Shown piece after piece: positions 1 to 64,000 of a stretch of 64,000 nucleotides of DNA (position 1 is the first letter of the stretch; each line of letters begins with the position of its first letter). The notes beneath the pieces are model-generated. The model saw only the letters and a program-made list of their open reading frames with translations, made no database searches and was not told where the DNA came from. Source of the stretch: Auanema rhodensis. Lineage: Eukaryota; Animalia; Nematoda. A program made the position numbers and the translations under genes. The stretch is from assembly GCA_964057225.1 (NCBI GenBank), contig OZ059895.1:23976025-24040024 (forward strand), in the 5' to 3' direction.

Positions 1-3000
1 CTTTAATTTATGCTAATTAAATGTACACGTGATGTGCACTTGGTATGTAACTCGCTTCACGTAAAAGATAAAGAGATGCGGTTTTCAAAATTAGATTCCC
101 CATGTCCATATTAGTCTAAAAACAAATGTTTATTGATATTGGTGCATGGTAACCATGACTTTGAATTTTACGTGAACTTTAATTTATGCTAATTAAATGT
201 ACACGTGATGTGCACTTGGTATGTAACTCGCTTCACGTAAAAGATAAAGAGATGCGGTTTTCAAAATTAGATTCCCCATGTCCATATTAGTCTAAAAACA
301 AATTTTTATTGATATTGGTTCATGGTAACCATGACTTTGAAATTTACGTGAACTTTAATTTATGCTAATTAAATGTACACGTGATGTGCACTTGGTATGT
401 AACTCGCTTCACGTAAAAGATAAAGAGATGCGGTTTTCAAAATTAGATTCCCCATGTCCATATTAGTCTAAAAACAAATGTTTATTGATATTGGTGCATG
501 GTAACCATGACTTTGAATTTTACGTGAACTTTAATTTATGCTAATTAAATGTACACGTGATGTGCACTTGGTATGTAACTCGCTTCACGTAAAAGATAAA
601 GAGATGCGGTTTTCAAAATTAGATTCCCCATGTCCATATTAGTCTAAAAACAAATTTTTATTGATATTGGTGCATGGTAACTATGACTTTGAAATTTACG
701 TGAACTTTAATTTATGCTAATTAAATGTACACGTGATGTGCACTTGGTATGTAACTCGCTTCACGTGAAAGATAAAGAGATGCGGTTTTCAAAATTAGAT
801 TCCCCATGTCCATATTAGTCTAAAAACAAATTTTTATTGATATTGGTTCATGGTAACCATGACTTTGAAATTTACGTGAACTTTAATTTATGCTAATTAA
901 ATGTACACGTGATGTGCACTTGGTACGTAACTCGCTTCACGTGAAAGATGAAGAGATGCGGTTCTCAAAATTAGATTCCCCATGTCCATATTAGTCTAAA
1001 AACAAATTTTTATTGATATTGGTGCATGGTAACTATGACTTTGAAATTTACGTGAACTTTAATTTATGCTAATTAAATGTACACGTGATGTGCACTTGGT
1101 ATGTAACTTGCTTCACGTGAAAGATAAAGAGATGCGGTTTTCAAAATTAGATTCCCCATGTCCATATTAGTCTAAAAACAAATTTTTATTGATATTGGTT
1201 CATGGTAACCATGACTTTGAAATTTACGTGAACTTTAATTTATGCTAATTAAATGTACACGTGATGTGCACTTGGTACGTAACTCGCTTCACGTGAAAGA
1301 TGAAGAGATGCGGTTTTCAAAATTAGATTCACCATGTCCATATTAGTCTAAAAACAAATTTTTATTGATATTGGTGCATGGTAACCATGACTTTGAAATT
1401 TACGTGAACTTTAATTTATGCTAATTAAATGTACACGTGATGTGCACTTGGTATGTAACTCGCTTCACGTGAAAGATAAAGAGATGCGGTTTTCAAAATT
1501 AGATTCCCCATGTCCATATTAGTCTAAAAACAAACTTTTATTGATATTGGTTCATGGTAACCATGACTTTGAAATTTACGTGAACTTTAATTTATGCTAA
1601 TTAAATGTACACGTGATGTGCACTTGGTATGTAACTCGCTTCACGTGAAAGATAAAGAGATGCGGTTTTCAAAATTAGATTCCCCATGTCCATATTAGTC
1701 TAAAAACAAATTTTTATTGATATTGGTTCATGGTAACCATGACTTTGAAATTTACGTGAACTTTAATTTATGCTAATTAAATGTACACGTGATGTGCACT
1801 TGGTATGTAACTCGCTTCACGTAAAAGATAAAGAGATGCGGTTTTCAAAATTAGATTCCCCATGTCCATATTAGTCTAAAAACAAATTTTTATTGATATT
1901 GGTGCATGGTAACCATGACTTTGAATTTTACGTGAACTTTAATTTATGCTAATTAAATGTACACGTGATGTGCACTTGGTATGTAACTCGCTTCACGTGA
2001 AAGATAAAGAGATGCGGTTTTCAAAATCAGATTCCCCATGTCCATATTAGTCTAAAAACAAATTTTTATTGATATTGGTTCATGGTAACCATGACTTTGA
2101 AATTTACGTGAACTTTAATTTATGCTAATTAAATGTACACGTGATGTGCACTTGGTATGTAACTCGCTTCACGTAAAAGATAAAGAGATGCGGTTTTCAA
2201 AATTAGATTCCCCATGTCCATATTAGTCTAAAAACAAATTTTTATTGATATTGGTGCATGGTAACCATGACTTTGAAATTTACGTGAACTTTAATTTATG
2301 CTAATTAAATGTACACGTGATGTGCACTTGGTATGTAACTCGCTTCACGTGAAAGATAAAGAGATGCGGTTTTCAAAATTAGATTCCCCATGTCCATATT
2401 AGTCTAAAAACAAACTTTTATTGATATTGGTTCATGGTAACCATGACTTTGAAATTTACGTGAACTTTAATTTATGCTAATTAAATGTACACGTGATGTG
2501 CACTTGGTATGTAACTCGCTTCACGTGAAAGATAAAGAGATGCGGTTTTCAAAATTAGATTCCCCATGTCCATATTAGTCTAAAAACAAATTTTTATTGA
2601 TATTGGTTCATGGTAACCATGACTTTGAAATTTACGTGAACTTTAATTTATGCTAATTAAATGTACACGTGATGTGCACTTGGTACGTAACTCGCTTCAC
2701 GTGAAAGATGAAGAGATGCGGTTTTCAAAATTAGATTCCCCATGTCCATATTAGTCTAAAAACAAATTTTTATTGATATTGCTTCATGGTAACTATGACT
2801 TTGAAATTTACGTGAACTTTAATTTATGCTAATTAAATGTACACGTGATGTGCACTTGGTATGTAACTCGCTTCACGTAAAAGATAAAGAGATGCGGTTT
2901 TCAAAATTAGATTCCCCATGTCCATATTAGTCTAAAAACAAATGTTTATTGATATTGGTGCATGGTAACCATGACTTTGAATTTTACGTGAACTTTAATT

Positions 3001-4900
3001 TATGCTAATTAAATGTACACGTGATGTGCACTTGGTATGTAACTCGCTTCACGTAAAAGATAAAGAGATGCGGTTTTCAAAATTAGATTCCCCATGTCCA
3101 TATTAGTCTAAAAACAAATTTTTATTGATATTGGTTCATGGTAACCATGACTTTGAAATTTACGTGAACTTTAATTTATGCTAATTAAATGTACACGTGA
3201 TGTGCACTTGGTATGTAACTCGCTTCACGTAAAAGATAAAGAGATGCGGTTTTCAAAATTAGATTCCCCATGTCCATATTAGTCTAAAAACAAATGTTTA
3301 TTGATATTGGTGCATGGTAACCATGACTTTGAATTTTACGTGAACTTTAATTTATGCTAATTAAATGTACACGTGATGTGCACTTGGTATGTAACTCGCT
3401 TCACGTAAAAGATAAAGAGATGCGGTTTTCAAAATTAGATTCCCCATGTCCATATTAGTCTAAAAACAAATTTTTATTGATATTGGTGCATGGTAACTAT
3501 GACTTTGAAATTTACGTGAACTTTAATTTATGCTAATTAAATGTACACGTGATGTGCACTTGGTATGTAACTTGCTTCACGTGAAAGATAAAGAGATGCG
3601 GTTTTCAAAATTAGATTCCCCATGTCCATATTAGTCTAAAAACAAATTTTTATTGATATTGGTTCATGGTAACCATGACTTTGAAATTTACGTGAACTTT
3701 AATTTATGCTAATTAAATGTACACGTGATGTGCACTTGGTACGTAACTCGCTTCACGTGAAAGATGAAGAGATGCGGTTCTCAAAATTAGATTCCCCATG
3801 TCCATATTAGTCTAAAAACAAATTTTTATTGATATTGGTGCATGGTAACTATGACTTTGAAATTTACGTGAACTTTAATTTATGCTAATTAAATGTACAC
3901 GTGATGTGCACTTGGTATGTAACTTGCTTCACGTGAAAGATAAAGAGATGCGGTTTTCAAAATTAGATTCCCCATGTCCATATTAGTCTAAAAACAAATT
4001 TTTATTGATATTGGTTCATGGTAACCATGACTTTGAAATTTACGTGAACTTTAATTTATGCTAATTAAATGTACACGTGATGTGCACTTGGTACGTAACT
4101 CGCTTCACGTGAAAGATGAAGAGATGCGGTTTTCAAAATTAGATTCACCATGTCCATATTAGTCTAAAAACAAATTTTTATTGATATTGGTGCATGGTAA
4201 CCATGACTTTGAAATTTACGTGAACTTTAATTTATGCTAATTAAATGTACACGTGATGTGCACTTGGTATGTAACTCGCTTCACGTGAAAGATAAAGAGA
4301 TGCGGTTTTCAAAATTAGATTCCCCATGTCCATATTAGTCTAAAAACAAACTTTTATTGATATTGGTTCATGGTAACCATGACTTTGAAATTTACGTGAA
4401 CTTTAATTTATGCTAATTAAATGTACACGTGATGTGCACTTGGTATGTAACTCGCTTCACGTGAAAGATAAAGAGATGCGGTTTTCAAAATTAGATTCCC
4501 CATGTCCATATTAGTCTAAAAACAAATTTTTATTGATATTGGTTCATGGTAACCATGACTTTGAAATTTACGTGAACTTTAATTTATGCTAATTAAATGT
4601 ACACGTGATGTGCACTTGGTATGTAACTCGCTTCACGTAAAAGATAAAGAGATGCGGTTTTCAAAATTAGATTCCCCATGTCCATATTAGTCTAAAAACA
4701 AATTTTTATTGATATTGGTGCATGGTAACCATGACTTTGAATTTTACGTGAACTTTAATTTATGCTAATTAAATGTACACGTGATGTGCACTTGGTATGT
4801 AACTCGCTTCACGTGAAAGATAAAGAGATGCGGTTTTCAAAATCAGATTCCCCATGTCCATATTAGTCTAAAAACAAATTTTTATTGATATTGGTTCATG
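1..4900. repeat. 16-monomer (2816-bp) higher-order duplication within the satellite
   Basis: Rare variants recur exactly 2816 bp apart: GTTCTC at 961 and 3777, TTCACCA near 1330 and 4146, and the AAATGTTT pair near 127/479 and 2943/3295. Boundaries are approximate. Confidence 0.8.
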
Positions 4901-7900
4901 GTAACCATGACTTTGAATTTTACGTGAACTTTAATTTATGCTAATTAAATGTACACGTGATGTGCACTTGGTATGTAACTCGCTTCACGTGAAAGATAAA
5001 GAGATGCGGTTTTCAAAATTAGAATCCCCATGTCCATATTAGTCTAAAAACAAATTTTTATTGATATTGGTGCATGGTAACCATGACTTTGAAATTTACG
5101 TGAACTTTAATTTATGCTAATTAAATGTACACGTGATGTGCACTTGGTATGTAACTCGCTTCACGTGAAAGATAAAGAGATGCGGTTTTCAAAATTAGAT
5201 TCCCCATGTCCATATTAGTCTAAAAACAAATTTTTATTGATATTGGTGCATGGTAACTATGACTTTGAAATTTACGTGAACTTTAATTTATGCTAATTAA
5301 ATGTACACGTGATGTGCACTTGGTATGTAACTTGCTTCACGTGAAAGATAAAGAGATGCGGTTTTTAAAATTAGATTCCCCATGTCCATATTAGTCTAAA
5401 AACAAATTTTTATTGATATTGGTTCATGGTAACCATGACTTTGAAATTTACGTGAACTTTAATTTATGCTAATTAAATGTACACGTGATGTGCACTTGGT
5501 ACGTAACTCGCTTCACGTGAAAGATGAAGAGATGCGGTTTTCAAAATTAGATTCCCCATGTCCATATTAGTCTAAAAACAAATTTTTATTGATATTGGTG
5601 CATGGTAACCATGACTTTGAAATTTACGTGAACTTTAATTTATGCTAATTAAATGTACACGTGATGTGCACTTGGTATGTAACTCGCTTCACGTGAAAGA
5701 TAAAGAGATGCGGTTTTCAAAATTAGATTCCCCATGTCCATATTAGTCTAAAAACAAACTTTTATTGATATTGGTTCATGGTAACCATGACTTTGAAATT
5801 TACGTGAACTTTAATTTATGCTAATTAAATGTACACGTGATGTGCACTTGGTATGTAACTCGCTTCACGTGAAAGATAAAGAGATGCGGTTTTCAAAATT
5901 AGATTCCCCATGTCCATATTAGTCTAAAAACAAATTTTTATTGATATTGGTTCATGGTAACCATGACTTTGAAATTTACGTGAACTTTAATTTATGCTAA
6001 TTAAATGTACACGTGATGTGCACTTGGTATGTAACTCGCTTCACGTAAAAGATAAAGAGATGCGGTTTTCAAAATTAGATTCCCCATGTCCATATTAGTC
6101 TAAAAACAAATTTTTATTGATATTGGTGCATGGTAACCATGACTTTGAATTTTACGTGAACTTTAATTTATGCTAATTAAATGTACACGTGATGTGCACT
6201 TGGTATGTAACTCGCTTCACGTGAAAGATAAAGAGATGCGGTTTTCAAAATCAGATTCCCCATGTCCATATTAGTCTAAAAACAAATTTTTATTGATATT
6301 GGTTCATGGTAACCATGACTTTGAAATTTACGTGAACTTTAATTTATGCTAATTAAATGTACACGTGATGTGCACTTGGTATGTAACTCGCTTCACGTAA
6401 AAGATAAAGAGATGCGGTTTTCAAAATTAGATTCCCCATGTCCATATTAGTCTAAAAACAAATTTTTATTGATATTGGTGCATGGTAACCATGACTTTGA
6501 AATTTACGTGAACTTTAATTTATGCTAATTAAATGTACACGTGATGTGCACTTGGTATGTAACTCGCTTCACGTGAAAGATAAAGAGATGCGGTTTTCAA
6601 AATTAGATTCCCCATGTCCATATTAGTCTAAAAACAAACTTTTATTGATATTGGTTCATGGTAACCATGACTTTGAAATTTACGTGAACTTTAATTTATG
6701 CTAATTAAATGTACACGTGATGTGCACTTGGTATGTAACTCGCTTCACGTGAAAGATAAAGAGATGCGGTTTTCAAAATTAGATTCCCCATGTCCATATT
6801 AGTCTAAAAACAAATTTTTATTGATATTGGTTCATGGTAACCATGACTTTGAAATTTACGTGAACTTTAATTTATGCTAATTAAATGTACACGTGATGTG
6901 CACTTGGTATGTAACTCGCTTCACGTAAAAGATAAAGAGATGCGGTTTTCAAAATTAGATTCCCCATGTCCATATTAGTCTAAAAACAAATTTTTATTGA
7001 TATTGGTGCATGGTAACCATGACTTTGAATTTTACGTGAACTTTAATTTATGCTAATTAAATGTACACGTGATGTGCACTTGGTATGTAACTCGCTTCAC
7101 GTGAAAGATAAAGAGATGCGGTTTTCAAAATCAGATTCCCCATGTCCATATTAGTCTAAAAACAAATTTTTATTGATATTGGTTCATGGTAACCATGACT
7201 TTGAAATTTACGTGAACTTTAATTTATGCTAATTAAATGTACACGTGATGTGCACTTGGTATGTAACTCGCTTCACGTAAAAGATAAAGAGATGCGGTTT
7301 TCAAAATTAGATTCCCCATGTCCATATTAGTCTAAAAACAAATTTTTATTGATATTGGTGCATGGTAACCATGACTTTGAAATTTACGTGAACTTTAATT
7401 TATGCTAATTAAATGTACACGTGATGTGCACTTGGTATGTAACTCGCTTCACGTGAAAGATAAAGAGATGCGGTTTTCAAAATTAGATTCCCCATGTCCA
7501 TATTAGTCTAAAAACAAACTTTTATTGATATTGGTTCATGGTAACCATGACTTTGAAATTTACGTGAACTTTAATTTATGCTAATTAAATGTACACGTGA
7601 TGTGCACTTGGTATGTAACTCGCTTCACGTGAAAGATAAAGAGATGCGGTTTTCAAAATTAGATTCCCCATGTCCATATTAGTCTAAAAACAAATTTTTA
7701 TTGATATTGGTTCATGGTAACCATGACTTTGAAATTTACGTGAACTTTAATTTATGCTAATTAAATGTAAACGTGATGTGCACTTGGTATGTAACTCGCT
7801 TCACGTAAAAGATAAAGAGATGCGGTTTTCAAAATTAGATTCCCCATGTCCATATTAGTCTAAAAACAAATTTTTATTGATATTGGTGCATGGTAACCAT

Positions 7901-10900
7901 GACTTTGAATTTTACGTGAACTTTAATTTATGCTAATTAAATGTACACGTGATGTGCACTTGGTATGTAACTCGCTTCACGTGAAAGATAAAGAGATGCG
8001 GTTTTCAAAATCAGATTCCCCATGTCCATATTAGTCTAAAAACAAATTTTTATTGATATTGGTGCATGGTAACCATGACTTTGAATTTTACGTGAACTTT
8101 AATTTATGCTAATTAAATGTACACGTGATGTGCACTTGGTATGTAACTCGCTTCACGTGAAAGATAAAGAGATGCGGTTTTCAAAATCAGATTCCCCATG
8201 TCCATATTAGTCTAAAAACAAATTTTTATTGATATTGGTTCATGGTAACCATGACTTTGAAATTTACGTGAACTTTAATTTATGCTAATTAAATGTACAC
8301 GTGATGTGCACTTGGTATGTAACTCGCTTCACGTAAAAGATAAAGAGATGCGGTTTTCAAAATTAGATTCCCCATGTCCATATTAGTCTAAAAACAAATT
8401 TTTATTGATATTGGTGCATGGTAACCATGACTTTGAATTTTACTTGAACTTTAATTTATGCTAATTAAATGTACACGTGATGTGCACTTGGTATGTAACT
8501 CGCTTCACGTAAAAGATAAAGAGATGCGGTTTTCAAAATTAGATTCCCCATGTCCATATTAGTCTAAAAACAAATTTTTATTGATATTGGTGCATGGTAA
8601 CCATGACTTTGAAATTTACGTGAACTTTAATTTATGCTAATTAAATGTACACGTGATGTGCACTTGGTATGTAACTCGCTTCACGTAAAAGATAAAGAGA
8701 TGCGGTTTTCAAAATTAGATTCCCCATGTCCATATTAGTCTAAAAACAAATTTTTATTGATATTGGTGCATGGTAACCATGACTTTGAATTTTACGTGAA
8801 CTTTAATTTATGCTAATTAAATGTACACGTGATGTGCACTTGGTATGTAACTCGCTTCACGTAAAAGATAAAGAGATGCGGTTTTCAAAATTAGATTCCC
8901 CATGTCCATATTAGTCTTACGTGAACTTTAATTTATGCTAATTAAATGTACACGTGATGTGCACTTGGTATGTAACTCGCTTCACGTGAAAGATAAAGAG
9001 ATGCGGTTTTCAAAATTAGATTCCCCATGTCCATATTAGTCTAAAAACAAATTTTTATTGATATTGGTGCATGGTAACCATGACTTTGAATTTTACGTGA
9101 ACTTTAATTTATGCTAATTAAATGTACACGTGATGTGCACTTGGTATGTAACTCGCTTCACGTGAAAGATAAAGAGATGCGGTTTTCAAAATTAGATTCC
9201 CCATGTCCATATTAGTCTAAAAACAAATTTTTATTGATATTGCTTCATGGTAACCATGACTTTGAAATTTACGTGAACTTTAATTTATGCTAATTAAATG
9301 TACACGTGATGTGCACTTGGTATGTAACTCGCTTCACGTGAAAGATAAAGAGATGCGGTTTTCAAAATTAGATTCCCCATGTCCATATTAGTCTAAAAAC
9401 AAATTTTTATTGATATTGGTTCATGGTAACCATGACTTTGAAATTTACGTGAACTTTAATTTATGCTAATTAAATGTACACGTGATGTGCACTTGGTATG
9501 TAACTCGCTTCACGTAAAAGATAAAGAGATGCGGTTTTCAAAATTAGATTCCCCATGTCCATATTAGTCTAAAAACAAATTTTTATTGATATTGGTGCAT
9601 GGTAACCATGACTTTGAATTTTACGTGAACTTTAATTTATGCTAATTAAATGTACACGTGATGTGCACTTGGTATGTAACTCGCTTCACGTGAAAGATAA
9701 AGAGATGCGGTTTTCAAAATCAGATTCCCCATGTCCATATTAGTCTAAAAACAAATTTTTATTGATATTGGTTCATGGTAACCATGACTTTGAAATTTAC
9801 GTGAACTTTAATTTATGCTAATTAAATGTACACGTGATGTGCACTTGGTATGTAACTCGCTTCACGTAAAAGATAAAGAGATGCGGTTTTCAAAATTAGA
9901 TTCCCCATGTCCATATTAGTCTAAAAACAAATTTTTATTGATATTGGTGCATGGTAACCATGACTTTGAAATTTACGTGAACTTTAATTTATGCTAATTA
10001 AATGTACACGTGATGTGCACTTGGTATGTAACTCGCTTCACGTGAAAGATAAAGAGATGCGGTTTTCAAAATTAGATTCCCCATGTCCATATTAGTCTAA
10101 AAACAAACTTTTATTGATATTGGTTCATGGTAACCATGACTTTGAAATTTACGTGAACTTTAATTTATGCTAATTAAATGTACACGTGATGTGCACTTGG
10201 TATGTAACTCGCTTCACGTGAAAGATAAAGAGATGCGGTTTTCAAAATTAGATTCCCCATGTCCATATTAGTCTAAAAACAAATTTTTATTGATATTGGT
10301 TCATGGTAACCATGACTTTGAAATTTACGTGAACTTTAATTTATGCTAATTAAATGTAAACGTGATGTGCACTTGGTATGTAACTCGCTTCACGTAAAAG
10401 ATAAAGAGATGCGGTTTTCAAAATTAGATTCCCCATGTCCATATTAGTCTAAAAACAAATTTTTATTGATATTGGTGCATGGTAACCATGACTTTGAATT
10501 TTACGTGAACTTTAATTTATGCTAATTAAATGTACACGTGATGTGCACTTGGTATGTAACTCGCTTCACGTGAAAGATAAAGAGATGCGGTTTTCAAAAT
10601 CAGATTCCCCATGTCCATATTAGTCTAAAAACAAATTTTTATTGATATTGGTGCATGGTAACCATGACTTTGAATTTTACGTGAACTTTAATTTATGCTA
10701 ATTAAATGTACACGTGATGTGCACTTGGTATGTAACTCGCTTCACGTGAAAGATAAAGAGATGCGGTTTTCAAAATCAGATTCCCCATGTCCATATTAGT
10801 CTAAAAACAAATTTTTATTGATATTGGTTCATGGTAACCATGACTTTGAAATTTACGTGAACTTTAATTTATGCTAATTAAATGTACACGTGATGTGCAC

Positions 10901-13900
10901 TTGGTATGTAACTCGCTTCACGTAAAAGATAAAGAGATGCGGTTTTCAAAATTAGATTCCCCATGTCCATATTAGTCTAAAAACAAATTTTTATTGATAT
11001 TGGTGCATGGTAACCATGACTTTGAATTTTACTTGAACTTTAATTTATGCTAATTAAATGTACACGTGATGTGCACTTGGTATGTAACTCGCTTCACGTA
11101 AAAGATAAAGAGATGCGGTTTTCAAAATTAGATTCCCCATGTCCATATTAGTCTAAAAACAAATTTTTATTGATATTGGTGCATGGTAACCATGACTTTG
11201 AAATTTACGTGAACTTTAATTTATGCTAATTAAATGTACACGTGATGTGCACTTGGTATGTAACTCGCTTCACGTAAAAGATAAAGAGATGCGGTTTTCA
11301 AAATTAGATTCCCCATGTCCATATTAGTCTAAAAACAAATTTTTATTGATATTGGTGCATGGTAACCATGACTTTGAATTTTACGTGAACTTTAATTTAT
11401 GCTAATTAAATGTACACGTGATGTGCACTTGGTATGTAACTCGCTTCACGTAAAAGATAAAGAGATGCGGTTTTCAAAATTAGATTCCCCATGTCCATAT
11501 TAGTCTTACGTGAACTTTAATTTATGCTAATTAAATGTACACGTGATGTGCACTTGGTATGTAACTCGCTTCACGTGAAAGATAAAGAGATGCGGTTTTC
11601 AAAATTAGATTCCCCATGTCCATATTAGTCTAAAAACAAATTTTTATTGATATTGGTGCATGGTAACCATGACTTTGAATTTTACGTGAACTTTAATTTA
11701 TGCTAATTAAATGTACACGTGATGTGCACTTGGTATGTAACTCGCTTCACGTGAAAGATAAAGAGATGCGGTTTTCAAAATTAGATTCCCCATGTCCATA
11801 TTAGTCTAAAAACAAATTTTTATTGATATTGCTTCATGGTAACCATGACTTTGAAATTTACGTGAACTTTAATTTATGCTAATTAAATGTACACGTGATG
11901 TGCACTTGGTATGTAACTCGCTTCACGTGAAAGATAAAGAGATGCGGTTTTCAAAATTAGATTCCCCATGTCCATATTAGTCTAAAAACAAATTTTTATT
12001 GATATTGCTTCATGGTAACCATGACTTTGAAATTTACGTGAACTTTAATTTATGCTAATTAAATGTACACGTGATGTGCACTTGGTATGTAACTCGCTTC
12101 ACGTGAAAGATAAAGAGATGCGGTTTTCAAAATTAGATTCCCCATGTCCATATTAGTCTAAAAACAAATTTTTATTGATATTGCTTCATGGTAACCATGA
12201 CTTTGAAATTTACGTGAACTTTAATTTATGCTAATTAAATGTACACGTGATGTGCACTTGGTATGTAACTCGCTTCACGTGAAAGATAAAGAAATGCGGT
12301 TTTCAAAATTAGATTCCCCATGTCCATATTAGTCTAAAAACAAATTTTTATTGATATTGGTGCATGGTAACCATGACTTTGAATTTTACGTGAACTTTAA
12401 TTTATGCTAATTAAATGTACACGTGATGTGCACTTGGTATGTAACTCGCTTCACGTAAAAGATAAAGAGATGCGGTTTTCAAAATTAGATTCCCCATGTC
12501 CATATTAGTCTAAAAACAAATTTTTATTGATATTGGTGCATGGTAACCATGACTTTGAATTTTACGTGAACTTTAATTTATGCTAATTAAATGTACACGT
12601 GATGTGCACTTGGTATGTAACTCGCTTCACGTGAAAGATAAAGAGATGCGGTTTTCAAAATCAGATTCCCCATGTCCATATTAGTCTAAAAACAAATTTT
12701 TATTGATATTGGTGCATGGTAACCATGACTTTGAATTTTACGTGAACTTTAATTTATGCTAATTAAATGTACACGTGATGTGCACTTGGTATGTAACTCG
12801 CTTCACGTGAAAGATAAAGAGATGCGGTTTTCAAAATCAGATTCCCCATGTCCATATTAGTCTAAAAACAAATTTTTATTGATATTGGTTCATGGTAACC
12901 ATGACTTTGAAATTTACGTGAACTTTAATTTATGCTAATTAAATGTACACGTGATGTGCACTTGGTATGTAACTCGCTTCACGTAAAAGATAAAGAGATG
13001 CGGTTTTCAAAATTAGATTCCCCATGTCCATATTAGTCTAAAAACAAATTTTTATTGATATTGGTGCATGGTAACCATGACTTTGAATTTTACTTGAACT
13101 TTAATTTATGCTAATTAAATGTACACGTGATGTGCACTTGGTATGTAACTCGCTTCACGTAAAAGATAAAGAGATGCGGTTTTCAAAATTAGATTCCCCA
13201 TGTCCATATTAGTCTAAAAACAAATTTTTATTGATATTGGTGCATGGTAACCATGACTTTGAAATTTACGTGAACTTTAATTTATGCTAATTAAATGTAC
13301 ACGTGATGTGCACTTGGTATGTAACTCGCTTCACGTAAAAGATAAAGAGATGCGGTTTTCAAAATTAGATTCCCCATGTCCATATTAGTCTAAAAACAAA
13401 TTTTTATTGATATTGGTGCATGGTAACCATGACTTTGAATTTTACGTGAACTTTAATTTATGCTAATTAAATGTACACGTGATGTGCACTTGGTATGTAA
13501 CTCGCTTCACGTAAAAGATAAAGAGATGCGGTTTTCAAAATTAGATTCCCCATGTCCATATTAGTCTTACGTGAACTTTAATTTATGCTAATTAAATGTA
13601 CACGTGATGTGCACTTGGAATGTAACTCGCTTCACGTAAAAGATAAAGAGATGCGGTTTTCAAAATTAGATTCCCCATGTCCATATTAGTCTAAAAACAA
13701 ATTTTTATTGATATTGGTGCATGGTAACCATGACTTTGAATTTTACGTGAACTTTAATTTATGCTAATTAAATGTACACGTGATGTGCACTTGGTATGTA
13801 ACTCGCTTCACGTGAAAGATAAAGAGATGCGGTTTTCAAAATTAGATTCCCCATGTCCATATTAGTCTAAAAACAAATTTTTATTGATATTGCTTCATGG

Positions 13901-16722
13901 TAACCATGACTTTGAAATTTACGTGAACTTTAATTTATGCTAATTAAATGTACACGTGATGTGCACTTGGTATGTAACTCGCTTCACGTGAAAGATAAAG
14001 AGATGCGGTTTTCAAAATTAGATTCCCCATGTCCATATTAGTCTAAAAACAAATTTTTATTGATATTGGTGCATGGTAACCATGACTTTGAATTTTACGT
14101 GAACTTTAATTTATGCTAATTAAATGTACACGTGATGTGCACTTGGTATGTAACTCGCTTCACGTGAAAGATAAAGAGATGCGGTTTTCAAAATTAGATT
14201 CCCCATGTCCATATTAGTCTAAAAACAAATTTTTATTGATATTGCTTCATGGTAACCATGACTTTGAAATTTACGTGAACTTTAATTTATGCTAATTAAA
14301 TGTACACGTGATGTGCACTTGGTATGTAACTCGCTTCACGTGAAAGATAAAGAAATGCGGTTTTCAAAATTAGATTCCCCATGTCCATATTAGTCTAAAA
14401 ACAAATTTTTATTGATATTGGTTCATGGTAACCATGACTTTGAAATTTACGTGAACTTTAATTTATGCTAATTAAATGTACACGTGATGTGCACTTGGTA
14501 TGTAACTCGCTTCACGTAAAAGATAAAGAGATGCGGTTTTCAAAATTAGATTCCCCATGTCCATATTAGTCTAAAAACAAATTTTTATTGATATTGGTGC
14601 ATGGTAACCATGACTTTGAATTTTACGTGAACTTTAATTTATGCTAATTAAATGTACACGTGATGTGCACTTGGTATGTAACTCGCTTCACGTGAAAGAT
14701 AAAGAGATGCGGTTTTCAAAATTAGATTCCCCATGTCCATATTAGTCTAAAAACAAATTTTTATTGATATTGGTGCATGGTAACTATGACTTTGAAATTT
14801 ACGTGAACTTTAATTTATGCTAATTAAATGTACACGTGATGTGCACTTGGTATGTAACTTGCTTCACGTGAAAGATAAAGAGATGCGGTTTTCAAAATTA
14901 GATTCCCCATGTCCATATTAGTCTAAAAACAAATTTTTATTGATATTGGTTCATGGTAACCATGACTTTGAAATTTACGTGAACTTTAATTTATGCTAAT
15001 TAAATGTACACGTGATGTGCACTTGGTACGTAACTCGCTTCACGTGAAAGATGAAGAGATGCGGTTTTCAAAATTAGATTCCCCATGTCCATATTAGTCT
15101 AAAAACAAATTTTTATTGATATTGGTGCATGGTAACCATGACTTTGAAATTTACGTGAACTTTAATTTATGCTAATTAAATGTACACGTGATGTGCACTT
15201 GGTATGTAACTCGCTTCACGTGAAAGATAAAGAGATGCGGTTTTCAAAATTAGATTCCCCATGTCCATATTAGTCTAAAAACAAACTTTTATTGATATTG
15301 GTTCATGGTAACCATGACTTTGAAATTTACGTGAACTTTAATTTATGCTAATTAAATGTACACGTGATGTGCACTTGGTATGTAACTCGCTTCACGTGAA
15401 AGATGAAGAGATGCGGTTTTCACAATTAGATTCCCCATGTCCATATTAGTCTAAAAACAAATTTTTATTGATATTGGTTCATGGTAACCATGACTTTGAA
15501 ATTTACGTGAACTTTAATTTATGCTAATTAAATGTACACGTGATGTGCACTTGGTATGTAACTCGCTTCACGTAAAAGATAAAGAGATGCGGTTTTCAAA
15601 ATCAGATTCCCCATGTCCATATTAGTCTAAAAACAAATTTTTATTGATATTGGTGCATGGTAACCATGACTTTGAATTTTACGTGAACTTTAATTTATGC
15701 TAATTAAATGTACACGTGATGTGCACTTGGTATGTAACTCGCTTCACGTGAAAGATGAAGAGATGCGGTTTTCACAATTAGATTCCCCATGTCCATATTA
15801 GTCTAAAAACAAATTTTTATTGATATTGGTTCATGGTAACCATGACTTTGAAATTTACGTGAACTTTAATTTATGCTAATTAAATGTACACGTGATGTGC
15901 ACTTGGTATGTAACTCGCTTCACGTGAAAGATGAAGAGATGCGGTTTTCACAATTAGATTCCCCATGTCCATATTAGTCTAAAAACAAATTTTTATTGAT
16001 ATTGGTGCATGGTAACCATGACTTTGAATTTTACGTGAACTTTAATTTATGCTAATTAAATGTACACGTGATGTGCACTTGGTATGTAACTCGCTTCACG
16101 TAAAAGATAAAGAGATGCGGTTTTCAAAATTAGATTCCCCATGTCCATATTAGTCTTACGTGAACTTTAATTTATGCTAATTAAATGTACACGTGATGTG
16201 CACTTGGTATGTAACTCGCTTCACGTGAAAGATAAAGAGATGCGGTTTTCAAAATTAGATTCCCCATGTCCATATTAGTCTAAAAACAAATTTTTATTGA
16301 TATTGGTGCATGGTAACCATGACTTTGAATTTTACGTGAACTTTAATTTATGCTAATTAAATGTACACGTGATGTGCACTTGGTATGTAACTCGCTTCAC
16401 GTGAAAGATAAAGAGATGCGGTTTTCAAAATTAGATTCCCCATGTCCATATTAGTCTAAAAACAAATTTTTATTGATATTGCTTCATGGTAACCATGACT
16501 TTGAAATTTACGTGAACTTTAATTTATGCTAATTAAATGTACACGTGATGTGCACTTGGTATGTAACTCGCTTCACGTGAAAGATAAAGAGATGCGGTTT
16601 TCAAAATTAGATTCCCCATGTCCATATTAGTCTAAAAACAAATTTTTATTGATATTGGTGCATGGTAACCATGACTTTGAATTTTACGTGAACTTTAATT
16701 TATGCTAATTAAATGTACACGT
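1..16722. repeat. 176-bp satellite tandem array, segment 1 (continues beyond window start)
   Basis: CTTTAATTTATGC recurs at 1, 177, 353 and onward (period 176). Copies differ only at a few recurring SNP sites, and four 125-bp deletion monomers are present. The array breaks at monomer position 30 (...GTACACGT|TTGAACGG). Confidence 0.99.
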
Positions 16723-16728
16723 TTGAAC

Positions 16729-16815
16729 GGGTTTATTGTTCGAATCACAGGTTAAGAGCGGAAATAGTGTTAATAAATAGAGAAAATTAAAGATATACAG
16801 AAGAACCTTACAATA
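16729..16815 (-). other. Conserved 3'-terminal motif pair of element A, including an AATAAA signal
   Basis: The minus strand reads TATTGTAAGG..CTTCT ... TAACCTGTGAT..GAACAATAAACC, matching element B at 51201-51279. Confidence 0.7.
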
Positions 16816-16947
16816 CAAACATACATAATAATAATTGGCTTGATATATGTAAAGAAACGAGTCGTGTATATTTCCTTTTATTATGATAGCGTACAGCACT
16901 ACTGGTGTGTTAAAGTTTCGAAGTTCTAGTTAGGTAGAGGAGAGAAA

Positions 16948-17094
16948 ATTTGTTCAGTGTAGATCACTGACCTCTGTATTATTCTGACAGGTGCGGTGGA
17001 ACCCTTGACATGAGTCGAGCCCGTTCTGACAGTAAGAGGTAACTAACGCTTGATCCATATGACTAATGTCTATAGGATTCGGAGCGTAGTAACA
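16948..17094 (-). ncRNA. Putative cis-acting structured RNA (four-way junction) in the element A 3' UTR
   Basis: Homologous to 50896-51049. Helices: UGUU/AACA, ACU/AGU + ACGCU/AGCGU, GAC-AUUA-GUC, ACCUC/GAGGU, CUGUCAG/CUGUCAG (one U-U), CGG/CCG, GACUC/GGGUU, CAGUG/CACUG. Compensatory changes are seen relative to element B. Confidence 0.75.
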
Positions 17095-17212
17095 GGTCTC
17101 GGAGGTTAACTAGGAAACTGTCTAACTATAACATACAGTGAGGCTAGGAGGCTAGTAATAGGGAAAAAAAAATATACATGAGAGGATTTCAAGTTACATT
17201 AATCAGAGCAGG

Positions 17213-18844
17213 TTAAAAATCATTTAAAATAACAGATAGGTGTTTTCTGAAGCTGGAGGTTTTTCTCAGTTGAATGATGTTTTCAGGAAGAGCGTTCCAG
17301 ATTTGAATAGCTCTGTATTCAATTCCAGTTCTTGTTTCGCTTCTCCAAAGATCAGGATATTCAACATTCCATAGGTGCCTACGAAGTGAATGTGCGTAGT
17401 GCTTGATAGTAAAAAAATTAAGGCTGTTTTCTGGAATGTTTTTAGTTATCTGATTGTGATAGAAGACGAGATCAATTAATAGTCTTCTAAAAGAAAGTTC
17501 CTTAGCTCCAAGAAACAATAGCTGGTTTTTGTAATCCAAAGCTATTTCGGCTCTCTTGAAAATAGCGTTTAAGAACTTTTTTTGCACGGACTCAATGCGT
17601 GCTTTATCCTTGTTATTTTGAGGAGACCATACAACTGAGGCATATTCTAAAATAGGCCTGATATAGCAGCAAAACAGTTTAAACATCAAGGTTGGTGATC
17701 TAGAGTAAAAACAACGCAAGATAACACGACATTTGTGAGCAGCGATGTTAGAGATTCTATTTATATGGCTATTGAAAGAAAGATTATAGTCAGTACATAC
17801 ACCAAGATCTTTGTATGTTGTTACTGTGGCTAACGAGATGTTGCCAAATTTGAAAATTGTGTTTAATCTTGATGTAGTAGTGCTAGATATAATCATAACT
17901 TTAGATTTAGTAGTATTTACCTTCATACCGTTTAATAGACACCAGTTTTTCAGATTATCCAAGGCCAATTGTAAACTTACAGGATTAGTGCTGCTTAGTT
18001 TGAGATCATCCGCATAGAGAGTTGGATGCACGTCATCTGGTAAGTTTGATGTGATGTCATTTATGTAAAATAAGAAAAGAAGTGGACCCAGAACTGTCCC
18101 TTGTGGAACTCCACAGGGCAAACGATTTTTAGCGGATAGAGAATAATTAACCAATACCGAGAAGGATCTATCAGTAATGAAATTTTTGAGAAAGGAGTGA
18201 ATACAGCCGTCGATACCAATTGATTTTAGTTTAGTTAAAAGAACAGAATGATTTATAAGATCGAAAGCCTTGGAGAAGTCAATGAAGGCAACATAAACAG
18301 GTCTTTTCTTGTCCACTGAAGATCTCCAGAGTACATGACTACTAAGAATTGCCGATACAGTATTGCGTTTTGGAAGAAAAGCAAACTGATTAGGTGAAAT
18401 ACAGCCAGAGGAAATACCAAAATCAAGAAGAGGTGAACGGAGATGACGTTCAAAAACTTTAGACAGACTGGATGTGAGAGAAATAGGACGATAATTAACC
18501 GGGTTTGAAGAAAGCCCTGATTTGAGAACAGGACGAATCCATGCTGTTTTCCAGTCAGCAGGGCAAGAGGAGGAAATAAGAAGATTGTGAAAGACAAAGG
18601 CTAGAGGCTGAGAAATAGTAGAAGCACAATTTTTTAGGAAAAAATAAGGGATTCCGTCAGGAGAGGTTGATACCCGGAGAGGTAACTGACAGAGAATTTT
18701 GTAGACGTTGAGAGGGGACACATCAATAAAATCGATGATACCAGAAGAAGGGAAAAGAGGAGCATGTGCTGAAGAGATAGGAAGAGGGTGAACAGAGAAG
18801 GTACTGGCAAAGATAGAAGCTTTGTCAGAATCAGACGAGACCAT
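17213..18844 (-). CDS. LINE ORF2 fragment: complete reverse transcriptase domain plus C-terminal region, lacking the endonuclease (543 aa, uninterrupted)
   Basis: Non-LTR RT motifs in order: YRPISLTS, QFAF, FIDFSKAFD, GVPQGTVLGPLLF, YADD, YKDLGV, then RPILEYASVVWSP and IESVQ, typical of the CR1-like group. The ATG at 18842-18844 lies at the satellite junction and is probably not the native start. Confidence 0.93.
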   Translation of the reverse strand: MVSSDSDKASIFASTFSVHPLPISSAHAPLFPSSGIIDFIDVSPLNVYKILCQLPLRVSTSPDGIPYFFLKNCASTISQPLAFVFHNLLISSSCPADWKTAWIRPVLKSGLSSNPVNYRPISLTSSLSKVFERHLRSPLLDFGISSGCISPNQFAFLPKRNTVSAILSSHVLWRSSVDKKRPVYVAFIDFSKAFDLINHSVLLTKLKSIGIDGCIHSFLKNFITDRSFSVLVNYSLSAKNRLPCGVPQGTVLGPLLFLFYINDITSNLPDDVHPTLYADDLKLSSTNPVSLQLALDNLKNWCLLNGMKVNTTKSKVMIISSTTTSRLNTIFKFGNISLATVTTYKDLGVCTDYNLSFNSHINRISNIAAHKCRVILRCFYSRSPTLMFKLFCCYIRPILEYASVVWSPQNNKDKARIESVQKKFLNAIFKRAEIALDYKNQLLFLGAKELSFRRLLIDLVFYHNQITKNIPENSLNFFTIKHYAHSLRRHLWNVEYPDLWRSETRTGIEYRAIQIWNALPENIIQLRKTSSFRKHLSVILNDF

Positions 18845-21800
18845 GACTTTGAAATTTACGTGAACTTTAATTTATGCTAATTAAATGTACACGTGATGTG
18901 CACTTGGTATGTAACTTGCTTCACGTGAAAGATAAAGAGATGCGGTTTTCAAAATTAGATTCCCCATGTCCATATTAGTCTAAAAACAAATTTTTATTGA
19001 TATTGGTTCATGGTAACCATGACTTTGAAATTTACGTGAACTTTAATTTATGCTAATTAAATGTACACGTGATGTGCACTTGGTACGTAACTCGCTTCAC
19101 GTGAAAGATGAAGAGATGCGGTTTTCAAAATTAGATTCCCCATGTCCATATTAGTCTAAAAACAAATTTTTATTGATATTGGTGCATGGTAACCATGACT
19201 TTGAAATTTACGTGAACTTTAATTTATGCTAATTAAATGTACACGTGATGTGCACTTGGTATGTAACTCGCTTCACGTGAAAGATAAAGAGATGCGGTTT
19301 TCAAAATTAGATTCCCCATGTCCATATTAGTCTAAAAACAAACTTTTATTGATATTGGTTCATGGTAACCATGACTTTGAAATTTACGTGAACTTTAATT
19401 TATGCTAATTAAATGTACACGTGATGTGCACTTGGTATGTAACTCGCTTCACGTGAAAGATAAAGAGATGCGGTTTTCAAAATCAGATTCCCCATGTCCA
19501 TATTAGTCTAAAAACAAATTTTTATTGATATTGGTGCATGGTAACCATGACTTTGAATTTTACGTGAACTTTAATTTATGCTAATTAAATGTACACGTGA
19601 TGTGCACTTGGTATGTAACTCGCTTCACGTGAAAGATGAAGAGATGCGGTTTTCACAATTAGATTCCCCATGTCCATATTAGTCTAAAAACAAATTTTTA
19701 TTGATATTGGTTCATGGTAACCATGACTTTGAAATTTACGTGAACTTTAATTTATGCTAATTAAATGTACACGTGATGTGCACTTGGTATGTAACTCGCT
19801 TCACGTGAAAGATGAAGAGATGCGGTTTTCACAATTAGATTCCCCATGTCCATATTAGTCTAAAAACAAATTTTTATTGATATTGGTGCATGGTAACCAT
19901 GACTTTGAATTTTACGTGAACTTTAATTTATGCTAATTAAATGTACACGTGATGTGCACTTGGTATGTAACTCGCTTCACGTAAAAGATAAAGAGATGCG
20001 GTTTTCAAAATTAGATTCCCCATGTCCATATTAGTCTTACGTGAACTTTAATTTATGCTAATTAAATGTACACGTGATGTGCACTTGGTATGTAACTCGC
20101 TTCACGTGAAAGATAAAGAGATGCGGTTTTCAAAATTAGATTCCCCATGTCCATATTAGTCTAAAAACAAATTTTTATTGATATTGGTGCATGGTAACCA
20201 TGACTTTGAATTTTACGTGAACTTTAATTTATGCTAATTAAATGTACACGTGATGTGCACTTGGTATGTAACTCGCTTCACGTGAAAGATAAAGAGATGC
20301 GGTTTTCAAAATTAGATTCCCCATGTCCATATTAGTCTAAAAACAAATTTTTATTGATATTGCTTCATGGTAACCATGACTTTGAAATTTACGTGAACTT
20401 TAATTTATGCTAATTAAATGTACACGTGATGTGCACTTGGTATGTAACTCGCTTCACGTGAAAGATAAAGAGATGCGGTTTTCAAAATTAGATTCCCCAT
20501 GTCCATATTAGTCTAAAAACAAATTTTTATTGATATTGGTGCATGGTAACCATGACTTTGAATTTTACGTGAACTTTAATTTATGCTAATTAAATGTACA
20601 CGTGATGTGCACTTGGTATGTAACTCGCTTCACGTGAAAGATAAAGAGATGCGGTTTTCAAAATTAGATTCCCCATGTCCATATTAGTCTAAAAACAAAT
20701 TTTTATTGATATTGCTTCATGGTAACCATGACTTTGAAATTTACGTGAACTTTAATTTATGCTAATTAAATGTACACGTGATGTGCACTTGGTATGTAAC
20801 TCGCTTCACGTGAAAGATAAAGAAATGCGGTTTTCAAAATTAGATTCCCCATGTCCATATTAGTCTAAAAACAAATTTTTATTGATATTGGTTCATGGTA
20901 ACCATGACTTTGAAATTTACGTGAACTTTAATTTATGCTAATTAAATGTACACGTGATGTGCACTTGGTATGTAACTCGCTTCACGTAAAAGATAAAGAG
21001 ATGCGGTTTTCAAAATTAGATTCCCCATGTCCATATTAGTCTAAAAACAAATTTTTATTGATATTGGTGCATGGTAACCATGACTTTGAATTTTACGTGA
21101 ACTTTAATTTATGCTAATTAAATGTACACGTGATGTGCACTTGGTATGTAACTCGCTTCACGTGAAAGATAAAGAGATGCGGTTTTCAAAATTAGATTCC
21201 CCATGTCCATATTAGTCTAAAAACAAATTTTTATTGATATTGGTGCATGGTAACTATGACTTTGAAATTTACGTGAACTTTAATTTATGCTAATTAAATG
21301 TACACGTGATGTGCACTTGGTATGTAACTTGCTTCACGTGAAAGATAAAGAGATGCGGTTTTCAAAATTAGATTCCCCATGTCCATATTAGTCTAAAAAC
21401 AAATTTTTATTGATATTGGTTCATGGTAACCATGACTTTGAAATTTACGTGAACTTTAATTTATGCTAATTAAATGTACACGTGATGTGCACTTGGTACG
21501 TAACTCGCTTCACGTGAAAGATGAAGAGATGCGGTTTTCAAAATTAGATTCCCCATGTCCATATTAGTCTAAAAACAAATTTTTATTGATATTGGTGCAT
21601 GGTAACCATGACTTTGAAATTTACGTGAACTTTAATTTATGCTAATTAAATGTACACGTGATGTGCACTTGGTATGTAACTCGCTTCACGTGAAAGATAA
21701 AGAGATGCGGTTTTCAAAATTAGATTCCCCATGTCCATATTAGTCTAAAAACAAACTTTTATTGATATTGGTTCATGGTAACCATGACTTTGAAATTTAC

Positions 21801-24800
21801 GTGAACTTTAATTTATGCTAATTAAATGTACACGTGATGTGCACTTGGTATGTAACTCGCTTCACGTGAAAGATGAAGAGATGCGGTTTTCACAATTAGA
21901 TTCCCCATGTCCATATTAGTCTAAAAACAAATTTTTATTGATATTGGTTCATGGTAACCATGACTTTGAAATTTACGTGAACTTTAATTTATGCTAATTA
22001 AATGTACACGTGATGTGCACTTGGTATGTAACTCGCTTCACGTAAAAGATAAAGAGATGCGGTTTTCAAAATCAGATTCCCCATGTCCATATTAGTCTAA
22101 AAACAAATTTTTATTGATATTGGTGCATGGTAACCATGACTTTGAATTTTACGTGAACTTTAATTTATGCTAATTAAATGTACACGTGATGTGCACTTGG
22201 TATGTAACTCGCTTCACGTGAAAGATGAAGAGATGCGGTTTTCACAATTAGATTCCCCATGTCCATATTAGTCTAAAAACAAATTTTTATTGATATTGGT
22301 TCATGGTAACCATGACTTTGAAATTTACGTGAACTTTAATTTATGCTAATTAAATGTACACGTGATGTGCACTTGGTATGTAACTCGCTTCACGTGAAAG
22401 ATGAAGAGATGCGGTTTTCACAATTAGATTCCCCATGTCCATATTAGTCTAAAAACAAATTTTTATTGATATTGGTGCATGGTAACCATGACTTTGAATT
22501 TTACGTGAACTTTAATTTATGCTAATTAAATGTACACGTGATGTGCACTTGGTATGTAACTCGCTTCACGTAAAAGATAAAGAGATGCGGTTTTCAAAAT
22601 TAGATTCCCCATGTCCATATTAGTCTTACGTGAACTTTAATTTATGCTAATTAAATGTACACGTGATGTGCACTTGGTATGTAACTCGCTTCACGTGAAA
22701 GATAAAGAGATGCGGTTTTCAAAATTAGATTCCCCATGTCCATATTAGTCTAAAAACAAATTTTTATTGATATTGGTGCATGGTAACCATGACTTTGAAT
22801 TTTACGTGAACTTTAATTTATGCTAATTAAATGTACACGTGATGTGCACTTGGTATGTAACTCGCTTCACGTGAAAGATAAAGAGATGCGGTTTTCAAAA
22901 TTAGATTCCCCATGTCCATATTAGTCTAAAAACAAATTTTTATTGATATTGCTTCATGGTAACCATGACTTTGAAATTTACGTGAACTTTAATTTATGCT
23001 AATTAAATGTACACGTGATGTGCACTTGGTATGTAACTCGCTTCACGTGAAAGATAAAGAGATGCGGTTTTCAAAATTAGATTCCCCATGTCCATATTAG
23101 TCTAAAAACAAATTTTTATTGATATTGGTGCATGGTAACCATGACTTTGAATTTTACGTGAACTTTAATTTATGCTAATTAAATGTACACGTGATGTGCA
23201 CTTGGTATGTAACTCGCTTCACGTGAAAGATAAAGAGATGCGGTTTTCAAAATTAGATTCCCCATGTCCATATTAGTCTAAAAACAAATTTTTATTGATA
23301 TTGCTTCATGGTAACCATGACTTTGAAATTTACGTGAACTTTAATTTATGCTAATTAAATGTACACGTGATGTGCACTTGGTATGTAACTCGCTTCACGT
23401 GAAAGATAAAGAAATGCGGTTTTCAAAATTAGATTCCCCATGTCCATATTAGTCTAAAAACAAATTTTTATTGATATTGGTTCATGGTAACCATGACTTT
23501 GAAATTTACGTGAACTTTAATTTATGCTAATTAAATGTACACGTGATGTGCACTTGGTATGTAACTCGCTTCACGTAAAAGATAAAGAGATGCGGTTTTC
23601 AAAATTAGATTCCCCATGTCCATATTAGTCTAAAAACAAATTTTTATTGATATTGGTGCATGGTAACCATGACTTTGAATTTTACGTGAACTTTAATTTA
23701 TGCTAATTAAATGTACACGTGATGTGCACTTGGTATGTAACTCGCTTCACGTGAAAGATAAAGAGATGCGGTTTTCAAAATTAGATTCCCCATGTCCATA
23801 TTAGTCTAAAAACAAATTTTTATTGATATTGGTGCATGGTAACTATGACTTTGAAATTTACGTGAACTTTAATTTATGCTAATTAAATGTACACGTGATG
23901 TGCACTTGGTATGTAACTTGCTTCACGTGAAAGATAAAGAGATGCGGTTTTCAAAATTAGATTCCCCATGTCCATATTAGTCTAAAAACAAATTTTTATT
24001 GATATTGGTTCATGGTAACCATGACTTTGAAATTTACGTGAACTTTAATTTATGCTAATTAAATGTACACGTGATGTGCACTTGGTACGTAACTCGCTTC
24101 ACGTGAAAGATGAAGAGATGCGGTTTTCAAAATTAGATTCCCCATGTCCATATTAGTCTAAAAACAAATTTTTATTGATATTGGTGCATGGTAACCATGA
24201 CTTTGAAATTTACGTGAACTTTAATTTATGCTAATTAAATGTACACGTGATGTGCACTTGGTATGTAACTCGCTTCACGTGAAAGATAAAGAGATGCGGT
24301 TTTCAAAATTAGATTCCCCATGTCCATATTAGTCTAAAAACAAACTTTTATTGATATTGGTTCATGGTAACCATGACTTTGAAATTTACGTGAACTTTAA
24401 TTTATGCTAATTAAATGTACACGTGATGTGCACTTGGTATGTAACTCGCTTCACGTGAAAGATAAAGAGATGCGGTTTTCAAAATCAGATTCCCCATGTC
24501 CATATTAGTCTAAAAACAAATTTTTATTGATATTGGTGCATGGTAACCATGACTTTGAATTTTACGTGAACTTTAATTTATGCTAATTAAATGTACACGT
24601 GATGTGCACTTGGTATGTAACTCGCTTCACGTGAAAGATGAAGAGATGCGGTTTTCACAATTAGATTCCCCATGTCCATATTAGTCTAAAAACAAATTTT
24701 TATTGATATTGGTTCATGGTAACCATGACTTTGAAATTTACGTGAACTTTAATTTATGCTAATTAAATGTACACGTGATGTGCACTTGGTATGTAACTCG

Positions 24801-27800
24801 CTTCACGTGAAAGATGAAGAGATGCGGTTTTCACAATTAGATTCCCCATGTCCATATTAGTCTAAAAACAAATTTTTATTGATATTGGTGCATGGTAACC
24901 ATGACTTTGAATTTTACGTGAACTTTAATTTATGCTAATTAAATGTACACGTGATGTGCACTTGGTATGTAACTCGCTTCACGTAAAAGATAAAGAGATG
25001 CGGTTTTCAAAATTAGATTCCCCATGTCCATATTAGTCTTACGTGAACTTTAATTTATGCTAATTAAATGTACACGTGATGTGCACTTGGTATGTAACTC
25101 GCTTCACGTGAAAGATAAAGAGATGCGGTTTTCAAAATTAGATTCCCCATGTCCATATTAGTCTAAAAACAAATTTTTATTGATATTGGTGCATGGTAAC
25201 CATGACTTTGAATTTTACGTGAACTTTAATTTATGCTAATTAAATGTACACGTGATGTGCACTTGGTATGTAACTCGCTTCACGTGAAAGATAAAGAGAT
25301 GCGGTTTTCAAAATTAGATTCCCCATGTCCATATTAGTCTAAAAACAAATTTTTATTGATATTGCTTCATGGTAACCATGACTTTGAAATTTACGTGAAC
25401 TTTAATTTATGCTAATTAAATGTACACGTGATGTGCACTTGGTATGTAACTCGCTTCACGTGAAAGATAAAGAGATGCGGTTTTCAAAATTAGATTCCCC
25501 ATGTCCATATTAGTCTAAAAACAAATTTTTATTGATATTGGTGCATGGTAACCATGACTTTGAATTTTACGTGAACTTTAATTTATGCTAATTAAATGTA
25601 CACGTGATGTGCACTTGGTATGTAACTCGCTTCACGTGAAAGATAAAGAGATGCGGTTTTCAAAATTAGATTCCCCATGTCCATATTAGTCTAAAAACAA
25701 ATTTTTATTGATATTGCTTCATGGTAACCATGACTTTGAAATTTACGTGAACTTTAATTTATGCTAATTAAATGTACACGTGATGTGCACTTGGTATGTA
25801 ACTCGCTTCACGTGAAAGATAAAGAAATGCGGTTTTCAAAATTAGATTCCCCATGTCCATATTAGTCTAAAAACAAATTTTTATTGATATTGGTTCATGG
25901 TAACCATGACTTTGAAATTTACGTGAACTTTAATTTATGCTAATTAAATGTACACGTGATGTGCACTTGGTATGTAACTCGCTTCACGTAAAAGATAAAG
26001 AGATGCGGTTTTCAAAATTAGATTCCCCATGTCCATATTAGTCTAAAAACAAATTTTTATTGATATTGGTGCATGGTAACCATGACTTTGAATTTTACGT
26101 GAACTTTAATTTATGCTAATTAAATGTACACGTGATGTGCACTTGGTATGTAACTCGCTTCACGTGAAAGATAAAGAGATGCGGTTTTCAAAATTAGATT
26201 CCCCATGTCCATATTAGTCTAAAAACAAATTTTTATTGATATTGGTGCATGGTAACTATGACTTTGAAATTTACGTGAACTTTAATTTATGCTAATTAAA
26301 TGTACACGTGATGTGCACTTGGTATGTAACTTGCTTCACGTGAAAGATAAAGAGATGCGGTTTTCAAAATTAGATTCCCCATGTCCATATTAGTCTAAAA
26401 ACAAATTTTTATTGATATTGGTTCATGGTAACCATGACTTTGAAATTTACGTGAACTTTAATTTATGCTAATTAAATGTACACGTGATGTGCACTTGGTA
26501 CGTAACTCGCTTCACGTGAAAGATGAAGAGATGCGGTTTTCAAAATTAGATTCCCCATGTCCATATTAGTCTAAAAACAAATTTTTATTGATATTGGTGC
26601 ATGGTAACCATGACTTTGAAATTTACGTGAACTTTAATTTATGCTAATTAAATGTACACGTGATGTGCACTTGGTATGTAACTCGCTTCACGTGAAAGAT
26701 AAAGAGATGCGGTTTTCAAAATTAGATTCCCTATGTCCATATTAGTCTAAAAACAAATTTTTATTGATATTGGTGCATGGTAACCATGACTTTGAAATTT
26801 ACGTGAACTTCAATTTATGCTAATTAAATGTACACGTGATGTGCACTTGGTATGTAACTCGCTTCACGTAAAAGATAAAGAGATGCGGTTTTCAAAATTA
26901 GATTCCCCATGTCCATATTAGTCTAAAAACAAATTTTTATTGATATTGGTGCATGGTAACCATGACTTTGAATTTTACGTGAACTTTAATTTATGCTAAT
27001 TAAATGTACACGTGATGTGCACTTGGTATGTAACTCGCTTCACGTGAAAGATAAAGAGATGCGGTTTTCAAAATTAGATTCCCCATGTCCATATTAGTCT
27101 AAAAACAAATTTTTATTGATATTGCTTCATGGTAACCATGACTTTGAAATTTACGTGAACTTTAATTTATGCTAATTAAATGTACACGTGATGTGCACTT
27201 GGTATGTAACTCGCTTCACGTAAAAGATAAAGAGATGCGGTTTTCAAAATTAGATTCCCCATGTCCATATTAGTCTAAAAACAAATTTTTATTGATATTG
27301 GTGCATGGTAACCATGACTTTGAATTTTACGTGAACTTTAATTTATGCTAATTAAATGTACACGTGATGTGCACTTGGTATGTAACTCGCTTCACGTAAA
27401 AGATAAAGAGATGCGGTTTTCAAAATTAGATTCCCCATGTCCATATTAGTCTTACGTGAACTTTAATTTATGCTAATTAAATGTACACGTGATGTGCACT
27501 TGGTATGTAACTCGCTTCACGTGAAAGATAAAGAGATGCGGTTTTCAAAATTAGATTCCCCATGTCCATATTAGTCTAAAAACAAATTTTTATTGATATT
27601 GGTGCATGGTAACCATGACTTTGAATTTTACGTGAACTTTAATTTATGCTAATTAAATGTACACGTGATGTGCACTTGGCATGTAACTCGCTTCACGTGA
27701 AAGATAAAGAGATGCGGTTTTCAAAATTAGATTCCCCATGTCCATATTAGTCTAAAAACAAATTTTTATTGATATTGGTTCATGGTAACCATGACTTTGA

Positions 27801-30800
27801 AATTTACGTGAACTTTAATTTATGCTAATTAAATGTACACGTGATGTGCACTTGGTATGTAACTCGCTTCACGTGAAAGATAAAGAGATGCGGTTTTCAA
27901 AATTAGATTCCCCATGTCCATATTAGTCTAAAAACAAACTTTTATTGATATTGGTTCATGGTAACCATGACTTTGAAATTTACGTGAACTTTAATTTATG
28001 CTAATTAAATGTACACGTGATGTGCACTTGGTATGTAACTCGCTTCACGTAAAAGATAAAGAGATGCGGTTTTCAAAATTAGATTCCCCATGTCCATATT
28101 AGTCTAAAAACAAATTTTTATTGATATTGGTGCATGGTAACCATGACTTTGAATTTTACGTGAACTTTAATTTATGCTAATTAAATGTACACGTGATGTG
28201 CACTTGGTATGTAACTCGCTTCACGTGAAAGATAAAGAGATGCGGTTTTCAAAATTAGATTCCCCATGTCCATATTAGTCTAAAAACAAATTTTTATTGA
28301 TATTGGTGCATGGTAACCATGACTTTGAATTTTACGTGAACTTTAATTTATGCTAATTAAATGTACACGTGATGTGCACTTGGTATGTAACTCGCTTCAC
28401 GTAAAAGATAAAGAGATGCGGTTTTCAAAATTAGATTCCCCATGTCCATATTAGTCTTACGTGAACTTTAATTTATGCTAATTAAATGTACACGTGATGT
28501 GCACTTGGTATGTAACTCGCTTCACGTGAAAGATAAAGAGATGCGGTTTTCAAAATTAGATTCCCCATGTCCATATTAGTCTAAAAACAAATTTTTATTG
28601 ATATTGGTGCATGGTAACCATGACTTTGAATTTTACGTGAACTTTAATTTATGCTAATTAAATGTACACGTGATGTGCACTTGGTATGTAACTCGCTTCA
28701 CGTGAAAGATAAAGAGATGCGGTTTTCAAAATTAGATTCCCCATGTCCATATTAGTCTAAAAACAAATTTTTATTGATATTGCTTCATGGTAACCATGAC
28801 TTTGAAATTTACGTGAACTTTAATTTATGCTAATTAAATGTACACGTGATGTGCACTTGGTATGTAACTCGCTTCACGTAAAAGATAAAGAGATGCGGTT
28901 TTCAAAATTAGATTCCCCATGTCCATATTAGTCTAAAAACAAATTTTTATTGATATTGGTGCATGGTAACCATGACTTTGAATTTTACGTGAACTTTAAT
29001 TTATGCTAATTAAATGTACACGTGATGTGCACTTGGTATGTAACTCGCTTCACGTGAAAGATAAAGAGATGCGGTTTTCAAAATTAGATTCCCCATGTCC
29101 ATATTAGTCTAAAAACAAATTTTTATTGATATTGGTGCATGGTAACTATGACTTTGAAATTTACGTGAACTTTAATTTATGCTAATTAAATGTACACGTG
29201 ATGTGCACTTGGTATGTAACTTGCTTCACGTGAAAGATAAAGAGATGCGGTTTTCAAAATTAGATTCCCCATGTCCATATTAGTCTAAAAACAAATTTTT
29301 ATTGATATTGGTTCATGGTAACCATGACTTTGAAATTTACGTGAACTTTAATTTATGCTAATTAAATGTACACGTGATGTGCACTTGGTACGTAACTCGC
29401 TTCACGTGAAAGATGAAGAGATGCGGTTTTCAAAATTAGATTCCCCATGTCCATATTAGTCTAAAAACAAATTTTCATTGATATTGGTGCATGGTAACCA
29501 TGACTTTGAAATTTACGTGAACTTTAATTTATGCTAATTAAATGTACACGTGATGTGCACTTGGTATGTAACTCGCTTCACGTGAAAGATGAAGAGATGC
29601 GGTTTTCAAAATTAGATTCCCCATGTCCATATTAGTCTAAAAACAAATTTTTATTGATATTGGTGCATGGTAACCATGACTTTGAAATTTACGTGAACTT
29701 TAATTTATGCTAATTAAATGTACACGTGATGTGCACTTGGTATGTAACTCGCTTCACGTGAAAGATAAAGAGATGCGGTTTTCAAAATTAGATTCCCCAT
29801 GTCCATATTAGTCTAAAAACAAACTTTTATTGATATTGGTTCATGGTAACCATGACTTTGAAATTTACGTGAACTTTAATTTATGCTAATTAAATGTACA
29901 CGTGATGTGCACTTGGTATGTAACTCGCTTCACGTGAAAGATAAAGAGATGCGGTTTTCACAATTAGATTCCCCATGTCCATATTAGTCTAAAAATAAAT
30001 TTTTATTGATATTGGTTCATGGTAACCATGACTTTGAAATTTACGTGAACTTTAATTTATGCTAATTAAATGTACACATGATGTGCACTTGGTATGTAAC
30101 TCGCTTCACGTGAAAGATAAAGAGATGCGGTTTTCAAAATTAGATTCCCCATGTCCATATTAGTCTAAAAACAAATTTTTATTGATATTGGTGCATGGTA
30201 ACCATGACTTTGAAATTTACGTGAACTTTAATTTATGCTAATTAAATGTACACGTGATGTGCACTTGGTATGTAACTCGCTTCACGTGAAAGATAAAGAG
30301 ATGCGGTTTTCAAAATTAGATTCCCCATGTCCATATTAGTCTAAAAACAAATTTTTATTGATATTGGTGCATGGTAACCATGACTTTGAATTTTACGTGA
30401 ACTTTAATTTATGCTAATTAAATGTACACGTGATGTGCACTTGGTATGTAACTCGCTTCACGTGAAAGATAAAGAGATGCGGTTTTCAAAATTAGATTCC
30501 CCATGTCCATATTAGTCTAAAAACAAATTTTTATTGATATTGGTGCATGGTAACCATGACTTTGAAATTTACGTGAACTTTAATTTATGCTAATTAAATG
30601 TACACGTGATGTGCACTTGGTATGTAACTCGCTTCACGTGAAAGATAAAGAGATGCGGTTTTCAAAATTAGATTCCCCATGTCCATATTAGTCTAAAAAC
30701 AAACTTTTATTGATATTGGTTCATGGTAACCATGACTTTGAAATTTACGTGAACTTTAATTTATGCTAATTAAATGTACACGTGATGTGCACTTGGTACG

Positions 30801-33800
30801 TAACTCGCTTCACGTGAAAGATGAAGAGATGCGGTTTTCAAAATTAGATTCCCCATGTCCATATTAGTCTAAAAACAAATTTTTATTGATATTGGTGCAT
30901 GGTAACCATGACTTTGAAATTTACGTGAACTTTAATTTATGCTAATTAAATGTACACGTGATGTGCACTTGGTATGTAACTCGCTTCACGTAAAAGATAA
31001 AGAGATGCGGTTTTCAAAATTAGATTCCCCATGTCCATATTAGTCTAAAAACAAATTTTTATTGATATTGGTGCATGGTAACCATGACTTTGAATTTTAC
31101 GTGAACTTTAATTTATGCTAATTAAATGTACACGTGATGTGCACTTGGTATGTAACTCGCTTCACGTGAAAGATAAAGAGATGCGGTTTTCAAAATTAGA
31201 TTCCCCATGTCCATATTAGTCTAAAAACAAATTTTTATTGATATTGCTTCATGGTAACCATGACTTTGAAATTTACGTGAACTTTAATTTATGCTAATTA
31301 AATGTACACGTGATGTGCACTTGGTATGTAACTCGCTTCACGTAAAAGATAAAGAGATGCGGTTTTCAAAATTAGATTCCCCATGTCCATATTAGTCTAA
31401 AAACAAATTTTTATTGATATTGGTGCATGGTAACCATGACTTTGAATTTTACGTGAACTTTAATTTATGCTAATTAAATGTACACGTGATGTGCACTTGG
31501 TATGTAACTCGCTTCACGTGAAAGATGAAGAGATGCGGTTTTCAAAATTAGATTCCCCATGTCCATATTAGTCTTACGTGAACTTTAATTTATGCTAATT
31601 AAATGTACACGTGATGTGCACTTGGTATGTAACTCGCTTCACGTGAAAGATAAAGAGATGCGGTTTTCAAAATTAGATTCCCCATGTCCATATTAGTCTA
31701 AAAACAAATTTTTATTGATATTGGTGCATGGTAACTATGACTTTGAAATTTACGTGAACTTTAATTTATGCTAATTAAATGTACACGTGATGTGCACTTG
31801 GTATGTAACTTGCTTCACGTGAAAGATAAAGAGATGCGGTTTTCAAAATTAGATTCCCCATGTCCATATTAGTCTAAAAACAAATTTTTATTGATATTGG
31901 TTCATGGTAACCATGACTTTGAAATTTACGTGAACTTTAATTTATGCTAATTAAATGTACACGTGATGTGCACTTGGTATGTAACTCGCTTCACGTGAAA
32001 GATAAAGAGATGCGGTTTTCAAAATTAGATTCCCCATGTCCATATTAGTCTAAAAACAAATTTTTATTGATATTGGTGCATGGTAACCATGACTTGGAAA
32101 TTTACGTGAACTTTAATTTATGCTAATTAAATGTACACGTGATGTGCACTTGGTATGTAACTCGCTTCACGTGAAAGATAAAGAGATGCGGTTTTCAAAA
32201 TTAGATTCCCCATGTCCATATTAGTCTAAAAACAAATTTTTATTGATATTGGTGCATGGTAACCATGACTTTGAAATTTACGTGAACTTTAATTTATGCT
32301 AATTAAATGTACACGTGATGTGCACTTGGTATGTAACTCGCTTCACGTGAAAGATAAAGAAATGCGGTTTTCAAAATTAGATTCCCCATGTCCATATTAG
32401 TCTAAAAACAAATTTTTATTGATATTGGTTCATGGTAACCATGACTTTGAAATTTACGTGAACTTTAATTTATGCTAATTAAATGTACACGTGATGTGCA
32501 CTTGGTATGTAACTCGCTTCACATAAAAGATAAAGAGATGCGGTTTTCAAAATTAGATTCCCCATGTCCATATTAGTCTAAAAACAAATTTTTATTGATA
32601 TTGGTGCATGGTAACCATGACTTTGAATTTTACGTGAACTTTAATTTATGCTAATTAAATGTACACGTGATGTGCACTTGGTATGTAACTCGCTTCACGT
32701 GAAAGATAAAGAGATGCGGTTTTCAAAATTAGATTCCCCATGTCCATATTAGTCTAAAAACAAATTTTTATTGATATTGGTGCATGGTAACTATGACTTT
32801 GAAATTTACGTGAACTTTAATTTATGCTAATTAAATGTACACGTGATGTGCACTTGGTATGTAACTTGCTTCACGTGAAAGATAAAGAGATGCGGTTTTC
32901 AAAATTAGATTCCCCATGTCCATATTAGTCTAAAAACAAATTTTTATTGATATTGGTTCATGGTAACCATGACTTTGAAATTTACGTGAACTTTAATTTA
33001 TGCTAATTAAATGTACACGTGATGTGCACTTGGTATGTAACTCGCTTCACGTGAAAGATAAAGAGATGCGGTTTTCAAAATTAGATTCCCCATGTCCATA
33101 TTAATCTAAAAACAAATTTTTATTGATATTGGTGCATGGTAACCATGACTTTGAAATTTACGTGAACTTTAATTTATGCTAATTAAATGTACACGTGATG
33201 TGCACTTGGTATGTAACTCGCTTCACGTGAAAGATAAAGAGATGCGGTTTTCAAAATTAGATTCCCCATGTCCATATTAGTCTAAAAACAAACTTTTATT
33301 GATATTGGTTCATGGTAACCATGACTTTGAAATTTACGTGAACTTTAATTTATGCTAATTAAATGTACACGTGATGTGCACTTGGTATGTAACTCGCTTC
33401 ACGTGAAAGATAAAGAGATGCGGTTTTCACAATTAGATTCCCCATGTCCATATTAGTCTAAAAACAAATTTTTATTGATATTGGTTCATGGTAACCATGA
33501 CTTTGAAATTTACGTGAACTTTAATTTATGCTAATTAAATGTACACGTGATGTGCACTTGGTATGTAACTCGCTTCACGTAAAAGATAAAGAGATGCGGT
33601 TTTCAAAATTAGATTCCCCATGTCCATATTAGTCTAAAAACAAATTTTTATTGATATTGGTGCATGGTAACCATGACTTTGAATTTTACGTGAACTTTAA
33701 TTTATGCTAATTAAATGTACACGTGATGTGCACTTGGTATGTAACTCGCTTCACGTGAAAGATAAAGAGATGCGGTTTTCAAAATTAGATTCCCCATGTC

Positions 33801-36800
33801 CATATTAGTCTAAAAACAAATTTTTATTGATATTGGTTCATGGTAACCATGACTTTGAAATTTACGTGAACTTTAATTTATGCTAATTAAATGTACACGT
33901 GATGTGCACTTGGTATGTAACTCGCTTCACGTAAAAGATAAAGAGATGCGGTTTTCAAAATTAGATTCCCCATGTCCATATTAGTCTAAAAACAAATTTT
34001 TATTGATATTGGTGCATGGTAACCATGACTTTGAATTTTACGTGAACTTTAATTTATGCTAATTAAATGTACACGTGATGTGCACTTGGTATGTAACTCG
34101 CTTCACGTGAAAGATAAAGAGATGCGGTTTTCAAAATCAGATTCCCCATGTCTATATTAGTCTAAAAACAAATTTTTATTGATATTGGTTCATGGTAACC
34201 ATGACTTTGAAATTTACGTGAACTTTAATTTATGCTAATTAAATGTACACGTGATGTGCACTTGGTATGTAACTCGCTTCACGTAAAAGATAAAGAGATG
34301 CGGTTTTCAAAATTAGATTCCCCATGTCCATATTAGTCTAAAAACAAATTTTTATTGATATTGGTGCATGGTAACCATGACTTTGAATTTTACGTGAACT
34401 TTAATTTATGCTAATTAAATGTACACGTGATGTGCACTTGGTATGTAACTCGCTTCACGTAAAAGATAAAGAGATGCGGTTTTCAAAATTAGATTCCCCA
34501 TGTCCATATTAGTCTAAAAACAAATTTTTATTGATATTGGTGCATGGTAACCATGACTTTGAAATTTACGTGAACTTTAATTTATGCTAATTAAATGTAC
34601 ACGTGATGTGCACTTGGTATGTAACTCGCTTCACGTGAAAGATAAAGAGATGCGGTTTTCAAAATTAGATTCCCCATGTCCATATTAGTCTGAAAACAAA
34701 TTTTTATTGATATTGGTGCATGGTAACCATGACTTTGAAATTTACGTGAACTTTAATTTATGCTAATTAAATGTACACGTGATGTGCACTTGGTATGTAA
34801 CTCGCTTCACATGAAAGATAAAGAGATGCGGTTTTCAAAATTAGATTCCCCATGTCCATATTAGTCTAAAAACAAATTTTTATTGATATTGGTGCATGGT
34901 AACCATGACTTTGAATTTTACGTGAACTTTAATTTATGCTAATTAAATGTACACGTGATGTGCACTTGGTATGTAACTCGCTTCACGTGAAAGATAAAGA
35001 GATGCGGTTTTCAAAATTAGATTTCCCATGTCCATATTAGTCTAAAAACAAATTTTTATTGATATTGGTTCATGGTAACCATGACTTTGAAATTTACGTG
35101 AACTTTAATTTATGCTAATTAAATGTACACGTGATGTGCACTTGGTATGTAACTCGCTTCACGTGAAAGATAAAGAGATGCGGTTTTCAAAATTAGATTC
35201 CCCATGTCCATATTAGTCTAAAAACATTTTTTATTGATATTGGTGCATGGTAACCATGACTTTGAAATTTACGTGAACTTTAATTTATGCTAATTAAATG
35301 TACACGTGATGTGCACTTGGTATGTAACTCGCTTCACGTGAAAGATAAAGAGATGCGGTTTTCAAAATTAGATTCCCCATGTCCATATTAGTCTAAAAAC
35401 AAATTTTTATTGATATTGGTGCATGGTAACCATGACTTTGAAATTTACGTGAACTTTAATTTATGCTAATTAAATGTACACGTGATGTGCACTTGGTATG
35501 TAACTCGCTTCACGTGAAAGATAAAGAGATGCGGTTTTCAAAATTATATTCCCCATGTCCATATTAGTCTAAAAACAAATTTTTATTGATATTGGTGCAT
35601 GGTAACCATGACTTTGAATTTTACGTGAACTTTAATTTATGCTAATTAAATGTACACGTGATGTGCACTTGGTATGTAACTCGCTTCACGTAAAAGATAA
35701 AGAGATGCGGTTTTCAAAATTAGATTCCCCATGTCCATATTAGTCTAAAAACAAATTTTTATTGATATTGGTGCATGGTAACCATGACTTTGAAATTTAC
35801 GTGAACTTTAATTTATGCTAATTAAATGTACACGTGATGTGCACTTGGTATGTAACTCGCTTCACGTGAAAGATAAAGAGATGCGGTTTTCAAAATTAGA
35901 TTCCCCATGTCCATATTAGTCTGAAAACAAATTTTTATTGATATTGGTGCATGGTAACCATGACTTTGAAATTTACGTGAACTTTAATTTATGCTAATTA
36001 AATGTACACGTGATGTGCACTTGGTATGTAACTCGCTTCACGTGAAAGATAAAGAGATGCGGTTTTCAAAATTAGATTCCCCATGTCCATATTAGTCTAA
36101 AAACAAATTTTTATTGATATTGGTGCATGGTAACCATGACTTTGAAATTTACGTGAACTTTAATTTATGCTAATTAAATGTACACGTGATGTGCACTTGG
36201 TATGTAACTCGCTTCACGTGAAAGATAAAGAGATGCGGTTTTCAAAATTAGATTCCCCATGTCCATATTAGTCTAAAAACAAATTTTTATTTATATTGGT
36301 GCATGGTAACCATGACTTTGAATTTTACGTGAACTTTAATTTATGCTAATTAAATGTACACGTGATGTGCACTTGGTATGTAACTCGCTTCACGTGAAAG
36401 ATAAAGAGATGCGGTTTTCAAAATTAGATTCCCCATGTCCATATTAGTCTAAAAACAAATTTTTATTGATATTGCTTCATGGTAACCATGACTTTGAAAT
36501 TTACGTGAACTTTAATTTATGCTAATTAAATGTACACGTGATGTGCACTTGGTATGTAACTCGCTTCACGTGAAAGATAAAGAGATGCGGTTTTCAAAAT
36601 TAGATTCCCCATGTCCATATTAGTCTAAAAACAAATTTTTATTGATATTGGTGCATGGTAACCATGACTTTGAAATTTACATGAACTTTAATTTATGCTA
36701 ATTAAATGTACACGTGATGTGCACTTGGTATGTAACTCGCTTCACGTGAAAGATAAAGAGATGCGGTTTTCAAAATTAGATTCCCCATGTCCATATTAGT

Positions 36801-39800
36801 CTGAAAACAAATTTTTATTGATATTGGTGCATGGTAACCATGACTTTGAAATTTACGTGAACTTTAATTTATGCTAATTAAATGTACACGTGATGTGCAC
36901 TTGGTATGTAACTCGCTTCACGTGAAAGATAAAGAGAAGCGGTTTTCAAAATCAGATTCCCCATGTCCATATTAGTCTAAAAACAAATTTTTATTGATAT
37001 TGGTTCATGGTAACCATGACTTTGAAATTTACGTGAACTTTAATTTATGCTAATTAAATGTACACGTGATGTGCACTTGGTATATAACTCGCTTCACGTA
37101 AAAGATAAAGAGATGCGGTTTTCAAAATTAGATTCCCCATGTCCATATTAGTCTAAAAACAAATTTTTATTGATATTGGTGCATGGTAACCATGACTTTG
37201 AATTTTACGTGAACTTTAATTTATGCTAATTAAATGTACACGTGATGTGCACTTGGTATGTAACTCGCTTCACGTAAAAGATAAAGAGATGCGGTTTTCA
37301 AAATTAGATTCCCCATGTCCATATTAGTCTAAAAACAAATTTTTATTGATATTGGTGCATGGTAACCATGACTTTGAAATTTACGTGAACTTTAATTTAT
37401 GCTAATTAAATGTACACGTGATGTGCACTTGGTATGTAACTCGCTTCACGTAAAAGATAAAGAGATGCGGTTTTCAAAATTAGATTCCCCATGTCCATAT
37501 TAGTCCAAAAACAAATTTTTATTGATATTGGTGCATGGTAACCATGACTTTGAATTTTACGTGAACTTTAATTTATGCTAATTAAATGTACACGTGATGT
37601 GCACTTGGTATGTAACTCGCTTCACGTGAAAAATAAAGAGATGCGGTTTTCAAAATTAGATTCCCCATGTCCATATTAGTCTAAAAACAAATTTTTATTG
37701 ATATTGGTGCATGGTAACCATGACTTTGAAATTTACGTGAACTTTAATTTATGCTAATTAAATGTACACGTGATGTGCACTTGGTATGTAACTCGCTTCA
37801 CGTGAAAGATAAAGAGATGCGGTTTTCAAAATTAGATTCCCCATGTCCATATTAGTCTAAAAACAAATTTTTATTGATATTGGTTCATGGTAACCATGAC
37901 TTTGAATTTTACGTGAACTTTAATTTATGCTAATTAAATGTACACGTGATGTGCACTTGGTATGTAACTCGCTTCACGTGAAAGATAAAGAGATGCGGTT
38001 TTCAAAATTAGATTTCCCATGTCCATATTAGTCTAAAAACAAATTTTTATTGATATTGGTTCATGGTAACCATGACTTTGAAATTTACGTGAACTTTAAT
38101 TTATGCTAATTAAATGTACACGTGATGTGCACTTGGTATGTAACTCGCTTCACGTGAAAGATAAAGAGATGCGGTTTTCAAAATTAGATTCCCCATGTCC
38201 ATATTAGTCTAAAAACAAATTTTTATTGATATTGGTGCATGGTAACCATGACTTTGAAATTTACGTGAACTTTAATTTATGCTAATTAAATGTACACGTG
38301 ATGTGCACTTGGTATGTAACTCGCTTCACGTGAAAGATAAAGAGATGCGGTTTCCAAAATTAGATTCCCCATGTCCATATTAGTCTAAAAACAAATTTTT
38401 ATTGATATTGGTGCATGGTAACCATGACTTTGAAATTTACGTGAACTTTAATTTATGCTAATTAAATGTACACGTGATGTGCACTTGGTATGTAACTCGC
38501 TTCACGTGAAAGATAAAGAGATGCGGTTTTCAAAATTAGATTCCCCATGTCCATATTAGTCTAAAAACAAATTTTTATTGATATTGGTGCATGGTAACCA
38601 TGACTTTGAATTTTACGTGAACTTTAATTTATGCTAATTAAATGTACACGTGATGTGCACTTGGTATGTAACTCGCTTCACGTGAAAGATAAAGAGATGC
38701 GGTTTTCAAAATTAGATTCCCCATGTCCATATTAGTCTAAAAACAAATTTTTATTGATATTGGTTCATGGTAACCATGACTTTGAAATTTACGTGAACTT
38801 TAATTTATGCTAATTAAATGTACACGTGATGTGCACTTGGTATGTAACTCGCTTCACGTGAAAGATAAAGAGATGCGGTTTTCAAAATTAGATTCCCCAT
38901 GTCCATATTAGTCTAAAAACAAATTTTTATTGATATTGCTTCATGGTAACCATGACTTTGAAATTTACGTGAACTTTAATTTATGCTAATTAAATGTACA
39001 CGTGATGTGCACTTGGTATGTAACTCGCTTCACGTGAAAGATAAAGAAATGCGGTTTTCAAAATTAGATTCCCCATGTCCATATTAGTCTAAAAACAAAT
39101 TTTTATTGATATTGGTTCATGGTAACCATGACTTTGAAATTTACGTGAACTTTAATTTATGCTAATTAAATGTACACGTGATGTGCACTTGGTATGTAAC
39201 TCGCTTCACGTGTAAGATAAAGAGATGCGGTTTTCAAAATTAGATTCCCCATGTCCATATTAGTCTAAAAACAAATTTTTATTGATATTGGTGCATGGTA
39301 ACCATGACTTTGAAATTTACATGAACTTTAATTTATGCTAATTAAATGTACACGTGATGTGCACTTGGTATGTAACTCGCTTCACGTGAAAGATAAAGAG
39401 ATGCGGTTTTCAAAATTAGATTCCCCATGTCCATATTAGTCTGAAAACAAATTTTTATTGATATTGGTGCATGGTAACCATGACTTTGAAATTTACGTGA
39501 ACTTTAATTTATGCTAATTAAATGTACACGTGATGTGCACTTGGTATGTAACTCGCTTCACGTGAAAGATAAAGAGATGCGGTTTTCAAAATCAGATTCC
39601 CCATGTCCATATTAGTCTAAAAACAAATTTTTATTGATATTGGTTCATGGTAACCATGACTTTGAAATTTACGTGAACTTTAATTTATGCTAATTAAATG
39701 TACACGTGATGTGCACTTGGTATGTAACTCGCTTCACGTAAAAGATAAAGAGATGCGGTTTTCAAAATTAGATTCCCCATGTCCATATTAGTCTAAAAAC

Positions 39801-42800
39801 AAATTTTTATTGATATTGGTGCATGGTAACCATGACTTTGAATTTTACGTGAACTTTAATTTATGCTAATTAAATGTACACGTGATGTGCACTTGGTATG
39901 TAACTCGCTTCACGTGAAAGATAAAGAGATGCGGTTTTCAAAATTAGATTCCCCATGTCCATATTAGTCTAAAAACAAATTTTTATTGATATTGGTGCAT
40001 GGTAACCATGACTTTGAAATTTACATGAACTTTAATTTATGCTAATTAAATGTACACGTGATGTGCACTTGGTATGTAACTCGCTTCACGTGAAAGATAA
40101 AGAGATGCGGTTTTCAAAATTAGATTCCCCATGTCCATATTAGTCTGAAAACAAATTTTTATTGATATTGGTGCATGGTAACCATGACTTTGAAATTTAC
40201 GTGAACTTTAATTTATGCTAATTAAATGTACACGTGATGTGCACTTGGTATGTAACTCGCTTCACGTGAAAGATAAAGAGATGCGGTTTTCAAAATCAGA
40301 TTCCCCATGTCCATATTAGTCTAAAAACAAATTTTTATTGATATTGGTTCATGGTAACCATGACTTTGAAATTTACGTGAACTTTAATTTATGCTAATTA
40401 AATGTACACGTGATGTGCACTTGGTATGTAACTCGCTTCACGTAAAAGATAAAGAGATGCGGTTTTCAAAATTAGATTCCCCATGTCCATATTAGTCTAA
40501 AAACAAATTTTTATTGATATTGGTGCATGGTAACCATGACTTTGAATTTTACGTGAACTTTAATTTATGCTAATTAAATGTACACGTGATGTGCACTTGG
40601 TATGTAACTCGCTTCACGTGAAAGATAAAGAGATGCGGTTTTCAAAATTAGATTCCCCATGTCCATATTAGTCTAAAAACAAATTTTTATTGATATTGGT
40701 GCATGGTAACCATGACTTTGAAATTTACGTGAACTTTAATTTATGCTAATTAAATGTACACGTGATGTGCACTTGGTATGTAACTCGCTTCACGTGAAAG
40801 ATAAAGAGATGCGGTTTTCAAAATTAGATTCCCCATGTCCATATTAGTCTAAAAACAAATTTTTATTGATATTGGTGCATGGTAACCATGACTTTGAATT
40901 TTACGTGAACTTTAATTTATGCTAATTAAATGTACACGTGATGTGCACTTGGTATGTAACTCGCTTCACGTGAAAGATAAAGAGATGCGGTTTTCAAAAT
41001 TAGATTCCCCATGTCCATATTAGTCTAAAAACAAATTTTTATTGATATTGCTTCATGGTAACCATGACTTTGAAATTTACGTGAACTTTAATTTATGCTA
41101 ATTAAATGTACACGTGATGTGCACTTGGTATGTAACTCGCTTCACGTGAAAGATAAAGAGATGCGGTTTTCAAAATTAGATTCCCCATGTCCATATTAGT
41201 CTAAAAACAAATTTTTATTGATATTGGTTCATGGTAACCATGACTTTGAAATTTACGTGAACTTTAATTTATGCTAATTAAATGTACACGTGATGTGCAC
41301 TTGGTATGTAACTCGCTTCACGTGAAAGATAAAGAGATGCGGTTTTCAAAATTAGATTCCCCATGTCCATATTAGTCTAAAAACAAATTTTTATTGATAT
41401 TGGTGCATGGTAACCATGACTTTGAAATTTACATGAACTTTAATTTATGCTAATTAAATGTACACGTGATGTGCACTTGGTATGTAACTCGCTTCACGTG
41501 AAAGATAAAGAGATGCGGTTTTCAAAATTAGATTCCCCATGTCCATATTAGTCTGAAAACAAATTTTTATTGATATTGGTGCATGGTAACCATGACTTTG
41601 AAATTTACGTGAACTTTAATTTATGCTAATTAAATGTACACGTGATGTGCACTTGGTATGTAACTCGCTTCACGTGAAAGATAAAGAGATGCGGTTTTCA
41701 AAATCAGATTCCCCATGTCCATATTAGTCTAAAAACAAATTTTTATTGATATTGGTTCATGGTAACCATGACTTTGAAATTTACGTGAACTTTAATTTAT
41801 GCTAATTAAATGTACACGTGATGTGCACTTGGTATGTAACTCGCTTCACGTAAAAGATAAAGGGATGCAGTTTTCAAAATTAGATTCCCCATGTCCATAT
41901 TAGTCTAAAAACAAATTTTTATTGATATTGGTGCATGGTAACCATGACTTTGAATTTTACGTGAACTTTAATTTATGCTAATTAAATGTACACGTGATGT
42001 GCACTTGGTATGTAACTCGCTTCACGTAAAAGATAAAGAGATGCGGTTTTCAAAATTAGATTCCCATGTCCATATTAATCTAAAAACAAATTTTTATTGA
42101 TATTGGTGCATGGTAACCATGACTTTGAAATTTACGTGAACTTTAATTTATGCTAATTAAATATACACGTGATGTGCACTTGTTATGTAACTCGCTTCAC
42201 GTAAAAGATAAAGAGATGCGGTTTTCAAAATTAGATTCCCCATGTCCATATTAGTCCAAAAACAAATTTTTTTTGATATTGGTGCATGGTAACCATGACT
42301 TTGAATTTTACGTGAACTTTAATTTATGCTAATTAAATGTACACGTGATGTGCACTTGGTATGTAACTCGCTTCACGTGAAAGATAAAGAGATGCGGTTT
42401 TCAAAATTAGATTCCCCATGTCCATATTAGTCTAAAAACAAATTTTTATTGATATTGGTGCATGGTAACCATGACTTTGAAATTTACGTGAACTTTAGTT
42501 TATGCTAATTAAATGTACACGTGATGTGCACTTGGTATGTAACTCGCTTCACGTGAAAGATAAAGAGATGCGGTTTTCAAAATTAGATTCCCCATGTCCA
42601 TATTAGTCTAAAAACAAATTTTTATTGATATTGGTGCATGGTAACCATGACTTTGAAATTTACGTGAACTTTAATTTATGCTAATTAAATGTACACGTGA
42701 TGTGCACTTGGTATGTAACTCGCTTCACGTGAAAGATAAAGAGATGCGGTTTTCAAAATTAGATTCCCCATGTCCATATTAGTCTAAAAACAAATTTTTA

Positions 42801-45800
42801 TTGATATTGGTGCATGGTAACCATGACTTTGAAATTTACGTGAACTTTAATTTATGCTAATTAAATGTACACGTGATGTGCACTTGGTATGTAACTCGCT
42901 TCACGTGAAAGATAAAGAGATGCGGTTTTCAAAATTAGATTCCCCATGTCCATATTAGTCTAAAAACAAATTTTTATTGATATTGGTGCATGGTAACCAT
43001 GACTTTGAATTTTACGTGAACTTTAATTTATGCTAATTAAATGTACACGTGATGTGCACTTGGTATGTAACTCGCTTCACGTGAAAGATAAAGAGATGCG
43101 GTTTTCAAAATTAGATTCCCCATGTCCATATTAGTCTAAAAACAAATTTTTATTGATATTGGTTCATGGTAACCATGACTTTGAAATTTACGTGAACTTT
43201 AATTTATGCTAATTAAATGTACACGTGATGTGCACTTGGTATGTAACTCGCTTCACGTGAAAGATAAAGAGATGCGGTTTTCAAAATTAGATTCCCCATG
43301 TCCATATTAGTCTAAAAACAAATTTTTATTGATATTGCTTCATGGTAACCATGACTTTGAAATTTACGTGAACTTTAATTTATGCTAATTGAATGTACAC
43401 GTGATGTGCACTTGGTATGTAACTCGCTTCACGTGAAAGATAAAGAGATGCGGTTTTCAAAATTAGATTCCCCATGTCCATATTAGTCTAAAAACAAATT
43501 TTTATTGATATTGGTGCATGGTAACCATGACTTTGAAATTTACGTGAACTTTAATTTATGCTAATTAAATGTACACGTGATGTGCACTTGGTATGTAACT
43601 CGCTTCACGTGAAAGATAAAGAGATGCGGTTTTCAAAATTAGATTCCCCATGTCCATATTAGTCTAAAAACAAATTTTTATTGATATTGGTTCATGGTAA
43701 CCATGACTTTGAAATTTACGTGAACTTTAATTTATGCTAATTAAATGTACACGTGATGTGCACTTGGTATGTAACTCGCTTCACGTGAAAGATAAAGAGA
43801 TGCGGTTTTCAAAATTAGATTCCCCATGTCCATATTAGTCTAAAAACAAATTTTTATTGATATTGGTGCATGGTAACCATGACTTTGAAATTTACGTGAA
43901 CTTTAATTTATGCTAATTAAATGTACACGTGATGTGCACTTGGTATGTAACTCGCTTCACGTGAAAGATAAAGAGATGCGGTTTTCAAAATTAGATTCCC
44001 CATGTCCATATTAGTCTAAAAACAAATTTTTATTGATATTGGTGCATGGTAACCATGACTTTGAATTTTACGTGAACTTTAATTTATGCTAATTAAATGT
44101 ACAAGTGATGTGCACTTGGTATGTAACTCGCTTCACGTGAAAGATAAAGAGATGCGGTTTTCAAAATTAGATTCCCCATGTCCATATTAGTCTAAAAACA
44201 AATTTTTATTGATATTGGTTCATGGTAACCATGACTTTGAAATTTACGTGAACTTTAATTTATGCTAATTAAATGTACACGTGATGTGCACTTGGTTTGT
44301 AACTCGCTTCACGTGAAAGATAAAGAGATGCGGTTTTCAAAATTAGATTCCCCATGTCCATATTAGTCTAAAAACAAATTTTTATTGATATTGGTTCATG
44401 GTAACCATGACTTTGAAATTTACGTGAACTTTAATTTATGCTAATTAAATGTACACGTGATGTGCACTTGGTATGTAACTCGCTTCACGTGAAAGATAAA
44501 GAGATGCGGTTTTCAAAATTAGATTCCCCATGTCCATATTAGTCTAAAAACAAATTTTTATTGATATTGGTGCATGGTAACCATGACTTTGAAATTTACG
44601 TGAACTTTAATTTATGCTAATTAAATGTACACGTGATGTGCACTTGGTATGTAACTCGCTTCACGTGAAAGATAAAGAGATGCGGTTTTCAAAATTAGAT
44701 TCCCCATGTCCATATTAGTCTAAAAACAAATTTTTATTGATATTGGTGCATGGTAACCATGACTTTGAAATTTACGTGAACTTTAATTTATGCAAATTAA
44801 ATGTACACGTGATGTGCACTTGGTATGTAACTCGCTTCACGTGAAAGATAAAGAGATGCGGTTTTCAAAATTAGATTCCCCATGTCCATATTAGTCTAAA
44901 AACAAATTTTTATTGATATTGGTGCATGATAACCATGACTTTGAATTTTACGTGAACTTTAATTTATGCTAATTAAATGTACACGTGATGTGCACTTGGT
45001 ATGTAACTCGCTTCACGTGAAAGATAAAGAGATGCGGTTTTCAAAATTAGATTCCCCATGTCCATATTAGTCTAAAAACAAATTTTTATTGATATTGGTT
45101 CATGGTAACCATGACTTTGAAATTTACGTGAACTTTAATTTATGCTAATTAAATGTACACGTGATGTGCACTTGGTATGTAACTCGCTTCACGTGAAAGA
45201 TAAAGAGATGCGGTTTTCAAAATTAGATTCCCCATGTCCATATTAGTCTAAAAACAAATTTTTATTGATATTGCTTCATGGTAACCATGACTTTGAAATT
45301 TACGTGAACTTTAATTTATGCTAATTAAATGTACACGTGATGTGCACTTGGTATGTAACTCGCTTCACGTGAAAGATAAAGAGATGCGGTTTTCAAAATT
45401 AGATTCCCCATGTCCATATTAGTCTAAAAACAAATTTTTATTGATATTGGTGCATGGTAACCATGACTTTGAAATTTACGTGAACTTTAATTTATGCTAA
45501 TTAAATGTACACGTGATGTGCACTTGGTATGTAACTCGCTTCACGTGAAAGATAAAGAGATGCGGTTTTCAAAATTAGATTCCCCATGTCCATATTAGTC
45601 TAAAAACAAATTTTTATTGATATTGGTTCATGGTAACCATGACTTTGAAATTTACGTAAACTTTAATTTATGCTAATTAAATGTACACGTGATGTGCACT
45701 TGGTATGTAACTCGCTTCACGTGAAAGATAAAGAGATGCGGTTTTCAAAATTAGATTCCCCATGTCCATATTAGTCTAAAAACAAATTTTTATTGATATT

Positions 45801-48800
45801 GGTGCATGGTAACCATGACTTTGAAATTTACGTGAACTTTAATTTATGCTAATTAAATGTACACGTGATGTGCACTTGGTATGTAACTCGCTTCACGTGA
45901 AAGATAAAGAGATGCGGTTTTCAAAATTAGATTCCCCATGTCCATATTAGTCTAAAAACAAATTTTTATTGATATTGGTGCATGGTAACCATGACTTTGA
46001 AATTTACGTGAACTTTAATTTATGCTAATTAAATGTACACGTGATGTGCACTTGGTATGTAACTCGCTTCACGTGAAAGATAAAGAGATGCGGTTTTCAA
46101 AATTAGATTCCCCATGTCCATATTAGTCTAAAAACAAATTTTTATTGATATTGGTGCATGGTAACCATGACTTTGAATTTTACGTGAACTTTAATTTATG
46201 CTAATTAAATGTACACGTGATGTGCACTTGGTATGTAACTCGCTTCACGTGAAAGATAAAGAGATGCGGTTTTCAAAATTAGATTCCACATGTCCATATT
46301 AGTCTAAAAACAAATTTTTATTGATATTGGTGCATGGTAACCATGACTTTGAAATTTACGTGAACTTTAATTTATGCTAATTAAATGTACACGTGATGTG
46401 CACTTGGTATGTAACTCGCTTCACGTGAAAGATAAAGAGATGCGGTTTTCAAAATTAGATTCCCCATGTCCATATTAGTCTAAAAACAAATTTTTATTGA
46501 TATTGGTGCATGGTAACCATGACTTTGAATTTTACGTGAACTTTAATTTATGCTAATTAAATGTACACGTGATGTGCACTTGGTATGTAACTCGCTTCAC
46601 GTGAAAGATAAAGAGATGCGGTTTTCAAAATGAGATTCCCCATGTCCATATTAGTCTAAAAACAAATTTTTATTGATATTGGTGCATGGTAACCATGACT
46701 TTGAATTTTACGTGAACTTTAATTTATGCTAATTAAATGTACAAGTGATGTGCACTTGGTATGTAACTCGCTTCACGTGAAAGATAAAGAGATGCGGTTT
46801 TCAAAATTAGATTCCCCATGTCCATATTAGTCTAAAAACAAATTTTTATTGATATTGGTTCATGGTAACCATGACTTTGAAATTTACGTGAACTTTAATT
46901 TATGCTAATTAAATGTACACGTGATGTGCACTTGGTTTGTAACTCGCTTCACGTGAAAGATAAAGAGATGCGGTTTTCAAAATTAGATTCCCCATGTCCA
47001 TATTAGTCTAAAAACAAATTTTTATTGATATTGGTTCATGGTAACCATGACTTTGAAATTTACGTGAACTTTAATTTATGCTAATTAAATGTACACGTGA
47101 TGTGCACTTGGTATGTAACTCGCTTCACGTGAAAGATAAAGAGATGCGGTTTTCAAAATTAGATTCTCCATGTCCATATTAGTCTAAAAACAAATTTTTA
47201 TTGATATTGGTGCATGGTAACCATGACTTTGAAATTTACGTGAACTTTAATTTATGCTAATTAAATGTACACGTGATGTGCACTTGGTATGTAACTCGCT
47301 TCACGTGAAAGATAAAGAGATGCGGTTTTCAAAATTAGATTCCCCATGTCCATATTAGTCTAAAAACAAATTTTTATTGATATTGCTTCATGGTAACCAT
47401 GACTTTGAAATTTACGTGAACTTTAATTTATGCTAATTAAATGTACACGTGATGTGCACTTGGTATGTAACTCGCTTCACGTGAAAGATAAAGAGATGCG
47501 GTTTTCAAAATTAGATTCCCCATGTCCATATTAGTCTAAAAACAAATTTTTATTGATATTGGTGCATGGTAACCATGACTTTGAAATTTACGTGAACTTT
47601 AATTTATGCAAATTAAATGTACACGTGATGTGCACTTGGTATGTAACTCGCTTCACGTGAAAGATAAAGAGATGCGGTTTTCAAAATTAGATTCCCCATG
47701 TCCATATTAGTCTAAAAACAAATTTTTATTGATATTAGTGCATGATAACCATGACTTTGAATTTTACGTGAACTTTAATTTATGCTAATTAAATGTACAC
47801 GTGATGTGCACTTGGTATGTAACTCGCTTCACGTGAAAGATAAAGAGATGCGGTTTTCAAAATTAGATTCCCCATGTCCATATTAGTCTAAAAACAAATT
47901 TTTATTGATATTGGTGCATGATAACCATGACTTTGAATTTTACGTGAACTTTAATTTATGCTAATTAAATGTACACGTGATGTGCACTTGGTATGTAACT
48001 CGCTTCACGTGAAAGATAAAGAGATGCGGTTTTCAAAATTAGATTCCCCATGTCCATATTAGTCTAAAAACAAATTTTTATTGATATTGGTGCATGGTAA
48101 CCATGACTTTGAAATTTACGTGAACTTTAATTTATGCTAATTAAATGTACACGTGATGTGCACTTGGTATGTAACTCGCTTCACGTGAAAGATAAAGAGA
48201 TGCGGTTTTCAAAATTAGATTCCCCATGTCCATATTAGTCTAAAAACAAATTTTTATTGATATTGGTGCATGATAACCATGACTTTGAATTTTACGTGAA
48301 CTTTAATTTATGCTAATTAAATGTACACGTGATGTGCACTTGGTATGTAACTCGCTTCACGTGAAAGATAAAGAGATGCGGTTTTCAAAATTAGATTCCC
48401 CATGTCCATATTAGTCTAAAAACAAATTTTTATTGATATTGGTGCATGGTAACCATGACTTTGAAATTTACGTGAACTTTAATTTATGCTAATTAAATGT
48501 ACACGTGATGTGCACTTGGTATGTAACTCGCTTCACGTGAAAGATAAAGAGATGCGGTTTTCAAAATTAGATTCCCCATGTCCATATTAGTCTAAAAACA
48601 AATTTTTATTGATATTAGTGCATGATAACCATGACTTTGAATTTTACGTGAACTTTAATTTATGCTAATTAAATGTACACGTGATGTGCACTTGGTATGT
48701 AACTCGCTTCACGTGAAAGATAAAGAGATGCGGTTTTCAAAATTAGATTCCCCATGTCCATATTAGTCTAAAAACAAATTTTTATTGATATTGGTGCATG

Positions 48801-49715
48801 GTAACCATGACTTTGAAATTTACGTGAACTTTAATTTATGCTAATTAAATGTACACGTGATGTGCACTTGGTATGTAACTCGCTTCACGTGAAAGATAAA
48901 GAGATGCGGTTTTCAAAATTAGATTCCCCATGTCCATATTAGTCTAAAAACAAATTTTTATTGATATTGGTGCATGATAACCATGACTTTGAATTTTACG
49001 TGAACTTTAATTTATGCTAATTAAATGTACACGTGATGTGCACTTGGTATGTAACTCGCTTCACGTGAAAGATAAAGAGATGCGGTTTTCACAATTAGAT
49101 TCCCCATGTCCATATTAGTCTAAAAACAAATTTTTATTGATATTGGTGCATGGTAACCATGACTTTGAAATTTACGTGAACTTTAATTTATGCTAATTAA
49201 ATGTACACGTGATGTGCACTTGGTATGTAACTCGCTTCACGTGAAAGATAAAGAGATGCGGTTTTCAAAATTAGATTCCCCATGTCCATATTAGTCTAAA
49301 AACAAATTTTTATTGATATTGGTGCATGGTAACCATGACTTTGAAATTTACGTGAACTTTAATTTATGCAAATTAAATGTACACGTGATGTGCACTTGGT
49401 ATGTAACTCGCTTCACGTGAAAGATAAAGAGATGCGGTTTTCAAAATTAGATTCCCCATGTCCATATTAGTCTAAAAACAAATTTTTATTGATATTGGTG
49501 CATGATAACCATGACTTTGAATTTTACGTGAACTTTAATTTATGCTAATTAAATGTACACGTGATGTGCACTTGGTATGTAACTCGCTTCACGTGAAAGA
49601 TAAAGAGATGCGGTTTTCAAAATTAGATTCCCCATGTCCATATTAGTCTAAAAACAAATTTTTATTGATATTGGTGCATGGTAACCATGACTTTGAAATT
49701 TACGTGAACTTTAAT
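18840..49715. repeat. 176-bp satellite tandem array, segment 2
   Basis: Resumes at monomer position ~152 (ACCATGACTTTG) and runs to position 7 (CTTTAAT) at 49715, with the same orientation and consensus as segment 1. Confidence 0.99.
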
Positions 49716-49886
49716 GGTCCTCTGTTGTTTTTATGGTCCTCTGTTGTTTTTATGGTCCTCTGTTGTTTTTATGGTCCTCTGTTGTTTTTATGGTCCTCTG
49801 TTGTTTTTATGGTCCTCTGTTGTTTTTATGGTCCTCTGTTGTTTTTATGGTCCTCTGTTGTTTTTAGGGTCCTCTGTTGTTTTTAT
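49716..49886 (+). repeat. Nine tandem copies of the 19-mer GGTCCTCTGTTGTTTTTAT at the element's 5' end
   Basis: Copies start at 49716, 49735, 49754, 49773, 49792, 49811, 49830, 49849 (ends TAG instead of TAT) and 49868. The last copy is in frame with the RT and encodes GPLLFL. Confidence 0.97.
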
Positions 49887-50743
49887 TTTACATAAATGAC
49901 ATAACATCCGATTTTCCTAATGATGTCAGCTCCATTCTCTATGCAGATGATTTGAAGCTCTACAGCAAAAACCCTACTAGTTTACAGCGGGCTCTTGATC
50001 AATTAAAATTATGGTGCGACTCAAACGGGATGGCCGTTAACATCTCTAAATCTAAAATAATGGTTATGTCAAATAAACCAATTAGTAATCCTGAAAACTT
50101 CGCTTTCACTTTTGGTAACTTTAACCTATCTTCAGTAGATTGTTACAAAGATCTTGGAGTATTCACAGATTACAATCTCTCCTTCTCAAACCACATAAAC
50201 AAAATCACAAGTGAAGCAGCAAAAAAATGTAAAATAATTTTACGTTGTTTCTACTCTAAATCGCCTTCTCTTATGTACAACTTATTCTGTACTTACATAA
50301 GACCAATATTGGAATATGCTTCTATTATCTGGTCCCCACAAGATTCTAAAGACAAAGACCGAATTGAAAATGTTCAAAAAAAGTTTCTGCGCGCAGTTTT
50401 CATGCGCTCAGGATCTAAAATGAGCTATGAAGATCAACTGTCTTTGTTAGGGGGGCAAAAGTTATTTTTCAGAAGACTAGTTTTCGATTTAATTTTTTAT
50501 TTTAACCAAATAAAACAACCAATTTCAGAGAATACTTTGAAAATTTTTAAGCTCAAAAAATTCACACACTCACTAAGGCGTCACGAATGGACTGTGGATT
50601 TTCCAAACGTCCAGAAGACTCAAACTAGAAGAGGTATCGAGTACAGAGCCATAGAACTCTGGAATTCAATACCATCAAACATTGTGAGTCTTGAAAAAGC
50701 TCCCAAATTTCGCAAACATCTTCAACTTTTCCTTAGCGATTAG
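49868..50743 (+). pseudogene. Truncated LINE ORF2: RT from motif GPLLF through YADD to the stop codon, uninterrupted
   Basis: GPLLFLFYINDI...LYADDLK...YKDLGV...RPILEYASIIWSP...FRKHL is collinear with the C-terminal ~290 aa of the element A ORF. The N-terminal RT motifs and a native ATG are missing. Confidence 0.92.
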
Positions 50744-50895
50744 CTTGCACTTTCATTATTAATGTTTTTCGTCTGCTTATGATATTTTGTTCTCTAATTA
50801 TTATTTCAATATGTCTTCTACAAATATCTATGCAAACTATGTTCTTCATGTATCATTTTTTGTTTTCAACCACATCCTTGTTCCCTTTGCTACAA

Positions 50896-51049
50896 TGTTA
50901 CTTCACCATGGACTCTATAGGCATTAGCCATACGAATCTGGTGATAGTTACCTCTGATTACCAGAACGGGCTCGACTTTTTCTCTAAGTTCCACCGCACC
51001 TGGTAAAAGTAAAAATGAGGTCAGGTCATATTTTTTGAACTGAACAAAT
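50896..51049 (+). ncRNA. Putative cis-acting structured RNA (four-way junction) in the element B 3' UTR
   Basis: Helices UGUU/AACA, ACU/AGU + UCACC/GGUGA, GGC-AUUA-GCC, ACCUC/GAGGU, UUACCAG/CUGGUAA, CGG/CCG, GACUU/AAGUU and CAG.UCA/UGA.CUG give the same topology as in element A. Confidence 0.75.
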
Positions 51050-51200
51050 CCCTTGTTTATCAAGGATGGGTTGACAACTATGACACATAGATTTACTTGT
51101 TTAGAATATATATTTTCTACTGACATAATTGATTCAATAATTATTCTTATCTCTATACAATTAATGTTTTCATGTCAATCAATTTATATAATCATGTTCA

Positions 51201-51279
51201 TATTGTAAGGAACTTCTTTTATCCACTTTCTTTTTTCAAAACTGCTATTGTTATAACCTGTGATAAAGAACAATAAACC
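51201..51279 (+). other. Conserved 3'-terminal motif pair of element B, including an AATAAA signal
   Basis: TATTGTAAGG..CTTCT ... TAACCTGTGAT..GAACAATAAACC is shared with element A. No poly(A) follows. Confidence 0.7.
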
Positions 51280-51284
51280 TTGAC

Positions 51285-54200
51285 TAATTTATGCTAATTA
51301 AATGTACACGTGATGTGCACTTGGTATGTAACTCGCTTCACGTGAAAGATAAAGAGATGCGGTTTTCAAAATTAGATTCCCCATGTCCATATTAGTCTAA
51401 AAACAAATTTTTATTGATATTGGTGCATGATAACCATGACTTTGAATTTTACGTGAACTTTAATTTATGCTAATTAAATGTACACGTGATGTGCACTTGG
51501 TATGTAACTCGCTTCACGTGAAAGATAAAGAGATGCGGTTTTCAAAATTAGATTCCCCATGTCCATATTAGTCTAAAAACAAATTTTTATTGATATTGGT
51601 GCATGGTAACCATGACTTTGAAATTTACGTGAACTTTAATTTATGCTAATTAAATGTACACGTGATGTGCACTTGGTATGTAACTCGCTTCACGTGAAAG
51701 ATAAAGAGATGCGGTTTTCAAAATTAGATTCCCCATGTCCATATTAGTCTAAAAACAAATTTTTATTGATATTGGTGCATGGTAACCATGACTTTGAAAT
51801 TTACGTGAACTTTAATTTATGCTAATTAAATGTACACGTGATGTGCACTTGGTATGTAACTCGCTTCACGTGAAAGATAAAGATATGCGGTTTTCAAAAT
51901 TATATTCCCCATGTCCATATTAGTCTAAAAACAAATTTTTATTGATATTGGTTCATGGTAACCATGACTTTGAATTTTACGTGAACTTTAATTTATGCTA
52001 ATTAAATGTACACGTGATGTGCACTTGGTATGTAACTCGCTTCACGTGAAAGATAAAGAGATGCGGTTTTCAAAATTAGATTCCCCATGTCCATATTAGT
52101 CTAAAAACAAATTTTTATTGATATTGGTGCATGGTAACCATGACTTTGAATTTTACGTGAACTTTAATTTATGCTAATTAAATGTACACGTGATGTGCAC
52201 TTGGTATGTAACTCGCTTCACGTGAAAGATAAAGAGATGCGGTTTTCAAAATTAGATTCCCCATGTCCATATTAGTCTAAAAACAAATTTTTATTGATAT
52301 TGGTGCATGGTAACCATGACTTTGAAATTTACGTGAACTTTAATTTATGCTAATTAAATGTACACGTGATGTGCACTTGGTATGTAACTCGCTTCACGTG
52401 AAAGATAAAGAGATGCGGTTTTCAAAATTAGATTCCCCATGTCCATATTAGTCTAAAAACAAATTTTTATTGATATTGGTTCATGGTAACCATGACTTTG
52501 AAATTTACGTGAACTTTAATTTATGCTAATTAAATGTACACGTGATGTGCACTTGGTATGTAACTCGCTTCACGTGAAAGATAAAGAGATGCGGTTTTCA
52601 AAATTAGATTCCCCATGTCCATATTGGTCTAAAAACAAATTTTTATTGATATTGGTGCATGGTAACCATGACTTTGAAATTTACGTGAACTTTAATTTAT
52701 GCTAATTAAATGTACACGTGATGTGCACTTGGTATGTAACTCGCTTCACGTGAAAGATAAAGAGATGCGGTTTTCAAAATTAGATTACCCATGTCCATAT
52801 TAGTCTAAAAACAAATTTTTATTGATATTGGTGCATGGTAACCATGACTTTGAAATTTACGTGAACTTTAATTTATGCAAATTAAATGTACACGTGATGT
52901 GCACTTGGTATGTAACTCGCTTCACGTGAAAGATAAAGAGATGCGGTTTTCAAAATTAGATTCCCCATGTCCATATTAGTCTAAAAACAAATTTTTATTG
53001 ATATTGGTGCATGGTAACCATGACTTTGAATTTTACGTGAACTTTAATTTATGCTAATTAAATGTACACGTGATGTGCACTTGGTATGTAACTCGCTTCA
53101 CGTGAAAGATAAAGAGATGCGGTTTTCAAAATTAGATTCCCCATGTCCATATTAGTCTAAAAACAAATTTTTATTGATATTGGTGCATGGTAACCATGAC
53201 TTTGAAATTTACGTGAACTTTAATTTATGCTAATTAAATGTACACGTGATGTGCACTTGGTATGTAACTCGCTTCACGTGAAAGATAAAGAGATGCGGTT
53301 TTCAAAATTAGATTCCCCATGTCCATATTAGTCTAAAAACAAATTTTTATTGATATTGGTGCATGGTAACCATGACTTTGAAATTTACGTGAACTTTAAT
53401 TTATGCTACTTAAATGTACACGTGATGTGCACTTGGTATGTAACTCGCTTCACGTGAAAGATAAAGAGATGCGGTTTTCAAAATTATATTCCCCATGTCC
53501 ATATTAGTCTAAAAACAAATTTTTATTGATATTGGTTCATGGTAACCATGACTTTGAAATTTACGTGAACTTTAATTTATGCTAATTAAATGTACACGTG
53601 ATGTGCACTTGGTATGTAACTCGCTTCACGTGAAAGATAAAGAGATGCGGTTTTCAAAATTAGATTCCCCATGTCCATATTAGTCTAAAAACAAATTTTT
53701 ATTGATATTGGTGCATGGTAACCATGACTTTGAAATTTACGTGAACTTTAATTTATGCAAATTAAATGTACACGTGATGTGCACTTGGTATGTAACTCGC
53801 TTCACGTGAAAGATAAAGAGATGCGGTTTTCAAAATTAGATTCCCCATGTCCATATTAGTCTAAAAACAAATTTTTATTGATATTGGTGCATGGTAACCA
53901 TGACTTTGAATTTTACGTGAACTTTAATTTATGCTAATTAAATGTACACGTGATGTGCACTTGGTATGTAACTCGCTTCACGTGAAAGATAAAGAGATGC
54001 GGTTTTCAAAATTAGATTCCCCATGTCCATATTAGTCTAAAAACAAATTTTTATTGATATTGGTGCATGATAACCATGACTTTGAATTTTACGTGAACTT
54101 TAATTTATGCTAATTAAATGTACACGTGATGTGCACTTGGTATGTAACTCGCTTCACGTGAAAGATAAAGAGATGCGGTTTTCAAAATTAGATTCTCCAT

Positions 54201-57200
54201 GTCCATATTAGTCTAAAAACAAATTTTTATTGATATTGGTGCATGGTAACCATGACTTTGAAATTTACGTGAACTTTAATTTATGCTAATTAAATGTACA
54301 CGTGATGTGCACTTGGTATGTAACTCGCTTCACGTGAAAGATAAAGAGATGCGGTTTTCAAAATTAGATTCCCCATGTCCATATTAGTCTAAAAACAAAT
54401 TTTTATTGATATTGGTTCATGGTAACCATGACTTTGAAATTTACGTGAACTTTAATTTATGCTAATTAAATGTACACGTGATGTGCACTTGGTATGTAAC
54501 TCGCTTCACGTGAAAGATAAAGAGATGCGGTTTTCAAAATTAGATTCCCCATGTCCATATTGGTCTAAAAACAAATTTTTATTGATATTGGTGCATGGTA
54601 ACCATGACTTTGAAATTTACGTGAACTTTAATTTATGCTAATTAAATGTACACGTGATGTGCACTTGGTATGTAACTCGCTTCACGTGAAAGATAAAGAG
54701 ATGCGGTTTTCAAAATTAGATTCCCCATGTCCATATTAGTCTAAAAACAAATTTTTATTGATATTGGTGCATGGTAACCATGACTTTGAAATTTACGTGA
54801 ACTTTAATTTATGCAAATTAAATGTACACGTGATGTGCACTTGGTATGTAACTCGCTTCACGTGAAAGATAAAGAGATGCGGTTTTCAAAATTAGATTCC
54901 CCATGTCCATATTAGTCTAAAAACAAATTTTTATTGATATTGGTGCATGGTAACCATGACTTTGAATTTTACGTGAACTTTAATTTATGCTAATTAAATG
55001 TACACGTGATGTGCACTTGGTATGTAACTCGCTTCACGTGAAAGATAAAGAGATGCGGTTTTCAAAATTAGATTCCCCATGTCCATATTAGTCTAAAAAC
55101 AAATTTTTATTGATATTGGTGCATGGTAACCATGACTTTGAAATTTACGTGAACTTTAATTTATGCTAATTAAATGTACACGTGATGTGCACTTGGTATG
55201 TAACTCGCTTCACGTGAAAGATAAAGAGATGCGGTTTTCAAAATTAGATTCCCCATGTCCATATTAGTCTAAAAACAAATTTTTATTGATATTGGTGCAT
55301 GGTAACCATGACTTTGAAATTTACGTGAACTTTAATTTATGCAAATTAAATGTACACGTGATGTGCACTTGGTATGTAACTCGCTTCACGTGAAAGATAA
55401 AGAGATGCGGTTTTCAAAATTAGATTCCCCATGTCCATATTAGTCTAAAAACAAATTTTTATTGATATTGGTGCATGGTAACCATGACTTTGAAATTTAC
55501 GTGAACTTTAATTTATGCTAATTAAATGTACACGTGATGTGCACTTGGTATGTAACTCGCTTCACGTGAAAGATAAAGAGATGCGGTTTTCAAAATTAGA
55601 TTCCCCATGTCCATATTAGTCTAAAAACAAATTTTTATTGATATTGGTGCATGGTAACCATGACTTTGAAATTTACGTGAACTTTAATTTATGCTAATTA
55701 AATGTACACGTGATGTGCACTTGGTATGTAACTCGCTTCACGTGAAAGATAAAGATATGCGGTTTTCAAAATTATATTCCCCATGTCCATATTAGTCTAA
55801 AAACAAATTTTTATTGATATTGGTTCATGGTAACCATGACTTTGAAATTTACGTGAACTTTAATTTATGCTAATTAAATGTACACGTGATGTGCACTTGG
55901 TATGTAACTCGCTTCACGTGAAAGATAAAGAGATGCGGTTTTCAAAATTAGATTCCCCATGTCCATATTAGTCTAAAAACAAATTTTTATTGATATTGGT
56001 GCATGGTAACCATGACTTTGAAATTTACGTGAACTTTAATTTATGCTAATTAAATGTACACGTGATGTGCACTTGGTATGTAACTCGCTTCACGTGAAAG
56101 ATAAAGAGATGCGGTTTTCAAAATTAGATTCCCCATGTCCATATTAGTCTAAAAACAAATTTTTATTGATATTGGTGCATGGTAACCATGACTTTGAATT
56201 TTACGTGAACTTTAATTTATGCAAATTAAATGTACACGTGATGTGCACTTGGTATGTAACTCGCTTCACGTGAAAGATAAAGAGATGCGGTTTTCAAAAT
56301 TAGATTCCCCATGTCCATATTAGTCTAAAAACAAATTTTTATTGATATTGGTGCATGATAACCATGACTTTGAATTTTACGTGAACTTTAATTTATGCTA
56401 ATTAAATGTACACGTGATGTGCACTTGGTATGTAACTCGCTTCACGTGAAAGATAAAGAGATGCGGTTTTCAAAATTAGATTCCCCATGTCCATATTAGT
56501 CTAAAAACAAATTTTTATTGATATTGGTGCATGGTAACCATGACTTTGAAATTTACGTGAACTTTAATTTATGCTAATTAAATGTACACGTGATGTGCAC
56601 TTGGTATGTAACTCGCTTCACGTGAAAGATAAAGAGATGCGGTTTTCAAAATTAGATTCCCCATGTCCATATTAGTCTAAAAACAAATTTTTATTGATAT
56701 TGGTGCATGGTAACCATGACTTTGAAATTTACGTGAACTTTAATTTATGCTAATTAAATGTACACGTGATGTGCACTTGGTATGTAACTCGCTTCACGTG
56801 AAAGATAAAGAGATGCGGTTTTCAAAATTATATTCCCCATGTCCATATTAGTCTAAAAACAAATTTTTATTGATATTGGTTCATGGTAACCATGACTTTG
56901 AAATTTACGTGAACTTTAATTTATGCTAATTAAATGTACACGTGATGTGCACTTGGTATGTAACTCGCTTCACGTGAAAGATAAAGAGATGCGGTTTTCA
57001 AAATTAGATTCCCCATGTCCATATTAGTCTAAAAACAAATTTTTATTGATATTGGTGCATGGTAACCATGACTTTGAAATTTACGTGAACTTTAATTTAT
57101 GCTAATTAAATGTACACGTGATGTGCACTTGGTATGTAACTCGCTTCACGTGAAAGATAAAGATATGCGGTTTTCAAAATTATATTCCCCATGTCCATAT

Positions 57201-60200
57201 TAGTCTAAAAACAAATTTTTATTGATATTGGTTCATGGTAACCATGACTTTGAAATTTACGTGAACTTTAATTTATGCTAATTAAATGTACACGTGATGT
57301 GCACTTGGTATGTAACTCGCTTCACGTGAAAGATAAAGAGATGCGGTTTTCAAAATTAGATTCCCCATGTCCATATTAGTCTAAAAACAAATTTTTATTG
57401 ATATTGGTGCATGGTAACCATGACTTTGAAATTTACGTGAACTTTAATTTATGCTAATTAAATGTACACGTGATGTGCACTTGGTATGTAACTCGCTTCA
57501 CGTGAAAGATAAAGAGATGCGGTTTTCAAAATTAGATTCCCCATGTCCATATTAGTCTAAAAACAAATTTTTATTGATATTGGTGCATGGTAACCATGAC
57601 TTTGAATTTTACGTGAACTTTAATTTATGCAAATTAAATGTACACGTGATGTGCACTTGGTATGTAACTCGCTTCACGTGAAAGATAAAGAGATGCGGTT
57701 TTCAAAATTAGATTCCCCATGTCCATATTAGTCTAAAAACAAATTTTTATTGATATTGGTGCATGATAACCATGACTTTGAATTTTACGTGAACTTTAAT
57801 TTATGCTAATTAAATGTACACGTGATGTGCACTTGGTATGTAACTCGCTTCACGTGAAAGATAAAGAGATGCGGTTTTCAAAATTAGATTCCCCATGTCC
57901 ATATTAGTCTAAAAACAAATTTTTATTGATATTGGTGCATGGTAACCATGACTTTGAAATTTACGTGAACTTTAATTTATGCTAATTAAATGTACACGTG
58001 ATGTGCACTTGGTATGTAACTCGCTTCACGTGAAAGATAAAGAGATGCGGTTTTCAAAATTAGATTCCCCATGTCCATATTAGTCTAAAAACAAATTTTT
58101 ATTGATATTGGTGCATGGGTAACCATGACTTTGAAATTTACGTGAACTTTAATTTATGCTAATTAAATGTACACGTGATGTGCACTTGGTATGTAACTCG
58201 CTTCACGTGAAAGATAAAGAGATGCGGTTTTCAAAATTAGATTCCCCATGTCCATATTAGTCTAAAAACAAATTTTTATTGATATTGGTGCATGGTAACC
58301 ATGACTTTGAAATTTACGTGAACTTTAATTTATGCTAATTAAATGTACACGTGATGTGCACTTGGTATGTAACTCGCTTCACGTGAAAGATAAAGAGATG
58401 CGGTTTTCAAAATTAGATTTCCCATGTCCATATTAGTCTAAAAACAAATTTTTATTGATATTGGTGCATGGTAACCATGACTTTGAATTTTACGTGAACT
58501 TTAATTTATGCTAATTAAATGTACACGTGATGTGCACTTGGTATGTAACTCGCTTCACGTGAAAGATAAAGAGATGCGGTTTTCAAAATTAGATTCCCCA
58601 TGTCCATATTAGTCTAAAAACAAATTTTTATTGATATTGGTGCATGGTAATCATGACTTTGAAATTTACGTGAACTTTAATTTATGCTAATTAAATGTAC
58701 ACGTGATGTGCACTTGGTATGTAACTCGCTTCACGTGAAAGATAAAGAGATGCGGTTTTCAAAATTAGATTTCCCATGTCCATATTAGTCTAAAAACAAA
58801 TTTTTATTGATATTGGTTCATGGTAACCATGACTTTGAAATTTACGTGAACTTTAATTTATGCTAATTAAATGTACACGTGATGTGCACTTGGTATGTAA
58901 CTCGCTTCACGTGAAAGATAAAGAGATGCGGTTTTCAAAATTAGATTCCCCATGTCCATATTAGTCTAAAAACAAATTTTTATTGATATTGGTGCATGGT
59001 AACCATGACTTTGAAATTTACGTGAACTTTAATTTATGCTAATTAAATGTACACGTGATGTGCACTTGGTATGTAACTCGCTTCACGAGAAAGATAAAGA
59101 GATGCGGTTTTCAAATTAGATTCCCCATGTCCATATTAGTCTAAAAACAAATTTTTATTGATATTGGTGCATGATAACCATGACTTTGAATTTTACGTGA
59201 ACTTTAATTTATGCTAATTAAATGTACACGTGATGTGCACTTGGTATGTAACTCGCTTCACGTGAAAGATAAAGAGATGCGGTTTTCAAAATTAGATTCC
59301 CCATGTCCATATTAGTCTAAAAACAAATTTTTATTGATATTGGTGCATGGTAACCATGACTTTGAAATTTACGTGAACTTTAATTTATGCTAATTAAATG
59401 TACACGTGATGTGCACTTGGTATGTAACTCGCTTCACGTGAAAGATAAAGAGATGCGGTTTTCAAAATTAGATTCCCCATGTCCATATTAGTCTAAAAAC
59501 AAATTTTTATTGATATTGGTGCATGGTAACCATGACTTTGAAATTTACGTGAACTTTAATTTATGCTAATTAAATGTACACGTGATGTGCACTTGGTATG
59601 TAACTCGCTTCACGTGAAAGATAAAGAGATGCGGTTTTCAAAATTAGATTCCCCATGTCCATATTAGTCTAAAAACAAATTTTTATTGATATTGGTGCAT
59701 GATAACCATGACTTTGAATTTTACGTGAACTTTAATTTATGCTAATTAAATGTACACGTGATGTGCACTTGGTATGTAACTCGCTTCACGTGAAAGATAA
59801 AGAGATGCGGTTTTCAAAATTAGATTCCCCATGTCCATATTGGTCTAAAAACAAATTTTTATTGATATTGGTGCATGGTAACCATGACTTTGAATTTTAC
59901 GTGAACTTTAATTTATGCTAATTAAATGTACACGTGATGTGCACTTGGTATGTAACTCGCTTCACGTGAAAGATAAAGAGATGCGGTTTTCAAAATTAGA
60001 TTCCCCATGTCCATATTAGTCTAAAAACAAATTTTTATTGATATTGGTTCATGGTAACCATGACTTTGAAATTTACGTGAACTTTAATTTATGCTAATTA
60101 AATGTACACGTGATGTGCACTTGGTATGTAACTCGCTTCACGTGAAAGATAAAGAGATGCGGTTTTCAAAATTAGATTCCCCATGTCCATATTAGTCTAA

Positions 60201-63200
60201 AAACAAATTTTTATTGATATTGGTTCATGGTAACCATGACTTTGAATTTTACGTGAACTTTAATTTATGCTAATTAAATGTACACGTGATGTGCACTTGG
60301 TATGTAACTCGCTTCACGTGAAAGATAAAGAGATGCGGTTTTCAAATTAGATTCCCCATGTCCATATTAGTCTAAAAACAAATTTTTATTGATATTGGTG
60401 CATGGTAATCATGACTTTGAAATTTACGTGAACTTTAATTTATGCTAATTAAATGTACACGTGATGTGCACTTGGTATGTAACTCGCTTCACGTGAAAGA
60501 TAAAGAGATGCGGTTTTCAAAATTAGATTCCCCATGTCCATATTAGTCTAAAAACAAATTTTTATTGATATTGGTTCATGGTAACCATGACTTTGAATTT
60601 TACGTGAACTTTAATTTATGCTAATTAAATGTACACGTGATGTGCACTTGGTATGTAACTCGCTTCACGTGAAAGATAAAGAGATGCGGTTTTCAAAATT
60701 AGATTCCCCATGTCCATATTAGTCTAAAAACAAATTTTTATTGATATTGGTGCATGGTAATCATGACTTTGAAATTTACGTGAACTTTAATTTATGCTAA
60801 TTAAATGTACACGTGATGTGCACTTGGTATGTAACTCGCTTCACGTGAAAGATAAAGAGATGCGGTTTTCAAAATTAGATTCCCCATGTCCATATTAGTC
60901 TAAAAACAAATTTTTATTGATATTGGTTCATGGTAACCATGACTTTGAAATTTACGTGAACTTTAATTTATGCTAATTAAATGTACACGTGATGTGCACT
61001 TGGTATGTAACTCGCTTCACGTGAAAGATAAAGAGATGCGGTTTTCAAAATTAGATTCCCCATGTCCATATTAGTCTAAAAACAAATTTTTATTGATATT
61101 GGTTCATGGTAACCATGACTTTGAAATTTACGTGAACTTTAATTTATGCTAATTAAATGTACACGTGATGTGCACTTGGTATGTAACTCGCTTCACGTGA
61201 AAGATAAAGAGATGCGGTTTTCAAAATTAGATTCCCCATGTCCATATTGGTCTAAAAACAAATTTTTATTGATATTGGTGCATGGTAACCATGACTTTGA
61301 AATTTACGTGAACTTTAATTTATGCTAATTAAATGTACACGTGATGTGCACTTGGTATGTAACTCGCTTCACGTGAAAGATAAAGAGATGCGGTTTTCAA
61401 AATTAGATTCCCATGTCCATATTAGTCTAAAAACAAATTTTTATTGATATTGGTGCATGGTAACCATGACTTTGAAATTTACGTGAACTTTAATTTATGC
61501 AAATTAAATGTACACGTGATGTGCACTTGGTATGTAACTCGCTTCACGTGAAAGATAAAGAGATGCGGTTTTCAAAATTAGATTCCCCATGTCCATATTA
61601 GTCTAAAAACAAATTTTTATTGATATTGGTGCATGGTAACCATGACTTTGAATTTTACGTGAACTTTAATTTATGCTAATTAAATGTACACGTGATGTGC
61701 ACTTGGTATGTAACTCGCTTCACGTGAAAGATAAAGAGATGCGGTTTTCAAAATTAGATTCCCCATGTCCATATTAGTCTAAAAACAAATTTTTATTGAT
61801 ATTGGTGCATGGTAACCATGACTTTGAAATTTACGTGAACTTTAATTTATGCTAATTAAATGTACACGTGATGTGCACTTGGTATGTAACTCGCTTCACG
61901 TGAAAGATAAAGAGATGCGGTTTTCAAAATTAGATTCCCCATGTCCATATTAGTCTAAAAACAAATTTTTATTGATGTTGGTGCATGGTAACCATGACTT
62001 TGAAATTTACGTGAACTTTAATTTATGCTAATTAAATGTACACGTGATGTGCACTTGGTATGTAACTCGCTTCACGTGAAAGATAAAGAGATGCGGTTTT
62101 CAAAATTATATTCCTCATGTCCATATTAGTCTAAAAACAAATTTTTATTGATATTGGTTCATGGTAACCATGACTTTGAAATTTACGTGAACTTTAATTT
62201 ATGCTAATTAAATGTACACGTGATGTGCACTTGGTATGTAACTCGCTTCACGTGAAAGATAAAGAGATGCGGTTTTCAAAATTAGATTCCCCATGTCCAT
62301 ATTAGTCTAAAAACAAATTTTTATTGATATTGGTGCATGGTAACCATGACTTTGAAATTTACGTGAACTTTAATTTATGCAAATTAAATGTACACGTGAT
62401 GTGCACTTGGTATGTAACTCGCTTCACGTGAAAGATAAAGAGATGCGGTTTTCAAAATTAGATTCCCCATGTCCATATTAGTCTAAAAACAAATTTTTAT
62501 TGATATTGGTGCATGGTAACCATGACTTTGAATTTTACGTGAACTTTAATTTATGCTAATTAAATGTACACGTGATGTGCACTTGGTATGTAACTCGCTT
62601 CACGTGAAAGATAAAGAGATGCGGTTTTCAAAATTAGATTCCCCATGTCCATATTAGTCTAAAAACAAATTTTTATTGATATTGGTGCATGGTAACCATG
62701 ACTTTGAAATTTACGTGAACTTTAATTTATGCTAATTAAATGTACACGTGATGTGCACTTGGTATGTAACTCGCTTCACGTGAAAGATAAAGAGATGCGG
62801 TTTTCAAAATTAGATTCCCCATGTCCATATTAGTCTAAAAACAAATTTTTATTGATATTGGTGCATGGTAACCATGACTTTGAAATTTACGTGAACTTTA
62901 ATTTATGCTAATTAAATGTACACGTGATGTGCACTTGGTATGTAACTCGCTTCACGTGAAAGATAAAGAGATGCGGTTTTCAAAATTAGATTCCCCATGT
63001 CCATATTAGTCTAAAAACAAATTTTTATTGATATTGCTTCATGGTAACCATGACTTTGAAATTTACGTGAACTTTAATTTATGCTAATTAAATGTACACG
63101 TGATGTGCACTTGGTATGTAACTCGCTTCACGTGAAAGATAAAGAGATGCGGTTTTCAAAATTATATTCCCCATGTCCATATTAGTCTAAAAACAAATTT

Positions 63201-64000
63201 TTATTGATATTGGTTCATGGTAACCATGACTTTGAAATTTACGTGAACTTTAATTTATGCTAATTAAATGTACACATGATGTGCACTTGGTATGTAACTC
63301 GCTTCACGTGAAAGATAAAGAGATGCGGTTTTCAAAATTAGATTCCCCATGTCCATATTAGTCTAAAAACAAATTTTTATTGATATTGGTGCATGGTAAC
63401 CATGACTTTGAAATTTACGTGAACTTTAATTTATGCTAATTAAATGTACACGTGATGTGCACTTGGTATGTAACTCGCTTCACGTGAAAGATAAAGAGAT
63501 GCGGTTTTCAAAATTAGATTCCCCATGTCCATATTAGTCTAAAAACAAATTTTTATTGATATTGGTGCATGGTAACCATGACTTTGAATTTTACGTGAAC
63601 TTTAATTTATGCTAATTAAATGTACACGTGATGTGCACTTGGTATGTAACTCGCTTCACGTGAAAGATAAAGAGATGCGGTTTTCAAAATTAGATTCCCC
63701 ATGTCCATATTAGTCTAAAAACAAATTTTTATTGATATTGGTGCATGGTAATCATGACTTTGAAATTTACGTGAACTTTAATTTATGCTAATTAAATGTA
63801 CACGTGATGTGCACTTGGTATGTAACTCGCTTCACGTGAAAGATAAAGAGATGCGGTTTTCAAAATTAGATTCCCCATGTCCATATTAGTCTAAAAACAA
63901 ATTTTTATTGATATTGGTTCATGGTAACCATGACTTTGAAATTTACGTGATGTGAACTTTAATTTATGCTAATTAAATGTACACGTGATGTGCACTTGGT
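51285..64000. repeat. 176-bp satellite tandem array, segment 3 (continues beyond window end)
   Basis: Resumes at monomer position 4 (TAATTTATGC). It carries variants enriched in the right part of the window: ATGCAAATT, CATGATAAC, TTATATTC, TATTGGTC and GTAATCAT. Confidence 0.99.

Follow-up and report, generated by a model that had tools for sequence, protein, structure and literature searches.

The window, as we call the whole 64,000-nt stretch of DNA that was analysed, contains at 49716-49886 nine head-to-tail copies of the 19-nt unit GGTCCTCTGTTGTTTTTAT, counted by direct reading of the letters, at the 5' end of a truncated LINE copy, element B. We lean towards the view that this array was seeded at integration, by repeated end-to-end template jumps of the reverse transcriptase (RT) on a terminal RNA piece of about 19 nt. 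The array stands at the truncation point of the element and 5' reiteration with a period near 19 is found across the family, hence we place the seeding in the time when the 5' junction was made. The array, its coincidence with the truncation point, the recurrence of such repeats at other ends of the family and the variability at the unit boundaries are all direct observations.

The window makes up the final 64 kb of a 24.04-Mb contig (the assembly has 181 Mb in 112 contigs) and consists throughout of a 176-bp satellite (98% homogeneous, 32% G+C), with two interruptions, elements A and B. A shortened satellite monomer of 125 bp was seen at 8792-9042, 11381-11631, 13442-13692, 16031-16281 and 19912-20162, and onward to about 31700; its spacing of ~2.1-2.6 kb indicates a higher-order periodicity in the first half of the window array, and between 31.7 and 64 kb of the window no such monomer was found. 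Element A sits at another satellite position (after ...GTACACG) than B; beyond it the satellite continues out of phase, and this implies a loss of array sequence there.

About 16724-18839, minus strand: element A, from a related LINE family and truncated at its 5' end.

Including its array, element B extends from 49716 to 51284 on the plus strand, and a 4-bp satellite duplication (TAAT) surrounds the insertion. Its features are the following.

49712-49715, plus strand: left target-site duplication TAAT, with which the satellite flank ends; its final 1-2 bases can also be read as the end of a unit.
49716-49867, plus strand: eight extra 19-nt copies of the element 5' end, copies 1-7 ending in T and copy 8 in G.
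49867-49867, plus strand: single variant base G (for T), at the junction adjoining the native copy.
49868-49886, plus strand: native 19-mer, the first 19 nt of the truncated element, in RT coding sequence (GPLLFL).
49868-50743, plus strand: ORF2 remnant, the C-terminal part of the RT including YADD and a downstream region, open to the stop codon.
50744-51284, plus strand: 3' untranslated region, ending ...AACAATAAACCTTGAC without poly(A), the last 30 nt being common to 29 family copies.
51285-51288, plus strand: right target-site duplication TAAT, from which the satellite resumes in phase as TAATTTATGC.

Tandem Repeats Finder reported the array as 49710-49886, with period 19, 9.3 copies, 98% matches, no indels and a score of 340. 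Units 1-7 and 9 show no differences among them and all end in T; unit 8 is the sole variant, with G (49867) as its last base. Unit 9 (49868-49886) forms the first 19 nt of the 1,417-nt 5'-truncated LINE copy (49868-51284) and passes directly into RT coding sequence (GPLLFLFYINDI...YADD), in a frame that stays open until the stop at 50741-50743; the 3' untranslated region measures 541 nt. On the left the satellite flank has ...CTTTAAT (49715) as its last bases, and the AT or T at the outer junction can be assigned either to the satellite or to the end of a unit (microhomology). The start of the array and the truncation point lie 0-2 nt apart, each junction in B has a microhomology of at most 1 nt, and the copies were drawn from one flank only. 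The sequence-only reading had already described eight extra 19-nt copies before the native one, a unit that is the exact first 19 nt of the truncated element and codes for RT (GPLLFL), seven copies equal to the native one, a G at the end of the copy next to it and an AT shared with the satellite at the outer junction; direct reading, Tandem Repeats Finder and the frame as read to its stop bear out this description in full.

Nine perfect 19-mers by chance are ruled out, and the exact number nine is the number as assembled. The string across a unit-to-unit junction gave eight matches in the 181-Mb assembly, all at the B locus, and a control pattern gave none; by this search the assembly contains no second copy, source copy or allele of the B array. 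RNA structure at the truncated end of B was considered as a cause and rejected, as the fold was no better than that of shuffled sequence (z 0.49). The body of B has one private substitution in 1,417 nt (position 50362), and judged by this B is an extremely young insertion.

The longer members of the family illustrate the native state of the unit. Seven such copies (L002-L008), whose identity to B across the 1,417 native bases is 98-99.7%, contain the 19-mer once, each time preceded by ...GGTACAGTTCTT; this was one of the checks that had been proposed, and its outcome supports an array made at the truncated RNA end. The base natively upstream of the 19-mer in B's subfamily is T (...TTCTT before GGTCC). 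We had considered that the G at 49867 could be a carried-over native upstream base, an idea that originated from GGGTCC at the homologous place in element A, and rejected it because of this T. Instead we take the G to have been left by the first jump, as a base that was mispaired or non-templated, and the same proposal in the sequence-only reading is thereby strengthened. From the private rate of B about 0.1 later mutations are expected in the 152 extra bases and about 0.006 at a linker position. Slippage that starts from core-G-core can only yield G linkers, so the seven T linkers outside the innermost G need at least two additions not due to slippage, or a rare point mutation.

The family census comprised all copies sharing the terminal 30 nt of element B's family, of which the assembly contains exactly 29. 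Judged by their junctions and flanks they represent 21 insertion events, 8 full-length and 13 truncated, and two subfamilies can be told apart, a young one and a second with 79% identity to it; several insertions were later multiplied along with the surrounding satellite. In the 954-aa ORF2 of the full-length copy L036, Pfam detected Exo_endo_phos and Exo_endo_phos_2 at residues 47-238 and RVT_1 at residues 526-731 (E 5e-34). No RNase H domain was found by Pfam at E<=5 in the 235 residues after the RT and in the upstream ORFs. The copies have the hallmarks of LINEs, namely a common 3' end, 5' ends at many positions, short target-site duplications and no LTRs, and B's family is an APE-type non-LTR retrotransposon with the endonuclease followed by the RT in one ORF. 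An Atlas protein search returned only generic endonuclease-plus-RT clusters. The missing poly(A) and the short duplicable 3' end (TGAC) seem compatible with the CR1 clade, which they fit and do not define. Two copies, L020 and L021, have the terminal TGAC twice at the 3' junction (CCTTGAC TGAC TAATTT), a small 3'-end reiteration like that of LINEs with short 3' repeats.

The family is site-specific for the 176-bp satellite. Seventeen of the 21 events are inserted at the identical satellite nucleotide and in the same orientation, with the 3' junction ...CCTTGAC/TAATTTATGC, and the site can be written ...GTGAACTTTAA(TTT) / element / TAATTTATGC; these 17 events span different truncation points and both of the subfamilies. 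The target-site duplication, TAAT in B, reaches up to TAATTT in other family insertions, and the four off-site insertions have TAA or TTA directly after the element. The loci compared were L001-L030 and L045-L047; in the window the site corresponds to 49715/49716 and 51284/51285.

A survey of the 5' junctions of all 29 family copies, as the sequence-only reading had proposed, revealed reiteration in three of the 13 truncated events (B, L022 and L025) and in all eight full-length ones. In B the sequence repeated (9 x 19 nt) is RT coding sequence, while in L022 it is 3' UTR: in this copy a C separates two runs of its own first 19 nt, and A8 lies outside them. L025 shows a threefold and complex reiteration of 23-28 nt that includes 5 nt of target and a TTG microhomology. 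Fillers of 3-20 nt were found in three truncated events (GGG, a 13-nt filler and an A-rich 20-mer), and clean 5' junctions in seven of 13. As ten of the 13 truncated events have no reiteration, the process is facultative. In all family sequence fetched, arrays with a Tandem Repeats Finder score of >=80 and a period of 17-28 occur at 5' ends only. The commonest unit length is 19 nt in three unrelated sequences, those of B, the full-length array and L022; the repeat boundary equals the truncation point in B and L022 and nt 1 in the full-length element, and the bases at the junctions vary (G versus T in B, C in L022).

Fillers rich in A, on the sense strand and between target and 5' end, are seen in L022 (A8), L009-L011 (the A-rich 20-mer) and L052 (A10); a template jump followed by brief copying of an RNA poly(A) tail may have produced them. 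Over ten positions the B unit (window 49718-49727) and nt 3-12 of the full-length unit match at eight bases in register, TC.TC.GTTG, with a rough p of about 0.01. A sequence signal common to the reiterated ends was considered on this ground and treated as coincidence, as the units of L022 and L025 lack TC.TC.GTTG.

Element A's family is about 67% related to that of B and uses a different satellite site in the opposite orientation. The unit in its full-length copies is a different one, of 16-18 nt, and is present there 0, about 1 and about 9 times. One of its truncated copies, L051, opens with a snap-back, in which its own first ~21 nt recur in inverted orientation across a loop of 6-7 nt.

G000:C4:23316250-23316700, about 310-375 in sense orientation, minus strand: snap-back of L051.

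In B's own family every full-length event (8/8) opens with a tandem array of its own first 18-19 nt, in about 1.5 to 32 copies. The arrays are as follows.

L035 4941-5469 and L036 4941-5564, minus strand: full-length 5' arrays; others lie in L037-L041, L044 and L048.
C101 and C95, two copies of one event: 32 and 27 units or anchors.
C81, full-length event: 28 units or anchors.
C4, full-length event: 19 units or anchors.
C86, full-length event: 11 units or anchors.
C3, full-length event outside the satellite: 9 perfect units.
C5, full-length event: 2 units or anchors.
Two full-length copies of the 79% subfamily, separate events: 6 and 6 units or anchors.

Of 121 interior units in these arrays 51 are 19 nt long. 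The variation is concentrated at one boundary, from unit nt 18 (...GACCTCC) to nt 1 (ACTCG...), where the 121 units show 7-8 linker forms (C, TC, CC, AC, CTC, CAC, CTG and others); the 18-nt core has about 7 variant types, spread across positions. Linker variety focused on the boundary fits what is expected from non-templated addition at each jump, and part of it sits in a C-rich run that could slip alone. Variants come in blocks, and outer blocks derive from inner ones (an 18-nt deletion variant in L037, a 20-nt variant in L041). In the 79% subfamily the two copies have the inner three units in common and differ in the outer units. Block derivation, together with these common inner and different outer units, suggests that the arrays grow at the outer tip.

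These patterns can be drawn together in a scheme for element B, in which the enzyme, the RNA fragment and the order of events are what we infer. First-strand cDNA synthesis would arrive at the broken 5' end of the RNA, at GGUCC, and the RT would not switch immediately to the upstream target DNA. At the first jump a non-matching C would be placed in the cDNA opposite the terminal U, giving the G at 49867, whereupon the RT would restart at the 3' end of the last ~19 nt of its template and the cycle would repeat, with a matching A placed opposite the terminal U at later jumps. The length of ~19 nt may correspond to the RNA left under the enzyme after host RNase H has degraded the rest of the hybrid. 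Such a short RNA piece could dissociate, and it and the cut top strand of the target would then compete to accept the next jump; each time the RNA piece wins one unit would be added, and when the target wins the reaction would be over. In B the cycle would thus stop once a T or AT lets the cDNA end pair with the satellite's cut top strand. As Pfam found no RNase H domain in the element itself, the ~19-nt ruler would depend on a host activity or on the footprint of the enzyme. In the same scheme the A-runs outside the units would stem from poly(A) tails of RNA onto which the RT had jumped, and the 21-nt snap-back of L051 would be a single-stranded cDNA tail that copied itself as far as the gap permitted.

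It should be noted that the number of units is not fixed at insertion. The full-length copies L035 (G000:C95) and L036 (G000:C101) are one insertion present twice, perhaps as haplotigs or through a recent segmental duplication; their junction filler is the same and their flanks are identical over 1.8 kb. They have 5 differences in 4,940 nt (about 0.1%), yet 27 and 32 units as well as internal block rearrangements, so array copy number changes after insertion, and the change is fast enough to have altered even the young B. Ordinary slippage acts on these elements too, as the older full-length copy L007 (G000:C86) contains two internal tandem duplications that are private to it, one of 6 nt and one of 22 nt (2 x 11). 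These lie at the equivalents of window 49879 and 50537, the 6-nt one in the same T-run as the B unit. A further private internal tandem duplication, of 14 nt, was found in L037.

Rather unlikely, and still the strongest of the alternatives, is that integration gave only one or two extra copies, by any kind of template switch, and that slippage or unequal sister-chromatid exchange later raised them to nine. The rapid divergence of the arrays on C95 and C101 and the private duplications in the older copies L007 and L037 favour such growth, and the strict periodicity of the B array is no argument against it, since expansion retains the period of the first duplication. On the other hand B with its single private substitution is extremely young, and its seven T linkers outside one G would require a three-copy start or a rare mutation at that very base. 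Moreover, the copies of two truncated insertions that were duplicated (L009-L011 and L028-L030) have kept identical junctions, and L038 retains nine perfect units though the rest of the copy is only 98% identical to the family. The sequence-only reading had the array made at the truncated RNA end in one event; the family census and the single 19-mer elsewhere support the place. The enzyme is a putative one, and the template may have been an RNA fragment, a circle or DNA. That all nine copies of B arose in one event is plausible.

We consider it unlikely that the host made the array, by end joining of the polymerase-theta type, in which the cDNA end would be joined to the upstream target through cycles of annealing, extension and dissociation that copy the nearest flank. 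Theta-mediated end joining has a prominent role in the germ line of nematodes, and its hallmark is the insertion of templated pieces from the flanks. The mixture of element-end copies with target bases and TTG microhomology in L025, along with the snap-back junction of L051 in element A's family, is what such joining could leave; for L025 a repair polymerase fits as well as a reverse transcriptase. In B, however, eight exact 19-nt copies need a stop at the same base every time, though many other T positions in the unit could re-prime, and the microhomology at each junction is only 1 nt. The A-rich fillers of L022 and L009-L011 resemble copies of an RNA 3' tail and hence point to a reverse transcriptase. 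As far as reported, theta insertions are short, and the irregular templated pieces from either flank that characterise them are seen in L025 and not in B.

A purely post-insertional minisatellite, in which a chance slippage duplication abutting the 5' junction was followed by growth, is highly improbable: the unit does end in a T-rich run, and L007 has its 6-nt slippage duplication at the same run, but the repeat begins at the 5' terminus in the three truncated and eight full-length events, and no comparable array lies within any family copy. Least credible of all is that the copy number or the whole array was made by the assembler, for although the window lies at a contig end in near-identical satellite that is difficult to assemble, the 171-bp array is far below long-read length and adjoined by 1.4 kb of unique LINE sequence, and similar arrays of different sequences occur on many contigs.

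If template jumping at integration is the origin of the B array, it is possible, and we put it forward only tentatively, that satellite-targeting LINEs have a built-in, telomerase-like addition of ~19-nt repeats, available whenever the RT comes to an RNA 5' end, which rebuilds the 5' leader (probably the promoter) at each insertion and on broken RNAs turns coding sequence into one-event minisatellites. Of the steps of target-primed reverse transcription, the one by which a LINE completes its 5' end is understood least. Non-templated addition and jumping are known from purified enzymes, and we found no description of natural junctions that record many consecutive jumps, with a junction base of its own for every jump. 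If the ~19-nt period is the RNA held after degradation of the hybrid, such junctions would read out the footprint of the enzyme in living cells and would show, in addition, how RNA and target DNA compete to accept a jump. The process would further explain how LINEs renew a 5' leader that is otherwise eroded by truncation, and a minisatellite would be born in one step from coding sequence. The youth of the family and its intact ORF2 make the idea accessible to experiment.

No published account of LINE 5' ends with such reiteration turned up in our literature searches, a result that by itself does not prove their absence, and several known systems come near. Full-length elements of mouse L1, with its monomers, and of trypanosome SLACS, with its 185-bp repeats, start with a variable number of tandem units, as do those of B's family; these units are about 200 bp and part of the promoter region, and we know of no report that they form on truncated ends from arbitrary coding sequence. 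In LINEs of the CR1, L2 and I type, slippage of the RT at the template end gives short 3'-terminal tandem repeats with units of 3-8 nt. Those repeats arise at initiation on the RNA 3' end, whereas the repeats of B's family belong to completion, at the 5' end, and have units of ~19 nt. Polymerase theta inserts short copies of the flanks at repaired breaks, sometimes in several rounds, with irregular length and often mixed orientation; the L025 and L051 junctions resemble such insertions, and a series of eight exact copies is to our knowledge not among them.

The closest biochemical relatives are the RTs of R2 (Bombyx) and of human L1 (ORF2p), which add non-templated bases at the 5' end of a template and jump to the 3' end of a new one (PMC8857657; PMC10830420). 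These jumps need little or no pairing and produce concatemers in vitro, L1 ORF2p included, and RNase H2 is recruited to L1 ORF2p via PCNA (PMC8857657; PMC10830420). The variable junction bases obtained in vitro are like the linkers of B's family. In vitro, whole templates are joined, usually once or a few times; in B's family the same terminal segment of ~19 nt seems to be reused in vivo, up to eight times in B and 30 or more times in full-length copies, with an apparent length ruler. Tandem cDNA repeats are also made by the bacterial defence RT DRT2, which jumps repeatedly on one non-coding RNA (PMC12039810; PMC11100668). DRT2 differs from B's family in that its template ends are set by a structured RNA, its unit is longer, its product is a gene, its host is bacterial and integration has no part in it. 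The likeness is one of outcome, and with no dedicated template RNA the process in B's family stands outside the DRT2 system.

Telomerase, finally, likewise recopies a short template onto one 3' end by means of an RT and thereby generates a tandem array, and the term telomerase-like synthesis, which the sequence-only reading had applied to B, suits the outcome. It does not extend to membership of that class, as the units are arbitrary, the protein is a LINE ORF2, and neither a dedicated RNA nor TERT is involved. Telomerase works with TERT and with a dedicated RNA that has defined template boundaries, whereas in B's family the units differ between events and consist of arbitrary element sequence with no fixed template, so that the sequence at any RNA 5' end would serve as template for an ORF2 protein with an APE endonuclease.
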